DNA of 64,000 bases from Bdellovibrionota bacterium (GTDB lineage: Bacteria > Bdellovibrionota > UBA1018 > CAIPTA01 > JAALKR01): contig CBDBMJ010000001.1 of NCBI GenBank assembly GCA_965207455.1, forward strand, positions 960,001 through 1,024,000, given 5' to 3'. The stretch's first letter is position 1, and each line of letters opens with the position of its first letter. The notes beneath the pieces are model-generated. The model was not told the DNA's origin, did not search any database, and was given only the letters and a program-made list of their open reading frames with translations. Position numbers and translations under genes: made by a program. This document shows, in pieces, positions 1 to 64,000 of the stretch.

Positions 1-2
1 AC

Positions 3-1256
3 TCGTCTAGTGAAGATGAGAAAAAGAAATTTATAACTGAAAGAAAAAATTTAAGCAAAATATTGAAACTCGCTATAAGAAATAATGATCAGTACTACTT
101 CAAAAATTATTTCTCTCCCAATACGAAGGTTCACCATGAATTAGTGACAAATTCCAATGGATCCGAGTTTTTAAAGTGGAAAAATTCTGGGTTCCAGGAA
201 TCTCATTTTGTAAATATAAAGGTTCCTGAGAAGAACAAGAATATTAAGATATATGTCTCACGAAAAGGCTCCATAATGGGAGATACTGGCTGGTACGATT
301 GGTTCTTTCGTATTTTAAGAAGTATAGAGGAAGAAGAAAGAATATTGAGAAACTGGGGGTTGAAAATAAAAGTTCCTTCCCGTCATAATCCATCAGAAAC
401 CCCTTTCGGTGAAGCTCGTTGGAGAATTGCTTCTACACAAATAGATTATACAAAAAAATCAGATACAGAAGAAAAAGCTATCGGTATTGTTCAAGAATTT
501 TCTGGTGGTTGGAATAATTCTGAAACAAATACAATAAGTACTCTTAATAATTTTGTAAGAAATCTTCATTTTCTAGATATTCGACTAAATTTAAATGTAA
601 TAGATAGTTTTAAGCGAAAGTATGGAAAGATGGAGTCTTACCGAATGGAATCCACCGTAAATATATTTCAATCAGGATTAAATAAGATAAAAAATTTGAT
701 ATTGAGATCATCAGAAAAAAAGCTCTACAATCTTTTACTAGAAGCATACGGACACGGGGAAGAATATCCACGAAAAATAGGGAAAGAGAAATATACAGAC
801 TTTTGTATATATGCGCCAGCACCAAGCGGCGGTTTCATTTTTTCTGATGCAAACAAAGACCGCTATAGCCATTATAAAAACCATCCAAAAGCTAATTGTA
901 CAACTAAAAATTTAAATGATATTTTTAGATTACAGCATAAATTTCCTAAAAAAGGTATGAAGAAGCAGGCAAAATGGAATACAAAACTACTCTATGCTTT
1001 GAGTAGGGAAATGCCGGGAAAAGCATTTCTCAACTTTTTATCTAGAAATTTAAATAAAGAAGATTATGACCATAGTGTGAATGTGAGTGGATACTTAAAA
1101 GGAAATAAAGAGGCTGCTGGAAAAGAAAATGCTCACTTTTTCCAAGAAAATCTTGTGAGGTCTCAACGTAAGGAAACTGGTGGCTGGACTCGCTTCTACT
1201 CAAAAGAGCTGGGAATACCCGAAAGTGAGTTAAAAGTATCCAATAGCAAATTCTAG
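3..1256 (+). CDS. Hypothetical protein, 5'-truncated by the window edge
   Basis: The frame of ORF 63..1256 stays open back to base 3 (SSSEDEKKKFITERK...). AT-rich, Lys/Asn-rich, no family recognised. Confidence 0.6.
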   Translation, partial: SSSEDEKKKFITERKNLSKILKLAIRNNDQYYFKNYFSPNTKVHHELVTNSNGSEFLKWKNSGFQESHFVNIKVPEKNKNIKIYVSRKGSIMGDTGWYDWFFRILRSIEEEERILRNWGLKIKVPSRHNPSETPFGEARWRIASTQIDYTKKSDTEEKAIGIVQEFSGGWNNSETNTISTLNNFVRNLHFLDIRLNLNVIDSFKRKYGKMESYRMESTVNIFQSGLNKIKNLILRSSEKKLYNLLLEAYGHGEEYPRKIGKEKYTDFCIYAPAPSGGFIFSDANKDRYSHYKNHPKANCTTKNLNDIFRLQHKFPKKGMKKQAKWNTKLLYALSREMPGKAFLNFLSRNLNKEDYDHSVNVSGYLKGNKEAAGKENAHFFQENLVRSQRKETGGWTRFYSKELGIPESELKVSNSKF

Positions 1257-1324
1257 TAAAAACTCACTTAGGTGACTTCCTCTATAGATTTATCGCAACG
1301 CATTATGCAGTATATTATAAAAAA

Positions 1325-1339
1325 GTATTGATTCAATAC
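1325..1339. promoter_or_regulatory. Perfect 7-1-7 palindrome upstream of the suf operon (candidate operator)
   Basis: GTATTGA-T-TCAATAC, 16 bp before the sufC ORF start; regulator unknown. Confidence 0.35.
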
Positions 1340-1355
1340 GCTCAACTGACTATAC

Positions 1356-2141
1356 ATGAGAGAAAGTATGAATTCACCTTTATTAGAAATTAAAAACCTC
1401 CATGTGGAAGTAGAAGGAAAAGAAATTTTAAAGGGCATTTCCCTAACGATGAATCGTGGGGAAATTCACGCCATCATGGGCAGGAATGGCTCTGGGAAAA
1501 CCACCCTTGCCAACGTGGTTATGGGACACCCCCAGTATATCGTCACCCGTGGAGATATTCTATTAGCCGGGGAAAGCATTCTAAATCTTGCTCCCTACGA
1601 GCGCGCCAGAAAACGACTATTTTTGGCATTTCAATACCCAGTAGCTGTCCCTGGTATAAGCGTGGGTAATTTTTTACGAGCCTCCCTAAAAGCTGTTCGT
1701 GGAGATGAAATTCCTATAAAAGAAATGCGTCAACTTATCCGTACAGAAATGAAGCAAGTGGGAGTAAATGAAGATTTTCTAAAAAGGTTCCTAAATGATG
1801 GCTTCAGCGGTGGAGAAAAAAAACGATTAGAAATGCTACAAATGCAGCTGCTACAGCCCAAAGTAGCCATACTGGACGAAACTGATTCCGGTTTAGATAT
1901 TGACTCTTTAAAGAAAGTTTCCTCTGTAATTGAAGCTTGTAGAAACCCTAACCGCAGTATATTGCTTATCACTCACTACCAACGCCTACTTTCCCATGTG
2001 AAACCCGATCATGTACATGTATTACTAGATGGAAAAATAGTAAAAAGTGGCTGTTCATTATTAGCTGAAGAGTTAGAAAAAAAGGGCTACGATTGGGTGG
2101 AACCAGTAAAACCATCATCTTCAACAGCACCGAAGGAATAA
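1356..2141 (+). CDS. sufC: Fe-S cluster assembly ATPase SufC
   Basis: Walker A GRNGSGKT, FLAFQYP, LNDGFSGGEKKR, ILDETDSGLDID. Confidence 0.96.
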   Translation: MRESMNSPLLEIKNLHVEVEGKEILKGISLTMNRGEIHAIMGRNGSGKTTLANVVMGHPQYIVTRGDILLAGESILNLAPYERARKRLFLAFQYPVAVPGISVGNFLRASLKAVRGDEIPIKEMRQLIRTEMKQVGVNEDFLKRFLNDGFSGGEKKRLEMLQMQLLQPKVAILDETDSGLDIDSLKKVSSVIEACRNPNRSILLITHYQRLLSHVKPDHVHVLLDGKIVKSGCSLLAEELEKKGYDWVEPVKPSSSTAPKE

Positions 2142-2143
2142 GA

Positions 2144-3400
2144 ATGGATAGAATAAAAGAGCCCGATTGGCTTAGTGGACTTAGAACGAGTGCAAGTTTA
2201 AAATTCAAGTCCTTACCACCAATAAGTCATAATCAAGAGTCATTTAAATATACCTATATGGGAGACACAGACCTTTCCATTGCTCCTCATAATAGTTTCA
2301 GCAGCTCATTTCCCCATCATTTAAAGCAAAAAGCACCTAATGAGCTATTGCTTTGCCTTTATGGTCCTAGGCGAGAAGAGTTATTTTCAGATAATACGAA
2401 ACAACTTATTTTCTCAGATCTATTGAGTGCTTTAGAAAAAAATCCAGCACTTGTGGAAAAACACATGTCTACGCCCTCTTCTTTTCAAGAAGATAAGCTA
2501 GCTCAATTAGCAATTGCTTCCTGGGGAAATGGCGCTTTTATCCATATTCCCGACGAAACAAAAATTTCCCCTACTCTAAAAGTGCGCCATTATTTCACTG
2601 CTGAACAAAAATGCTTGCAAAATCGAAGTATTATTATTTTAGGGAAAAATTCAGAATGTACCATTGTGGAAGAAATGCATGGAGACGACTCCAAAGAAAC
2701 GCTCTTATCCAATGGTTTACTTGATGTTTTTCTAGGTGAAAATGCAAAATTAAAATATATATATTTGCAATTTTTTGGAGAAAACACCCAAGGGTTTTCC
2801 CGTCAACAATTTTCTTTATCTAAAGATGCATCCATGGAAGCTGTTCACATACAGATTGGAGGAAAGAAAATACAACAACGAGTAGATGTGAATTTAAAAG
2901 AAAATGGATCTACTGCAAATATGTGGGCAATGGCTCAAGGAAATAAAACCCAACATTTAGATTCTATTACTAATGTATACCATCGAGGTAAAAATACAAC
3001 AAGTAAGCTAGAACATTTTTCAATTCTTTCTGAAAAATCAAATTCGGTATTTAATGCTTTAGCCAATGTAAAAGAATCTGCACTCAATAGTAATGTGAGT
3101 CAAAAAAGTCGCTGTCTTTTACTATCGGATAAAGCTCGTGCCCATGGCATGCCTAAACTTATTGTTAAAACAAATGAACTAGTTTGCTACCATGGATTCA
3201 GCACAAGCCGCATAGATAAAGAACAAATGTATTATCTAGAAAGCCGTGGAATTGACCCCCAACAATCTCTAAAAATGTCATTGCAAAGCTTTGCAACACC
3301 GGTAATCTCCAAATTACCTACCCAAGAGTTGCAAGATCAAGTCTTCAGTACATTAGAAAAAAAATATTTTTCAAACGATGAGTACCTCCTATATGCTTAA
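2144..3400 (+). CDS. sufD: Fe-S cluster assembly protein SufD
   Basis: SufBD beta-helix features, C-terminal PKL...CYHG...YYLESRGI; start placed at the ATG 2 nt after the sufC stop. Confidence 0.85.
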   Translation: MDRIKEPDWLSGLRTSASLKFKSLPPISHNQESFKYTYMGDTDLSIAPHNSFSSSFPHHLKQKAPNELLLCLYGPRREELFSDNTKQLIFSDLLSALEKNPALVEKHMSTPSSFQEDKLAQLAIASWGNGAFIHIPDETKISPTLKVRHYFTAEQKCLQNRSIIILGKNSECTIVEEMHGDDSKETLLSNGLLDVFLGENAKLKYIYLQFFGENTQGFSRQQFSLSKDASMEAVHIQIGGKKIQQRVDVNLKENGSTANMWAMAQGNKTQHLDSITNVYHRGKNTTSKLEHFSILSEKSNSVFNALANVKESALNSNVSQKSRCLLLSDKARAHGMPKLIVKTNELVCYHGFSTSRIDKEQMYYLESRGIDPQQSLKMSLQSFATPVISKLPTQELQDQVFSTLEKKYFSNDEYLLYA

Positions 3401-4622
3401 TACTTTTCCCATAGAAACTATTCGAAAGGACTTTCCCATTCTTTCCCAAAAAATTCGAGGAAAAAATTTAGTGTACCTAGATAGTGCCAATAGCTCTCAG
3501 CGGCCCAGTGCTGTTTTAAATAAAATTGAAGAAATCTATTCCATGAGTTATGCTAACGTCCATCGAGGAAATCATTTTCTTAGCAGTAGGATTTCCGACG
3601 AATACGAAAATTCTCGCAGAACAGTGGCAAGCTTTTTGGGAACTCCCAATGAAAAAGAAATTATATTTACACGAGGTACTACAGAATCCATAAACCTCGT
3701 TGCCCATGCTTGGGGTAGAAAACATATTCAAGCAGGAGATGTTATCGCAGTAACCGCAATGGAGCATCACTCCAATTTTGTACCATGGCAGATTTTAGCC
3801 CAAGAAAAAGGAGCAAAATTTTGTATTGTGGAGCTCAATAGTGAAGGTCTTTTAGATGAAAATGACTTTGAACGCATACTAAATATGAAACCTAAACTCC
3901 TAGCCATTACGCACATGAGTAATGTGCTGGGAACAATCCTTCCATTATCTAAACTAACAAAAAAAGCCAAACAAGCGGGTGCTACCGTATTTGTAGATGG
4001 AGCTCAAAGCATAGTTCACCTACCCAGTACTCTTTCAGATATGGGGCCCATTGATTTTTTTGCTTTTTCCTCTCATAAAATTTATGGACCCACAGGAATT
4101 GGCGTGCTTTGGGGAAAGCAAGATGTCTTGGAAAGTATGCCTCCCCATTACTATGGAGGAGCAATGATTTCCCATGTGGGAGATCAAGAAAGTACTTGGA
4201 CAGATTTGCCCTGGAGATTAGAGGCAGGAACCCCTCATATCGTCGGAGCCATAAGTCTCGCCACCGCATTGAATTATATGGATAAAATAGGACGCGAGGC
4301 AATTTACTCCTATGAACAGGATCTAACAAAATACGCCTTGGCTGAGCTACAAAATATGAAAAATCTTTCTTTATTTGGATCCAGAGAAAATCAAAACTCT
4401 GTCATCAGTTTTGCCATCGATGGCGTACACCATAATGATGTAGCGAGTTTTTTAGATATGGAGGGAATTGCAGTTCGTGCAGGCCACCACTGCACTCAGC
4501 CACTGATGCGTAGACTGGGAGTGGATGGAACCTGTAGAGCAAGTTTTGCTCTATATACCACTAAAAAAGAGATAGATTTTTTTATTGAAAAATTAAACCA
4601 AGCTAAAAAGACTTTTTTATAA
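3378..4622 (+). CDS. sufS: Cysteine desulfurase SufS
   Basis: IRKDFPIL, YLDSA, NVHRG, FSSHKIYGPTG (PLP Lys), RAGHHC (catalytic Cys). Confidence 0.95.
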   Translation: MSTSYMLNTFPIETIRKDFPILSQKIRGKNLVYLDSANSSQRPSAVLNKIEEIYSMSYANVHRGNHFLSSRISDEYENSRRTVASFLGTPNEKEIIFTRGTTESINLVAHAWGRKHIQAGDVIAVTAMEHHSNFVPWQILAQEKGAKFCIVELNSEGLLDENDFERILNMKPKLLAITHMSNVLGTILPLSKLTKKAKQAGATVFVDGAQSIVHLPSTLSDMGPIDFFAFSSHKIYGPTGIGVLWGKQDVLESMPPHYYGGAMISHVGDQESTWTDLPWRLEAGTPHIVGAISLATALNYMDKIGREAIYSYEQDLTKYALAELQNMKNLSLFGSRENQNSVISFAIDGVHHNDVASFLDMEGIAVRAGHHCTQPLMRRLGVDGTCRASFALYTTKKEIDFFIEKLNQAKKTFL

Positions 4623-4635
4623 AAAAGGAGATATA

Positions 4636-4935
4636 ATGGAACCGAAAGAATTAATGGAATGGCTACAGCCAGTAGAAGACCCAGAATTATTTATGAGCAT
4701 TGTAGATTTAGGTTTAATTTATAAAGCTCAAGTTGACAATGGAGTGGCCACAATTGAAATGACACTTACTAGCCCAGGTTGTCCCGCAGGAGATTATATT
4801 GTGAACTCTATTAAAACGCGTGCAGAAGAACATAAGAAAGTTAAAACTGCAACTGTGGAAATTGTATGGGAACCGAAATGGGACCCATCCACAATGGCAT
4901 CAGAAGAAGCTAAAGATAAACTAGGAATTTGGTAA
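4636..4935 (+). CDS. sufT: SufT/PaaD-like (DUF59) Fe-S assembly protein
   Basis: [15 protein letters not shown] and MTLTSPGCP motifs. Confidence 0.88.
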
Positions 4936-4955
4936 TTAATATAGGAAACCGTACT

Positions 4956-6392
4956 ATGAATGCTGATATTAAGAAAAAAATAAATAAAAAATATGAATAT
5001 GGATTTGTTACTGATATTGAATCAGAACAAGCAAGCCCTGGAATTAATGAAGATATTATTCAATTTATATCCCAAAAAAAACAAGAACCAAAATGGATGC
5101 TGGAATGGCGTTTAAAAGCATATAACAAGTGGAAAGATATGAAAGAGCCAACTTGGGCCTATCTTAACTATACTCCCATAAAATATAACGACATTATTTA
5201 TTATTCTGCGCCTAAACAAAAAAAAGAATTAAAAAGCTTAAACGAAGTAGACCCTAAATTATTGGAAACATATGAAAAATTAGGCATACCTCTGCAAGAA
5301 CAAAAACGACTTTCTGGTGTTGCCATGGATGTGGTCTTCGACTCCATATCAGTGGTTACAACACAAAGAGAAACTTTAAAAAAGGCAGGCGTTATTTTTT
5401 GTTCTATTTCAGAAGCAATTCGAAAATATCCTGAACTAATAAAGAAATATATGGGGTCAGTTGTACCCATTTCAGATAATTACTTTTCAGCACTTAATTC
5501 TGCTGTGTTCACCGATGGTTCCTTTTGTTATATACCTAAGGGAGTAAAATGCCCCTTAGATTTATCTACTTATTTTCGTATCAATGCAGAAGGTACGGGT
5601 CAATTTGAACGAACACTGCTTATTGCAGACGAAGGAAGTGAGGTCTCTTATTTAGAGGGCTGTACAGCACCTCAACGAGACGAAAACCAACTGCATGCCG
5701 CTGTTGTTGAACTAATAGCCCATAAAGACGCAACCATTAAATATACAACTGTTCAAAACTGGTATGCCGGCGATGAAAATGGTAAGGGGGGGATCTATAA
5801 TTTTGTTACCAAACGTGGGCTGTGTGAAGGGAATTCTTCCTTTATCTCTTGGACTCAAGTGGAAACAGGCTCATCCATTACTTGGAAATATCCAAGCTGT
5901 ATTTTAAAGGGAGATTATTCCAGAGGAGAATTTTATTCGGTAGCCATTACTAATAATAAAATGCAGGCAGATACTGGTACTAAAATGATTCATGTGGGAA
6001 AGGGCACCACTAGCCATATTCTTTCCAAAGGAATTTCTGCCCAATCTGGCATAAACTCCTACCGTGGTGAAGTAAGTATTCTTCCAAATGCACAAAATGC
6101 TAGAAATCACACCCAATGCGATTCCCTACTCCTAGGAGGAAAATGCCAAGCAAACACCTTTCCCCATATCAGCATAAAAAATAAATCTGCCATTGTTGAG
6201 CATGAAGCCACAGCCTCCAAGGTGGAAGAAGAACAACTTTTTTACCTGCAATCTAGGGGAATAAATGAGCAAGATGCTACTAAATTAATCATAAACGGCT
6301 ATTGTGAAGAAGTTTTCAATCATTTACCCATGGAATTTTCCATTGAAGCCAACCGTCTGTTAGACTTAAAGTTAGAGGGCTGTATTGGATAA
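4956..6392 (+). CDS. sufB: Fe-S cluster assembly scaffold SufB
   Basis: [45 protein letters not shown]-terminus; ATG at 4956. Confidence 0.96.
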
Positions 6393-6412
6393 CTATTGGA
6401 AGTCTTACATTA

Positions 6413-7606
6413 ATGAACCCAAATATTCGTAATTACTGCTATTTTCAAATTTTTTTTGGGCTACTATTTTGGATGCCTGTCTTTTATATTTTCCAAAATA
6501 AAGTTGGCATGAGTGATGGAGAAATCTTTCACATTCAAGGGATATATTATTTATTTTTTTGTTTATTAGAAATTCCTAAAAAATTAATAGTCAATCGATT
6601 TTCTTCAAAAAAAATACTATTTATAGGAACCCTAATATTAATTATATCCACAGCCATCCCCATTGGGAATTATTATTATACTATTTTCCCCACTTACTAT
6701 TCAGCCTTTCTCATCCATTTTATACTCATTGCCTTGGCACGATCTTTAGTGGATGTGGCATCTTTTTCTTGGTTATATGAATATATGAATAAAGAAAATA
6801 TTATGGACCAATACGAAGATACCCACAAAAGAGTATATTCTTTATCTTTATACAGCCGGGTTCTTGCCTGGGTTCCCATTGGCTGGTTAATCGGACTGGA
6901 ACTTACCATTCCCTATATTCTTTCTTTTATAGCAAGTATCATCGCTCTATATTTTGTTACAAAGCTTATTGAAATACCTCCAAGGAAGAAAAGCTATAAA
7001 AATAATTTTTCAAACCTAAGAATCCATGCCTCATCTCCTTGGATATGGCTTCTTTTACTCCAAAGCATGAGTGTTTTTATTGTTATGCAAATTATTTGTA
7101 CGAATCTGTACCAACCTATTTTGTACTTTAAGTCCGTTAATATAAGCACTCTGGGTTGGGGGCTTGCTTTAATGGCTATTTTTGAAATTATTGGCAACAC
7201 TCAAAGTCATACATTTTTAAGAAAAATAAAAAATAGAAACACTGTCCTTATTTTTGGAATCCTACTCCCCACTTATGTACTATTTATGCCATTTATGGGC
7301 ACTACGGGCACATTATTCCTATTGATTTTATGCTCCATGACCTACGGTTACCTCTATCCATTGATTCGAGAAATGTTAGAAAAAAGTATCAATAATTTCA
7401 ATGAGTACCAAACAATTATTACCTTTGAATCCATGGTCAATCGACTGGGCTGTGCTTTGGTTTTATTTTTAGCCTCTGGTTTTTTAAATAAAAATCACTT
7501 GCCATTATTTTTGATGATTTTTTCCTTAACTGTAATTTTAATTATTAGTATCACTTATTTAGCCATCCGTTACTATTCAAAAAATAATGCAAAGGTTCCG
7601 TTATAG
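6413..7606 (+). CDS. MFS transporter
   Basis: About 12 hydrophobic segments in 397 aa; LLEIP motif typical of MFS_1-like permeases. Confidence 0.75.
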   Translation: MNPNIRNYCYFQIFFGLLFWMPVFYIFQNKVGMSDGEIFHIQGIYYLFFCLLEIPKKLIVNRFSSKKILFIGTLILIISTAIPIGNYYYTIFPTYYSAFLIHFILIALARSLVDVASFSWLYEYMNKENIMDQYEDTHKRVYSLSLYSRVLAWVPIGWLIGLELTIPYILSFIASIIALYFVTKLIEIPPRKKSYKNNFSNLRIHASSPWIWLLLLQSMSVFIVMQIICTNLYQPILYFKSVNISTLGWGLALMAIFEIIGNTQSHTFLRKIKNRNTVLIFGILLPTYVLFMPFMGTTGTLFLLILCSMTYGYLYPLIREMLEKSINNFNEYQTIITFESMVNRLGCALVLFLASGFLNKNHLPLFLMIFSLTVILIISITYLAIRYYSKNNAKVPL

Positions 7607-7634
7607 AGAGTATAGGATGGAGGGAGAGGGGATA

Positions 7635-9955
7635 CTACTTATCCTTCTTTGCTGTACTTTTGGCTGTAATTTTTGTAGCCTTTATTTTTCTTTGAGTATT
7701 ATTTTTCTTGCTCTCTACCTTGGGTGGCAGGGAGGCATACTCAAAATGAATTTCATTTTTCACAATGGAAAGGTCCACTCTACCACCCTTTTCCAATAAA
7801 CCAAAAAGAAGCTCTTCCACAATATTCTTTTTTATTTTTTCTTGAATAAGCCTATGAATAGGACGAGCTCCATACTTACTGTTATATCCTTTTTCTGCTA
7901 GCCATTCCCTTACTTCAACTGATGCAGAAAATACTACTGATTTTTTATTCAGCAATTGCTCCAATTCAATAAGAAACTTATCTACCACATTTAGTATATT
8001 CTTTTTCTCTAAGTTATTGAAATGTATCATTCCGTCTAAACGATTAATAAATTCAGGGGAGAATGTTCGTTTAATCACATTAATCGCTTTCCCCTTGTCG
8101 CTTGGACTAAAACCAATGGAGTTTTGAGCTTGCTCATAAGCTCCTGCATTAGTTGTCATTATGATAATACAGTGTCTGAAATTTGATTTTTTACCATTAT
8201 TATCGGTAAGAAAACCATAATCCAAAACTTGAAGCAAGATATTATTTAGGTCTGGATGGGCCTTTTCGATCTCATCTAAGAGAAGAACAGAGTGGGGATG
8301 TTTATTTATTTCTTCAGTCAATAAACCACCTTGGTCAAATCCCACATAACCCGGAGGAGCGCCAATTAAACGGGAAACAGCATGTTTTTCCATGTACTCA
8401 CTCATATCAAAACGTGCAAAATGAATCCCCAAAGCACTGGATAATTGTTTTGCTAGTTCAGTTTTTCCCACACCCGTAGGGCCTGCAAATAAAAAAGAAC
8501 TTATGGGTTTCTCCTCTGTACTTAAACCTGATTTACTTAATTTAATGGCTGAACATATTTTTGTAATAGCTTCATCTTGACCAAAAATAAGTATTTTTAA
8601 ATCCCGCTCCAGATTGCGAAGTTTATTTTTATAGTCTGTTGTTACCGACTGTAAGGGAATATTGGCTTGTTTTGCCATAATGCTTTCAATATCTTTTTCC
8701 GTAATTACCGATTTACGCTTACTTTTTGGCAATAATCTATTAGCTGATCCTGCTTCATCTATAATATCAATCGCCTTGTCTGGTAAAAACCTGTCGTGAA
8801 TATGCTTTTGAGATAACTCCACTGCCGAAGTAATGGCTCTAGTGGAATATTTCACATCATGATGTTTTTCAAAATACAGTTTTAAACCAATTAGAATTTT
8901 AACAGAATCACTCACATTGGGTTCAGAAACATCAACCTTTTGAAATCGACGGGAAAATGCCGCATTTTTTGAAAAAACATTGCGGAATTCTTGATAAGTT
9001 GTACTACCAATACATTTTAATTCTCCAGAATTGAGAACAGGCTTGAGCATATTGGAAGAATCCATTGCTCCTTCCGTGGCACCAGCGCCAATAATAGTAT
9101 GTATTTCATCAATAAATAATACGGAATTTTCATTCTGTTTTAATTCTTCAATTATTTTTTTAAATCGGTCTTCAAATTCCCCACGAAATTTTGTGCCTGC
9201 TAGGAGCGCTCCTAAATCTAGATTAAAAATAGTGATATCTTTTAAAAGAGCAGGTACCTTTCCTTGTACAATTTTCTCTGCTAAACCTTCCACAATGGCA
9301 GTCTTCCCAACTCCTGGTTCTCCCACAAGAATGGGATTGTTCTTCTTACGACGACATAGCACCTGCATAAGGCGCTCAATTTCTTTCTCTCTACCATGAG
9401 AGTGTCGATTTTTCCAGCCTTAGCCTTCAAGTTCATATTAACTGTAAATTGCTCTAAAGTGGTTTTTTGCTTTTCTAACTTGGACTCTTCGTCGTCGTCA
9501 TATACTTCTTCCTCATTAGATTCTTCTTCATATTTTTTAATTCCATGAGCAACATAACTTAATAAATCAATCTTCGATATATCTTGACGTTTTAGGAGAA
9601 AAAGCGCATAGGATTCTTCCTCATGAAACATATGAATTAAAATATCAGCACCCGTGACTTCTTCACGACTCGAATGTTGCGCATGAATCACTGCACGTTG
9701 AATAGTACGGTTAAAACTATTGGTGGGCTGAGCAGGACGATCGTTGGCTTTTTTCAATACCTCTTCATTAAAAAACTGCTCTAATTCTTCTTTTAAAACT
9801 TGATTGTTTACTCTACAGGCCTTCAAGGCCAATATGGCATCCGGATCAAAAAGTAAGGTGTAGAGCAGGTGCTCTAAGGTAACGTACTCGTGGGAACGTT
9901 TATTAGCCTCTTCAAAAGCTCGATTAATCGCTGCCTCTAGTGTGGGAGTAATCAC
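7635..9955 (-). pseudogene. clpA: ATP-dependent Clp protease ATPase ClpA, split by a 1-nt frameshift near 9396
   Basis: N-domain in ORF 9281..9955 (HEYVTLEHLL); two AAA+ modules in ORF 7635..9368 (GEPGVGKT, GPTGVGKTE). Junction reads GKIDTL-AT-GREKEIER, one base short. May be a sequencing error. Confidence 0.9.
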
Positions 9956-10287
9956 GCATCCACCTCCTCTATCCTACAGCGCAAAGGAAACTCATACTTC
10001 TTTGCATGTTCCTGCACCTGATCTGCCTTGGTTTCGGCAATTTCTTTGGAATACTGACCACAAAGGCCTTTCCCTTTTTCATGTACCTGCAACATAATTT
10101 CCGTAGCCTCTAGCTCTGTCTTCTGAAAAAATACTACTAGAACATCCACCACAAAGTCCATGGGCGTAAAGTCATCATTTAAAATAAATACCCCATATGA
10201 AGAAGGTCTTGCCACCCTCTCTTTGACTGCTGTAGTTCCCTCGCTTTGGGGTCGGCTTGTTTTTTTATCGTTATGTGTCATATTCAT
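9952..10287 (-). CDS. clpS: Clp protease adaptor ClpS
   Basis: ILNDDFTPMDFVV, MLQVHEKGKG, FPLRC; overlaps the clpA start. Confidence 0.95.
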   Translation of the reverse strand: MNMTHNDKKTSRPQSEGTTAVKERVARPSSYGVFILNDDFTPMDFVVDVLVVFFQKTELEATEIMLQVHEKGKGLCGQYSKEIAETKADQVQEHAKKYEFPLRCRIEEVDA

Positions 10288-10409
10288 ACTCAGTATACAA
10301 TAAATGCCTCAAGTACGCCATGCTTGATAAAAATAGACTGCTAATGGCCGCTTAAAAGTATTATACATTGAGCGAGAAATGGTGTATGCAACGTTTACGG
10401 TAGGTTTTT

Positions 10410-11390
10410 ATGTTTTTTGAAGGTCCAGAAAAAAAAATTGAACTCCATATTTCCACCACAGAGCCTTCTCTGCGTGGTTGGGGCTATCCCTTCTGGGAAA
10501 GCGTGGTGAAGAAGGCAAAAGCCACTGTGCTTTCTAAAATATCCAATGAAAATTGTGATGCTTATCTTTTGTCTGAATCCAGTTTATTTGTCTATGATCA
10601 TAAAGTACTAATCATCACCTGCGGCTCCACCACCTTAGTGTATTCCTTGCTAGAGGTTCTTGAGCGTATTCCTCACCACACCATAGAATTTTTATCCTTT
10701 GAGCGAAAAGATGAAAGTTATCCTCAGCTACAGGCCACAAATTTTGAAAAAGATGTGGAGATTTTACAAAAAAAAATAGATGGAAATAGTCTGTACTTGG
10801 GCAGTCCCGAGGGACGGCATATAGCACTTTTCTATTTAAACAAAACCTATTCTCCTCCCACAGAAGACATAACCATAGAGGTGCTTATGAGTGGCATTGG
10901 AGAGAACTCAAAAAAGATTTTCTCCCTAGGACCGGATGCTATTACAGCAAAAGAATTACGGAAAAAAAGTGGCTTAAATGATCTTATTCCAGGCTTTACC
11001 ATAGATGATCACCTTTTTAACCCCTGTGGTTATTCCTTGAATGCAATCCAAGGTGCCTATTACTATAGTATTCATGTTACCCCTCAAGATCCTGGATCCT
11101 ATATAAGCTTTGAAACAAATTACCCCTTTCCTGTAAAAAACAACCCATCTTCTATTGAGAATACATTGAACAAACTGTTTTCCATCTTTACACCGAAATC
11201 CTACAATCTCCTTTGTTTTCATAAAAACCCATTATTTAAAGTAGCTCAACATAAAAACTTTGAACTCCATGAAGAAATTTTAAAAAAATTAGGGTGCGGC
11301 TATTATATTCATTTTTACGACTATGCACGAACTATGGAGCTACCTGTGCAAAAAGATGTAGCTGCCTTTCAATTGGAGGAATTGTCTTGA
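10410..11390 (+). CDS. speD: S-adenosylmethionine decarboxylase proenzyme, eukaryote-like long form
   Basis: FEGPEK, YLLSESSLFV (pyruvoyl self-cleavage site), TCG, FNPCGYSLN, IHVTPQ, YISFETN; adjacent to spermidine synthase. Confidence 0.9.
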   Translation: MFFEGPEKKIELHISTTEPSLRGWGYPFWESVVKKAKATVLSKISNENCDAYLLSESSLFVYDHKVLIITCGSTTLVYSLLEVLERIPHHTIEFLSFERKDESYPQLQATNFEKDVEILQKKIDGNSLYLGSPEGRHIALFYLNKTYSPPTEDITIEVLMSGIGENSKKIFSLGPDAITAKELRKKSGLNDLIPGFTIDDHLFNPCGYSLNAIQGAYYYSIHVTPQDPGSYISFETNYPFPVKNNPSSIENTLNKLFSIFTPKSYNLLCFHKNPLFKVAQHKNFELHEEILKKLGCGYYIHFYDYARTMELPVQKDVAAFQLEELS

Positions 11391-12262
11391 AATCAAATCT
11401 CATGGTAACAGAAGTTGTTGAGGATTTTATGAAAATCAGCTATCATGCAGAAAAAATTCTTTTCTCTGATAAAAGCGAATTTCAAAAAGTGGAGATTGTA
11501 CAAACTAAAAAGTTTGGTCGTATGCTATTTAACGATAATCTTTTAATGATTTCTGAATTGGACGAACATATTTATCACGACATGATTGCCCATGTACCGA
11601 TTTTCACTCACCCCAATCCCCGATCCGTTCTTATTATTGGAGGAGGTGATGGAGGCACGCTAAGAGAAGTGCTCCGCCATAAAAATATAGATGAAGTGGT
11701 AATGGTAGAGATTGACAAAATGGTAGTGGATGCTTGCAAGAAATATATCCCACAAACATCGGCATCTATGGATAACTCGCGAGCCCAAGTGCTCATCGAT
11801 GATGGTGTGCAATACATGAGCCAAACTGAAAAACAATTCGACCTTATTATTATAGATTCCACAGACCCCATTGGACCAGCAACTCCTCTTTTTGGTAAAG
11901 AGTTTTATAAAAATGTAAATCGAGTACTAAGGGATGATGGAATTGTGGTTGCCCAAGGAGAATCTCCCCATTATTGTACAGAAATTCAACGTTCTTTATT
12001 AAAAATACAATCTGAAATTTTCCCTCTATGTCATGTGTATAACTTCACAAATTTGACCTATCCTGGTGGACTATGGAGCTTTACCCTATCATCTAAAAAA
12101 TATAGCCCTATCAAAGATGTCAGTTTTAATCGAATAGAGGAGAGTGGATTGGATTTTTCCTACTACAGCTATCTTGTACATAAAGCGAGTTTTTGCTTAC
12201 CCAACTTTATGCTAAAAAACCTTTCCGACTTCCTCACACCAGTTGAAAAAAATAAATTTTAG
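11387..12262 (+). CDS. speE: Spermidine synthase (polyamine aminopropyltransferase)
   Basis: VLIIGGGDGG, IIIDSTDP, TYPGGLW; probable TTG start overlapping the speD stop, with GGAGG at 11375. Confidence 0.93.
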   Translation: MKSNLMVTEVVEDFMKISYHAEKILFSDKSEFQKVEIVQTKKFGRMLFNDNLLMISELDEHIYHDMIAHVPIFTHPNPRSVLIIGGGDGGTLREVLRHKNIDEVVMVEIDKMVVDACKKYIPQTSASMDNSRAQVLIDDGVQYMSQTEKQFDLIIIDSTDPIGPATPLFGKEFYKNVNRVLRDDGIVVAQGESPHYCTEIQRSLLKIQSEIFPLCHVYNFTNLTYPGGLWSFTLSSKKYSPIKDVSFNRIEESGLDFSYYSYLVHKASFCLPNFMLKNLSDFLTPVEKNKF

Positions 12263-12277
12263 GTTAGGCTATATTCA

Positions 12278-12997
12278 ATGGCAGGTCATTCTAAATGGGC
12301 AAATATTAAAAGACGTAAAGGCGATCAGGATGCCAGACGAGGTTCTATTTGGACTAAAGTAAGTCGAGAAATCACTGTTGCCACACGCATTGCTGGCAAG
12401 GACGGAAACCCTCGATTGCGAGATGCTATAGCCCTTGCCAAAACCCATAATATGCCCAAAGACACCATACAGCGTGCCATCTTGCGTGGTGCTGGAGAAT
12501 TGGAAGGCTTAGAATATGAGGAAATTACTTATGAGGGTTACGGTCCAGGTGGTGCAGCTATTTTTATTGAAACAACAACGGACAATAAGAATCGAACCAT
12601 AGCAGACCTGCGCAATATTTTTTCCAGGCATGGGGGAAATATGGGAGAAAATGGCTCCGTTTCTTGGATGTTCACAAAAAAAGGATTTTTGGAAATAGAT
12701 AAGAAAAATATAGAAGAAGAAGAATTATTTGAAATCGCCATTGACCTAGGGGCAGACGGATTTCAAAGCACGCAAAATACCTACTCCATAACTTGTGAAC
12801 CAAATAAGCTCTCCAACTTAAGGGAAGGTTTAGAAAAAAAATATGAAATTTCCAGATTTGAAATGATTGCAGAGCCGTCCACAACAGTAGATATGGAAAA
12901 AGAAGTAGTAGAAAAAATATTAAAACTTCTTGAATCACTGGAAGATCACGATGATGTACAGAGGGTTCATACTAACGCAAATTTTCCAGACAGCTAG
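12278..12997 (+). CDS. yebC: YebC/PmpR family protein
   Basis: MAGHSKWANIK, YEGYGPGG, TDNKNRT, LEDHDDVQ. Confidence 0.95.
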   Translation: MAGHSKWANIKRRKGDQDARRGSIWTKVSREITVATRIAGKDGNPRLRDAIALAKTHNMPKDTIQRAILRGAGELEGLEYEEITYEGYGPGGAAIFIETTTDNKNRTIADLRNIFSRHGGNMGENGSVSWMFTKKGFLEIDKKNIEEEELFEIAIDLGADGFQSTQNTYSITCEPNKLSNLREGLEKKYEISRFEMIAEPSTTVDMEKEVVEKILKLLESLEDHDDVQRVHTNANFPDS

Positions 12998-13000
12998 TTT

Positions 13001-14128
13001 TTATTGAGCTAAACGAATTACATTTTTTTCCACATCGATGAGCAATATGGAACAATCCTGAGGTAATCGAGAATGGGCTTGCTTTAAAGCAAAATTCAAC
13101 TCGCTAATAATTGTCTCTGGATCTTGTATCTGTATGGTTTTAAAAAAATCTGAAAACTGCTGTCCTATCCCTTCATCAAAACCATCGGATCGAATAATTA
13201 AGCGATCTGCTGGATTGAGGCAAAGAGTATTAGAGTTCAATTGTACTTCATTCACTTTTCGAAAAAGATTATTTTCTCCTTGGTGGAAATACTGTCTATC
13301 TCCATTCTCATCTTGGTGTTCTAGAAATATATTCCCACGAACCACATACTCCATATTATATGTTCTTTTATCAATCACTCCATAGAAAATAGAAAATCCA
13401 TCATTTTCTTTCATGGAATCTTGTATTGATTGATGGAGATATGAAACTGTAGCTCTTGGATCACTAAATTCTCCATTTTTGAGATTTGCGGGAAGAGTCA
13501 TCATGGAATACAAAAAAGCAGAGGACAGCCTATAACTAGAGAAATCCACAAGCAAAATACCCACATTATTTTTTCCCTTAAATTCAAAAACATCAAAATA
13601 ATCTCCTCCACTACGAAGTCCACTCCAATATTTTCCACTCACACTTAAACCATTGATAGGAGGAAAAGTATTTTTAATGAAATGCCGTTGGATTTTTTGA
13701 GCGAAAAGAATATCTTCTTCCATCTTCTGTATCACCTCAGTAATATTTTCTCCACCAATTTGATGTAATAATTTAAAATTATAATGCCAACGAATACAGT
13801 TTAGAAGCTCCAATCTTCGGAATGGGGAAGTAATAATATCATCCACAATACCTTCATTTAAAAGCAAAGGAAGGTTATCTCTATTTAAATTATCATTTAG
13901 TAATAAAAAAAATGTAGGTCGATTTTCCTTAGGTAAAAAATTACTAACCTGTTCAGCTATTCCTTCTTCTGCAATAATAATATCTGGCTTTTCTGATTCC
14001 AATTGCTCCTTCATCTTTCTAATATTCTTAGAAATTCCAATACAATTAATAGGACAATTATTTGCTAGCTTTTCTATTTCTGTATATAATTCTTCTGGAA
14101 TCACTGCTAATTTCAGTACTTCTTGCAC
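13001..14128 (-). CDS. PP2C/SpoIIE-family Ser/Thr phosphatase with degenerate receiver-like N-terminus
   Basis: AQKIQ, SGGDYFDV, SDGFDE, QDCSILLI motifs. Confidence 0.8.
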   Translation of the reverse strand: MQEVLKLAVIPEELYTEIEKLANNCPINCIGISKNIRKMKEQLESEKPDIIIAEEGIAEQVSNFLPKENRPTFFLLLNDNLNRDNLPLLLNEGIVDDIITSPFRRLELLNCIRWHYNFKLLHQIGGENITEVIQKMEEDILFAQKIQRHFIKNTFPPINGLSVSGKYWSGLRSGGDYFDVFEFKGKNNVGILLVDFSSYRLSSAFLYSMMTLPANLKNGEFSDPRATVSYLHQSIQDSMKENDGFSIFYGVIDKRTYNMEYVVRGNIFLEHQDENGDRQYFHQGENNLFRKVNEVQLNSNTLCLNPADRLIIRSDGFDEGIGQQFSDFFKTIQIQDPETIISELNFALKQAHSRLPQDCSILLIDVEKNVIRLAQ

Positions 14129-15204
14129 TATAATTTCCTCCCATAATAGAAAACAAACCTGCGATCTAATACTTCACGATAGTTTTTTGGGTCCAACTCT
14201 TCCCCATAAGTAGTAATATCAAAACTGTTATTTTTTCCATGGAATCCTATCCCACCTGACACATACCCTCTACCCAATCCAACACGAAAAGAAGTACTGT
14301 GGCGAATCTCTAACTCTAACCCTAGATTTAATCTTCGTCGTCTATCCAATCCCGTATTCTTATTTATATCTCGAAAATCGGCAACAAAATTTAGCTTTGC
14401 TTTTCTTGAAATTTTAGGCTGAAAACTAAAACCTAAATCTACTGTCCTTACTTTTATATTATGAAGACGACCCTCATTTGCTACCAAAGATAGTACTTCT
14501 GTTCTATTGAGCTTTGTATCGCCTATATTTCGCAACACAACACCCAATGCTGGCAAGCCCCTGCTAGGGAAAGTCCAAATTAATCCAGCATCCAAACCAA
14601 GACCAAAACCTTTTCTAGGGTTAACCTTGTACCCAATATTAGAAAAATCAGTAATTCGTTCATTATTTTCAGCTGCTTGGATCGCACGCACTGCTATACC
14701 CAATTTCCATATACCATTGAATAATGGCATGGATAATCCTACAGTAGGAATTAAATAGTACTTAGAGTGATAGTAAAGCTCTCCAGCTTCATTCTTAATG
14801 GCCCCAACATCTACTCTAGTTAAAATACCAAATGAAAGATAGGTACTAGAAACATTGGGATATATGGAAAAACCAGAAGAAGTGGCTTGATCCCTGTTCT
14901 CATCCAATAACGGTAAAGCTTTCTCCAAATCAAGATACTTTAAAGTATCCGCTATACCCGAATTAAAATTTAGAGATGAAAAATGAAATTGTAAATCTAA
15001 AAATGTTGAACTAGGCTTTCGGATACTTGCTAACCCTGCTGGATTATAAAACATAGCCGCTGCCGGACTATCAACAAAAGCAATACCTGCATTCCCCATA
15101 GACAATGTGCGAGCAGTTGAGTACCATTCATTATTTGCACCTGAAAAAGCAATCAATGGAGAAAAAAAGAGGTAAATAAGAAAGAAGCATCTTGCCGGCA
15201 TCAT
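14128..15204 (-). CDS. Outer-membrane beta-barrel protein (TraF/FadL-like)
   Basis: Signal peptide, then RTLSMGNA...AMFYNPAGL; amphipathic strands. An alternative start at 15222 runs through a G10 tract. Confidence 0.65.
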   Translation of the reverse strand: MMPARCFFLIYLFFSPLIAFSGANNEWYSTARTLSMGNAGIAFVDSPAAAMFYNPAGLASIRKPSSTFLDLQFHFSSLNFNSGIADTLKYLDLEKALPLLDENRDQATSSGFSIYPNVSSTYLSFGILTRVDVGAIKNEAGELYYHSKYYLIPTVGLSMPLFNGIWKLGIAVRAIQAAENNERITDFSNIGYKVNPRKGFGLGLDAGLIWTFPSRGLPALGVVLRNIGDTKLNRTEVLSLVANEGRLHNIKVRTVDLGFSFQPKISRKAKLNFVADFRDINKNTGLDRRRRLNLGLELEIRHSTSFRVGLGRGYVSGGIGFHGKNNSFDITTYGEELDPKNYREVLDRRFVFYYGRKL

Positions 15205-15359
15205 AATTATCCCCCCCCCCATAATATTCCATTATCAGTGATTTTCTAAAAAAACCCCAGAAAAATAGTTTAAAGGTCAGATAAGTTCTCAGAGATACAC
15301 GGTATCTTAAGCTTTAGTTTAGTGTATTTGTTTCCGATAGGACATTTGAGGCTAGAAAT

Positions 15360-16040
15360 ATGAAAGCAATAAAAAATCAGAAAAGTAGGAAAACTACAAA
15401 GACCAATGTACTTGCTTTTCGAAAAGTCTCTTCTTTATTAAAAATCCAAGAGTTTTTACCAACTATACTAAGCTGCCTAGAGGAAAAAGATTCCTATACC
15501 TATGGCCATTCTCTTCGCGTAGCAGAGTATTGCACCATACTGTCTTTAGCCGTGGGATTGAGTGAAAAACAAACAAAAGCACTGCAAATATCAGCTCTAC
15601 TACATGATATTGGAAAAATTGGCATCCCTGATAGTGTGCTTCTTAAACCATCTCAACTAACAAAGTCGGAGTTTGAAATCATGAAAAGCCATCCTACTCG
15701 TGGAGCAAAAATTATGCAAAAAGCAAAGGCTCCACAAAATATCATTGATAGCATACAACAGCATCATGAACGTATAGATGGCTTAGGCTACCCGGATGGT
15801 CTCTCAGGGGATAATATCTACCTATATGCCCGCATCATACTTATTGGAGATACCTTTGACGCTATGACATCCACCCGCCCCTACCGCCTCTCTCTTAGTC
15901 ACCAAACTGCTTTTAATGAATTAAAAAAATACGCAGGCACACAATTTGATGCCAAACTAGTGCACGCTTTTATAAAAGGAATGGAAGACAGATCGCTCCA
16001 AAAGAAAGCAGAAAATCTCATAATGAAAAAAATTGCCTAA
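15360..16040 (+). CDS. HD-GYP domain phosphodiesterase
   Basis: TYGHSLRV, LHDIGKIG, HHERIDGLGYPDG, RPYR. Confidence 0.93.
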   Translation: MKAIKNQKSRKTTKTNVLAFRKVSSLLKIQEFLPTILSCLEEKDSYTYGHSLRVAEYCTILSLAVGLSEKQTKALQISALLHDIGKIGIPDSVLLKPSQLTKSEFEIMKSHPTRGAKIMQKAKAPQNIIDSIQQHHERIDGLGYPDGLSGDNIYLYARIILIGDTFDAMTSTRPYRLSLSHQTAFNELKKYAGTQFDAKLVHAFIKGMEDRSLQKKAENLIMKKIA

Positions 16041-16093
16041 CTCTAATTATGCTATATACTGAAATCAGATATAGATAAAAGGAGGAATTGGAA

Positions 16094-16774
16094 ATGCCTA
16101 AACCCAAATTGCTAGTTGTTGGCACAGATGAAAATACAAGAAAAAATCTACTATATATCTTAGAAAAAAATTTTGAAACCATAGAAGCAAAAAATATAAT
16201 TATGGGCATTGACTACGCCCGAAACCAAAACCCAACACTCATTATTATAGATATTGTACCTCCCCATTTAGATGCCTTCAGTGCTTGTGACATGCTAAAA
16301 AAAGACTCGCAAACAAAGCATATTCCCATTATCACCCTATCCAGTAATACTAGACCAGACAATATCACAAAGGTATTTCAGCAAGTGGACGATTATATTA
16401 TCAAACCCTTTGATGTTGAAGAATTCCTTGCCCGTGTTAAAAATCGATTGCTAGTTGAAAAAAAGAAAAAAGAATCTTCAAAATCTCTTGTTGTGGGAGA
16501 TTTAAAAATTGACATCATAAAAAGAAATATTACTTTTAAAAAGAAATCTGTAAAGTTCACCCTTACAGAATTTGATATTCTATATCATTTAGTTCAAAAT
16601 ATTGGAGAAATAGTAACGAGAAGAAATATTATTAAATACGTAAAAGACAAAAGTAATAAAACAATAAATAATAGAACTATTGATGTTCATATACGAGCTA
16701 TACGGAAAAAATTACCTGAAATCTCCCAGCAATTACGATCTATCTATGGAAAAGGATATTCATATAATAAGTAA
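16094..16774 (+). CDS. OmpR/PhoB-family response regulator
   Basis: REC domain (IIIDI, DDYIIKPF) plus winged helix (LTEFDIL, RTIDVHIRAIRKKL, YGKGY). Confidence 0.9.
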   Translation: MPKPKLLVVGTDENTRKNLLYILEKNFETIEAKNIIMGIDYARNQNPTLIIIDIVPPHLDAFSACDMLKKDSQTKHIPIITLSSNTRPDNITKVFQQVDDYIIKPFDVEEFLARVKNRLLVEKKKKESSKSLVVGDLKIDIIKRNITFKKKSVKFTLTEFDILYHLVQNIGEIVTRRNIIKYVKDKSNKTINNRTIDVHIRAIRKKLPEISQQLRSIYGKGYSYNK

Positions 16775-16779
16775 TATCT

Positions 16780-18798
16780 TTAAAGATTCTTATCCACTTC
16801 AGTAATTCTGCCACTTCTAATTCTAATTTTTATTTCTGATTTATAATTTATATTGGTATTTTCAATAGTCACCGTATAATTACCCTCAGGCAGCTCATAC
16901 TTGTACTGTGGCGTATAAAGAGAAACAGGACTCCTAGCTGGATTTTCATGCCTTAATGTAATGTCAGCCCCTGGCTTAGTGAAAAAATTCAAAAATCCCA
17001 TTTTAGTTCTCCGAAAAGCTGGCTTAATTACCATAGAACCTTGCCGACCATTAAAATTATAAAGAATAGGATCATAACCTTTCTTTGATAAAATCACACT
17101 AGAAGCAATATTCCTTCTTATGGGAAATTGACTCTTTATTACCGGTGTTCTTATATTATTAACTTTAACTTTTAGGTTTTTAACCGATCCTCTAATTAAA
17201 ATATAATCAGAGTCATCCAATGCTGTGGACAAATTTTTACTGGAATCAACACTCTTTGAATTAGAGACAGCAGAAGAATCGTCAGTAGAAGAGGAATCAC
17301 CAAAACCAGACCGATCCTTTGGAAAAGCAATAACTCCATCAAGAACAGTATTTTGCGCATATTTGGTTATAAAGAAAAATGTACCTGGACTTATATGTGT
17401 AAAAGTAAAAAAGGAAAATAATAAAGCAATCAAAGAAACTAGCGCGAAATTATTTGATATAAAATCTGATATGAAAAAAGATTTTTTTCTTGAACTGTTA
17501 TTTCTTGAACGATCAGGCCCACTAAAAGTCCCAAAATTCTCTTTATCATTTTCAAAACAATCAGATTCACTGAAAACCTTGGAGTCATCTTTATCTCTAT
17601 CTTTTTCTTCTTCACTATTTTTCGAATCTGAGCTGATATTTTTGCTGATATTTTTTAAGTCAATATCTAAACCATAATCCTGTACTAAACTCCTAGATTT
17701 AGTTTGAACCATCTCCTGTATAACATCAATGGAAAATTTATGACCTGAACTTATCCCCTTTCTCTCCAGTTCAATCGTAGATTCTGAACTCTGTTCATCA
17801 GAATCTTCCAAAGATATTTTCAATGCAATTTGAAGTTTTCTCCTGTCTTTTTTAATTTCACCAGAAAATATTTTTGTAACTTGATAACTTAGATCTGCAG
17901 GATTAAATTTTGGATTATAGGAATATAAAACATTTTGAAGATCTCTCTGGAGCAAGTCCGCATCTTTGTATCGCTTATCACGATCCCTTTCTAAAACTTT
18001 CATAACAATGGCATCTAATTCAGAAGGAATAGAAGGATTGTATTTTGATGGCAGCTCAATTTCCTTGGATTGTATGTTCTGCAAGATAGCCATATCGTTC
18101 TTATCTAAAAATAAACGCTTGCAAGTAAGTAATTCCCATAATACTGTTCCTAAAGAAAAAATATCACTGCGACCATCTAACTCCATTCCCTTTGCTTGCT
18201 CCGGAGAAAGATACGCTGGTTTACCTTTAATGATACCTGCTTGAGTGACCTCAGAACTCTGAGCTTTTGCAATTCCGAAATCAAATAGTTTAACAGCTCC
18301 TTCATAACTAATCATAATATTCTGAGGAGAAACATCTCGGTGAATAATATTGGAATTTTTACCTGTCACTCGGTCACAATGGGAATGAGCATGCTTTAAG
18401 GCATGACAAACTTGAGAAATAATATAGCAAGACATATCAATGGGCAACATTAGCTTTTCATTAGCCAAGCCATTAAGAAACTCTCTGAGATTTCTACCCT
18501 CCACATACTCCATAACTAAAAAGGAAGATCCATCTATTCGAGAGTAATCATAAATTTGTATAATATTTGAGTGAGTTAAACCTGCAGTGATCTTAATTTC
18601 TTCTTCAAACATTCGAATGAAATCAGGATTTGTTGAATAATTAGCAATAATTTTTTTTACAGTTAAAATGCGCTCTGAACCATTACCTAAACTCTCAGTC
18701 AAGCAAGCACGAAAAACTTCAGCCATACCACCAATGGCAATAGAATTTAAAATGGTGTAGCGCCCAAATTTATATGGCTTGAAATTAGCTTTACTCAT
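16780..18798 (-). CDS. Membrane-anchored Hanks-type Ser/Thr protein kinase
   Basis: GGMAEV, IIHRDVSPQN, LFDFGIAK, YLSPEQ; one TM segment and an extracytoplasmic C-terminus. Confidence 0.92.
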   Translation of the reverse strand: MSKANFKPYKFGRYTILNSIAIGGMAEVFRACLTESLGNGSERILTVKKIIANYSTNPDFIRMFEEEIKITAGLTHSNIIQIYDYSRIDGSSFLVMEYVEGRNLREFLNGLANEKLMLPIDMSCYIISQVCHALKHAHSHCDRVTGKNSNIIHRDVSPQNIMISYEGAVKLFDFGIAKAQSSEVTQAGIIKGKPAYLSPEQAKGMELDGRSDIFSLGTVLWELLTCKRLFLDKNDMAILQNIQSKEIELPSKYNPSIPSELDAIVMKVLERDRDKRYKDADLLQRDLQNVLYSYNPKFNPADLSYQVTKIFSGEIKKDRRKLQIALKISLEDSDEQSSESTIELERKGISSGHKFSIDVIQEMVQTKSRSLVQDYGLDIDLKNISKNISSDSKNSEEEKDRDKDDSKVFSESDCFENDKENFGTFSGPDRSRNNSSRKKSFFISDFISNNFALVSLIALLFSFFTFTHISPGTFFFITKYAQNTVLDGVIAFPKDRSGFGDSSSTDDSSAVSNSKSVDSSKNLSTALDDSDYILIRGSVKNLKVKVNNIRTPVIKSQFPIRRNIASSVILSKKGYDPILYNFNGRQGSMVIKPAFRRTKMGFLNFFTKPGADITLRHENPARSPVSLYTPQYKYELPEGNYTVTIENTNINYKSEIKIRIRSGRITEVDKNL

Positions 18799-18954
18799 CT
18801 TATGCTACTCATCGGAGAATATTGAAAAATTCTTTAATTATTCTCCATACTATTTTGAAAAAACACAGGTTTTTTACCTGCTGCCGTGGGATGCCCTCTC
18901 CTCTTACTATATTCAACAACACGGTGGCAAGTGACAAACGTACTACAGCAAAAA

Positions 18955-19611
18955 TTAGTAATCTAATTTTACCCCAGCTAAAAGACCCTCACCAGTGGGA
19001 AGCATCGTAGAAGAAAAATTAGGATGGGTAGCCACAGCTTGGTTAAATGCCCTTAAATCTTGGACTACTTTTTTCTCCTGAGATGAAGCAATACCACCAA
19101 AGGCAAAGCAATTATCTGCCAATAACAAACCACCTGGTCGCAAATTTTCTAACGACCAGTAAAAATAAGCCAAGTAGTTTGCCTTATCCGCATCTATAAA
19201 AACTAAATCAAAGGGTCCTTCCTTTTCAATTGTCGGCAGAACTTTCAAGGCCTCTCCCTCTAGAATACGAACCCTGTTGCCACAGCCAGCTTTCTCAAAA
19301 TTATCCCTAGCCACCTCAATATGCTTCTTGCTCTTTTCCAACGTATAGAGATAACCATCATCTCCCATTCCCCGTAACAGGCAAATCCCAGAATAACCAG
19401 CCAGTGTTCCAAACTCCACTGCCTTTTTAGCACCGCACAGTCTGGCCAATACTTCCAAATGCCGCCCATCCATAGCCCCCACTTGAATCTCTGGCAAACC
19501 CGCCACCCGAGTGGCTTTCTTCACATCCATAAGCAAAGCATCCACAGGCATAAATAAATTCTCCACATAATTGGCTATCTCTTGTCCATTATCCATAAAA
19601 TCTTTGTCCAT
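18955..19611 (-). CDS. Class I SAM-dependent O-methyltransferase (caffeoyl-CoA OMT-like)
   Basis: VEFGTLAGYS, FDLVFIDADK, LRPGGLLLADN. Confidence 0.88.
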   Translation of the reverse strand: MDKDFMDNGQEIANYVENLFMPVDALLMDVKKATRVAGLPEIQVGAMDGRHLEVLARLCGAKKAVEFGTLAGYSGICLLRGMGDDGYLYTLEKSKKHIEVARDNFEKAGCGNRVRILEGEALKVLPTIEKEGPFDLVFIDADKANYLAYFYWSLENLRPGGLLLADNCFAFGGIASSQEKKVVQDLRAFNQAVATHPNFSSTMLPTGEGLLAGVKLDY

Positions 19612-19643
19612 TCTTCCTATCCCTGCTACACTCTCGGTTGACT

Positions 19644-20201
19644 ATGGCAAAAACACCATCCACCATGCTTGAAATTAACACAAAGGCACCCGACTTCCAA
19701 CTTCCAGACACGAATGGAAAAATATACTCCCTTAGGGATTTTAAAAATGCCCCCACCCTACTCGTAATGTTTATTTGCAACCATTGCCCTTTTGTAAAAC
19801 ATATTCGAGGGGAATTAGCGTCCATGGGAAAAGAGTACCAAAAGAAAGGCGCAGCAATTGTGGCCATTAACTCCAATGACTTTGAGCAATACCCCGAAGA
19901 CTCCCCTGCGAAAATGAAAGAAGAAATTGCAAACGCAGGCTATACCTTTCCCTATTTAGTGGACCAAACCCAAGCTGTAGCAAAAGCCTACAAAGCTGCT
20001 TGCACCCCGGATTTTTTCCTCTTTAATCATAATCAGGAACTCATCTATCGAGGACGACTGGACGACAGTAGCCCCGGGAACAACCAGCCCGTCACGGGAA
20101 AAGATTTACGAAGTGCCCTAGACCAAGCTCTCCAAAGAAAAGCACCCGAGTCCAAACAACTACCCAGTTGGGGCTGTAATATTAAGTGGCGCTCTTCTTA
20201 A
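19644..20201 (+). CDS. Thioredoxin-fold AhpC/TSA family protein
   Basis: MFICNHCPFV, AACTPDFFLF, GCNIKW. Confidence 0.9.
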   Translation: MAKTPSTMLEINTKAPDFQLPDTNGKIYSLRDFKNAPTLLVMFICNHCPFVKHIRGELASMGKEYQKKGAAIVAINSNDFEQYPEDSPAKMKEEIANAGYTFPYLVDQTQAVAKAYKAACTPDFFLFNHNQELIYRGRLDDSSPGNNQPVTGKDLRSALDQALQRKAPESKQLPSWGCNIKWRSS

Positions 20202-20756
20202 AATTGAAAGAAAATATTCATGGAAATAATTTCCTCGAGAAAGCTCGGGATGAAAAGCAGTGACGATATGGCGACCTTCCTCTAAAAAAACTACCTCTCC
20301 TTGGCAACGCCCAAGAACCTTTACCCCTTTTCCCCAGGACACAAATTTAGGCGCACGAATAAACAATCCATCCTGTGGATGGGGAAACTCACCCTCGATA
20401 ACCTCTAAAAAACTCTCTCGCTGCCTTCCATAAGCGTTTCGCTTCACCGTAATATCCATCCAAGAAAAAGGCCTAACTAATGATTCCTCCTCTACATCTT
20501 TAGCCATAAGAATAGACCCTGCACACACACCCCAAAAAGGAATCTCTTGCGCTTTTTCTTGTAAGCTATTTTCAAAACCCAATAGACGAATTAAACGACT
20601 GATAGTAGTACTCTCTCCTCCCGGCAATACCAAACCTTGAACCCCATTCAATTGACTGGGACGATTAATAGCAATGGCCTTTACACCTTGGAGCAAGTGA
20701 AAATGGTCAATATGGGCTTGCACACAACCCTGTAGAGCCAGAACCCCTACTAACAT
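20160..20756 (-). CDS. pdxT: PLP synthase glutaminase subunit PdxT
   Basis: GVLALQG, LPGGESTT, GVCAG, RNAYGRQ, FHPE. Confidence 0.94.
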   Translation of the reverse strand: MLVGVLALQGCVQAHIDHFHLLQGVKAIAINRPSQLNGVQGLVLPGGESTTISRLIRLLGFENSLQEKAQEIPFWGVCAGSILMAKDVEEESLVRPFSWMDITVKRNAYGRQRESFLEVIEGEFPHPQDGLFIRAPKFVSWGKGVKVLGRCQGEVVFLEEGRHIVTAFHPELSRGNYFHEYFLSILRRAPLNITAPTG

Positions 20757-21653
20757 TTACCAACCGCGGGAAGCTAGTCTGTCGGAAGGTATGATTTTTT
20801 TATTCTCCACACCACTCATGGGCTTGGGTAAGCCTGAGGCTGCTTCTAAAAGAGATGGCGCGTGATTAAACTGAGCCACTGCTTTTACAATAGCCTCTGC
20901 CCTTTTCCTAGCCTCCTCTGGAGTTCCCTCAGCAAAAATTCCAGAACCCACAAAAACAGACTCTGCTCCTAACTGCATCATCAGAGCTGCGTCGGCAGGT
21001 GTGGCCACTCCGCCAGCAGAAAAATTAGGAACGGGAAGGCGACCCATCGTAGCGGTTCGTTCCACTAAATCTAGGGGTGCTTGGAGTTCCTTAGCCATGG
21101 CATAACGCTCATGGGAGTCCTTTGTTTTTAAGGTTCGAATCTCACCCATCAAGCAACGCATATGCCTTACGGCTTCCAGCACGTCCCCAGTGCCTGCTTC
21201 TCCTTTTGTACGAATCAGGCTGGCACCCTCTGCAATTCGACGAAGGGCCTCTCCCAAATTTGTACAGCCACAAACAAAAGGCACCGTAAAGGCACGCTTA
21301 TCAATGTGGTGAACATCGTCGGCAGGTGTGAGCACCTCACTCTCATCAATAAAATCCACACCTAACTCTTCCAAGATCTGCGCCTCCACAAAGTGACCAA
21401 TTCTGCACTTTGCCATCACGGGAATACTCAGTGTTTCCATAATTTCTTTCACCATCTTTGGATCACTCATACGAGCCACTCCACCGTGCTGGCGAATGAG
21501 GCTGGGGATGCGTTCCAGTGCCATAACAGCAACGGCTCCTGCTTGCTCCGCAATCTTTGCCTGCTCCACATTCATAACGTCCATGATTACGCCACCTTTG
21601 AGCATCTCGGCTAAAGCTCTACCTTCAAAATTTTTTTCTACATTTGCTTCCAT
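20757..21653 (-). CDS. pdxS: PLP synthase subunit PdxS
   Basis: [38 protein letters not shown] terminus; start placed at MEANVE. Confidence 0.96.
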
Positions 21654-21771
21654 ATGTTTTCCTTTCTCCTCTACCCTTTGTACTCTAAGGACAAACATCC
21701 CTGCAAAGGAAAAAAACGATTTTCTCCTTTTTATTGTCAATATGGACGTTTACTTAGAGGCAATATGGAGT

Positions 21772-21993
21772 TTACGTAGAGGTTTGGGATAATTTTTCCC
21801 TGCGTTCTCGGATCTGTCCTGTCATTAAACCCATAGCAGCCGTCGCCTTTTCCAATTTAGACACAAGTATAGGATCGATATTGGGTGCCACCTTAATGTG
21901 ACTCACAACGGCGTCCACCATACCCAAAGCCACCATCAACGGACTGGAAATATCATGTAAAAACCTTCGCTCTTCTTTTAAATGTTCTATCAT
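21772..21993 (-). CDS. Small stand-alone histidine-kinase DHp (HisKA)-like protein
   Basis: H-box-like RFLHDISSPL followed by two helices; AGAGGGGG RBS upstream. Confidence 0.55.
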   Translation of the reverse strand: MIEHLKEERRFLHDISSPLMVALGMVDAVVSHIKVAPNIDPILVSKLEKATAAMGLMTGQIRERREKLSQTST

Positions 21994-22058
21994 TGTTGCC
22001 CCCCTCTTAATTGTTGATCCCCTCTAGTGATACTCTTCGGAAGGAAGGGCGAAGTTCT

Positions 22059-22088
22059 AAAACACGCAAAACATGCAAAACACGCAAA
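22059..22088. repeat. Intergenic 9-bp tandem repeat, 3 copies
   Basis: AAAACACGC AAAACATGC AAAACACGC AAA downstream of rplX. Confidence 0.7.
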
Positions 22089-22104
22089 GGGAGAAGAAAG
22101 GGGT

Positions 22105-22419
22105 TTATTTCAGAAAAGAACCTGTTTTTTTAAAGACACGCAAGCGCTTTCCATCTTTGAATTCTATACCTAGGCGTGCTCCTCGATTAGTCTTTGGATC
22201 CACAGCCAATACATTGGAAAAATCCAGAGGAGCTTCCTTCTCAATGATTCCTCCCTGAGGAAGTTTTTGTGTGGGCTTCGTATGACGCTTTACCTTATTT
22301 ACTCCCTCCACTAGAAAACGCTTTTCTTGGAAGTAAACTTTTAAAATTTTCCCCTGCTTGCCCTTGTTTTTCCCAGCAATTACTTCTACTAGGTCGCCTT
22401 TTTTTAATCTCCAACTCAT
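22105..22419 (-). CDS. rplX: 50S ribosomal protein L24
   Basis: KOW motif LKKGDLVEVIAGKNKGKQG, VEGVN, GGIIEKEAPL, SNV. Confidence 0.93.
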   Translation of the reverse strand: MSWRLKKGDLVEVIAGKNKGKQGKILKVYFQEKRFLVEGVNKVKRHTKPTQKLPQGGIIEKEAPLDFSNVLAVDPKTNRGARLGIEFKDGKRLRVFKKTGSFLK

Positions 22420-22434
22420 AATCTTTTCTCTCTC

Positions 22435-22650
22435 TTAATACGTGCCGTTTGGAAGCAGGGCGATTTGACGAGCACGTTTTACTGCCCTCACCATGCTACG
22501 TTGCTGTTTTGCCGTCAGGCGATTGGTTCGCACGGAAGTAATTTTACCTCCCTGACTAAGAAACTGTTGTAAAAAACTCACATCTTTGTAGTCAAATACA
22601 ACATCCCTATCCACCTTTTGACGACGCCTTGTAAAACCCATATCTCCCAT
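22435..22650 (-). CDS. rpsR: 30S ribosomal protein S18, cysteine-free form
   Basis: DYKDVSFLQQF...GKI...QR...AVKRARQIALLP; no Cys residues. Confidence 0.9.
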   Translation of the reverse strand: MGDMGFTRRRQKVDRDVVFDYKDVSFLQQFLSQGGKITSVRTNRLTAKQQRSMVRAVKRARQIALLPNGTY

Positions 22651-22872
22651 AAATAATGCTCCTAAAAAATGCTAAACTACTATTCAGTTGACCATATTAC
22701 ACGCATACGCTGTTTTACGCAAACAATACACGTCTTTTTAGAATTTTTTTAACAAGAGTGAAATAGTTGGTCTTTATGAAAAATAAAAATGACATACATA
22801 GCGTGTAAAAAACCTAGTTTCTGGAAAAATCTTATTAGCTAGTCTATTATTAAAGGAGTAGAGAAAAAATAT

Positions 22873-25626
22873 ATGAACGATCTCAGCTATACATCTCCCG
22901 AAAACGCCAAATATATGGAGGAACTCTTCCATAGCTTCCAAAAAAATCCAGACTCCATCGATCCCGACTGGAAGCGATTTTTTGAAGGAATGGAGTTTGG
23001 CTATCGCCTATCCCCCAGACCCCGCTCCGGTGGAAAAACTGTGGAAAAGACCACAGAAAAGACCATAGAAAAAGAGCAACAGGTGCTTGCCCTTATTGAA
23101 GCCTATCGAGACAGGGGCCACTCCCAAGCACAAGTAAATCCCCTAAAAACCTCTCCTTCCAATCCAGATTTTGCCTTGGAAAAATTTACCCTCTCCTCCC
23201 AAGACCTTTCCACACCCTTTTCAGCTGGGTCCAAAATCAACCGCCCCAATGCCACCCTCCAGGAAATTATCACCCACTTAGAAAAAGCCTATTGTGGAAC
23301 CATTACCGTGGAATCCACGGGCCTCCCCTCAGAACTACACCAATGGATTACCCATGAATTTGAATCCCCCCAACATCTTTTCAATACGGAAGATAAATTG
23401 GAAATACTCAAGGATTTAAACGCCACTGAAGCATTGGAACATTTTTTCCATAGCCGATTTGTGGGCATGAAGCGATTCTCCATTGAAGGCGCGGATGCCC
23501 TGATTACCATGCTGGAATCTCTAGTCCATCAGGGCGTACAAGGTGAACTCAAAGAAATTGTTTTAGGCATGGCCCACCGGGGTCGTATCAATGTATTAAC
23601 AAATTTTATGGGCAAGGCCTTAGAGCTTGTTTTTGCAGAGTTTGATGGACATTACAGTCCAGAAACATCGTATGCCGATGGTGATGTGAAATACCATATG
23701 GGTTTTTCCACGGATAAAGAAGCAGAGCACGGCACTTGTCATATTTCTTTAGCATTTAACCCAAGCCACCTAGAAGCGGTTACTCCAGTGGTCATTGGTA
23801 CGGTACGAGCCAAGCAAAGAATCCGAAAAGACTCGGACAGAAAACAAGTACTGCCCATTCTTATTCATGGAGACGCAGCCCTTATTGCCCAAGGAGTAGT
23901 GAGCGAAACACTCCAACTCTCCCAACTACCCGGCTACCGGGTGGGAGGTTCCATTCATATTGTACTCAATAATCAAATTGGTTTTACTACTGATCCCAAC
24001 CACGCCCGGAGTACTACCTATTGTACCGATGTTGCGAAACAACTCAACACTCCTATTATTCATGTGAATGGAGACGATGTGGAGGCTTGTATTCGAGCTA
24101 TGAATATTGCCTACCGGTTTCGAGAAAAATTCTCCAAAGATATTGTGATCGACATGATTTGCTATCGTCGCCATGGACACAATGAAGGAGATGAGCCTGC
24201 CTTTACCCAACCCCTACTCTATAAAAAAATTAAGGCTCACCCCACGCTTCGACAAATCTATGGAAAAAAACTAACTGAGGAAGAAATTCTCACAGAAAAG
24301 AATTTTACAGAGATGTACGATAAAGAGCTTGCCCATCTCCAAGCATTTTTGGAAAAAAGCAGAAAAACAAAAATGAAGATCCACTTTGAAACCTTGGGAG
24401 GTGCATGGACGGGACTTAGACGTTCCACACCCCAAGACTTTGAAACCTCAGTGGCCACAGAAGTTCCTTCCAATCGTCTACAGGAAATTACCCAGTCCAT
24501 AACAAAATTACCTGAAAACTTTAAAGTGCTCTCCAAACTGCAACGAATCATCGATGCCCGATCTAAAATGATAGACACGGGAAAAATCGACTGGGGAATG
24601 GGGGAACTCCTCACGTATGGATCATTAGTACAAGAGGGAACGATTGTTCGCCTATCGGGGCAGGATGTGGAACGGGGGACATTTAGCCACCGCCATGCCA
24701 TCTATACAGACTGCGAAACGGGTGAAAAACATAACCCTCTTAACAACATAAACTCTAATGCTAAGTTTTATATTTATAACAGCCCCCTATCTGAGTATGC
24801 GGTTTTAGGCTTTGAATTTGGAAACTCCACCACAGACCCAAGAGCGCTGACTATCTGGGAAGCTCAATTTGGGGATTTCGCCAATGGGGCACAAATCATT
24901 ATCGATCAATTTCTCTGTAGTGCAGAATCAAAATGGCAACGAATGAGCGGGCTAGTGCTACTCCTCCCCCACGGTTATGAGGGTCAAGGTCCGGAGCACT
25001 CCAACGCTCGTCCGGAAAGATTTCTCCAATTATGTGCCCAATATAATATGCAGGTTTGTAACCTAACCACACCTGCTCAGTTCTTCCATGCCCTACGACG
25101 ACAGGTAAAGAGAGATTTCCGAAAACCACTGATAATTATGTCTCCCAAGGCCCTCCTTCGTCACCCTAAGGTTGTTTCCACAATAGACGATTTTGAAAAC
25201 AAACGATTCCAGGAAATAATTCCTGATAAAGAGGTGGGCGCTAGAAAAGTGAAACGATGTATTCTCACGTCAGGAAAAATCTTTTATGAAATATACAACG
25301 AAAGGGAAAAACAGGAGAAAAAAAGCGACACCGCCATTATTCGCATAGAACAATACTATCCGTTCCCCACATCACAACTCCTACAACAATTAAAAAGATT
25401 CAACCAAATTGAAGAACTGATATGGGCCCAAGAGGAGCCAAGAAATATGGGTCCCTATTCTTTTGTGTCCCCTCTTATATCCAATGTAATTTCTCGACTC
25501 CAAAATAAACCCAAAAAATTCCGCTATGTGGGACGATCCGATCGATCCAGTCCTGCTATCGGTACCAATCAACTACATAAACAAGAACAGGAAGAAATCA
25601 TAAAGGGGTGTTTTAGTGAAAATTGA
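22873..25626 (+). CDS. sucA: 2-oxoglutarate dehydrogenase E1
   Basis: [50 protein letters not shown]. Confidence 0.97.
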
Positions 25627-26770
25627 AATTAAAGTACCAAACGTGGGAGAATCCATTGTGGAAGCCACCATTGAAGAGTGGTTTAAACAGTCAGGAGACC
25701 TCGTACAACAAAACGAAGTTTTATTCACCCTAGAAACGGATAAAGCAAACGTGGAGGTGCAGGCCGAGAAAAGTGGTGTGCTGGAAATTACAAAGGAAGC
25801 TGGCAGCACCGTACCCATAGGTTCCACTGTCGCTTTCCTTGACCCCGAGGGGAAAAAATCCTCCCCCAGTACAGAAACAGACACACCGCTAAGCCCATCG
25901 GTCCGACGAATTGTCGCAGAGAAAAACCTAGACCCTAAGACAATACCAGGAACAGGTAAGGGCGGACGAATCACCAAACAGGATGCCATAGGCACGGGTT
26001 CGATTCCCACCGCCCGCTCCAAAGAACCTACCAAACCTGCCCCCATCCCCTCCATAAATCAAGCTGAAAAAGGAGATGTGGAACGAGTAAAAATGTCTAC
26101 GATTCGAAAACGTATTGGACAACGTCTCCTAGAGGCCCAATACAATGCTGCCATCCTTACCACATTTAATGAAATTGATATGAGCGCAGTGATGGAACTA
26201 CGAAAACGATATAAGGAAGACTTTCAAAAACGCTATGGAGTAAAACTAGGCTTTATGAGTTTTTTTACAAAAGGTTGCGTGGAAGCCTTGCGAGCTTTCC
26301 CAGACGTTAATGCCTTTATTGATGGTGAGGATATACTCTACCACCACTATTATAATATCGGTATCGCCGTGGGCGCACCCAAAGGTCTCATAGTACCTGT
26401 GGTTAAGAACGCACAAGATATGAATCTAGCAGAAATAGAATCCACCATACGAGGCTTCGCTACCCGTGCAGCAGAAAATAAACTCACCATCCAAGAAATG
26501 AGTGGAGGAACGTTTACCATTAGTAATGGAGGCACATACGGTTCACTACTGTCCACGCCCATACTCAATCCGCCCCAAAGTGCAATACTGGGAATGCATA
26601 AAATTCAGGATCGTCCCATTGCTGTGCAAGGGAGAGTGGAGATTCGTCCCATGATGTATCTGGCCCTTTCCTACGATCATCGAATTATTGATGGAAAAGG
26701 CGCTGTGAGTTTTCTTGTGAAATTAAAAGAAGTACTGGAAGACCCCACCCGACTATTACTGGGAGTATGA
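25616..26770 (+). CDS. sucB: Dihydrolipoamide succinyltransferase E2
   Basis: Lipoyl motif LETDKA, E3-binding [10 protein letters not shown], catalytic SYDHRIIDG. Confidence 0.96.
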
Positions 26771-26777
26771 GGAAGAG

Positions 26778-28175
26778 ATGAAAGAGTATGATCTAATTAT
26801 CATTGGCTCTGGACCAGGCGGCTATACGGGAGCTATTCGTGCTGCCCAGTTGGGAATGAAGGTCTTAATCATTGAAAAAGATAATTCCTATGGAGGAACT
26901 TGCGCTAATGTGGGTTGCATTCCATCCAAAGCACTCCTGGATTCCAGTGAACATTTTCACGCAGCCAAACAAGAACTATCCTCCCATGGAGTAAAACTCC
27001 CCACCGTGGAACTAGACTTACCCACCATGATGAAAAGAAAAAATACAGTGGTGGGAGAGCTCACCAAGGGCATTGCCTTTCTCTTGAAAAAAAATAAAAT
27101 TCAAACCGCCTGGGGACATGGAAAAGTACTGGACACGGGAAAAGTGGAAGTAAAGCAAAAAGGCAAGACAGAGGTTTTTTATGCTAAAAATATTATGCTT
27201 GCCACTGGAAGTAACAGCAGTGCTCCCAGCAATATACCCACCGATGGAAAATATGTGGTTTCCTCCACTGAGGCTCTTTGCTTTGAAACCGTTCCTCAGC
27301 ACTTAATTGTGATTGGAGGTGGTGCCATTGGTTTAGAATTGGGCTCAGTTTGGCTACGCCTAGGCGCCAAAGTCTCTGTAGTGGAATTTGCCGATACTTT
27401 GTGCGGAAATATGGACAGAGGAATGACAAAAGAGCTGGAAAAAATTTTAAAAAAACAAGGCTTTGAGTTTTATTTTCGCACAGGCGTAACATCCACAAGC
27501 ATAAAAAATGGCAATGTTGAAGTGCATGCAAAGGATAGAGAGAATAAAGAAATGACTCTCCAAGGAAACAAAGTGCTTGTGGCCACAGGTAGACGAGCCT
27601 TTAGCGAAGGACTGGGACTGGAAGCCCTTGGCATTGAAACAAATAAACAAGGTGTGGTCCGAGTAAACCAACAATTTGAAACCAATAGAAAAAATATTTA
27701 CGCTATTGGGGATCTCATTCGAGGTCCCATGCTTGCCCATAAAGCAGAAGAAGAGGGTGTGGCTGTTGCGGAAATTATTGCCACAGGCACGGGACATGTA
27801 AACTATAATACGGTCCCTAGCGTGGTATACACTTGGCCAGAGCTGGCTTCAGTGGGAAAAACCGAAGAAGAACTCAAAGCTGAGAATATAGAATACTCCG
27901 TGGGAAAATTTCCTTTTCTAGCCAACGGACGAGCAAAAGCATTGGGATCAAGCAGTGGCAGTGTAAAGATACTTGCCGACGCAAAAACAGACCTAATACT
28001 AGGAGCTCATATCCTTGGACCACGGGCATCGGACCTCATAGGAGAAGCTGTAATGGCAATGGAGTTTGGAGCAAGCAGTGAAGATATGGCAAGATGTTTT
28101 CATGCCCACCCCACTCTTTCAGAAACTTTAAGAGAAGCAGCTCTGGGAGTTGATAAAAGAACTCGACAGTTGTAG
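26778..28175 (+). CDS. lpdA: Dihydrolipoamide dehydrogenase E3
   Basis: GSGPGGY, GGTCANVGCIPSK, HAHPTLSE. Confidence 0.96.
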   Translation: MKEYDLIIIGSGPGGYTGAIRAAQLGMKVLIIEKDNSYGGTCANVGCIPSKALLDSSEHFHAAKQELSSHGVKLPTVELDLPTMMKRKNTVVGELTKGIAFLLKKNKIQTAWGHGKVLDTGKVEVKQKGKTEVFYAKNIMLATGSNSSAPSNIPTDGKYVVSSTEALCFETVPQHLIVIGGGAIGLELGSVWLRLGAKVSVVEFADTLCGNMDRGMTKELEKILKKQGFEFYFRTGVTSTSIKNGNVEVHAKDRENKEMTLQGNKVLVATGRRAFSEGLGLEALGIETNKQGVVRVNQQFETNRKNIYAIGDLIRGPMLAHKAEEEGVAVAEIIATGTGHVNYNTVPSVVYTWPELASVGKTEEELKAENIEYSVGKFPFLANGRAKALGSSSGSVKILADAKTDLILGAHILGPRASDLIGEAVMAMEFGASSEDMARCFHAHPTLSETLREAALGVDKRTRQL

Positions 28176-28232
28176 TGTAGAAGGCTTGGAGCCTTATTAG
28201 TAAACATTTGACAGGCATTTAATTATCTTATA

Positions 28233-29924
28233 GAGCCTGTAAGTTATTTTGTGTAACTGCGGTTTTAGCACCAAATCAACTCTCATCGTCAATGAAAAGT
28301 TAATTCAACTGCCGCTTCTATTTTTTTCCAGCAGCATTAACTGCTAGAAAATTATTTATATCAAATCCATCTCTCCGTGTCAATCATGAAATTAAAAAAA
28401 ATGTAAAATCTTAACGGGTAATAGCTTTCACTAAGTGAGTTTTAAGCAAAAACCATACAACCCCCTGGAACCCAAGGGGTAGTTTTTAGATAGCGAAGAC
28501 TAGCTAAATAATTTATATTTTACTTCAAGCGAAAGGTTACTCTCTTTTGCCTCAGAGATCGAACCTGCCTTCATATTCAATTGCAAATCGGATCCCATAG
28601 CTTTCACTCATTGAACCCTAGCTAAATAATTTATAAGTTACTCTCTTTTGCCTCAGAGATCGAACCTGCATATTCAATTGCAAATCAATTATGCAATGGC
28701 ATTGTCCATTTACGAGATGCCTGTTGTGTTGCTAAATAAATTAACTTTAAAGCAGACCCATCGTTTGGAAATATTTTTCTATTCCTAATGCTCTTACGGA
28801 TAACACTGTTTAAAGACTCTATCGCATTCGTTGTATAGATAACTTTTCTGATCTCATAGGGATAATCAAAAATAGAAATTAAATTTTCCCAATTATTCCT
28901 CCAAGAACGCTCTATCTGAGGATATTTATCCGACCATTTTTTCCCAAATGCATCTAGCGCTGTCTGGGCAGCTTCCAGTGTTGGAGCACCGTAAATTGCT
29001 TTTAGATCCTTAGCTACTGCCTTCTTATCTTTTGAGGGCACATATCGAAAAGAATTACGCATCATATGGACGATACATAACTGTATCTTAGCCTTAGGAA
29101 ATGCCGTTGTAATTGCTTCCGGAAAACCAGTTAGACCGTCTACACAAACAATAAAAATATCCTTAACTCCTCGGTTCTGCAAATCTGTTAAAACACTTAA
29201 CCAAAATTTAGCTCCTTCTTCACCTGCAATCCAAAGACCAAGGAGTTCCTTGTGTCCCGACTGTGTAACTCCCAATGCAAGATAGACCGATTTATTTCTT
29301 ACACGACCACTCTCATGAACTTTCACGACTATACAATCAAGGTATAGTATGGGGTATACCTTATCTAGGGAGCGACTCTGCCATTCCTTAACGGTATCTA
29401 TAACTGCATCTGTGACATTAGAGATAACCGTATGGGATATTTCTGCCCCACCATAGAGTTCCTTAATTGTTTCCTGAACATCTCGTGTGGTCATACCTCG
29501 GCTATACAGAGCCAGTATAGTGTCCTCAAAGCCCTCTAAGCGAGTTTTCCCTTTTGGGATAACTTTAGGCTCAAATGAGGCGTCTCTGTCTCTAGGAGTG
29601 CTCAAATCAAGCTCACCCTTATCACATTTTATCGTTTTTGAGCTGTAACCATTGCGAGTATTCTTTCTTCGATTACCCAATTTATCATTTCTCTCATAGC
29701 CCAGGTGATCATCTAACTCTGCATTGAGCGCAGATTCAAAAATCGTCTTTGTTAGCTGACCCATGATCCCTGAAATATCTTTTTGTGTTTTTACACCCCT
29801 GGCAAGTTCTTTGCCTATCGCATCAATATCCATAACTACTTTCTCCTTCTGATGATTCATCATACCATTTGATGATTCCACCATATTATAAGTTAAGCAG
29901 TTACACAATTTACTTTACAGGCTC
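28233..29924 (-). mobile_element. IS256-family element, copy 1 (rearranged near the transposase 3' end)
   Basis: 28-bp imperfect terminal inverted repeats (GAGCCTGTAAGTTATTTTGTGTAACTGC / GCAGTTACACAATTTACTTTACAGGCTC); matches copy 2 except for a 94-bp scrambled segment; no target-site duplication seen. Confidence 0.93.
28685..29908 (-). CDS. IS256 (mutator-type) transposase lacking the last 18 aa
   Basis: RNGY, PRDRDASFEP, DGLTGF, QLCIVH, YTTNAIES; 407 aa versus 425 aa in copy 2. The true start is probably downstream of the ORF-track start. Confidence 0.92.
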   Translation of the reverse strand: MCNCLTYNMVESSNGMMNHQKEKVVMDIDAIGKELARGVKTQKDISGIMGQLTKTIFESALNAELDDHLGYERNDKLGNRRKNTRNGYSSKTIKCDKGELDLSTPRDRDASFEPKVIPKGKTRLEGFEDTILALYSRGMTTRDVQETIKELYGGAEISHTVISNVTDAVIDTVKEWQSRSLDKVYPILYLDCIVVKVHESGRVRNKSVYLALGVTQSGHKELLGLWIAGEEGAKFWLSVLTDLQNRGVKDIFIVCVDGLTGFPEAITTAFPKAKIQLCIVHMMRNSFRYVPSKDKKAVAKDLKAIYGAPTLEAAQTALDAFGKKWSDKYPQIERSWRNNWENLISIFDYPYEIRKVIYTTNAIESLNSVIRKSIRNRKIFPNDGSALKLIYLATQQASRKWTMPLHN

Positions 29925-29961
29925 TTAATTCACGTTTAATGCCGTACAAAAAATCTATTTT

Positions 29962-30744
29962 TTATTTACAAATCTCTTTTAAAATTATGTTTTCATTTTT
30001 CTGAATCTTTTTTATTTCAAGATACCTTTTACATTCCTTAGAGCTTGCCGGGTCTTTTTTACTCCATAGGCTAATAATTTTTTTATTCTTTTCAGTAATA
30101 ATTCCATACTTTGGATAAGTAGTATCCATGTAAAGATAAATTCTAGCAATATCTCCTCGAATTTCATTTTTTGGCTCTACTACCTTTTTAGATTTATCAA
30201 TTTCGATATCGCAGTTCCCAAAATTTCTAGCCTCTCCATTAATCTCTGATATATCGTAATTGCTTCTTAAAGCATTGACTTGACCGATGGCAGGAACAAG
30301 GTTATAAAGGTCTGATTCCATAAGCTGAAAAGTTTTATTAACTTTACTTAGGCACTTCCTTCCTTTATAAGTTTTTTTTCGTTTTTTATTCGCACATTTC
30401 TCATGACCATTTTTCCATTCTATAAAATTCTTTCCAAAAACAGAGGCTGGAACAACATGCTCCCATTCTATTTTGTTTGCCCTATTTTTGTACTTTTTAT
30501 TAATTTTATAGCCACATATACTAAAGTCTATCTTCCCATTTAAAGAATATTCACAGGAGCAATGAAAAGTTTCTTTTCCTAGAATTGTATAAATCCTTTT
30601 TAACTTTGTCTTTGCAGAACTAAAATTTTCCACTATCTTATTTTTTTCAGGAGTTATTTTCTTAATAGTCTTTAGCTTTTTGTCTACAAAAGAAGAGCAA
30701 GCACTTAATAAAAGAAGCAAACTAATTGTAATTATTTTATTCAA
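29962..30744 (-). CDS. Endonuclease I (EndA/Vvn-like) lipoprotein
   Basis: Lipobox LLSAC, RANKIEWEHVVPAS, DLYNLVPAIGQVNALRSN, RGDIARIYLYM. Confidence 0.9.
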   Translation of the reverse strand: MNKIITISLLLLLSACSSFVDKKLKTIKKITPEKNKIVENFSSAKTKLKRIYTILGKETFHCSCEYSLNGKIDFSICGYKINKKYKNRANKIEWEHVVPASVFGKNFIEWKNGHEKCANKKRKKTYKGRKCLSKVNKTFQLMESDLYNLVPAIGQVNALRSNYDISEINGEARNFGNCDIEIDKSKKVVEPKNEIRGDIARIYLYMDTTYPKYGIITEKNKKIISLWSKKDPASSKECKRYLEIKKIQKNENIILKEICK

Positions 30745-30773
30745 GAAACCTCCATATATAAAGCTAATAAAAT

Positions 30774-31139
30774 TTAATTCATTTTAAGATTAATAAGACT
30801 CCACGTACCTGATCCTTCTTCATTTGAAATAATACAAGTATAGCTTGTCCTAATCATTGCCCCGAAAGAATTTTGAGAATCGACATAAGAAGAAAGTTTG
30901 TATTTATGAATTTTATCAGTGGAATCATCGCTTAAATAAATGGCATCACTGTAGGGAAATTTTGCACTATAAGGAGATTTAAGTCTTTTTTTCACAAACT
31001 CTTCACACATCATTGTTGCGTCAATAGTATTTTCACTGCCAGTTCGTCTAGGTCTTGGTGAGCCATCTCCGCTTCCAGCACTTAGTGCAATGAATATTAA
31101 TAATGCTAAAAAATTGAGAAAATGATTTACTTTATTCAT
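30774..31139 (-). CDS. Hypothetical exported protein
   Basis: N-terminal hydrophobic segment; LKSPYSAKF and YVDSQNSFGAMIR motifs resemble small accessory-region proteins; start placed at MNKVNHF. Confidence 0.6.
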   Translation of the reverse strand: MNKVNHFLNFLALLIFIALSAGSGDGSPRPRRTGSENTIDATMMCEEFVKKRLKSPYSAKFPYSDAIYLSDDSTDKIHKYKLSSYVDSQNSFGAMIRTSYTCIISNEEGSGTWSLINLKMN

Positions 31140-31677
31140 ATATAATCCTTTTATTGTTATTGAAAATATAAAATGAAATAAAATAAAAAATGACTGTGAT
31201 AAAAGCATCTATAGGGTCAAAAACTCCTGGAACTACTGATAAATACTGCCCTATCTCGAAAATTAGAGCTATCAAAAGAAAACCAGCAGACCAAATTATT
31301 GGAAAAATTTTATGCGATTCTTTCCAAATAATAAAAGTTAAGCTCGTAAAAGAATAAATCCAAAGACCTGTTGGGAAGGAGTATATAATAATATCTGGCA
31401 GGGTAAATATTAGCTTTGTTCTAATAAAAAATATGCTGCTTTCCAAATATGGAAAATTACTTATCCAATGAAAAACAAATATACTAACTGGACGATAAAA
31501 TAGATAGATTAATGTTCCAACCAGTATAGGTGCAAACACATGAATAAAAAAAATCGAGAGCTTTGAACTTGAAATCTGTTCCAATACTTTTTTCATTCTG
31601 ATTAATTTCCTCATTGTGATCTTGAAAAATATCCTTATCTTACAAATAGGCAGATTCTCTTTAATTTTGCCATTCAC
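31132..31677 (-). CDS. Hypothetical membrane protein
   Basis: About 4 TM segments; YSFPTGLW and FEIGQ...PGVFDPID motifs; start uncertain. Confidence 0.6.
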   Translation of the reverse strand: MNGKIKENLPICKIRIFFKITMRKLIRMKKVLEQISSSKLSIFFIHVFAPILVGTLIYLFYRPVSIFVFHWISNFPYLESSIFFIRTKLIFTLPDIIIYSFPTGLWIYSFTSLTFIIWKESHKIFPIIWSAGFLLIALIFEIGQYLSVVPGVFDPIDAFITVIFYFISFYIFNNNKRIIYE

Positions 31678-31696
31678 TTAAAGTGCTATTCCCTCA

Positions 31697-33569
31697 TATC
31701 AAGTATGCCTTTATTGCTAAAATTCCAGACACTTTTTCATATCGAAAAAAACATTGTATTTCTTTAGAAGAATTTGTGAAACGGAGAGAATTCGTGTCAA
31801 AGAAAAAATAAATACAAGAAAGAGTGTTAAAAAATTCTTCATTTGAACTCCAATACCGTGTATGAAAAATAATCATGCGTTTTGATCAAAAATAATTTAA
31901 CCTTTTAGAATGTTTCCTGATCTACCAATAATAAAAAATGATAAGAAAAAGACGATTGAATCACTGAAGAAGGGCATTATAGAGTCTGTTAGAATAAGCC
32001 AAAAAATGCCGGTCGATTCCATTGCCAAGTATGCTCTCGATGCAGGGTTCTTGCAGGATGTATTAAAGTCCTTTCCTGATCCAAGAAAAAGATACGAAGT
32101 TCCTATTGAGTTTCTTTTATTAGCGCAGATTATTCAACGGCTAAATGATGAACACTCGTTAGTTTCAGCGCCTTATATGTTAAATTCAGCAGAGCTAATA
32201 GCTAAATTAGGATACTCAGCTAAAGTGCTGGAAGATGGGTTTAATAGAAAAAATAAGTACCCTAGAGAGGTTGCATTTCATGGAGAGACTCTAAAACACG
32301 TCTTACTATCAACTAAGGCAGGGGATATAGTAGATTGGTTTAATGGTATCCTAAATAATATATTCAAAGAGCAGTCGGTTGGAAGAACTCATCACTATAT
32401 TATTGATGGAACTAAGTTACATATTCCAAAACATCTTTTCGAAAGTTTTCAAGGTGCTGGAGTTTTAAAAAATGCGGAGAATAATTCTGAGTATGGATAT
32501 AAGGTTGTCTGGATTCAAGAAATCATCGACCGAAAGGGAATTATTCGTGCAATGAAATTTTCCCCTATCAATGAGCATGACCTTCCCCTTGGAAGAGAAC
32601 TGGTAAAGAACTTTAATTTTGAAAGAGATTCCGTTTTAATCATGGATAGAGGTTTTTTAGATAGCAAATGGATAACCTCTTTAAAGCAGGATCGTGGAAT
32701 TGATGTCTGCATTCCCTTAAAAAAGAGTTTAGAGGTAAGTAAATACGCAGTTGCTGAAGCTTTGGCAGAAAATAAATGGGCACCTCACCCCACAAGACAC
32801 AAACAAAGAATAAAGGAACTTAAGGAGGACGATTTGGACTGGAAATCGTTTTCTGTATTTAAAAGTGGTGTATTAGTTAATTTTACAAAGAGAAACGGTG
32901 AGGAAGAAAACATTATTTTTGCAGATACTAGGAAAAATAAATCAGCAAAGGCAGTTTTAAGCACGTATGACTTGCGCACAGAAATTGAAGAATCTCACCG
33001 CCAAATGAAGTGCTTTCAGGGACTAGAGAAACTACCTTCCAAAAAATACACCCAGGTTGTCTTTAGGGTTGTAATGGGAACGATTGCTTACAACCTTTTC
33101 AATCTCTTTCTTAACTCGGAAGAGTGTGAATCACTTGATGATTTCACATTAAAAACATACAGGCAAAAGCGACCAGAGGAGAAAAACCCTGATATTATCG
33201 TGTATACAGAAACAACCTTTGCTATCATGAAAACTTTTGACTTTATGCGATTGATCCTCTCATTCAAAAAGGAGATTCAGAAAAAGTTAATAAAGATTTT
33301 CGATGACCTATCAACAGAGATACATTCCACCGCGTACGGTTAGATCATTTTTAAGCTATTCCCAGAATTAATTTTAGAAAAATCCTTTTTCTCTGGATTC
33401 TATTATTCAATTTAGTAAACAGCAGTGAAATTCATAGGCTAAAGTAGCCTGAACGGGTAACTTAGAGATAAATATGGATGTAGCTTGATTCCTATACCCA
33501 TAAAAATGGAGTTTGAGCAAGGATGATGCACTTATTTCCGTTTCACAGTTTATTTTCTCATACTTGATA
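31697..33569 (+). mobile_element. Putative IS (IS4 superfamily-like), boundaries tentative
   Basis: 11-bp inverted repeat TATCAAGTATG (31697) / CATACTTGATA (33559), plus a subterminal inverted pair TGTGAAACGGA (31775) / TCCGTTTCACA (33537), around the transposase. Confidence 0.5.
31910..33343 (+). CDS. DDE transposase (IS4 superfamily-like)
   Basis: IIDGT, YGYK, LIMDRGF and Y-x2-R-x2-IE-x3-R-x2-K (YDLRTEIEESHRQMK). Confidence 0.85.
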   Translation: MFPDLPIIKNDKKKTIESLKKGIIESVRISQKMPVDSIAKYALDAGFLQDVLKSFPDPRKRYEVPIEFLLLAQIIQRLNDEHSLVSAPYMLNSAELIAKLGYSAKVLEDGFNRKNKYPREVAFHGETLKHVLLSTKAGDIVDWFNGILNNIFKEQSVGRTHHYIIDGTKLHIPKHLFESFQGAGVLKNAENNSEYGYKVVWIQEIIDRKGIIRAMKFSPINEHDLPLGRELVKNFNFERDSVLIMDRGFLDSKWITSLKQDRGIDVCIPLKKSLEVSKYAVAEALAENKWAPHPTRHKQRIKELKEDDLDWKSFSVFKSGVLVNFTKRNGEEENIIFADTRKNKSAKAVLSTYDLRTEIEESHRQMKCFQGLEKLPSKKYTQVVFRVVMGTIAYNLFNLFLNSEECESLDDFTLKTYRQKRPEEKNPDIIVYTETTFAIMKTFDFMRLILSFKKEIQKKLIKIFDDLSTEIHSTAYG

Positions 33570-33817
33570 ACGTGTATTTTTGAGAAAATTTGTAAGTAAA
33601 AAGCTTATTTTCATTATTTTAAATTTATCTTTATGTAAAGAAATCATGTTTTCAACCGAAATGATTAATATATTGAGTAACAACAATGATAGTTTTGAAT
33701 CTGTTTGGTGCGTTGGAGCGAAAGGATTTGCTTATGCCGACATATAGTATGTAATTTTTGTATTAAAAATAGTACTATATTACTATCAACCTTACTCTTA
33801 ATTTTGGAGGATAGAAA

Positions 33818-35151
33818 ATGAATCTTTTTTCAAGAAAAATATATCTAATATTAATAACTCTTATTAATATATTTTTTATATTTGAAGCAAATTCTGAGAG
33901 TATAGTATATAAAGTAAAAAATCAAACTCCATCTTATAAAATTAAAAAAGGAAGTTGTCTTTCTTGGCACAAATGCTCTTATGATGTAATGATTAATTCT
34001 AAATATTCTGAGGAAGAATTAACTATTATAGCTAATGAAATAAAGGAATTATCTCCAATAGTTAATAGAATTTTCATAGTATATTACTTTCCATGCATGA
34101 AGATTGATAGCGGTGGATTAATTCTAAATATTCTGAGGAAGAATTAACTATTATAGCTAATGAAATAAAGGAATTATCTCCAATAGTTAATAGAATTTTC
34201 ATAGTATATTACTTTCCATGCATGAAGATTGATAGCGGTGGGTGGGCTACAAGTCATTTTCTTCCAGACCTTTCTGTTGATATTAATGATTACATGCTTA
34301 AACGTTTTCCTAAATGTGCAAAATTCAGGAAAAAAAATATAAAGAAAATAGTAAAAAGTAAAAATACCAATAAAATAAATGTAAAAATGGTTGTGGAATC
34401 AGAATTTGAAAATGGAAAAATATATATAAAAGGAAAAACAAATTTACCTGATTATACTGATTTATATATAAATGTGTCAAAAAATGGTATAGAATATTTT
34501 TCAAATATCACTACTGTTCAGGTCGGCGAATTTGATGCAACAGCATATTATTATCTTAAGCCAAAAGAAAAACTGCCAATTGGAAAATATGCAATAGAAA
34601 TTGGAACTACATCAATCAAATCTATGGACGAATCAGCAGAAAAAATATTAGGAAGTAACGGTGAGAATATGATAGGAAAATTAATAACCAAACAAGCATC
34701 AGGGAATGGTAAAATGGTTAAATTCAAATCAAATTATACCGTAACCAGTTTATTTAATGGAAAAAGAATCTCACGTTTATTAAATGAAGAATTAGATATT
34801 TTTAAAAACCATTATAATAAGCTAAAAAAAATATGCTGTGGAAAATCTAGCATGGAAGCTCTAGGAATAGACTGGGCAGTAGCCGGCGTAACATGGACCA
34901 GAAAAAGACAGAAATCGAGAGGTGATTTTGATAAAAAATTTTTTAAAAGCTCAGAAAAATATACTGCTCCATGTTCAGAAGTTAGGTTGAATATATATAG
35001 CTTGGGGCATGATTTATTTACTCTTTATCAAACAATGTATGCCGTCTCTCCTAGAAAATTAAAAAATAGAAAGATTTGGGAAAAAAATATAAAAGAAAAG
35101 ATCCGTAATATTGAAATGGGATTAAAAGAGTGTCGAAAATCTAAAAAATAA
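33818..35151 (+). pseudogene. Secreted hypothetical protein (~402 aa) split by a 125-bp tandem duplication
   Basis: ORFs 33818..34147 and 34222..35151 fuse in frame when one repeat unit is removed; GGAGG RBS and signal peptide at the start. Confidence 0.75.
33991..34240. repeat. Exact 125-bp tandem duplication
   Basis: Units 33991-34115 and 34116-34240, each GATTAATTCTAAATATTCTGAGG...GATAGCGGTG. Confidence 0.92.
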
Positions 35152-35463
35152 TCTATAAATTAAAATTATGTGTATCTAGAATTTTCTAGAAAATTTTCTA
35201 AATGATTTAACAAGCTCATAAGTCAAAAATGAATTTACTATTAAGTGAAAAAAATTCAAGAAGCCAAACTCCTCTGCTGATGATTTAATGGGTATCATCA
35301 ATTGAGCGAATGAATTGAAGCAATTCCCTATAGAATCGCAGCTTTTAAAGCAATCTGTATAAAGAAAAAAGATTATTATATTGAAAATTAATTGCAATAT
35401 AAGTACTCTAAATGGAGCTGTGCCAAAACAACTAAAAAATGCCTCAATAGATAAGATTATTTT

Positions 35464-37076
35464 GAGCCTGTAAGTTATTTTGTGTAACTGCGGTTTTAGC
35501 ACCAAATCAACTCTCATCGTCAATGAAAAGTTAATTCAACTGCCGCTTCTATTTTTTTCCAGCAGCATTAACTGCTAGAAAATTATTTATATCAAATCCA
35601 TCTCTCCGTGTCAATCATGAAATTAAAAAAAATGTAAAATCTTAACGGGTAATAGCTTTCACTAAGTGAGTTTTAAGCAAAAACCATACAACCCCCTGGA
35701 ACCCAAGGGGTAGTTTTTAGATAGCGAAGACTAGCTAAATAATTTATATTTTACTTCAAGCGAAAGGTTACTCTCTTTTGCCTCAGAGATCGAACCTGCC
35801 TTCATATTCAATTGCAAATCGGTTCATTGCTAAAGGCCAATTATGCAATGGCATTGTCCATTTACGAGATGCCTGTTGTGTTGCTAAATAAATTAACTTT
35901 AAAGCAGACCCATCGTTTGGAAATATTTTTCTATTCCTAATGCTCTTACGGATAACACTGTTTAAAGACTCTATCGCATTCGTTGTATAGATAACTTTTC
36001 TGATCTCATAGGGATAATCAAAAATAGAAATTAAATTTTCCCAATTATTCCTCCAAGAACGCTCTATCTGAGGATATTTATCCGACCATTTTTTCCCAAA
36101 TGCATCTAGCGCTGTCTGGGCAGCTTCCAGTGTTGGAGCACCGTAAATTGCTTTTAGATCCTTAGCTACTGCCTTCTTATCTTTTGAGGGCACATATCGA
36201 AAAGAATTACGCATCATATGGACGATACATAACTGTATCTTAGCCTTAGGAAATGCCGTTGTAATTGCTTCCGGAAAACCAGTTAGACCGTCTACACAAA
36301 CAATAAAAATATCCTTAACTCCTCGGTTCTGCAAATCTGTTAAAACACTTAACCAAAATTTAGCTCCTTCTTCACCTGCAATCCAAAGACCAAGGAGTTC
36401 CTTGTGTCCCGACTGTGTAACTCCCAATGCAAGATAGACCGATTTATTTCTTACACGACCACTCTCATGAACTTTCACGACTATACAATCAAGGTATAGT
36501 ATGGGGTATACCTTATCTAGGGAGCGACTCTGCCATTCCTTAACGGTATCTATAACTGCATCTGTGACATTAGAGATAACCGTATGGGATATTTCTGCCC
36601 CACCATAGAGTTCCTTAATTGTTTCCTGAACATCTCGTGTGGTCATACCTCGGCTATACAGAGCCAGTATAGTGTCCTCAAAGCCCTCTAAGCGAGTTTT
36701 CCCTTTTGGGATAACTTTAGGCTCAAATGAGGCGTCTCTGTCTCTAGGAGTGCTCAAATCAAGCTCACCCTTATCACATTTTATCGTTTTTGAGCTGTAA
36801 CCATTGCGAGTATTCTTTCTTCGATTACCCAATTTATCATTTCTCTCATAGCCCAGGTGATCATCTAACTCTGCATTGAGCGCAGATTCAAAAATCGTCT
36901 TTGTTAGCTGACCCATGATCCCTGAAATATCTTTTTGTGTTTTTACACCCCTGGCAAGTTCTTTGCCTATCGCATCAATATCCATAACTACTTTCTCCTT
37001 CTGATGATTCATCATACCATTTGATGATTCCACCATATTATAAGTTAAGCAGTTACACAATTTACTTTACAGGCTC
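35464..37076 (-). mobile_element. IS256-family element, copy 2 (intact, 1613 bp)
   Basis: Same terminal inverted repeats and orientation as copy 1; full-length transposase; no target-site duplication seen. Confidence 0.95.
35783..37060 (-). CDS. IS256 transposase
   Basis: Same motifs as copy 1 with an intact C-terminus WPLAMNRFAIEYEGRFDL. Confidence 0.95.
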   Translation of the reverse strand: MCNCLTYNMVESSNGMMNHQKEKVVMDIDAIGKELARGVKTQKDISGIMGQLTKTIFESALNAELDDHLGYERNDKLGNRRKNTRNGYSSKTIKCDKGELDLSTPRDRDASFEPKVIPKGKTRLEGFEDTILALYSRGMTTRDVQETIKELYGGAEISHTVISNVTDAVIDTVKEWQSRSLDKVYPILYLDCIVVKVHESGRVRNKSVYLALGVTQSGHKELLGLWIAGEEGAKFWLSVLTDLQNRGVKDIFIVCVDGLTGFPEAITTAFPKAKIQLCIVHMMRNSFRYVPSKDKKAVAKDLKAIYGAPTLEAAQTALDAFGKKWSDKYPQIERSWRNNWENLISIFDYPYEIRKVIYTTNAIESLNSVIRKSIRNRKIFPNDGSALKLIYLATQQASRKWTMPLHNWPLAMNRFAIEYEGRFDL

Positions 37077-37977
37077 CCGCTGTACGAAACTCTTCGTAAG
37101 GATGAATACCTTTTGCGTTTGGCGCATCTTTTACTATAATTTTTAACGTTCCAGATTTTAATTTTTTTTGAGTTCCGGAAAGATTAAATGTTCTTACTGT
37201 TGGTTTCATACTCCAACTTGCTGTAGTTTTTATTGGAAAGAGGATACGTAACCCCTTGAGAGAGAACTCTCGATTAAGATAGCACTCTAGTAATCCTCCT
37301 ATTTTTAATGGACTATCTTTATATAACTGTAAATAAAAATAAGGGAGTCCATTTTGATTAGTAACACCTTTAATTCGTGTTGAAATGCTCGTATTGCGAC
37401 AAACCGGTTTAAATTCTTTTTCAGAGAGACGCTTACACTGCTCTAGAGTATAAAAACTCAAAACACCTGCACTCATTGGTTGAAAATATTTTATTTTTGG
37501 AGGCATATCCTTCTCAGGAACAATTTTTAACCAACAAGACTGTGCAACATTACCAATCTGATCATAAATAAATTTTTGGAATGGAATGGAACTCTTTTTG
37601 GGTCTTTTTAATACAGTAAATTTTTTAAGAAGTTTTTGGGCTGTGGCTATCCCCAAGCTAGCAAAAAGTTTACAGTATTTTGCAGTATATACAGGAAAAG
37701 GACGAAAGCCCTTTTTGTGTTGAGCAGCTTTTAGTTTTGGAGGCATCTTTTCCTTCGAGGCAAGTTGTAACCAGCAAGATAGTGCGATACGGCTCATATC
37801 ATCATAAAGAAGACTTTTATCATAACCTGATCTTGTTGAAGATTTGTCTTTTTGTTTTTTTAATGAAGTGAATCTTTTAGCAATCTTTTTGGCTATACTT
37901 AAATTTGTTTCCTCACCATACGCCAAATTTGAAAACAAACAAATAATTAAGAAATACTTAATTGCATACTTTCCCAT
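37045..37977 (-). pseudogene. Secreted protein with two internal Cys-containing repeats, 3' end truncated by IS256
   Basis: Signal peptide; the last residues (ACKVNCVTA) are read from the IS terminal repeat. Confidence 0.65.
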
Positions 37978-37989
37978 AAATTCCTAACC

Positions 37990-38298
37990 TCAAGAATCAT
38001 CTCTGATAACAACTGTTCTAGACAAGTAGTCCCATGCCTCTTTATTTTTCTTATTAAAGAATATCCACAAAGATCCAAGCACTATCACAGAAAATGGTTT
38101 TCCAATACACTCTCGTAAAAATACTGTCCAAAATGATAACTCTCCTCCTTGTTCAGAAATCACTTTCATTCTAAACATTTTTTTACCCAGAGTGGCTCCC
38201 AAAAAAATAAAACTAATTATAGTTAAAATAAAGGCATCAATAAAAAATGCTAAGAATCTATAGCTCCAATGAGCTGTTTGTTCCTCGTTAAACGCCAT
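37990..38298 (-). CDS. RDD family membrane protein (short)
   Basis: RFLAFFID, TLGKKMFRMKV, WDYLSRTVV. Confidence 0.8.
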   Translation of the reverse strand: MAFNEEQTAHWSYRFLAFFIDAFILTIISFIFLGATLGKKMFRMKVISEQGGELSFWTVFLRECIGKPFSVIVLGSLWIFFNKKNKEAWDYLSRTVVIRDDS

Positions 38299-38418
38299 TT
38301 ATTATTTCCCCCTCAATTCTCTTAAAAACCTACGCTGCCTTTACAGTATAAACAACCCAGTATATCAAAGCACTACCTTTGTTATTGTAATGGTAAATGT
38401 ACCCGGGTGAAATGGAGA

Positions 38419-38622
38419 CTATAGCTTTTTTTCTTGGTTATTTACGTTATTGTCGGGCAGGGTGCCTGGCTTCTCTGGCGTGTCGTCCTTGCCCTCAATA
38501 CCCCTCTTAAAGGAACGCAAACCACGTCCCAAAGCACTACCTAACTCTGGTAAACGCTTGCCACCAAAAAGCAATACAATTACCAATAAAACAATTAAAT
38601 GACCTAAACTTAAACCCATCAT
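38419..38622 (-). CDS. tatA: Twin-arginine translocase TatA/E
   Basis: LLFGGKRLPELGSALGRGLRSFK. Confidence 0.92.
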   Translation of the reverse strand: MMGLSLGHLIVLLVIVLLFGGKRLPELGSALGRGLRSFKRGIEGKDDTPEKPGTLPDNNVNNQEKKL

Positions 38623-38806
38623 CGTGAAAGCCTCCTAAGACAAACCTTATTTCTTATATATACCAAATAATTATTCGCGTCAACCTCAAATAAGAGCAAT
38701 CGCGGCGCATCATCTTCTTGTATTTCAACAATAATACCCATATAGTCAATATGCACTTGCAACTGGACAAAATCCCCGTACACTACTTTCCAAGGAGATA
38801 CATACG

Positions 38807-39496
38807 ATGGCAACAGCAGTTTTACATGTAAAAAATAGGGATGTAAATGGTCTCAATGGACGAAAGCTACGAAAGACTGGAATAATTCCTGCTGTCTTTT
38901 ACGGTCCAGGAATGAGCAATAATCATTTCATCATGCAAAAAAGAGAAATAGATGCAATCTTAAGAACAGAAGCCCATATTATACAACTCGTTATTGACGG
39001 AAATAAAAGAGCCCTAGCCCTCGTACAAGAGGTGCAAAGAAACCCGCTCACCAGACAAGTTATCCATGTTTCTTTCCTAAAAGTAAAAAAAGGAGAAAGC
39101 ACATTTGTTACTATCCCCATACACCTAGACGGAGAATCCATAGGAGTAAAACAGGACAAAGGTGATCTTAACCAAGTTATGCGAGAGGTGGAGGTGGAGT
39201 GCCTGCCAGAAAATGTGCCCGACAGCCTCCATGCAGATATCTCACATTTAAGAATGGACGACTCCCTTCTTTTAAGAGATATTCCCCTACCCGAGAGCAT
39301 AAAAATAGCAGAAAAGGACATGGAGCTAACAGTAGCCTCTATTCGTCACCATAAGGTAGTGGTAGAGGTAGCATCAGTAAGTGAGGAAGAAGGAACAGAA
39401 GCAGTAGCTGCTGGCGAAGAAAAAGATGGCAAGGAAACTGCAAAAGCTGAGGAAGCACCTGCTGCTGAGGCCAAGGCTACGGAAAAGAAGAAATAG
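38807..39496 (+). CDS. rplY: 50S ribosomal protein L25/Ctc
   Basis: LRKTGIIPAVFYG, VQRNPL...HVSF, IPIHLDGESIGVK, acidic tail. Confidence 0.92.
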   Translation: MATAVLHVKNRDVNGLNGRKLRKTGIIPAVFYGPGMSNNHFIMQKREIDAILRTEAHIIQLVIDGNKRALALVQEVQRNPLTRQVIHVSFLKVKKGESTFVTIPIHLDGESIGVKQDKGDLNQVMREVEVECLPENVPDSLHADISHLRMDDSLLLRDIPLPESIKIAEKDMELTVASIRHHKVVVEVASVSEEEGTEAVAAGEEKDGKETAKAEEAPAAEAKATEKKK

Positions 39497-39511
39497 ACTT
39501 TCGACTACCGA

Positions 39512-39985
39512 CTACTGTTGGAATTTTTGTATAAATTCGTAGGTTTCTTCCACAGTTGTGGTAGGACTCACGCTACGCCAAACCTGTTGAATTTTCCCCT
39601 CAGGATTAATGGCAAAAGAATCCCTGGATAAACCCTGAAAAGTCTTTCCCTGCCACTGCTGATCCCCATACACACCCAAGGCCTTGCTCAATTCCTTTTG
39701 TGTGTCTGCAATCAATGGAAACTGTAAGGAGAATTTCTCTTGGAACTCCTGGTGGGAAGAAATACTATCTAAACTAACCCCATAGATATTAATCCCTAGT
39801 GCTTGAAATCTTTGAAGATTTTCCTGGTATGTGCAAGCCTGTTTCGTGCAACCAGGAGTATCATCCTTAGGGTAAAAATACAGAACGCTCCACTTGCCTA
39901 AAAAGTCCTTAGGCAGGGAAAGGGTGCCTCCTGGAATGAGTTCTAACTCCAATGCGGGTAAATCTTTTCCTTCCATTTTGTCCAT
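39512..39985 (-). CDS. bcp: Peroxiredoxin (BCP/PrxQ)
   Basis: YFYPKDDTPGCTKQAC; start uncertain by a few codons. Confidence 0.88.
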   Translation of the reverse strand: MDKMEGKDLPALELELIPGGTLSLPKDFLGKWSVLYFYPKDDTPGCTKQACTYQENLQRFQALGINIYGVSLDSISSHQEFQEKFSLQFPLIADTQKELSKALGVYGDQQWQGKTFQGLSRDSFAINPEGKIQQVWRSVSPTTTVEETYEFIQKFQQ

Positions 39986-40020
39986 CTCTTCCGATACTAT
40001 CACTAATATTGGGAGGAGTG

Positions 40021-41010
40021 TTGGATTTTTCAGCCTATCGTATTCATAAACAAGAAAAAAAAGTTTTTGGTCGGATAGAAACCATAAACGAAAAAGACTT
40101 GGGACCAGGGGACGTGCTCATTCGTAGTGAGTTATCTAGTGTTAATTATAAAGATGCCTTGGGTGCAACAGGCACGGGGAGAATTGTCCGTCACTTTCCT
40201 CTTATTGGAGGAATTGATGTGGTGGGTACGGTGGAGGATTCCACTAACCCTCAATTTCAACCGGGGGATACAGTAATTGTCACTGGCTGCGGATTGGGCG
40301 AAGACCGAAATGGCGGGTATTCAGAATACGTTCGCCTACCAGCAGAAATCCTTATTCCCCTACCCAAAGGACTCACCTCTAAAGAATCCATGATACTGGG
40401 AACAGCAGGTTTTACTGCCGCTATTTGCTTATACCGAATGGAACAAAACGGACAAAAACCAGAACAAGGTCCTGTGCTTGTTACGGGAGCCAGTGGCGGC
40501 GTGGGAATGGTGGCAACAAATCTACTCGCAAACCAAGGGTACCATGTAATTGCAGTAACGGGCAAAGCCAGCGCGAAGGAAAGGCTGCAAAAACTTGGAG
40601 CCAAAGAAGTTTGCTCACTCGAAGAACTCCAACTAGGAAGCCGTCCTTTAGAAAAAGCACGATGGGCAGGAGCTATTGATAACCTGGGAGGGGAAGTAAT
40701 TGCGGGTATCGCTCGTCATATTAATTTCCTAGGAAACATTGCGACAGTAGGTATGGCCGCTGGCACAGAATTCCACTCCAGTGTAATGCCCTATATTTTA
40801 CGTGGAGTGAGTATACTGGGCATTAGCTCCAATAATTGCCCACTACCCCTTAGAAAAGAACTATGGCAACGCCTATCCTCAGAATGGAAACCCACAGAAC
40901 TTCCCAGCCTACTGGAAAAAACAGTGACCCTATCCCAACTCGATACCGTTTTTCAAAACATGCTGGCCAGAAAAACCCAGGGACGAACAATTGTGGAATG
41001 TAAAAAGTAA
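40021..41010 (+). CDS. acuI: YhdH/AcuI-family quinone oxidoreductase (acryloyl-CoA reductase-like)
   Basis: SSVNYKDAL, GTAGFTA, VTGASGGVG, PYILRGV; start placed after GGAGG. Confidence 0.82.
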   Translation: MDFSAYRIHKQEKKVFGRIETINEKDLGPGDVLIRSELSSVNYKDALGATGTGRIVRHFPLIGGIDVVGTVEDSTNPQFQPGDTVIVTGCGLGEDRNGGYSEYVRLPAEILIPLPKGLTSKESMILGTAGFTAAICLYRMEQNGQKPEQGPVLVTGASGGVGMVATNLLANQGYHVIAVTGKASAKERLQKLGAKEVCSLEELQLGSRPLEKARWAGAIDNLGGEVIAGIARHINFLGNIATVGMAAGTEFHSSVMPYILRGVSILGISSNNCPLPLRKELWQRLSSEWKPTELPSLLEKTVTLSQLDTVFQNMLARKTQGRTIVECKK

Positions 41011-41013
41011 TCC

Positions 41014-41646
41014 CTATTTAGATGCTGTAAAAACAATAATACCGTCGATGGGATATTCCACCTTCCAACCCCTCCAGTGCCCAATCCAATCAAATGTTTT
41101 TTTCCCATAAAAACAAACATGGGTGGGATCTCTTCTGTACCACCAATCCTTAAAATTCTGTCCGTCGCTCAACAACTGAGTGCTAATGCCCAAAACGGCT
41201 CCGGGTTTTAAAAGACTCGTCAACTGTAGAAATATTTTTCTAGGTGAATGTACGTGCTCCACCACTTCGGTACAAGTAATAAAATCGTATGCTCGCTCCA
41301 ACTTGCTTGCCTGATTACAATAAAAAATATCGTAATTTTCTTGAGAAAAACCATAGCTTTGAAAAATAGTGTCCATTGTGGGCCCCGGTCCTGAGCCAAA
41401 ATCCAAACCCATCGCCCCTGGAGATAACTTTTTTGCCACAGGTGCGGCCACTCGCTCTAAAAAACGAACATACCCCAAATGCTCAGGACCATTTTCATGG
41501 TGATCGTAAATAGCCTTTTCCTCTTCGGGGGATAAAAAAAACTCACTGTCCATAAATACAAGACCGCACAACCCACAATCGTAGTATTTTTTTTCCCAGC
41601 AATAACGCAAATGCGTATTTTTATTTTCACATAGTGGGCAAATCAT
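41014..41646 (-). CDS. Class I SAM methyltransferase with N-terminal Zn ribbon
   Basis: CPLC...CGLC, LDFGSGPGP, CTEVVEH, WWYRRDPTHVCFY. Confidence 0.85.
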   Translation of the reverse strand: MICPLCENKNTHLRYCWEKKYYDCGLCGLVFMDSEFFLSPEEEKAIYDHHENGPEHLGYVRFLERVAAPVAKKLSPGAMGLDFGSGPGPTMDTIFQSYGFSQENYDIFYCNQASKLERAYDFITCTEVVEHVHSPRKIFLQLTSLLKPGAVLGISTQLLSDGQNFKDWWYRRDPTHVCFYGKKTFDWIGHWRGWKVEYPIDGIIVFTASK

Positions 41647-41776
41647 TTCTTCCTTTCCAGTACCTTTTTTTTAAATGATCGACAAGGTGAGAGGCTCAAT
41701 TGCTAGCAAATTGCTGCATATGATAGAGAGCCTGCGGCTTGATTTCTTACATTTTTCCATGCTATCTGTTCTATAG

Positions 41777-42442
41777 ATGAGTCGTTTTATTCTTGGTTTA
41801 TTCCTTCTCCTAATCATTATTGGACTTCGGGTCTTATGGCCTTCCCCTATGAATACACCTAAAGCACTCACGAGCCAACAAACTAAGCAACCACAGCTCA
41901 ACCGAACTCCTGCCCAAAAAGTGCGCCCTAAACCACGAAAAAAGATAATAGAAATCATCACGCAAAACACAACGAAAGTGGGGCAAGTTAACTCTGACCC
42001 TCAACAGGAAGAGGAACGCTTACAGAATATTGCCCAAAACCTGTCCGCAGAAAATCTTGCCTTCCTAAAAGAAATTTCTTTAAACCAAAAAGAAAATCCT
42101 GATGCGAGATTTCTTGCCGTCTACCTCCTCTCCAAAAGCCATAAAGATGGAGCCCTCTCCCACCTTGCTAGTATCGCTAGAGAACCTCTAATAAAAGATG
42201 AAAAGAGACAACGACACTTCGATTTTGAACGAACACTCCGGGCTCAAGCTATTGAAGGTTTTGCTTCCATCCCCAATAAAAGAAAAACAAAACAAGAATT
42301 ACTCATAACCATAAACAAACTTAACAATAAATTCCTAATCGATAGGGCACAGCGAACACTCCATCAACTCAATGGAGGAAAAAGTCCGAAAGAACAGGAC
42401 AAGGTAGCCCTAAAAAATCTCCTGAGAAACATCTCTAAGTAA
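41777..42442 (+). CDS. Hypothetical membrane-anchored helical (HEAT-like) protein
   Basis: N-terminal TM; ARFLAVYLL and LRAQAIEGF helical motifs. Confidence 0.55.
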   Translation: MSRFILGLFLLLIIIGLRVLWPSPMNTPKALTSQQTKQPQLNRTPAQKVRPKPRKKIIEIITQNTTKVGQVNSDPQQEEERLQNIAQNLSAENLAFLKEISLNQKENPDARFLAVYLLSKSHKDGALSHLASIAREPLIKDEKRQRHFDFERTLRAQAIEGFASIPNKRKTKQELLITINKLNNKFLIDRAQRTLHQLNGGKSPKEQDKVALKNLLRNISK

Positions 42443-43203
42443 TGCAAACGAAAGCAGTACATTTATCCCTCTTATTTTCCATGTTACTTCCCATGCTACT
42501 GTCCGCATGTGCAAGTACGAAATTTAAAGTACTAACAAAAAAGGAAATCTCTCGTGAACTAAGAGCAGTGAATACCTCCACACAAAAACGAAAAGAATCT
42601 TCGGGCACGATCTTCGTCAACTGGAAAAATTCTAAAAAAAACATCACTGCCACAGGCATACTCCTGCTACGCTGGCCGGACAAACTCCAACTGGAACTAC
42701 AAAATCCCCTCGGACAAACACTGGCATACCTTGTGCTCAATGGAGATAAATTCTGGTGGTATCAAAATAAAAAAGTGCAAACAGGAAATATTACTTCCCC
42801 AGAAAGACAACTTCCCATTCCACTATCCTCCAGAACACTCCTGCAAGCGCTTTTGGCCAGACCCGGTATTAATAAATCCTATATCTGGAAGGGGATTAAA
42901 AATTCTAACGAAGTAATGCTATACCCCGGCACAACGAATCAGGAACGCCTGAGATGGAACTCCGCTTTAAAAGAACCCACCCAATGGCGAAAAAAACTAA
43001 CGTCGACTAGTCGCCTTATAACTCACTATAGCAACTACCAAGTGCACTCCGGTATTCGTTTTCCCATGCATATAAAACTCCAAATACTTCAGAAAAAAAG
43101 AAAAGTATTGACGATAAATTGGTATTGGGAAGAAATTTCTAATTTCATCTCCCCTAAATCAAAGCCGTTTACAATCCCTCCCCGTTGGGCAAAACACCTT
43201 TAA
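42442..43203 (+). CDS. Lipoprotein, possibly LolA/LolB-like fold
   Basis: Lipobox LLSAC; PDKLQLELQNPLG motif; coupled to the upstream gene. Confidence 0.55.
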   Translation: MQTKAVHLSLLFSMLLPMLLSACASTKFKVLTKKEISRELRAVNTSTQKRKESSGTIFVNWKNSKKNITATGILLLRWPDKLQLELQNPLGQTLAYLVLNGDKFWWYQNKKVQTGNITSPERQLPIPLSSRTLLQALLARPGINKSYIWKGIKNSNEVMLYPGTTNQERLRWNSALKEPTQWRKKLTSTSRLITHYSNYQVHSGIRFPMHIKLQILQKKRKVLTINWYWEEISNFISPKSKPFTIPPRWAKHL

Positions 43204-43314
43204 AACGCATAGCAAGCCACTATATTATACTTTTTTGACAATAAGAGGACGCATCAATCGCCTCTTTATGTTAAGAAGGGGAGGAATAAAAACCTAAATA
43301 TAAGGAGAAAAAAA

Positions 43315-45090
43315 ATGAAGAAAAAAAATCTATTCAGCGGTGTTTTAGTTTTAATCCTAACCCTACTAATCCTACCCAACTGCACAAAAAAACCAGTAGA
43401 GACAGGTAAAGTACTCAACCTCGTAGTAACAGCGAAGCTCAAAGGCTTGGATCCAGCTTTTGCCTCAGACCTATACTCCTCCACAGAAGTGAATCGAGTA
43501 TACGAATCCTTATTCCAATACCATTATTTGAAAAGACCCTACGTTCTCGTTCCTCTACTTGCTCAGTCCATGCCAAAAATTTCAAAAGATAAACTTACCT
43601 ATACAATCAACGTCCGCAAGAACGTATTTTTTCATAACGACCCTGCATTTCCACAGGGAAAGGGACGGGAACTGGTAGCAAAAGATTTTATCTATAGTCT
43701 TATGCGCATCGCCGACCCCAATCTTCACTCCACAGGCTGGTGGATTTTAGAAAATCGAATACAGGGCCTAGATAAGTGGAGAGAAGAAATGAAAGCAGCA
43801 CAAACTACAGATTACTCTAAGGGGGTATCTGGTCTCCGGCTTTTGGGAAAATATACTCTAAAAATTAAACTTAAAGATCCCTACCCACAACTATTAAATA
43901 TTTTAGCCATGCCTTATACCTCAGCAGTACCCGAAGAAGTTGTGAATAAATACGGACCTGAGTTTATTAACCATGCCATTGGCACTGGTCCATTTATCCT
44001 AAAGTTTTTCAAACCTTCCGAACAAGTAATTTATGAAAAAAATCCCATCTATTGGGGACATTACCCAAAGGATGGAGGAAAAGAAGACAGAGCCAATGGA
44101 TTACTCGCCGACGCAGGGAAATCCCTTCCTCTCGTAGACAAAGTAAAAGTTCGTGTGATTGTGGAGAGCCAACCGCGATGGATGCACTTTTTAAATTCAG
44201 AACTGGACATAGTGGCTGTTCCTAAAGATAACTTTAGTGATGCCATTACTCCCAACCTCACGCTCACGAAGAAATTTAAAGAGAAAAATATTCGTCTCTC
44301 CATCCTACCGTCATTGGATATAGCCTATACATCCTTTAACTTGGAGTCTGAGGAAATTCCCCAGTTTCGAAACAAGCGGGTACGTCGAGCAATCTCCATT
44401 GCTCTTTCCTCAGAGTCGGAACGTTTTATTAAGATTTTCTATAACGGTTTTGCCATAAAAGCCCAAACACCCATCCCCCCTGGAATTACCGGCTACCGGT
44501 CCGACTACCTCAACCCATATAAAAGAGGAGGTCTACAACGTGCTAAAAAAATGCTTGCCGATGCGGGATATCCCAACGGTAAGGGCATACCTGTGATTCC
44601 TTTTGATATTGTGAGTAGCACTAACTCCCGTCAAATAGCGGAATTTCAAATAAGAATCCTAGAAAAACTGGGACTGAAATTTAAACTTATAGCCAGTACA
44701 TGGCCCGAATTCCAAAAACGAATCCAACGAAGACAAACTCATTTCTGGAGTGTAGCTTGGGCAGCCGATTACCCCGATGCGGAAAATTTCCTGCAACTCT
44801 TCTATGGAAAAAATGCTCAACCCGGCGGAATGAACGGTTCCTACTATAAGAATAAAAATTTCGACCGTATCTTTACAAAAGCCCGGAAAATGCAAGACTC
44901 CTCTCGACGAACACGACTCTATGAAAAACTATCCCGAATAATTTCCAGTGACGTGCCCGTTATACTCAACGTACACAGGAAAAATGTGGTCCTAATACAA
45001 CCATATTTAAAAAATTACAAGCACAGTGAGTTTCCCGTGAATGTGGCAAAGTACCTAGATGTGGAAAAAGATATGAAGAGAGGTCTTTAA
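43315..45090 (+). CDS. Peptide ABC transporter substrate-binding lipoprotein (family 5)
   Basis: LDPA, YESL, GTGPF, WAADYPDAENF. Confidence 0.9.
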   Translation: MKKKNLFSGVLVLILTLLILPNCTKKPVETGKVLNLVVTAKLKGLDPAFASDLYSSTEVNRVYESLFQYHYLKRPYVLVPLLAQSMPKISKDKLTYTINVRKNVFFHNDPAFPQGKGRELVAKDFIYSLMRIADPNLHSTGWWILENRIQGLDKWREEMKAAQTTDYSKGVSGLRLLGKYTLKIKLKDPYPQLLNILAMPYTSAVPEEVVNKYGPEFINHAIGTGPFILKFFKPSEQVIYEKNPIYWGHYPKDGGKEDRANGLLADAGKSLPLVDKVKVRVIVESQPRWMHFLNSELDIVAVPKDNFSDAITPNLTLTKKFKEKNIRLSILPSLDIAYTSFNLESEEIPQFRNKRVRRAISIALSSESERFIKIFYNGFAIKAQTPIPPGITGYRSDYLNPYKRGGLQRAKKMLADAGYPNGKGIPVIPFDIVSSTNSRQIAEFQIRILEKLGLKFKLIASTWPEFQKRIQRRQTHFWSVAWAADYPDAENFLQLFYGKNAQPGGMNGSYYKNKNFDRIFTKARKMQDSSRRTRLYEKLSRIISSDVPVILNVHRKNVVLIQPYLKNYKHSEFPVNVAKYLDVEKDMKRGL

Positions 45091-45105
45091 AACTAAGAGG
45101 AAAAA

Positions 45106-46041
45106 ATGTTTGCATATATAGTACGAAGATCCATGTACACAATACCTATCCTTTTAGGTATTGCCCTTGTCACGTTTCTTCTCTTCAACGTAGCCGCCGG
45201 TGACCCTGCTTTAATGATATTGGGCAAACACGCAGATGCACAATCTATCCAAGAAATGCGCATACAGTTGGGTCTGGACCGGCCTCTCATCGTTCAATTC
45301 TGGGATACGGTTGTACAAATGTTTACCTTCGACTTTGGTCGCTCCTACTATACCAAACAAGTGATTTCACAAATGCTCTCCTCTGCTGCTGTTGTCTCCC
45401 TAACCCTCACCGTTCCCGCATTTATCCTATTGATTCTAATTGCCCTAGTTATCTCCCTTTTCGTAGCCTTCTGGCGAGGTACTAAAATTGATAAAACCCT
45501 AGTGGTCTTCTGTGTAATGGGAATCTCCATTCCCTCGTTAAGCTATATTCTCTTTGGTCAAAATATCCTTGCCTACCAATTCCAACTTTTTCCTATTTCT
45601 GGGTATTCACGATACTTTCCCGAAATGTATATCTACCTAGCCCTCCCCATCCTTATATGGATAACTGGAAGTATAGGATCGGAAGTCCGATTTTATAGAA
45701 CGGTCCTACTGGACGTGAGCAACCAGGACTATGTGCGAACTGCACGAGCAAAAGGCCTAAGCGAGACACTGGTGATGGCCAAACATGTATTGAAAAATGC
45801 AATGATCCCCATCATCACACGAACCGTAATTATCATACCCAACTTAATACTGGGCTCCCTATTGTTAGAGAATTTTTTTAGTATTCCCGGTATGGGCAGC
45901 ATGCTCATTGATGCCATCAATACGGGCGACTTCCCCGTGGCACGTGCCATTGTAATGGTGATCTCCGTTTTATACGTTGCCTTTAACCTACTGACCGATA
46001 TTTGCTACACCATTGTCGACCCAAGGATATCTCTCCGATGA
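45106..46041 (+). CDS. Peptide ABC transporter permease (OppB/DppB-like)
   Basis: LGLDRP, DFGRS, DYVRTARAKG, DPRI. Confidence 0.92.
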   Translation: MFAYIVRRSMYTIPILLGIALVTFLLFNVAAGDPALMILGKHADAQSIQEMRIQLGLDRPLIVQFWDTVVQMFTFDFGRSYYTKQVISQMLSSAAVVSLTLTVPAFILLILIALVISLFVAFWRGTKIDKTLVVFCVMGISIPSLSYILFGQNILAYQFQLFPISGYSRYFPEMYIYLALPILIWITGSIGSEVRFYRTVLLDVSNQDYVRTARAKGLSETLVMAKHVLKNAMIPIITRTVIIIPNLILGSLLLENFFSIPGMGSMLIDAINTGDFPVARAIVMVISVLYVAFNLLTDICYTIVDPRISLR

Positions 46042-46928
46042 GCGCCCTAGCCCAAAACAAAAAAGCCACAAACGCACAGGGAGTATCCCTATGGCAAGAC
46101 GCCTGGAAACGACTAAAAAGGGACCGACTGGCCATCGCTAGCCTCCTTACTATCATCTTTTACTGCTTCATTGCCATCTTCACACAAATTGACTTTCTCA
46201 TGACCGACTGGAAAATAGAAGTAGCCGAAAGCTATGCAAGACCCAGCCTTTCCTCCTGGACACTATGGTTTGGAGCCGACATATTTGGACGCAGCGTATT
46301 ATTAAAAACTATTATGGGTGCCTATGTATCCATGTCTGTGGCTATCTACTCCAGCCTTATTGCCATCCCCTTGGGTGTAATGTTTGGAGCAACTGCCGGG
46401 TATTTCGGTGGATGGATAGATGAGATCATCACTTGGTTCTATACAACCCTATCGAATATTCCCTATATACTCCTGCTCATCTCCCTAACCTATATTATGG
46501 ATAAGGGAATTACCTCCATGTCCTTAGCCTTGGGGGTTACAAGCTGGGTTACAACATGTCGTCTGATCCGGGGAGAATTTATCAAACACAAGGAAAGAGA
46601 ATATGTACAAGCAGCTAAAAGCCTAGGTGCAAGCTCAAAGCGGCAGATTTTTATCCATATTCTCCCAAATGTTAGCCATATTATCATTATCCAAGTGTCT
46701 TTTCTGTGCATTTCGGCTATCTTAGCAGAGGTGGTTTTGAGTTATCTGGGTCTAGGTGTCCAGGGGCTGCCCAGTTGGGGAACAATGATTGATGAAGCAA
46801 AATTAGAGTTAGCTCGTGGCGTATGGTGGCAACTGGTGGCAGCCACAGGTTTTATCTTTTTAATTGCCCTGGCATTGAATATACTAGGAGATGCATTGAG
46901 AGACTGTTTGGATCCGAAACTCCGTTGA
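46038..46928 (+). CDS. Peptide ABC transporter permease (OppC/DppC-like)
   Basis: FGADIFGR, EYVQAAKSLGA, HILPN, LGDALRDCLDPK. Confidence 0.92.
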   Translation: MSALAQNKKATNAQGVSLWQDAWKRLKRDRLAIASLLTIIFYCFIAIFTQIDFLMTDWKIEVAESYARPSLSSWTLWFGADIFGRSVLLKTIMGAYVSMSVAIYSSLIAIPLGVMFGATAGYFGGWIDEIITWFYTTLSNIPYILLLISLTYIMDKGITSMSLALGVTSWVTTCRLIRGEFIKHKEREYVQAAKSLGASSKRQIFIHILPNVSHIIIIQVSFLCISAILAEVVLSYLGLGVQGLPSWGTMIDEAKLELARGVWWQLVAATGFIFLIALALNILGDALRDCLDPKLR

Positions 46929-46944
46929 TAAAAGTTGATACAAT

Positions 46945-47943
46945 ATGAATGTTTTAGAAGTAAAAAATTTAAAAACCAGCTTTTGCCTAGAAGATAAGCA
47001 ATGGGTAACTGCCGTCAATGATATCTCTTTTTCTGTGCCTAAAGGAAAAACAATTGGCATAGTGGGAGAAAGTGGCTGTGGTAAATCCGTTACTGCCCTT
47101 TCTATTATGCGCTTAATTGCAGATCCACCCGGGAAAATCACCGGAGGAGAGATATTTTTTCAAGGAACAAACCTCCTAAACCTTTCCAACCAAGAAATGC
47201 GCAAAATTCGAGGAAATAAAATTTCCATGATATTCCAAGAACCCATGACATCCCTCAATCCCGTCTTCACCATTGGCAACCAAATTATGGAAAGTATTAT
47301 CCTTCACCAAAAGGTTTCTCGAAGTGAAGCCAAGAAAAAAGCCATTGATATGCTACATCTTGTGGGCATTTCTTCTGCCGATACGCGTGTGGAAGAATAC
47401 CCCCACCAACTCTCAGGAGGAATGCGCCAGCGGGTGATGATTGCAATGGCACTGTCGTGTAACCCCACCCTATTAATCGCCGATGAACCCACCACCGCTC
47501 TGGATGTTACTATCCAAGCCCAAATTTTAGATCTTATTGCTGGTTTACAAAAAAAATTAGGCATGGCTGTTTTACTTATCACCCATGACTTGGGGGTTGT
47601 GGCCGAGGTATGTGATTATGTGGTAGTAATGTACGCAGGAAAAGTTGTGGAGCATGGAAATGTGGACGACATTTTTCTCAACACCGCTCACCCGTACACA
47701 AAGGGTTTGTTAAATTCCCTGCCATCCATTACTGGAATAAAACAAAAAAAACGATTACAAACAATCCCTGGGATTGTGCCAGACCTATTGTCTCTGCCCC
47801 CTGGCTGCTCTTTTAACGACCGCTGCACTCGTCGAAAAGAACATTGTTCTAAGGATACTCCTAGTTTACGTCCCATACTCTCCTCTACCCATCAAGCCTC
47901 CTGCTTTAATCCTTACAAAAAAAATGAGGCAATAGATCCATGA
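46945..47943 (+). CDS. Peptide ABC transporter ATPase (OppD/DppD-like)
   Basis: [30 protein letters not shown]-terminal Cys motif. Confidence 0.93.
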
Positions 47944-48932
47944 CACCAGCAAATCCCAACGAAAATTTACTGGTAGTAAGAAATTTATCAAAATTTTTTC
48001 CCATTCATGCTGGCATTCTCCGTCGAGAGGTAGCGTCCGTAACTGCTGTTTCAGACGTGAGCTTTTCCATCAAACGAGGAGAAACATTGGGGCTGGTGGG
48101 AGAAAGTGGTTGTGGAAAGTCCACACTGGGTCGCTGTATTTTACGCCTCCTAGACCCCTCTGCTGGAGAAGTCTGGTTCAATGGACAGAATATTTTAAAC
48201 TATAACGCTAAAGAAATGCGACGAATCCGTCAAAAGATGCAAATTATTTTTCAAGACCCGTTTGCCTCCCTAAACCCTAGAATGATGGTGAGCTCAGTCC
48301 TAGAAGAACCCATTCGTATTCATAAGCTTATGAAACACTCGGCTGATGTGAATAAACGCTCCTTAAAACTATTGGACCTTTGTGGCCTACATTCCAGCGC
48401 CATGAACCGCTATCCCCATGAGTTCAGCGGCGGTCAACGCCAGCGAATTTGCATCGCCCGTTCCTTAGCTGTGGAACCAGAATTTATTATTTGCGACGAA
48501 CCCGTATCTGCCCTAGACGTTTCCATCCAAGCCCAAATTGTAAACCTATTGCAGGATTTACAGGAAGAATTGAACTTAACCTATCTATTTATTGCCCACG
48601 ATCTACAAGTAATAGAACATATCTCTAACCGCGTTGCCGTAATGTATTTAGGAAAAATAGTGGAAATTGCCGAAGCAGATACACTCTATGCACAACCCAA
48701 ACACCCCTATACGGAAGCATTATTTTCAGCTATTCCCGTTCCCGATCCTCATTATAAAAAGAAACGAATTATTTTAGAGGGCGATGTGCCCAGCCCCATC
48801 TCTCTTCCCAGTGGCTGCTCCTTTCATCCACGCTGCCATCATGTAATGAGCAATTGCTCTAAAGATCGACCATTACTAAAGGAAGTGGCAAAAGATCACC
48901 ACACAGCTTGCTGGCTACACCCCGGCAGTTAG
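47940..48932 (+). CDS. Peptide ABC transporter ATPase (OppF/DppF-like)
   Basis: [29 protein letters not shown]. Confidence 0.93.
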
Positions 48933-49025
48933 AGAAACAAATTTTGTACATTAGAATAAAAATTTATGGATACAATAGAAAGGAATCAGAAAGAAAAAGA
49001 ATAAAATCATAAAAAATAATAAAAT

Positions 49026-49439
49026 GCGATCGTGGTGGAATTGGTAGACACGCCAGATTTAGAATACAACCTGGACCTTTATGGAGAAACCCATAAAGTG
49101 GACACTCCTAATTCGGGGAAACCTTACTGGACCTTTTTTTATGGCCCACTGGCAATCCCGAGCTAGCAAAGAGCAAAAAATGTATGGCTTCTCAAAGCCT
49201 CCATTATAACTCTTGGGCAAGTGTAGAGACTGTACAGAGTGCACCTAAAACTTTTCTTTTTTTTTATTCCATAAAAGAAAAGAAACGGTGAAGAGACAGT
49301 CCAGACTACAAACACATTTCTCTTCTCCCTCCTATTTTCATAAATAGCGAAAGATCAGAAACGTGGCAGTGAAAACTGTAGTTAGAGAGAGGATCTGGTG
49401 CCGCAAGGTGTGAGAGTTCGAGTCTCTCCGATCGCACCA
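49026..49439 (+). tRNA. trnL: tRNA-Leu(UAG), intron-containing (exons 49026-49060 and 49390-49439)
   Basis: Joined exons give acceptor stem GCGATCG/CGATCGC-A-CCA, D-arm TGGTGGAATTGGTAGACA, anticodon arm CCAGA-TTTAGGA-TCTGG, long variable arm GCC-GCAA-GGT and T-arm GAGAG-TTCGAGT-CTCTC. Confidence 0.93.
49061..49389 (+). ncRNA. Group I self-splicing intron (IC3-like), 329 nt, no homing endonuclease
   Basis: Exon ends in U, intron ends in G. P2 CTTTATGG/CCATAAAG, P3 CACTC/GAGTG, P4 TTCGGG/CCCGAG, P7 GACTG/CAGTC within R-like GTAGAGACTG and S-like AAGAGACAGTCC, P8 CACC/GGTG, GAAA-capped P9 region. Confidence 0.9.
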
Positions 49440-49613
49440 ACTCGCAATGCATTATCTTTCCCAAAAAAACGGACACTTTTACACAAAAATAAATGAAGAA
49501 AACAGTTTTTTCTAATTCACAGGCTTTTGCAAAAAATTAGACATGAAAGCAAGTTAATAGATACACGACTTCTTATATTCTAAATAAGAAGTTTAACCCA
49601 TCAGAGCAATTTT

Positions 49614-50900
49614 TTATGGAGTTTCTACTGGAAAAGCTGGAATTGAAATAGCTATGGTGCTGCAAAAAACGCTACCACATTTGCTAAGTGTAGAAAAGCC
49701 TAGCTGGTTATAAGTGTTACTTCCCCAGCATTTTATATTTCCACTATTTAAAAGTACGCAGGAGTGAGCAATTCCAAAAGCAATTTGACTTACATCATTT
49801 AAATCAAAAACATCAACTGGTATTAAACTATCTGTGGTGCTATTATTACCCAATTCTCCATAATTATTATTTCCCCAGCACTTCACAGTACCTGCTTCAT
49901 TGATACCAGTGGTGTTGGTATCATCAACTAGAGCTGCGCAGGTGTAACTTCCTCCCAAAGCAATTTGACTTACACCACTTAAACCCGAAACATCCACTGA
50001 TGTTGGACTATTTGTGGTGCTATTGTTGCCCAACTGCCCAGAACTATTAGATCCCCAGCATTTCACTGTTTTATCCTCTAAAATTGCACAGGAGTGTATA
50101 CCATTCAAGTCGATTTTACTTACATTGCTTAAATCCAGAGGAGGAACGGTATCACTAGGATCAGGATCAGGAAGCTTAACAGCAACTGGTGTTAAACTTT
50201 GTGTTGTACTATTATTACCCAACTGCCCAGAACTATTATATCCCCAGCATTTCACTGTTTTATCATTTAAAACTGCGCAACTGTGATACCTTCCTAAGGA
50301 AATTTGACTTATACCACTTAAACTTGAAATATCAATTGGTACTGGACTCTGTGTTGTACTATTATTACCCAGTTGCCCATAACCATTATATCCCCAGCAC
50401 TTTACAGCTCCAGTACTTAAACGTGCGCAGCCGTGAGAATCTCCTAAAGAAATTTGACTTACATCGCTTAAACCAGAAACATCAACCGGTGTTGAACTCT
50501 GTTCTGTAGTATTATTACCCAATTGCCCATAAACATTATCTCCCCAGCATTTCACTGTTTTATCATTTAAAACTGCACAGGAGTGCTGGTACCCTAAGGA
50601 AATTTGACTTACACCACTTAAACCCGAAACATCAACTGGTGTTAAACTATTATTATCGCTTTCACCATTACCCAACTGACCCTTCCCATTATTTCCCCAG
50701 CATTTCACACTGCCATCATTTAAAACTGCGCAGGTGTGATAATACCCTAAAGCAATTTGTCTAACGTCTTTTGGATTTCCTGTTAGCACACTCTCTTCTT
50801 CAAGAATTACCTCTTCTCCACCACACCCAATCAGTGCAATCATGAAAAAAAAAGCTGTATATATATTTTTTCTAAAAAGTAATACTTTTAATAAATGCAT
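49614..50900 (-). CDS. RCC1/BLIP-II repeat beta-propeller lipoprotein
   Basis: Seven ~51-aa repeats QIxLGxxHxCAxLxDxTVKCWGxNxxGQLG; lipobox ALIGC; start uncertain. Confidence 0.9.
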   Translation of the reverse strand: MHLLKVLLFRKNIYTAFFFMIALIGCGGEEVILEEESVLTGNPKDVRQIALGYYHTCAVLNDGSVKCWGNNGKGQLGNGESDNNSLTPVDVSGLSGVSQISLGYQHSCAVLNDKTVKCWGDNVYGQLGNNTTEQSSTPVDVSGLSDVSQISLGDSHGCARLSTGAVKCWGYNGYGQLGNNSTTQSPVPIDISSLSGISQISLGRYHSCAVLNDKTVKCWGYNSSGQLGNNSTTQSLTPVAVKLPDPDPSDTVPPLDLSNVSKIDLNGIHSCAILEDKTVKCWGSNSSGQLGNNSTTNSPTSVDVSGLSGVSQIALGGSYTCAALVDDTNTTGINEAGTVKCWGNNNYGELGNNSTTDSLIPVDVFDLNDVSQIAFGIAHSCVLLNSGNIKCWGSNTYNQLGFSTLSKCGSVFCSTIAISIPAFPVETP

Positions 50901-51055
50901 TTGTAAATATCCTTTGTTTATAACTACCCTTTCGGAACATAGTGGCAATCCATTAATGAAAAATGAATTAAAAAAATTAAAGGTTAAAAAAGCAGGTTTT
51001 TTAAAGAGTGATTTTAAAACATGTATTAGGCTTGAAAGTAATCTTAATGCTTTAA

Positions 51056-51298
51056 TTAAGTGCTACTACAAATGGCTAGGTAGGGCATGAGGAAAAGAGC
51101 AAACATTAAGAGTTTATAAAACCCCATTAAACCATAATGGAGTCCATGGAACTGCTCTTTCGTGAGTTCAAAAAAATGACTGTGTATTTTGTAGATGCCA
51201 TCTTTGAAGAATATGAATACTACAAACCATATCAGAAGCAAACCAAAATTCAGAAGAAACGACTTTAACAAAAAACTTTGAACTAATTCAATACTCAT
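51056..51298 (-). CDS. Small two-TM membrane protein (resembles DUF6868)
   Basis: LNFGLLLIWF...IYKIH...F...HY...YKL pattern; family name recalled from memory, not searched. Confidence 0.6.
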   Translation of the reverse strand: MSIELVQSFLLKSFLLNFGLLLIWFVVFIFFKDGIYKIHSHFFELTKEQFHGLHYGLMGFYKLLMFALFLMPYLAICSST

Positions 51299-51373
51299 TT
51301 TTAATTCTTACTCTCAAAACATAAAAGATAAACATAGGTTAATGGTAGCATGGGCTTCAATTCCTTAACAAGC

Positions 51374-52162
51374 CTACCTGTGTATATTTCCCTCTCCATC
51401 ATCTAGTTTTCTGGTGCATTTGTTTTTAAGTTCATACCAGCCCTTACGAAGACAAACATAGCCACAAGTACCTGTATAGCGAGGGGCACAGCGACCAACG
51501 GAATCAAAAGTTTTCGTATTAGTGGGTAGAATACAATTAGATTTAACTGTTGAATGACAAAGCATATATTCCTGAGTAACAACCCATGAAGTTCCTACGG
51601 GAATCTTGCGACATTCATTTTTAAGTTCAGACCAACCCCTATCAGTACAACCATAACCGCAAACACCTCTATAGCCAGAAGCACAGCGACCAGAGGAGTA
51701 AGCAAAATCAGTAGTAAATAAGGTGCAATTAGATAGTACAGCTTTTTCACAAGAAAACTTACTAGGGGGAGGCTTACGGCAAGTATTTTTAAGTTTAGAC
51801 CACTGATCATCCTCGCAAGTATAACTGCAACTGCCTTCATAACCGATAGCGCAAAAACCAGAGAAACCATCAGATCTGGATGGCCATGTAAGGTTGCAGT
51901 TGTCTTTTTTCAAGTGAGGACAGGAAGGCGATGAATCCGATGGTGTCAGAGTAACCTCTAGACCATTCAGCAAATAAGGAGCATGTGCAGTAGCAAATAA
52001 AGAGCAACTAGATTGAGTTTTGGTCGGGCAGACTAAGGAAGGAGAGCCTGAAATTCCATTGGCTGTAGTGGACAGCATTATTAGGGGCAATGCAAGGATG
52101 AGGCATAATTCCTGTTGTTGGAAGAAAAGAAAGGGCTTTAAAAATAAGTACTTTTTTTCCAT
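51374..52162 (-). CDS. Secreted Cys-rich protein with three tandem repeats
   Basis: Three copies of C..NCxL...GxCAxxYxGxCxYxC...WxxLKNxC. Confidence 0.7.
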   Translation of the reverse strand: MEKKYLFLKPFLFFQQQELCLILALPLIMLSTTANGISGSPSLVCPTKTQSSCSLFATAHAPYLLNGLEVTLTPSDSSPSCPHLKKDNCNLTWPSRSDGFSGFCAIGYEGSCSYTCEDDQWSKLKNTCRKPPPSKFSCEKAVLSNCTLFTTDFAYSSGRCASGYRGVCGYGCTDRGWSELKNECRKIPVGTSWVVTQEYMLCHSTVKSNCILPTNTKTFDSVGRCAPRYTGTCGYVCLRKGWYELKNKCTRKLDDGEGNIHR

Positions 52163-52453
52163 AAAACTCCGTACTGATCAGTTTAAGATAAGAAGAAAAT
52201 CCTTTACTATAACCATTTTAGTTCCATAGTTTAGATTTGGCAAGAAATCCTTTTCTTGAAAAATCTCTTAAAAATCAGCTATATAGAGAATTTTGAAGCA
52301 GAAAATCTTGCTACCTGCTAGGTATATTTTCCATTTTATAGGTATTTTGAGGTCATTGGCTTGACCTCTTATGCAGATTTTTTTTCTTAGTTTCCGAGCA
52401 AAATAATGAAATAAAAAGTTGACAAAAGCTCAAAATGATACTATGCATTAGAA

Positions 52454-52879
52454 ATGAAGACGCATCGCACTATTTTGAAGAAAGGAAAACCAGATTTGAT
52501 AAGAAATACGATTATAGTAGGCTTAGTAGCTCTATACCCAAGTGCGAAAGCCAATCCCCAAATAGATCTTCATTGTAAGTACAAAAATGGAATCCCTCAA
52601 AGATTCCAAATAAATTCGGAGAAAGGTCAGTTAATTATGTATAGAAATACAAACCGAGGGGAAGAACAGAAGGTTGAAAAAAATTGTAATGTTAGTTCTG
52701 ACCCTGATTCTGATTTCTCATTTTCCGTACATTGTGAAAATCTCAACGACATAATAAAATTAGAATGGGGTGGTCAAAAGGGAAAGGGCCTCTTTGAAAA
52801 GATATATACTGAAGTTGAAGCGCCTCCGCTCATAAATCATATGGAATGTGAAAATCCAGTTGCATTAGAGGTCCATTAA
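52454..52879 (+). CDS. Hypothetical exported protein
   Basis: Signal-peptide-like N-terminus and four Cys; preceded by a TTGACA...TACTAT promoter-like pair. Confidence 0.5.
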   Translation: MKTHRTILKKGKPDLIRNTIIVGLVALYPSAKANPQIDLHCKYKNGIPQRFQINSEKGQLIMYRNTNRGEEQKVEKNCNVSSDPDSDFSFSVHCENLNDIIKLEWGGQKGKGLFEKIYTEVEAPPLINHMECENPVALEVH

Positions 52880-55800
52880 CGAGTACATACTTCATCTATA
52901 GTTTTCCCCTTGTTATGATAGGCCTCAAAAGAAACTTTTTCTATTCTAAGCACTCCCACTATTAATTCTAAAGAGTATTTCATAGAAGACTCCATACGGT
53001 TAAGAATTTTCTCAATAGATTTTTCATACATTCTTGCTTTTGATCCGTCTAAAGTCTCCACAGCCGCAAGTAATGTGGTGCGAATCTCTTGCAGATCTGC
53101 TGTCATAGACTTAAAGATTTCCTTCATGCTATCAAGGGATATCAAGGGATATAGTTGAGCTATAGTCTTCTCCTTCATGTTCATTAACAAAATAATTAAT
53201 TGAAGGGAAATTACCTTTTCTGCATTTAACGGCTGACTTTTCAAAGATACTCCATAATATTTCAAATTTTTCAGAGAATTTTTTTGTTGTAGCATCATAG
53301 TTATGTATATCATTGTCTTTTATCTCTGTTGACATGTTTTGTAAATCTTTATAAATTGTTCTTAAAACTTCTTTGAGATAGTACTTTACTTCAAAAAACA
53401 TGGAGTATAGATAACTTGATTCTACTTTATCTCTATTGATTTTTTTTGGATCCAGCATCCCTGAATAGTATCCTCCTGGACCTGGATTACTCTCTGAACA
53501 ATCTATCCCTAAAGGGTAAAAACCAAACAATGCTTTTCGAAATTTTCTTTTAGAGCCTTCTTGTTTTATTAAAGCATCACATTTCACCTTATCATTGGGA
53601 ATTTCCACATTATAATTCCACCATAAGCTAAATCGATTCTTAGCGCTACAGTAAGAATATTTTTTATAAGGAAAAACATCATTCTCAAGTGACTTGTCAA
53701 GATCGCAATCATCCTTTCCTTCACAAGAAAGCAATTCCTTGTCACAATACATTCTTGAACCTAACTCATTCAAAAAGAAATCTATATTGTCATGGATAAC
53801 TGCTGATATACTGCTATAGTGTCTTTTTTTGTCAGAAAAATACCAATGATAATCTCCATCAACGCTAGGGAGAACAAAACGACTCTTAGTAGAACCCCTG
53901 CGGCTACAAGGATCAGCCTTTATGTTGGGAAGCAGGGAGGGAGGACGAAATTCTATATCTTGTGCAAAGGAGGCATCAACGGAATCCTTGATTTTTTTTG
54001 GCCCACAAACCATGCTAAGAAAAAGAGATTCACTTAAAGATTTTGATTTGACAACTCCTGAAAGTATATTGTATTTAGAGAAACAATCTTTTTTCTCTTC
54101 CTTAAGATATTTATCTGGATTATATGAAGTGGATTTGCCATATTCCTCCTAAAATTGATTGAGTTTTATGCTCCGCAGGGCAGTAATTTCCTTCTTTTGC
54201 TTCATTCAATTTTTTTAAGTATTGTCTTACATAACTATCACTTGCCTCAGGAAAACCTAATATCTCATATGCTGGATAAAAAAGACAATCTATTGACTCA
54301 AATTTACTTTCTTTGCATTCTTCAAATGCGTTAGTTTTTTGAATTTGTTTTGCTAAGGTAAGCACACCTTCAGCAAGTTTCTCTCTATTCTTTATAGCGA
54401 GAGAATCTTTAATTTTTTTTATTTTTTTATACGTTGGATTGCTTGTAATCCATGGAGAGGATCGTGTAAAAGAATTTAGAGATTGCTTCAAGAAAGTTGA
54501 AGCCATTAAAATCCGGCACTGCTTCTCAAAACCTATTGGAGAGGATGAGTCTAAGGTGATTGAATAATTAGCTTTAGTCAAGGCGGGGTATGCTTCTCTT
54601 AAACCTATATTCAATTTTTCAATATGTTTTTCTCCACAGTTATCCAAACTCAGATCACAAGATTTTACAACATGATATTTTTCAAAAAGAGAGACTAACT
54701 GCTTTCTTGTTATATTCACTGTTTCTTTATTTCCATCTATTCTCCATGCATGCTTATTTCGTTTAGAAACTTTTAGCTCATTTTCATAAAAATTTCGAAT
54801 ATAAAACGTATGTTCGTCTGGAAACCTAATCGATTTTATAGAGTAATCTGATAATCTCTTTTTTTCTCCTATTTTTTCACAAATTGCTATATCAGGCTTT
54901 TCATCTATTCTTCCCAAATAACCTTTTCCCTGTTCACTATCAATATTCAGATATTTATATGCTTTTTTTTGGTAATAACCTTCTTGATCATAAGGTAATT
55001 CTCTGATTGTGTCTATGGGGTTAACTCTCTCCGCACTCATAAATTTAGGTATTGATTCATTGAGGCTTTCCCCATCTTTAGGTGGATTCTTTTCTATATA
55101 ATCTACATACTTTGTAATAAAATCGCCGTAAAAACTCGATGTTTGTTCACTAACAACATTAAAGTGAGACATATAGTTCTCATACTGGTAGTAAGTATTC
55201 TGCTCTTGCTCTATTAACGAACCATGCCACGCAGACTGATATTCAATAAAATCTTCCACATTATTATAAAAATCATGAATGCTTGTTTGAGTTGAAGTGG
55301 GTGCTGTAGCCTTGGCAGGTTCATTCATACTATAGAGTACACTAGATGATGAACTAGGCTTTTCTTTCGAGAGCTCACGAGTAAGTTCTAAAACTTCATC
55401 AAGTTTTCTTTTGCTATTTCCTACATACAAAGCATCAACCTTAGTTCCCAAATAGTTAGCACCACCTTCAGTTTCAAACATCCATCCTAAAAAAAAGAAA
55501 ATATGCCATATCGACTGCCCAATCATTGCCACCGTTGTGGCAGCTGGATGAAAGGGAAGAGTAAATAAAGTTATATTTTTAATTTTTGACCATACCGCTA
55601 GATGCTTAGAAAGAAATGAAACTTTCTTTCCTCCCCTAAGAGATGATATGGCACCGGTAGTTCCATGGGCTAGACCTGCAGCTGTTAAAATATGTACAAC
55701 ATCTACCCCCAAATGGGCAAAAAATTTTCCATTCTTAAACTTCTTGTACAATGCGGCGCATTCAGCTAGTTGTTGATCTTTATCCGTTTTTGACACATAG

Positions 55801-56708
55801 GGAGCCCCTCGCCTACCTTCTTTTATTTCATTTGGATTGGATAAAGCCCCGAAAGTACAATCTTTAATACCCCAACCCACATCTGTAATAATTGATGCTC
55901 CTATAGTTGCAAGCGCCATACCCGCATAAGTATTAAATTTACTCTCAAATAGTCTTTGCATAAAAGTATGGGGGCGAATCAATCCATGAGGCAGGGGTGC
56001 AGTTCGAAGCTGACTATAAGCACCATATAAACTATTTATAAAAATAAAGTTAAAGAAATGAAAAGTAGATCTTGCATCTGTTAACATTTCCAATTCAGAA
56101 TTAACACAACGAGGATCGGATAAATCCTTCACTTCATGGAAGGCGAAACATACCACATTTCCAGCAGCAAAAAATAGCAAAACCTCCAAGGGAAAGCGAC
56201 CTATTGTTCTTTTTAGGACTACGCCTTTTCCATACTTAATTTTTTGCTCTTCTTTAATAAGTTTAGAATAATATTCTCCAATTGTTTTTTGTATATTCCC
56301 AAGCACTGAAAGCTCTGATAGACTAAGAGATCGTTCTAACAGCGAGAAATCTTCCTTTGCTCCCTTTATTTGTTCTATTTTTTTTCTCAGTCTTTTCAGT
56401 AATCTTTTCTCCAGAGGAGCAAGGACAGGACTATTACGCTCCATCTCTTCTGCTAACGTAAATATTGTTATTGCTTGACTATTCCTATGACTATTCACAT
56501 TTTGTTCTAGATCATTCTCTTTTATAATTCCTTGTAATTTTTCGAATGCATCTCTGAAAATTTCTTCATCGTCCTTAGTGCTGGGCCTACGATCTTTTGA
56601 AGTTTTTGTGATCTTTGAAAATTTAGAAGAAGTAGAGTATAGCGCTGAAGTGCAGGAAGTGGAAAATATAATAAGAGCCAGAAATAAACACAGCTTTCGT
56701 TTCATCAA
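52876..56708 (-). pseudogene. Large lipoprotein-like gene (~1270 aa) broken into three ORFs by two frameshifts
   Basis: One extra base near 54150 (ATT TTA G-GAG GAA TAT) and a 10-bp tandem duplication ATCAAGGGAT at 53131-53150; correcting both joins ORFs 54120..56708, 53132..54013 and 52876..53313. Confidence 0.7.
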
Positions 56709-56776
56709 ATATTATTATAATAGAGAACAGTATAAACATAAAGAGGCACTTTTATAAATGCAATCTCATTACCTCT

Positions 56777-56820
56777 TGAAGTGTGCCGGGCTGAAGTGTG
56801 CCGGGCTGAAGTGTGCCGGG
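56777..56820. repeat. GC-rich 15-bp tandem repeat, 3 copies
   Basis: (TGAAGTGTGCCGGGC)x2 followed by TGAAGTGTGCCGGG, intergenic. Confidence 0.9.
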
Positions 56821-56840
56821 TGATCTTTTTGCTTTAAACC

Positions 56841-58907
56841 TTACAACAATGCTATCAGGGGAGCGATTAATAATGAAACCACGCTCATCACCTTAATAAG
56901 AATGGAGACAGCTGGACCAGAGGTGTCTTTAAATGGATCTCCTACCATATCACCCACAATAGCAGCCTTGTGGGTGTCGCCCCCTTTGCTGTGTCCTTGG
57001 AGTAAACCTTTTTCTATATATTTCTTTGCATTATCCCAAGCCCCACCAGCATTGGCCATAAATAAAGCCATCGTGGCACCAACGGCCATGGCTCCAGCTA
57101 AAGTCCCTGCTAAAACAACGGGTCCTAAAATAAATCCCACCAATATGGGAGCAAAAATAGCAATGGTTCCAGGCAGGATCATTTGCAGTAAGGCTGCATC
57201 GGTAGCAATTTCCACAATCTTTTTTGGTTCAGGTTCTGCTGTTCCTTCTCGTAAGCCTGGAATGTCTCGAAACTGTCGTTGAATCTCCTCCACAATAGTA
57301 CTGGCAGCGCGACCCACGGCCGTCATCGTAGTACAAGCAATGAGAAAGGGTAAAATAGAACCTATTAAAATACCAATCAATACATCAGCCGTCGTTAGGT
57401 TTAAAAGAAGGGGTTCCAAACCATTTTGGTTACGAATATAATTTATCTCCATATTGAACGCAGAAAATAAGGCAAGCACAGTAAGAATAGCCGAACCAAT
57501 GGCAAAGCCCTTACCAATAGCTGCGGTGGTATTTCCCACAGCATCCAGTTTATCTGTAATGGCTCGCACCTCAGGGCCCAAGCCAGACATTTCGGATAAG
57601 CCTCCTGCATTGTCTGCAATGGGACCATATGCATCCACGGTCATTACAATAGCCGTAGCAGCTAACATGCCCACAGCTGCAATAGCAATTCCGTATAAAC
57701 CCAAAAACTCATTGGCCACAAAGGCTGCCACAATTACAGCCAACATAGGAAGAGCCACAGATTCCATACCCACTGCAAGCCCTCGGATCACTCCCGTACC
57801 AGCACCCGTCTTGCAAGACTCTGCAATTAAACGAATGGGACGAGAGGCTGTATAGTATTCCGTAACCAAACCAATAAATCCACCGCCAATGGCTCCTGCG
57901 GCAAGTGCTATCGTAACTCCTTGGCTTAAGCCCAGCCAAGGCATCACTACGTAGGAAACTGCGGTAAGTGCTAGGGGAGGAAAAATTAAACAATTGCGAA
58001 GCACCGTCGCAGGATTCCTATCGCACATCAACCGGGCAAGAAAAATACTGGCAATGGAAATAAAAAGCCCCAATGCGGAAAGAAATAAGGGGAGGGTAAC
58101 TCCCATCATTCGAATATGCTCTTCCGTGTGACTGGCAGGATCCAGCATTAAAACCTCCAGCCCAAGACTTGGAATTGTCAATGCAATGGCCATGGCAGAA
58201 ACAATGGCTGCCACCATGGATTCGTAAATATCTGCTCCCATGCCGGCAACGTCGCCCACATTATCTCCCACATTATCTGCAATTACACCTGGGTTGCGAG
58301 GATCGTCCTCTGGAATATCTTCAATTACTTTACCTGCAATGTCGGCTCCCACATCGGCTGCTTTCGTATAAATCCCTCCACCGATACGGGCAAATAAAGC
58401 AATGGAGCTAGCCCCCACAGCAAAAGCATGAAGAACAGTGGCTATATGGGCATGATCGTGAAAATACCAATACAGACCGCCCAGACCCACTAAACCTAAA
58501 CCAGCCACACAGAGACCCATTACTCCACCACCGTCGAGTGCATTGAGTAATGCTAGGCCAGGTTTATTTTCCCTGGCTGCTTGTGCTGTACGCACATTAG
58601 CCAAAGTAGCAGAGTTCATTCCAAAAAATCCAGCCAATAGGCTTAAAAAAGCCCCCAGCAAAAAACATAGTCCAGATAAAATCCCTAGGCTCGCCCAAAG
58701 GAGTGCGAACACAATTAAAGAGTAGAAAAAAAGAACCTTATACTCACGCATGAGAAAAACCATGGAACCCTCTCTCACGTAGCCAGCAATACGGTTCATG
58801 GTTTCATTGCCTGCGGGCTGTCCCTTGATACGGACAAAAAAGAAAACGGCCACGAACAGGGCAAGGATGCCGGAAATAATAGGCATGGTATATAGAAATG
58901 TAGTCAT
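56841..58907 (-). CDS. hppA: Membrane-bound ion-translocating pyrophosphatase, K+-dependent type
   Basis: [35 protein letters not shown] (Ala at the K+-dependence site), [10 protein letters not shown]. Confidence 0.95.
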
Positions 58908-58968
58908 GAAAAAATCCCTTCAATATTAGTTTTTAATCCTTCCATTACTGTATACTAAAGTAAGCAAT

Positions 58969-59424
58969 ATGCAATACTGGCTCATGAAATCTGAACCTGA
59001 GACTTTCTCCATTGAGGATCTTAAGCAATCCCAAAAAACCCAATGGGATGGAGTACGAAACTACCAAGCTCGTAACTTTATGCGAGACAAAATGCGACTA
59101 GGGGATCTCATATTCTTCTACCACAGCAATGCCAAGCCCCCGGGCATTGTTGGCCTAGCAAAGGTATCCCGAGAAAGTCACCCCGACCCCACGCAATTGG
59201 ATAAAAAAAGCCCCTACTTCGACCCGCGAGCCACCCAAGACAAGCCCATCTGGTTCCTAGTGGAAATCACCTTTCAAAAGAAATTTTCCTCCATCCTCTC
59301 CCTAGAGAGCCTAAAAGAAGAGAAAATGCTCCAAGATTTTCCTTTATTGAAGCAAGGCAACCGACTGTCCATACTGCCTGTGAGCAAGAAACACTGGCAG
59401 CATATTTTAACCTTAGCTAATTGA
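58969..59424 (+). CDS. EVE domain protein
   Basis: YWLMKSEP, WDGVRNYQARN, FYHS, RLSI. Confidence 0.93.
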   Translation: MQYWLMKSEPETFSIEDLKQSQKTQWDGVRNYQARNFMRDKMRLGDLIFFYHSNAKPPGIVGLAKVSRESHPDPTQLDKKSPYFDPRATQDKPIWFLVEITFQKKFSSILSLESLKEEKMLQDFPLLKQGNRLSILPVSKKHWQHILTLAN

Positions 59425-60748
59425 CCATGAATCCTGGACCTAAGCCCGATCCCACCAAGGCTTCCAGATCGTCCACCTCTTTGGGAGCACCTGAGGTGAG
59501 GACTTCTGGATCTCCTGTGGTCACAAGAATATCGTCCTCAATACGAACTCCAATGCCCCGGTATTCCGGGGGTACATCGTCCCTATCCTTAGAGATATAA
59601 ATGCCCGGCTCCACAGTGCATATATTTCCTGGGACTAAGGGAATACTCTCTCCAGAGTCGGTGAAATATACACCTGCATCGTGCACATCCAAGCCCAGCC
59701 AATGGCCTGTGCTATGGGGGAAAAAGCTCTTATATTTTTTTTCCTTTATAATTTGATTCCCTTTGAGGAAACCCAGATCCAGCAAACCGTCCACGATGAC
59801 TTCCAAAGATTTTTTATGCATGTAGTCATAAGGATTCCCCGATCGTGCCACGGCAATTGCTTGCTTTTGAGCCTCTAGGACAATTTCATAGATTCTTTTT
59901 TGTGCCGACGTAAAACGTCCATTAACGGGAAAAGTTCGTGTAATGTCGCTGGCATAAAGGTCCAGCTCTCCTCCTGCATCCACAAGAACAAGATCACCGT
60001 CCTCTAGAACGGATCGATTCTGAGTATAGTGCAAAACAGTGGCGTTATTGCCTCCACCCACAATGGATGGATATGCCAGTGCTTGGGCGCCACCCAGGAA
60101 AAAAGATCGTTCAATCTCGGCAGCTAATTGGTATTCGTATTGGTTCACAGTTGTGAGTGCCATACCGTCGCGATGGGCCTTGGCAGAGTTTTTCGCACTA
60201 GATCTCATTATTTCAATTTCGTGGGCATCCTTTACCATTCTTTGACGGGCCAAAATGGGTGCAGTGGAAAACACTCCCTCTATGGCTTTCTCTCCCCTGC
60301 GGGGGTTGGAAGAAAAGGCTTGCATATACTTTTGCATTGTAGCGTCCACTTCTCTATACACTCCCATGGGGTAGTACACCTTGCCCGTTTTTCGCAATAA
60401 TGGAAAAAACTCTTTTTCAAAGTCGGCTAGAGGAAAGCAGGCATTGGGTTTTAGCTGTGCTTTGGCTTCCTCCACTCCCATTCGTTTTCCCACCCACAGT
60501 TCCTTGCTTGGATCCTTGGGGGGTACAAATAAGCGATAGGGCGTGGAAGTATGGGGAGCAAAAATAGCGATGGCTTTTTCCTCTGTATATCCCGTTAGGT
60601 AGTAAAAAGAACTATCGGGTCGATAGGGGTAGTGGGAATCTCCGTTACGCAACACCTCTGGAGACGTAAAAAATACGGCAACAGCATCACCAAGTTCTGC
60701 TAAAAATTTGCTCCGACGTTCATGAAATATGTTCTGATCCACAGTCAA
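59417..60748 (-). CDS. pepP: Xaa-Pro aminopeptidase
   Basis: FYYLTG, LVDAG...YASDITRTFP, HSTGHWLGLDVHD, TVEPGIY, GVRIEDD. Confidence 0.93.
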   Translation of the reverse strand: MTVDQNIFHERRSKFLAELGDAVAVFFTSPEVLRNGDSHYPYRPDSSFYYLTGYTEEKAIAIFAPHTSTPYRLFVPPKDPSKELWVGKRMGVEEAKAQLKPNACFPLADFEKEFFPLLRKTGKVYYPMGVYREVDATMQKYMQAFSSNPRRGEKAIEGVFSTAPILARQRMVKDAHEIEIMRSSAKNSAKAHRDGMALTTVNQYEYQLAAEIERSFFLGGAQALAYPSIVGGGNNATVLHYTQNRSVLEDGDLVLVDAGGELDLYASDITRTFPVNGRFTSAQKRIYEIVLEAQKQAIAVARSGNPYDYMHKKSLEVIVDGLLDLGFLKGNQIIKEKKYKSFFPHSTGHWLGLDVHDAGVYFTDSGESIPLVPGNICTVEPGIYISKDRDDVPPEYRGIGVRIEDDILVTTGDPEVLTSGAPKEVDDLEALVGSGLGPGFMVN

Positions 60749-60819
60749 AAGTGTAAACCAGTACCTTAGGTGTGTAAAGCTATCTTATGATTCTTACCTT
60801 AAACATCCTAAGGCCTTCG

Positions 60820-60866
60820 CTGAGGCAGGAGAATTCCAGCAGTTAAAATCCTGCCATCAGTTTTTT
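60820..60866 (+). terminator. Terminator-like hairpin with T-tract
   Basis: CTGA-GGCAGGA...TCCTGCC-A-TCAG followed by TTTTTT; long loop, and no plus-strand gene upstream. Confidence 0.35.
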
Positions 60867-60943
60867 CCTTTGCTACGTTCCACCAAAAGGTTCTATTTTC
60901 AGCACATTCTTTTAGAAGTGAAAAGAGTTTTGCAACATTATGT

Positions 60944-61843
60944 TTAGTGAAGAACTTTAGAAGATAGATCTAGTTTAATATCTTTGATAATTTTTTTTAA
61001 AAATTTAGTCAAAATTCTATTTGATGGCCAAACAGCGGAGATATTGTAGGGGTGGGAACATTCTTTTTCTAAAATAGGAGTAATTTGATCCCTGTACAGA
61101 TGATAATAATAATCGGGAAGTAGTGAAAACATATCGCTATTTTTAAGTGCGTTGATACAAATAGAAACATTATCGTGAAGAAGTTGTGGAGCTTGGGTCA
61201 CTCCTAACTTTAAAAGAGATGGATGTTTTTCACAATTATCTATTCCCTGGAAAGATTTTGGTAAAGTCAAAGGGTACTCAGTAAGTGCTTTTACTTTTGC
61301 CTTATTAGATAGCTTAAGAATTGGGTGGTTTTTCCTTACAAAAATGTGCATTTTTCCTTCATATAAAATTTCAGTTTCAATTTTTATATTTTCTTGAGGG
61401 GAGAAACAAAAGCCTATATCACGCTGACCATTTATGAGTGTCTTAACAACATTGGCAGAACGTAATGAGAAAATTTCAGTGCTAACCTTTGTATGTTTTG
61501 CCAAGCTTTTACTCAAAATAGGAGTGACAAGAAAATCAGCAAGGACGTGAGTTGCTACAATCTTATAATGGCCTTGATGATCAACATTATCCGATGTAAT
61601 TTCGTCTTTTAATGAATTAAATCTTGCAAGTATTTCTTCCACATGTTCAGCAAAATATTTTCCATGTGCTGTAAGAAAGATATTTTTGCCTTTTTTTTCA
61701 AATAATGGACGACCTATTTCTTCTTCAAGAAATGAAATACTATGACTAATGGCACTTGGTGAGATGCCCAATATTTTTGAAGCTTTCCCAATATGCTCAT
61801 TTTTGGCTGTCTCAAGAAAATAATTTAGTTGGTCTATCTTCAT
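60944..61843 (-). CDS. LysR-family transcriptional regulator
   Basis: QLNYF...ASKILGISPSAISHSISFLEEEIGRPLF...LTAHG HTH; divergent from the downstream operon. Confidence 0.93.
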   Translation of the reverse strand: MKIDQLNYFLETAKNEHIGKASKILGISPSAISHSISFLEEEIGRPLFEKKGKNIFLTAHGKYFAEHVEEILARFNSLKDEITSDNVDHQGHYKIVATHVLADFLVTPILSKSLAKHTKVSTEIFSLRSANVVKTLINGQRDIGFCFSPQENIKIETEILYEGKMHIFVRKNHPILKLSNKAKVKALTEYPLTLPKSFQGIDNCEKHPSLLKLGVTQAPQLLHDNVSICINALKNSDMFSLLPDYYYHLYRDQITPILEKECSHPYNISAVWPSNRILTKFLKKIIKDIKLDLSSKVLH

Positions 61844-61951
61844 ATTCGTTAGTTTCTCTCAACAATATTGATGAATTCATATCATTTTACACATATATAG
61901 TCAAGCTCTACACTAGCAATCAAGAAGAAGACTAATTTAATTGGAGGAAGC

Positions 61952-63682
61952 ATGAAATTAATAAGATACAGCAGTGATAGTATGGGCAAGGCCTATGGAA
62001 TTAGTTGTTCCAATGACTTGCATCCAAATAATTCATGCGGCGCATCTTTTTTTCCAAGCTTATGTAGAGTGGAACAGGGTGGTGAAACGCTGATTCATTC
62101 ACATTATGAAACTGAAATTTTTATTGTCACAAAAGGAAGGGCTCTTGCTGTTGTTGAGGGTGAAGAGGTCTTCCTTGATCCCAATGATCAATTGCTTGTT
62201 CATCCCTTTGAGGAACATATTATAAAAAATATAGGGTCTGAGCCTCTTGAGTTCTTTGCTATTTATTCAAGAGTTAACTATAAGAATGATACTAAAAAGA
62301 GCAATACTCTCATCATTTCGGCTCCTCCCACACCCAATGGAGGTCTCCACTTAGGACATCTATCTGGTCCCTATCTTTCAGCAGATATTTTAAAAAGATT
62401 TTTATCATTAAGAGAAAAAAAGGTTAAGCATTTCTCATCGACGGATGACAATCAAACCTACACATTTAAAATGGCTCGTGACTATGGCAAAGATCAAGAA
62501 GAGATATTGCAAAAATATCATGAGATTATTTGCTCTGATTTACGTCAGGCCTCAATAGAAGTTGATGATTTTTTTAGCACATCTAAAGATGACAATTATA
62601 AAATTCATGTTAAAGAAAAATTTGAACAATTAAAGAAGAGTGATGCTGTTTCTATAAAAAAAATAGAGTTTCCTTTTTTAGATGGTTATAAATATGAAGC
62701 TTTTTTAGAAGGAATCTGTCCTGATTGTCAGAAAAAATCTTGTGGGCAATGCTGCGAATCCTGTGGATTTGTTGGTGAAGCAAGTGATTTTAATAGAAGC
62801 AATTTAAAATCAAAGGAATGTTTAACTTTAGATTTAAGTGAATTTAGAGAATTTCTTAAACAGTATCATAACAGTTTAAACCTTCAGGGCGAAGTTGCTA
62901 AAAGAGCAAAAAAATGGAGAAGAAATCTAAGTTCTTTCACACTTAATTATCCTGAAAATATTGGAATTGATGGAATGCATGTCTGGTGTGAAATGGCATT
63001 TGGAATGCTTTATCAAATCAATAAATATTCAGACAAAGTTGATGAACTTATTTATTGCTTTGGTATTGACAATTCTTATTACTATTTAGTTTTGATACCT
63101 TCAATTTTAAAAGCATTGGGCGAAGAAGGGAAACTTCCTAATAAAGTAATTATTAATGGATTTTATAATTTAAATGATCAAAAATTTTCAACGTCTAAGG
63201 GACATGCAATATGGGTGAAAGATATTGATAAAAGTGAGTGTGACAATCTAAGGCTTTATCTTTCATTGTTTAGACCTGAAGGAGCAGTTGGAAACTATAA
63301 TCATGATGAATTTCTAAAATTTTCTAATGAAATGAACTTAAAGCTAAGTCATTTAAGGTCTTTAGAGAAAAGTGAGCTTAATGGTGCATCGTTGATAGAA
63401 GCAGACCATAATTTTTACAAAAAGCTGGTCCGAAAACTTCTTTCACTAGAAAATAGCATGAGCGAAGATTTTTCGCTGAACGAATATGCATCTAACGCGA
63501 TTCAGATCTTGAATGATTATCTCTCATATATTGAATTTAGTGAAGATACATTAGAAAAAAAGAAAATATTTATTCCGCTTATAAAAATGGCTTTTTATCC
63601 AATAATGCCAAACACGTTTGAGCTTTCTGATTTTAATTCTGTTTGGAGCTTAGATTTAAGGAGAAATTTAAATGAGAAATGA
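61952..63682 (+). CDS. Cupin / methionyl-tRNA-synthetase-like didomain protein (putative hydrazine synthetase)
   Basis: N-terminal cupin (HSHYETE...EEH) fused to a class I aaRS core (PPTPNGGLHLGH, CPDC/CESC knuckle, KFSTS); non-canonical STDDNQ and FGIDN motifs. Confidence 0.8.
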   Translation: MKLIRYSSDSMGKAYGISCSNDLHPNNSCGASFFPSLCRVEQGGETLIHSHYETEIFIVTKGRALAVVEGEEVFLDPNDQLLVHPFEEHIIKNIGSEPLEFFAIYSRVNYKNDTKKSNTLIISAPPTPNGGLHLGHLSGPYLSADILKRFLSLREKKVKHFSSTDDNQTYTFKMARDYGKDQEEILQKYHEIICSDLRQASIEVDDFFSTSKDDNYKIHVKEKFEQLKKSDAVSIKKIEFPFLDGYKYEAFLEGICPDCQKKSCGQCCESCGFVGEASDFNRSNLKSKECLTLDLSEFREFLKQYHNSLNLQGEVAKRAKKWRRNLSSFTLNYPENIGIDGMHVWCEMAFGMLYQINKYSDKVDELIYCFGIDNSYYYLVLIPSILKALGEEGKLPNKVIINGFYNLNDQKFSTSKGHAIWVKDIDKSECDNLRLYLSLFRPEGAVGNYNHDEFLKFSNEMNLKLSHLRSLEKSELNGASLIEADHNFYKKLVRKLLSLENSMSEDFSLNEYASNAIQILNDYLSYIEFSEDTLEKKKIFIPLIKMAFYPIMPNTFELSDFNSVWSLDLRRNLNEK

Positions 63683-64000
63683 AAATAACAAATATTCCGC
63701 AATCGTGATTGGCTCAGGCTGCCTTGGCGCAAGTGTTTTTCGATCTTTAAAATTAAAGGGAGTAAGTAAAGTGCTTTTAATTGACAAAAAAAAAGCAGGA
63801 GAAGGAATTAGTGCTCTCAGTGGTGGAATGGTGCGAGTGTTTCATAGAAAAGCTAAAGATAGAATGGCATCTAAGTATAGCCAGAATGTTTTCTATAACT
63901 TAGAAAGAGAAATTGGATTAAATATTTCTAAAGTAGGTTCTCTTTCTATAGTATCCGAAGAAGATATTAGAGATATAAATATTAACGACTTTGAAATCAT
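63672..64000 (+). CDS. FAD-dependent oxidoreductase (DAO/glycine oxidase family), 3'-truncated by the window edge
   Basis: Not in the ORF track. Manual translation: MRNENNKYSAIVIGSGCLGAS...VLLIDK...GEGISALSGGMVR; overlaps the stop of the upstream gene. Confidence 0.8.
   Translation, partial: MRNENNKYSAIVIGSGCLGASVFRSLKLKGVSKVLLIDKKKAGEGISALSGGMVRVFHRKAKDRMASKYSQNVFYNLEREIGLNISKVGSLSIVSEEDIRDININDFEI

Follow-up and report, generated by a model that had tools for sequence, protein, structure and literature searches.

Towards the end of a 64,000-nucleotide stretch of Bdellovibrionota DNA (hereafter the window; contig CBDBMJ010000001.1, positions 960,001 to 1,024,000) lies a gene whose product joins a cupin to a core resembling methionyl-tRNA synthetase (MetRS). 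Does this protein serve translation, or is it a hydrazine synthetase (HS), and what would the genes around it then make? HSs provide the chief biological route known to natural-product N-N bonds and have been described as the largest N-N-forming enzyme family, with characterised Gram-negative members. Nearly all HS cases with a known product are large actinomycete clusters, in which the hydrazino acid is a mere building block. The genes in question are given below; the operon runs past the window end, and coordinates marked L004 refer to a locus in which the window coordinate equals the L004 coordinate plus 60000.

60944..61843, minus strand: LysR-family regulator, 299 aa (Pfam HTH_1, 1.8e-15; LysR_substrate, 7.1e-19)
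61952..63682, plus strand: didomain hydrazine synthetase (HS), 576 aa, ATG open reading frame (Pfam domains, motifs, PDB matches)
63672..64000, plus strand: DAO-family FAD oxidase, first 109 codons (full protein 349 aa, L004 3672-4721; PF01266)
L004 4693-6003: NbtG-like, probable lysine N6-hydroxylase (NMO), 436 aa (PDB 4D7E and Pfam matches)
L004 5990-6634: ORF221, GNAT-fold protein of an unannotated family, 214 aa (AF2 model)
L004 6637-7476: DMT-fold (EamA-like) transporter, 279 aa (AF2 model and Foldseek)

The HS gene is preceded by a GGAGG Shine-Dalgarno sequence 6 nt 5′ of its ATG, and its translation contains all that an earlier note had read there, namely a cupin fused to a MetRS-like core with altered motifs. 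Pfam assigns residues 37-105 to Cupin_2 (E 4.7e-11) and residues 120-460 to tRNA-synt_1g (E 1.5e-40), and the overall layout is a Zn-cupin (~37-105) followed by a MetRS-like O-aminoacyl-hydroxylamine synthetase (~120-576) with a single zinc knuckle. The motif HLGH lies at 133-136, STDDNQ at 163-168, FGIDN at 370-374 and KFSTS at 411-415; where the last three stand, the genome's own MetG reads GSDEHG, GKDNI and KFSKS. The metal/catalytic residues of the cupin, H49, H51, E55 and H89, show no variation across 25 aligned relatives and are the counterparts of His50, His52, Glu56 and His90 of PyrN, ligands that were mutated according to PMC8664883. Equally invariant in this alignment are, in the core, HLGH, D165, Q168, E269, W345, M348, G371, D373, N374 and K411FSTS; core residues were mapped to PyrN via the 9VQ4 alignment, the PyrN residues themselves (Gly418, Asp420 and Asn421 of the ribose/α-amine site) being described in bioRxiv 10.1101/2025.08.22.671884. 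Wherever a tabulated row includes a cupin and its ORF is called correctly, the cupin shows the HHEH pattern.

Could the protein instead be an additional, divergent methionyl-tRNA synthetase, either a housekeeping or a resistance paralogue, with a cupin attached by chance? It shares with canonical MetG the Rossmann core, the HxGH and K-x-S-x-S motifs (HLGH and KFSTS are similar to the class I signatures), the zinc knuckle and the helical C-terminal bundle, the tRNA-synt_1g match speaks for the same kinship, and the genome's own MetG is 28–34% identical to it in two stretches. MetRS structures also come next after PyrN-C among the PDB matches: in the single-sequence search PyrN-C (9VQ4/9L8V) was found at E 1.9e-26 and the best true MetRS, that of P. 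abyssi, at 7.4e-23, a modest lead of ~3 orders of magnitude, while the family-profile search gave 7.6e-111 versus 2.3e-100. However, the metG models score the protein at 118.5–191 bits, below all of their cut-offs of 336–587 (TIGR00398, 118.5 vs 336.35; NF001100, 149.5 vs 587), whereas the genuine metG of this genome, situated separately at L002 1498-3198, passes TIGR00398 with 452.1 bits. The pocket residues are unlike those of MetG (ALDGWANH) and the same as in HSs, all four PyrN catalytic/metal residues are kept in an N-terminal catalytic cupin that has no place in canonical MetG, and the operon partners are an N-hydroxylase and a flavin oxidase. In the 82-row tree the protein is placed deep inside the HS clade, with the own MetG far off on a long branch of 2.9. 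A MetRS paralogue is, in view of these findings, extremely improbable; as to housekeeping MetRS identity, the metG cut-offs, the pocket, the cupin, the operon and the tree effectively refute it. By its sequence the 61952-63682 protein is confirmed as a hydrazine synthetase of the Spb40/Tri28/PyrN family, not a translation enzyme, which is what the earlier note had proposed, and the phylogeny and the separate metG that it named as checks both agree.

The full unit comprises the divergent LysR gene, separated from the operon by a 108-nt intergenic region, and five tightly packed genes in the order HS, DAO, NMO, ORF221 and transporter, which overlap by 11, 29 and 14 nt and are then separated by a gap of 2 nt. 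No promoter is claimed, because the promoter/terminator scan was no better than shuffled controls (34 against 30.3 +/- 5.5, and 3 against 3.1). The DAO reading frame opens with an ATG at 63672, sharing 11 nt with the end of the HS gene, and its product contains GSGCLG (GxGxxG) and matches Pfam DAO (PF01266) with E 4.9e-10 over the 109 aa within the window and 1.3e-23 over the full 349 aa, the nearest solved proteins being sarcosine oxidases (E 6e-5); the translationally coupled DAO-family flavoenzyme of the earlier note is thereby borne out. Taken literally, the earlier note was also right that the window lacks the N-hydroxylase: the NMO gene begins 693 nt beyond the window end, two genes downstream of HS in the same operon. 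NMO matches NbtG (PDB 4D7E, 'L-Lys monooxygenase') with E 2.1e-77 over residues 11-421 and Pfam Lys_Orn_oxgnase with 1.3e-12, a resemblance that makes lysine its presumable substrate. From the further genes expected beyond 64000 the N-hydroxylase was thus found, but neither a carrier protein nor ligases occur in the operon, the remainder of which is the GNAT-fold protein and the DMT transporter. The supposed start of a cluster with HS, DAO and N-hydroxylase turned out to belong to one operon, and this triad corresponds in enzyme types to the hydrazinoacetic acid gene set of the s56-p1 and triacsin pathways.

In those two pathways the NMO-DAO-HS triad makes hydrazinoacetic acid (HAA), as stated in PMC11705231 and PMC13274452, and it makes HAA in the N-nitroglycine pathway too. 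The enzymes Spb38-Spb39-Spb40 (s56-p1) and Tri26-Tri27-Tri28 (triacsin) of Streptomyces/Kitasatospora represent the same three enzyme types in one operon, as here, and the pocket of the cassette HS resembles the glycine type; judged by PF01266 membership and operon position, the cassette DAO may be a counterpart of Spb39/Tri27, the oxidase type that cleaves the Lys-Gly hydrazine. The proposed pathway would begin with the NbtG-like flavin monooxygenase, which would hydroxylate L-lysine at N6. The MetRS-like domain of HS would then adenylate a small amino acid and move it to the N6-OH group, not to tRNA, and the zinc-cupin would convert the resulting ester into an N-N bond. Finally, the DAO-type oxidase would oxidise the lysine C6-N bond, yielding 2-aminoadipate semialdehyde and a free hydrazino acid, that is HAA if the partner is glycine. 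There are also differences from s56-p1 and triacsin: the gene order is HS-DAO-NMO instead of NMO-DAO-HS, a DMT transporter and a LysR regulator are added, the ORF221 family has no Pfam or NCBIfam model, and the host has a 2.4-Mb genome with Bdellovibrio-like relatives at the phylum level. The HS itself is ~30% identical to the named family members, short (576 aa) and equipped with one zinc knuckle. Since the cassette, unlike those clusters, has no AMP-ligase, ACP, PKS or NRPS, the hydrazino acid is probably the end product and not a building block. A possible model for the product, the acylated N-methyl-hydrazinoacetic acid negamycin, was rejected, because the N-N bond of negamycin derives from nitrite and is made without spb-like genes.

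Which amino acid would be the partner of lysine? Matsuda and co-workers are said to have described, in 2024, 401 HSs in 13 clades together with an 8-residue specificity code. With this code placed on PyrN positions by our own reading, the position list of the preprint being in conflict with its own example, the cassette HS reads APDQWMNY, which shares six of eight residues with the published glycine code of AzsN (TPDQWMNH), departs from it at position 1 (T to A) and position 8 (H to Y), and is unlike the codes for Thr (SADQWYGH) and Glu (PyrN, SFVQALNR). From this comparison with the Gly, Thr and Glu codes the partner is most likely glycine, otherwise alanine or serine. Among the 82 tabulated code rows (81 loci, the own protein and the own MetG) APDQWMNY occurs 28 times, every cassette locus included, and the exact AzsN code 44 times, the latter in all but one of 17 Mesorhizobium, Aminobacter and Bradyrhizobium loci. 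The glycine-using enzymes AzsN (azaserine) and GlyHS of Rhizobium loti/Mesorhizobium (UniProt Q8KGM6) thus have the pattern xPDQWMNx in common with the cassette HS; AzsN, according to PMC11705231, has an extra carrier domain that is not present in the cassette HS. PyrN, the pyrazomycin HS (9L8V, 9VQ4, 9VQJ, 9VR2), is the best solved relative and has the same domain plan, and its cupin ligands, HLGH, KFST(G/S), Gly418/Asp420/Asn421 and the equivalents of Gln182 and Glu286 are all conserved. Yet PyrN uses glutamate, the side chain of which is held by Arg390 and Arg425, and these positions are G351 and Y378 in the cassette HS, where W345 and M348 fill the pocket. PyrN also contains two zinc clusters, the outer of which is missing from the cassette HS, and in its pathway a saccharopine-dehydrogenase-like enzyme is reported instead of a DAO.

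The fate of the hydrazino acid would depend on the last two genes. ORF221 has no Pfam or NCBIfam match at default thresholds (in NCBIfam nothing even at E<=1), and a PDB profile search returned only E 0.24 and 0.85. Its AF2 model (pLDDT 89.6) has a GNAT fold (Z ~15), and over most of its length it aligns with the ~200-aa GNAT-clan FeeM, LuxI-type and CoA-dependent acyl-homoserine lactone synthases (FeeM 2G0B, Z 15.2 over 171 residues; RpaI 6WN0, Z 14.6 over 182 residues). RimI reaches Z 15.3, equal to the FeeM-type matches, and because small acetyltransferases score equally, the fold cannot tell acetyl from long-chain acyl groups or CoA from ACP donors. Pfam FeeM (PF21926) gives weak matches in 6 of 10 family members, all of them, unlike a FeeM N-acyl amino acid synthase, far under the cut-off (best E 0.0016; 15.4 bits against 27), and Atlas neighbours are labelled Acetyltransf_5 or FeeM. 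The family comprises ~400 clusters at 50% identity and, among the 81 other HS loci, is confined to cassette loci. In fold, size and operon place ORF221 is likened to Tri31 of triacsin, a 25-kDa GNAT of the tri26-31 operon that acylates the distal N of HAA, and on this model it would acylate the hydrazino acid. The transporter scores 21.7 bits against Pfam EamA, below the 28.2 cut-off, with weak matches in 3 of 6 family members, and its AF2 model (pLDDT 78.4) finds only DMT transporters among the leading Foldseek matches (5Y78, TMq 0.76; 5I20, TMq 0.75). The top fold match is LicB, an importer; the modelled DMT protein of the cassette would, in the proposed pathway, export the product. Taken together, we consider it fairly probable that the HS gene is the first of a self-contained operon which is under LysR control and makes a small hydrazine metabolite for export, the product being most likely a small N-acylated hydrazino acid.

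The same fold also admits that the free hydrazino acid itself would be the active exported product, e.g., an antimetabolite, and that the GNAT-fold protein N-acetylates the toxic hydrazine for self-protection, with the first four steps unchanged. The parallel would be the phosphinothricin and tabtoxin resistance acetyltransferases, and phosphinothricin acetyltransferases and a tabtoxin resistance protein are indeed among the fold matches of ORF221, although fold by itself cannot tell a resistance from a biosynthetic role. Distant ORF221 relatives were seen away from HS, in small amino-acid-modifying operons with Haem_oxygenas_2 or Asp_Arg_Hydrox and a PLP enzyme, which a general amino-acid-analogue acetylase fits, and L006 has a second, ordinary Acetyltransf_1 gene downstream of its transporter. 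However, ORF221 is translationally coupled in the operon and kept in 9/9 cassette loci, and five proteins fuse it to the first biosynthetic enzyme, such fusions being commoner among pathway steps than among resistance genes. We regard self-protection as unlikely.

Fusions of this kind bear on the timing of acylation as well. In hydroxamate siderophore pathways a hydroxylase is as a rule paired with an acyltransferase, and ORF221 might likewise act on the hydroxylamine intermediate or on the lysine part of the molecule, N-acylating for instance lysine, N6-hydroxylysine or the Lys-N-N-amino acid conjugate, so that an acylated lysine-containing hydrazine or hydroxamate, not an acylated free hydrazino acid, would be made. 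All five ORF221 fusions (652 aa in L032, and 639–668 aa in four further proteins) are to the N-hydroxylase and none is to HS or DAO, and in L032, where HS, the fusion and the transporter are all present, no DAO gene was found in the 16 kb examined. A hydroxylase-side or lysine-product role fits these observations at least as well as acylation of the hydrazino acid. Yet in all cassettes NMO and ORF221 adjoin and the stop of the one overlaps the start of the other, so a lost stop codon would fuse the two whatever the order of steps; moreover, the DAO gene is kept in 8/9 of the other cassette loci, and N6-acylation would vie with HS for the same N-OH group. Early acylation is, in our estimate, quite unlikely, and acylation of the released hydrazino acid remains the preferred reading.

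How common is such a gene set? A single scan of species genomes gave 542 HS relatives. Among the 81 other HS loci an NMO-family neighbour was found at 72, a DAO-family neighbour at 52 and both at 48 (E<=1e-15). Of the 80 HS loci fetched from public genomes, nine (L006-L011, L016, L032 and L040), mostly from Bdellovibrio-like MAGs, have the cassette of LysR, HS, NMO and ORF221, and the transporter is present in 7 of the 9. In all nine a LysR homologue (32–73% identity, tblastn) is divergent and beside HS, and in the tree their HSs form one clade, except the basal L032. There are Bdellovibrio-type cassette versions with a SAM methyltransferase. The literature on hydrazine synthetase, on hydrazinoacetic acid and on Bdellovibrio with hydrazine, Matsuda 2024 not included, yielded no report of the cassette.

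The HS belongs to a known and widespread family, and the cassette leaves the existing knowledge of N-N bond formation unchanged; only the acyltransferase family and the product would be new. The cassette is near the minimal size for an HS pathway, with five enzyme/transport genes and a regulator and with no ligase, carrier or assembly line, and therefore its product should be simple and easily found by heterologous expression. Identification of this product would tell what an unannotated GNAT family does, put the published specificity code to the test with a second common code, APDQWMNY, and reveal the use of hydrazine by Bdellovibrio-like bacteria. A bolder reading takes the six-gene unit for a complete, minimal and horizontally mobile pathway to a new class of small exported compounds, N-acylated hydrazino acids made with an unannotated GNAT family, N-methylated as well in the versions with the methyltransferase, and used by a predator as antimetabolite or signal toward its prey; we hold this to be quite unlikely.

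The host is indeed far from actinomycetes, as the earlier note had stressed, but HSs outside that group are not new, since the HSs already identified or assayed include those of Mesorhizobium/Rhizobium loti, Microcystis, Pseudomonas and Bacillus. As to origin, the flanking PepP and ClpX genes were sought in four relatives and gave no evidence of an empty insertion site: in G002, G003 and G007 the two lie on separate contigs, and G001, which is 88% complete, yielded neither. None of seven flank proteins occurs at any HS locus. A search of 40 relatives found HS in one, and ORF221 was not found outside G000 in families f1-f12 of the relatives sample (401 phylum genomes searched). The segment was rightly described as AT-rich: in 6.6-kb windows the genome averages 40.2% GC (sd 3.2) and the cassette has 31.8%, a value as low as this being reached in only 0.55% of the 2367 windows, and the low-GC stretch spans 6.5 kb. 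GC content and this sparse occurrence of HS and ORF221 point to a horizontal origin. The HS clade includes, besides Bdellovibrio-like MAGs, Candidatus Uabimicrobium.

As judged from its sequence, the protein encoded at 61952-63682 is a hydrazine synthetase (HS), in which a cupin is joined to a methionyl-tRNA synthetase (MetRS)-like domain. Its gene opens an operon that continues past the window end and was followed in the 20 kb from G000:C1:1020001 (locus L004; window coordinate = L004 + 60000). The features are:

upstream of HS, divergent: LysR gene
61952-63682 (+): HS, 576 aa, ATG start
from 63672 (+): DAO-family flavin oxidase (DAO), 349 aa (PF01266, E 1.3e-23)
after DAO, past the window end: N-hydroxylase (NMO), 436 aa (Pfam Lys_Orn_oxgnase, 1.3e-12)
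after NMO: ORF221, 214 aa, start M8 picked by alignment
after ORF221: membrane protein, 279 aa (EamA match below threshold)
downstream of the operon, opposite strand: rpoZ, clpX, clpP

The HS gene has a GGAGG ribosome-binding site 6 nt 5′ of its ATG, and its product matches Pfam Cupin_2 (residues 37-105, E 4.7e-11) and tRNA-synt_1g, the class I MetRS catalytic family (120-460, E 1.5e-40). The HLGH, KFSTS, STDDNQ and FGIDN motifs described in the earlier note were all found in the translation. The closest solved structures are 9VQ4 and 9L8V (E 2e-26), with Pyrococcus MetRS behind them (7e-23); both cover the C-terminal domain of the pyrazomycin enzyme PyrN, itself an HS (bioRxiv 10.1101/2025.08.22.671884). 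When the protein is aligned with 24 relatives from the database, H49, H51, E55 and H89 are invariant, and their PyrN equivalents, His50, His52, Glu56 and His90, are the cupin residues mutated in PMC8664883. Further invariants of these 25 rows are PPTPNGxLHLGH, D165, Q168, E269, W345, M348, G371, D373, N374 and K411FSTS. In a 9VQ4 profile alignment (chain index + 108 = PyrN; checked on HLGH 147-150 and Arg390/Asn421/Arg425) the invariant residues of the MetRS-like domain correspond to those described as binding the adenylate and hydroxylysine in PyrN. Of PyrN's two zinc clusters, the query and its four closest relatives keep the inner one and are missing the segments that bear the outer one; the number of zinc knuckles is stated to differ across the family (bioRxiv 10.1101/2025.08.22.671884).

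A role of this protein in translation was considered and rejected: with the NCBIfam metG models it reaches 118.5-191 bits, where the cut-offs are 336-587. Elsewhere in the genome (2.38 Mb, 3 contigs), at C1:745 kb, lies another MetRS-like gene, a separate metG, whose 566-aa product carries canonical GSDEHG, VWFDAPIGY, GKDNI and KFSKS and passes TIGR00398 (452 bits, cut-off 336). In the 82-row maximum-likelihood tree (IQ-TREE quick, LG+G4, SH-aLRT only; rows L050, L054, L067 and L083 are mis-called high-GC ORFs) the query falls inside the HSs and away from its own MetG, which sits on a 2.9-long branch.

The translationally coupled flavoenzyme proposed in the earlier note is borne out: DAO overlaps the HS stop by 11 nt and contains GSGCLG, and the successive junctions HS-DAO-NMO-ORF221-transporter are -11, -29, -14 and +2 nt. 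The N-hydroxylase, rightly said to be absent from the window, lies just outside it in the same unit, and its closest solved relative over the full length is 4D7E, 'L-Lys monooxygenase' (E 2.1e-77). ORF221 had no match in Pfam and NCBIfam searches. AMP-ligase, carrier protein, NRPS and PKS genes are all absent, and the unit is far smaller than had been expected.

A single scan of species genomes gave 542 HS relatives, and among the best 80 loci the combination of LysR, HS, NMO and ORF221 was found by tblastn with the six proteins in 9 (L006-L011, L016, L032, L040). DAO accompanies it in 8 of the 9, L032 being the exception with no DAO gene within the 16 kb examined, and the transporter in 7 (no match in L007, a fragment at the locus end in L008). 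The nearest of these best 80 loci, L006 from a Bacteriovoracaceae MAG, shares the full set of six genes and their order, with an HS 51% identical and an additional ordinary GNAT gene. An ORF221 profile run against all ORFs of 81 loci had no match outside the cassette loci. The cassette HSs and the query form one clade of 9 (SH-aLRT 100), L032 standing apart as basal; the HSs closest to this clade come from other Bdellovibrio-like MAGs and from Candidatus Uabimicrobium. Two chromosomes of this predatory planctomycete (L022, L039, two genomes) have DAO and an N-hydroxylase close by, without ORF221. In the Bdellovibrio-type cassettes L009 (12709-13491) and L040 (12665-13447) a SAM methyltransferase (260 aa) directly follows ORF221, which implies, at the level of gene content, a methylated product variant; in L009 a small Cupin_3 protein comes next (13491-13829).

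In the published pathway, Spb38 hydroxylates lysine, Spb40 joins glycine to it, and cleavage by Spb39 yields hydrazinoacetic acid and aminoadipate semialdehyde (PMC11705231; PMC13274452); by way of an adenylate, the MetRS-like domain of HS forms an O-aminoacyl-hydroxylamine, which the zinc cupin rearranges (PMC8664883; bioRxiv 10.1101/2025.08.22.671884). By analogy, NMO would convert lysine to N6-hydroxylysine, HS would couple it with a small amino acid, and the hydrazino acid would then be set free, acylated and exported; this analysis itself shows only gene content and residue conservation, and the chemical steps come from published work.

The published eight-residue codes are TPDQWMNH for AzsN (Gly), SADQWYGH for ThzN (Thr) and SFVQALNR for PyrN (Glu). 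In our own mapping of the code positions the query reads APDQWMNY, which agrees with the Gly code at 6/8 positions; the pocket is occupied by W345 and M348, and G351/Y378 stand where PyrN has two arginines. TPDQWMNH occurs in 44 and APDQWMNY in 28 of 82 rows (81 loci, own protein, own MetG), the latter including all cassette loci, counts that are no unbiased census, as the loci were chosen with patterns spanning two code positions. Rhizobium loti Q8KGM6 is reported to use glycine and a Microcystis HS serine. By our estimate, glycine has about an even chance of being the partner, alanine or serine is a plausible second choice, and any other amino acid is unlikely. Rhizobial HS loci (Mesorhizobium, Bradyrhizobium, Aminobacter; within L015, L017, L019-L038, L061) carry TPDQWMNH, with APDQWMNH in the Bradyrhizobium locus L019; their downstream chemistry may differ, because in most of them the sole N-hydroxylase-family neighbour is a distant one (E about 1e-30), and a clear DAO within 8 kb is mostly missing.

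The ORF221 model (pLDDT 89.6) has a GNAT fold, and its leading Foldseek matches are all GNAT acyltransferases. A wide structural search tied RimI (Z 15.3, 142 residues), FeeM (Z 15.2, 171) and the acyl-HSL synthase RpaI (Z 14.6, 182), and Pfam FeeM matched 6/10 family members weakly (best E 0.0016, all far under cut-off); the acyl donor cannot be read from the predicted fold. A precedent for acylation is Tri31, a 25-kDa GNAT of the tri26-31 operon, which uses succinyl-CoA and other acyl-CoAs, but not acetyl-CoA, to acylate hydrazinoacetic acid at its distal nitrogen (bioRxiv 10.1101/2021.05.12.443849). That ORF221 acts earlier, on the hydroxylamine or lysine, also fits: hydroxylase and ORF221 form a single 652-aa ORF in one frame in the DAO-less cassette L032 of an Elusimicrobia MAG (9961-11919, +), and four further fusions of 639-668 aa (P0241-P0244) are in the protein collection. 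However, NMO and ORF221 lie side by side in every cassette, the stop of one overlapping the start of the other, so that fusion is easy and weighs less, and the conservation of D373 and N374 points to a hydroxylysine substrate whose alpha-amine is free. Alternatively, ORF221 may be a self-resistance enzyme. Following the proposed acylation, export would fall to the membrane protein, modelled as an all-helical bundle (pLDDT 78.4) for which every top-ranking structural match is a DMT transporter (LicB; triose-phosphate translocator, TMq 0.76; 5I20, TMq 0.75).

More than 1,200 possible HSs exist by one estimate, and the members already on record, by listing or by assay, include some from Mesorhizobium, Microcystis, Pseudomonas and Bacillus. 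New here are the host group, the minimal self-contained architecture, the linked unannotated GNAT family and a pocket code that is the second common one; no report of the cassette was found in the literature searched, the Matsuda 2024 survey lying outside its coverage.

HS was present in 1 of 40 relatives of the genome (33% identity), and ORF221 in 16 of 401 phylum genomes, own included (E<=1e-10); among the latter, families f1-f12 of the relatives sample lacked it except for the own genome. The segment is AT-rich, as had been noted, with 31.8% GC in the cassette against 40.2% in the genome, and 0.55% of windows equally low. The low GC, the patchy distribution and the different flanking genes in L006 together suggest horizontal acquisition. 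ORF221 has 120 close relatives, the named ones all 'hypothetical', and 412 clusters at 50% identity (E<=1e-3); the 146 clusters scanned matched Acetyltransf_1 (9), FeeM (4), Acetyltransf_9 (3) and Acetyltransf_5 (2). Distant relatives (E 1e-13 to 1e-35) stand in small HS-free operons (L086-L090; genomes G232, G066, G245, G197, G047) beside heme-oxygenase-like iron enzymes (Haem_oxygenas_2), or Asp/Arg-hydroxylase-like and PLP enzymes, which look like more uncharacterised amino-acid-modifying cassettes; one has a divergent LysR gene.

Two paralogous putative lipoproteins (L004 11301-12251 and 12433-13464, -), ~11-13 kb past the window end, each combine a low-complexity linker rich in Asp, Asn and Ser with repeated 'DTSxVxxMxxMF' units, at a regional GC of 0.32-0.37. 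Inside the window, a 444-aa putative lipoprotein (49614-50948, -) made of 'VKCWGxNxxGQLGN'-type repeats may be RCC1-like, and another low-GC stretch (0.31-0.38) encodes a cysteine-rich protein of 262 aa that contains three internal repeats (51374-52162, -) and a protein of 862 aa whose N-terminus is lipoprotein-like (54120-56708, -).
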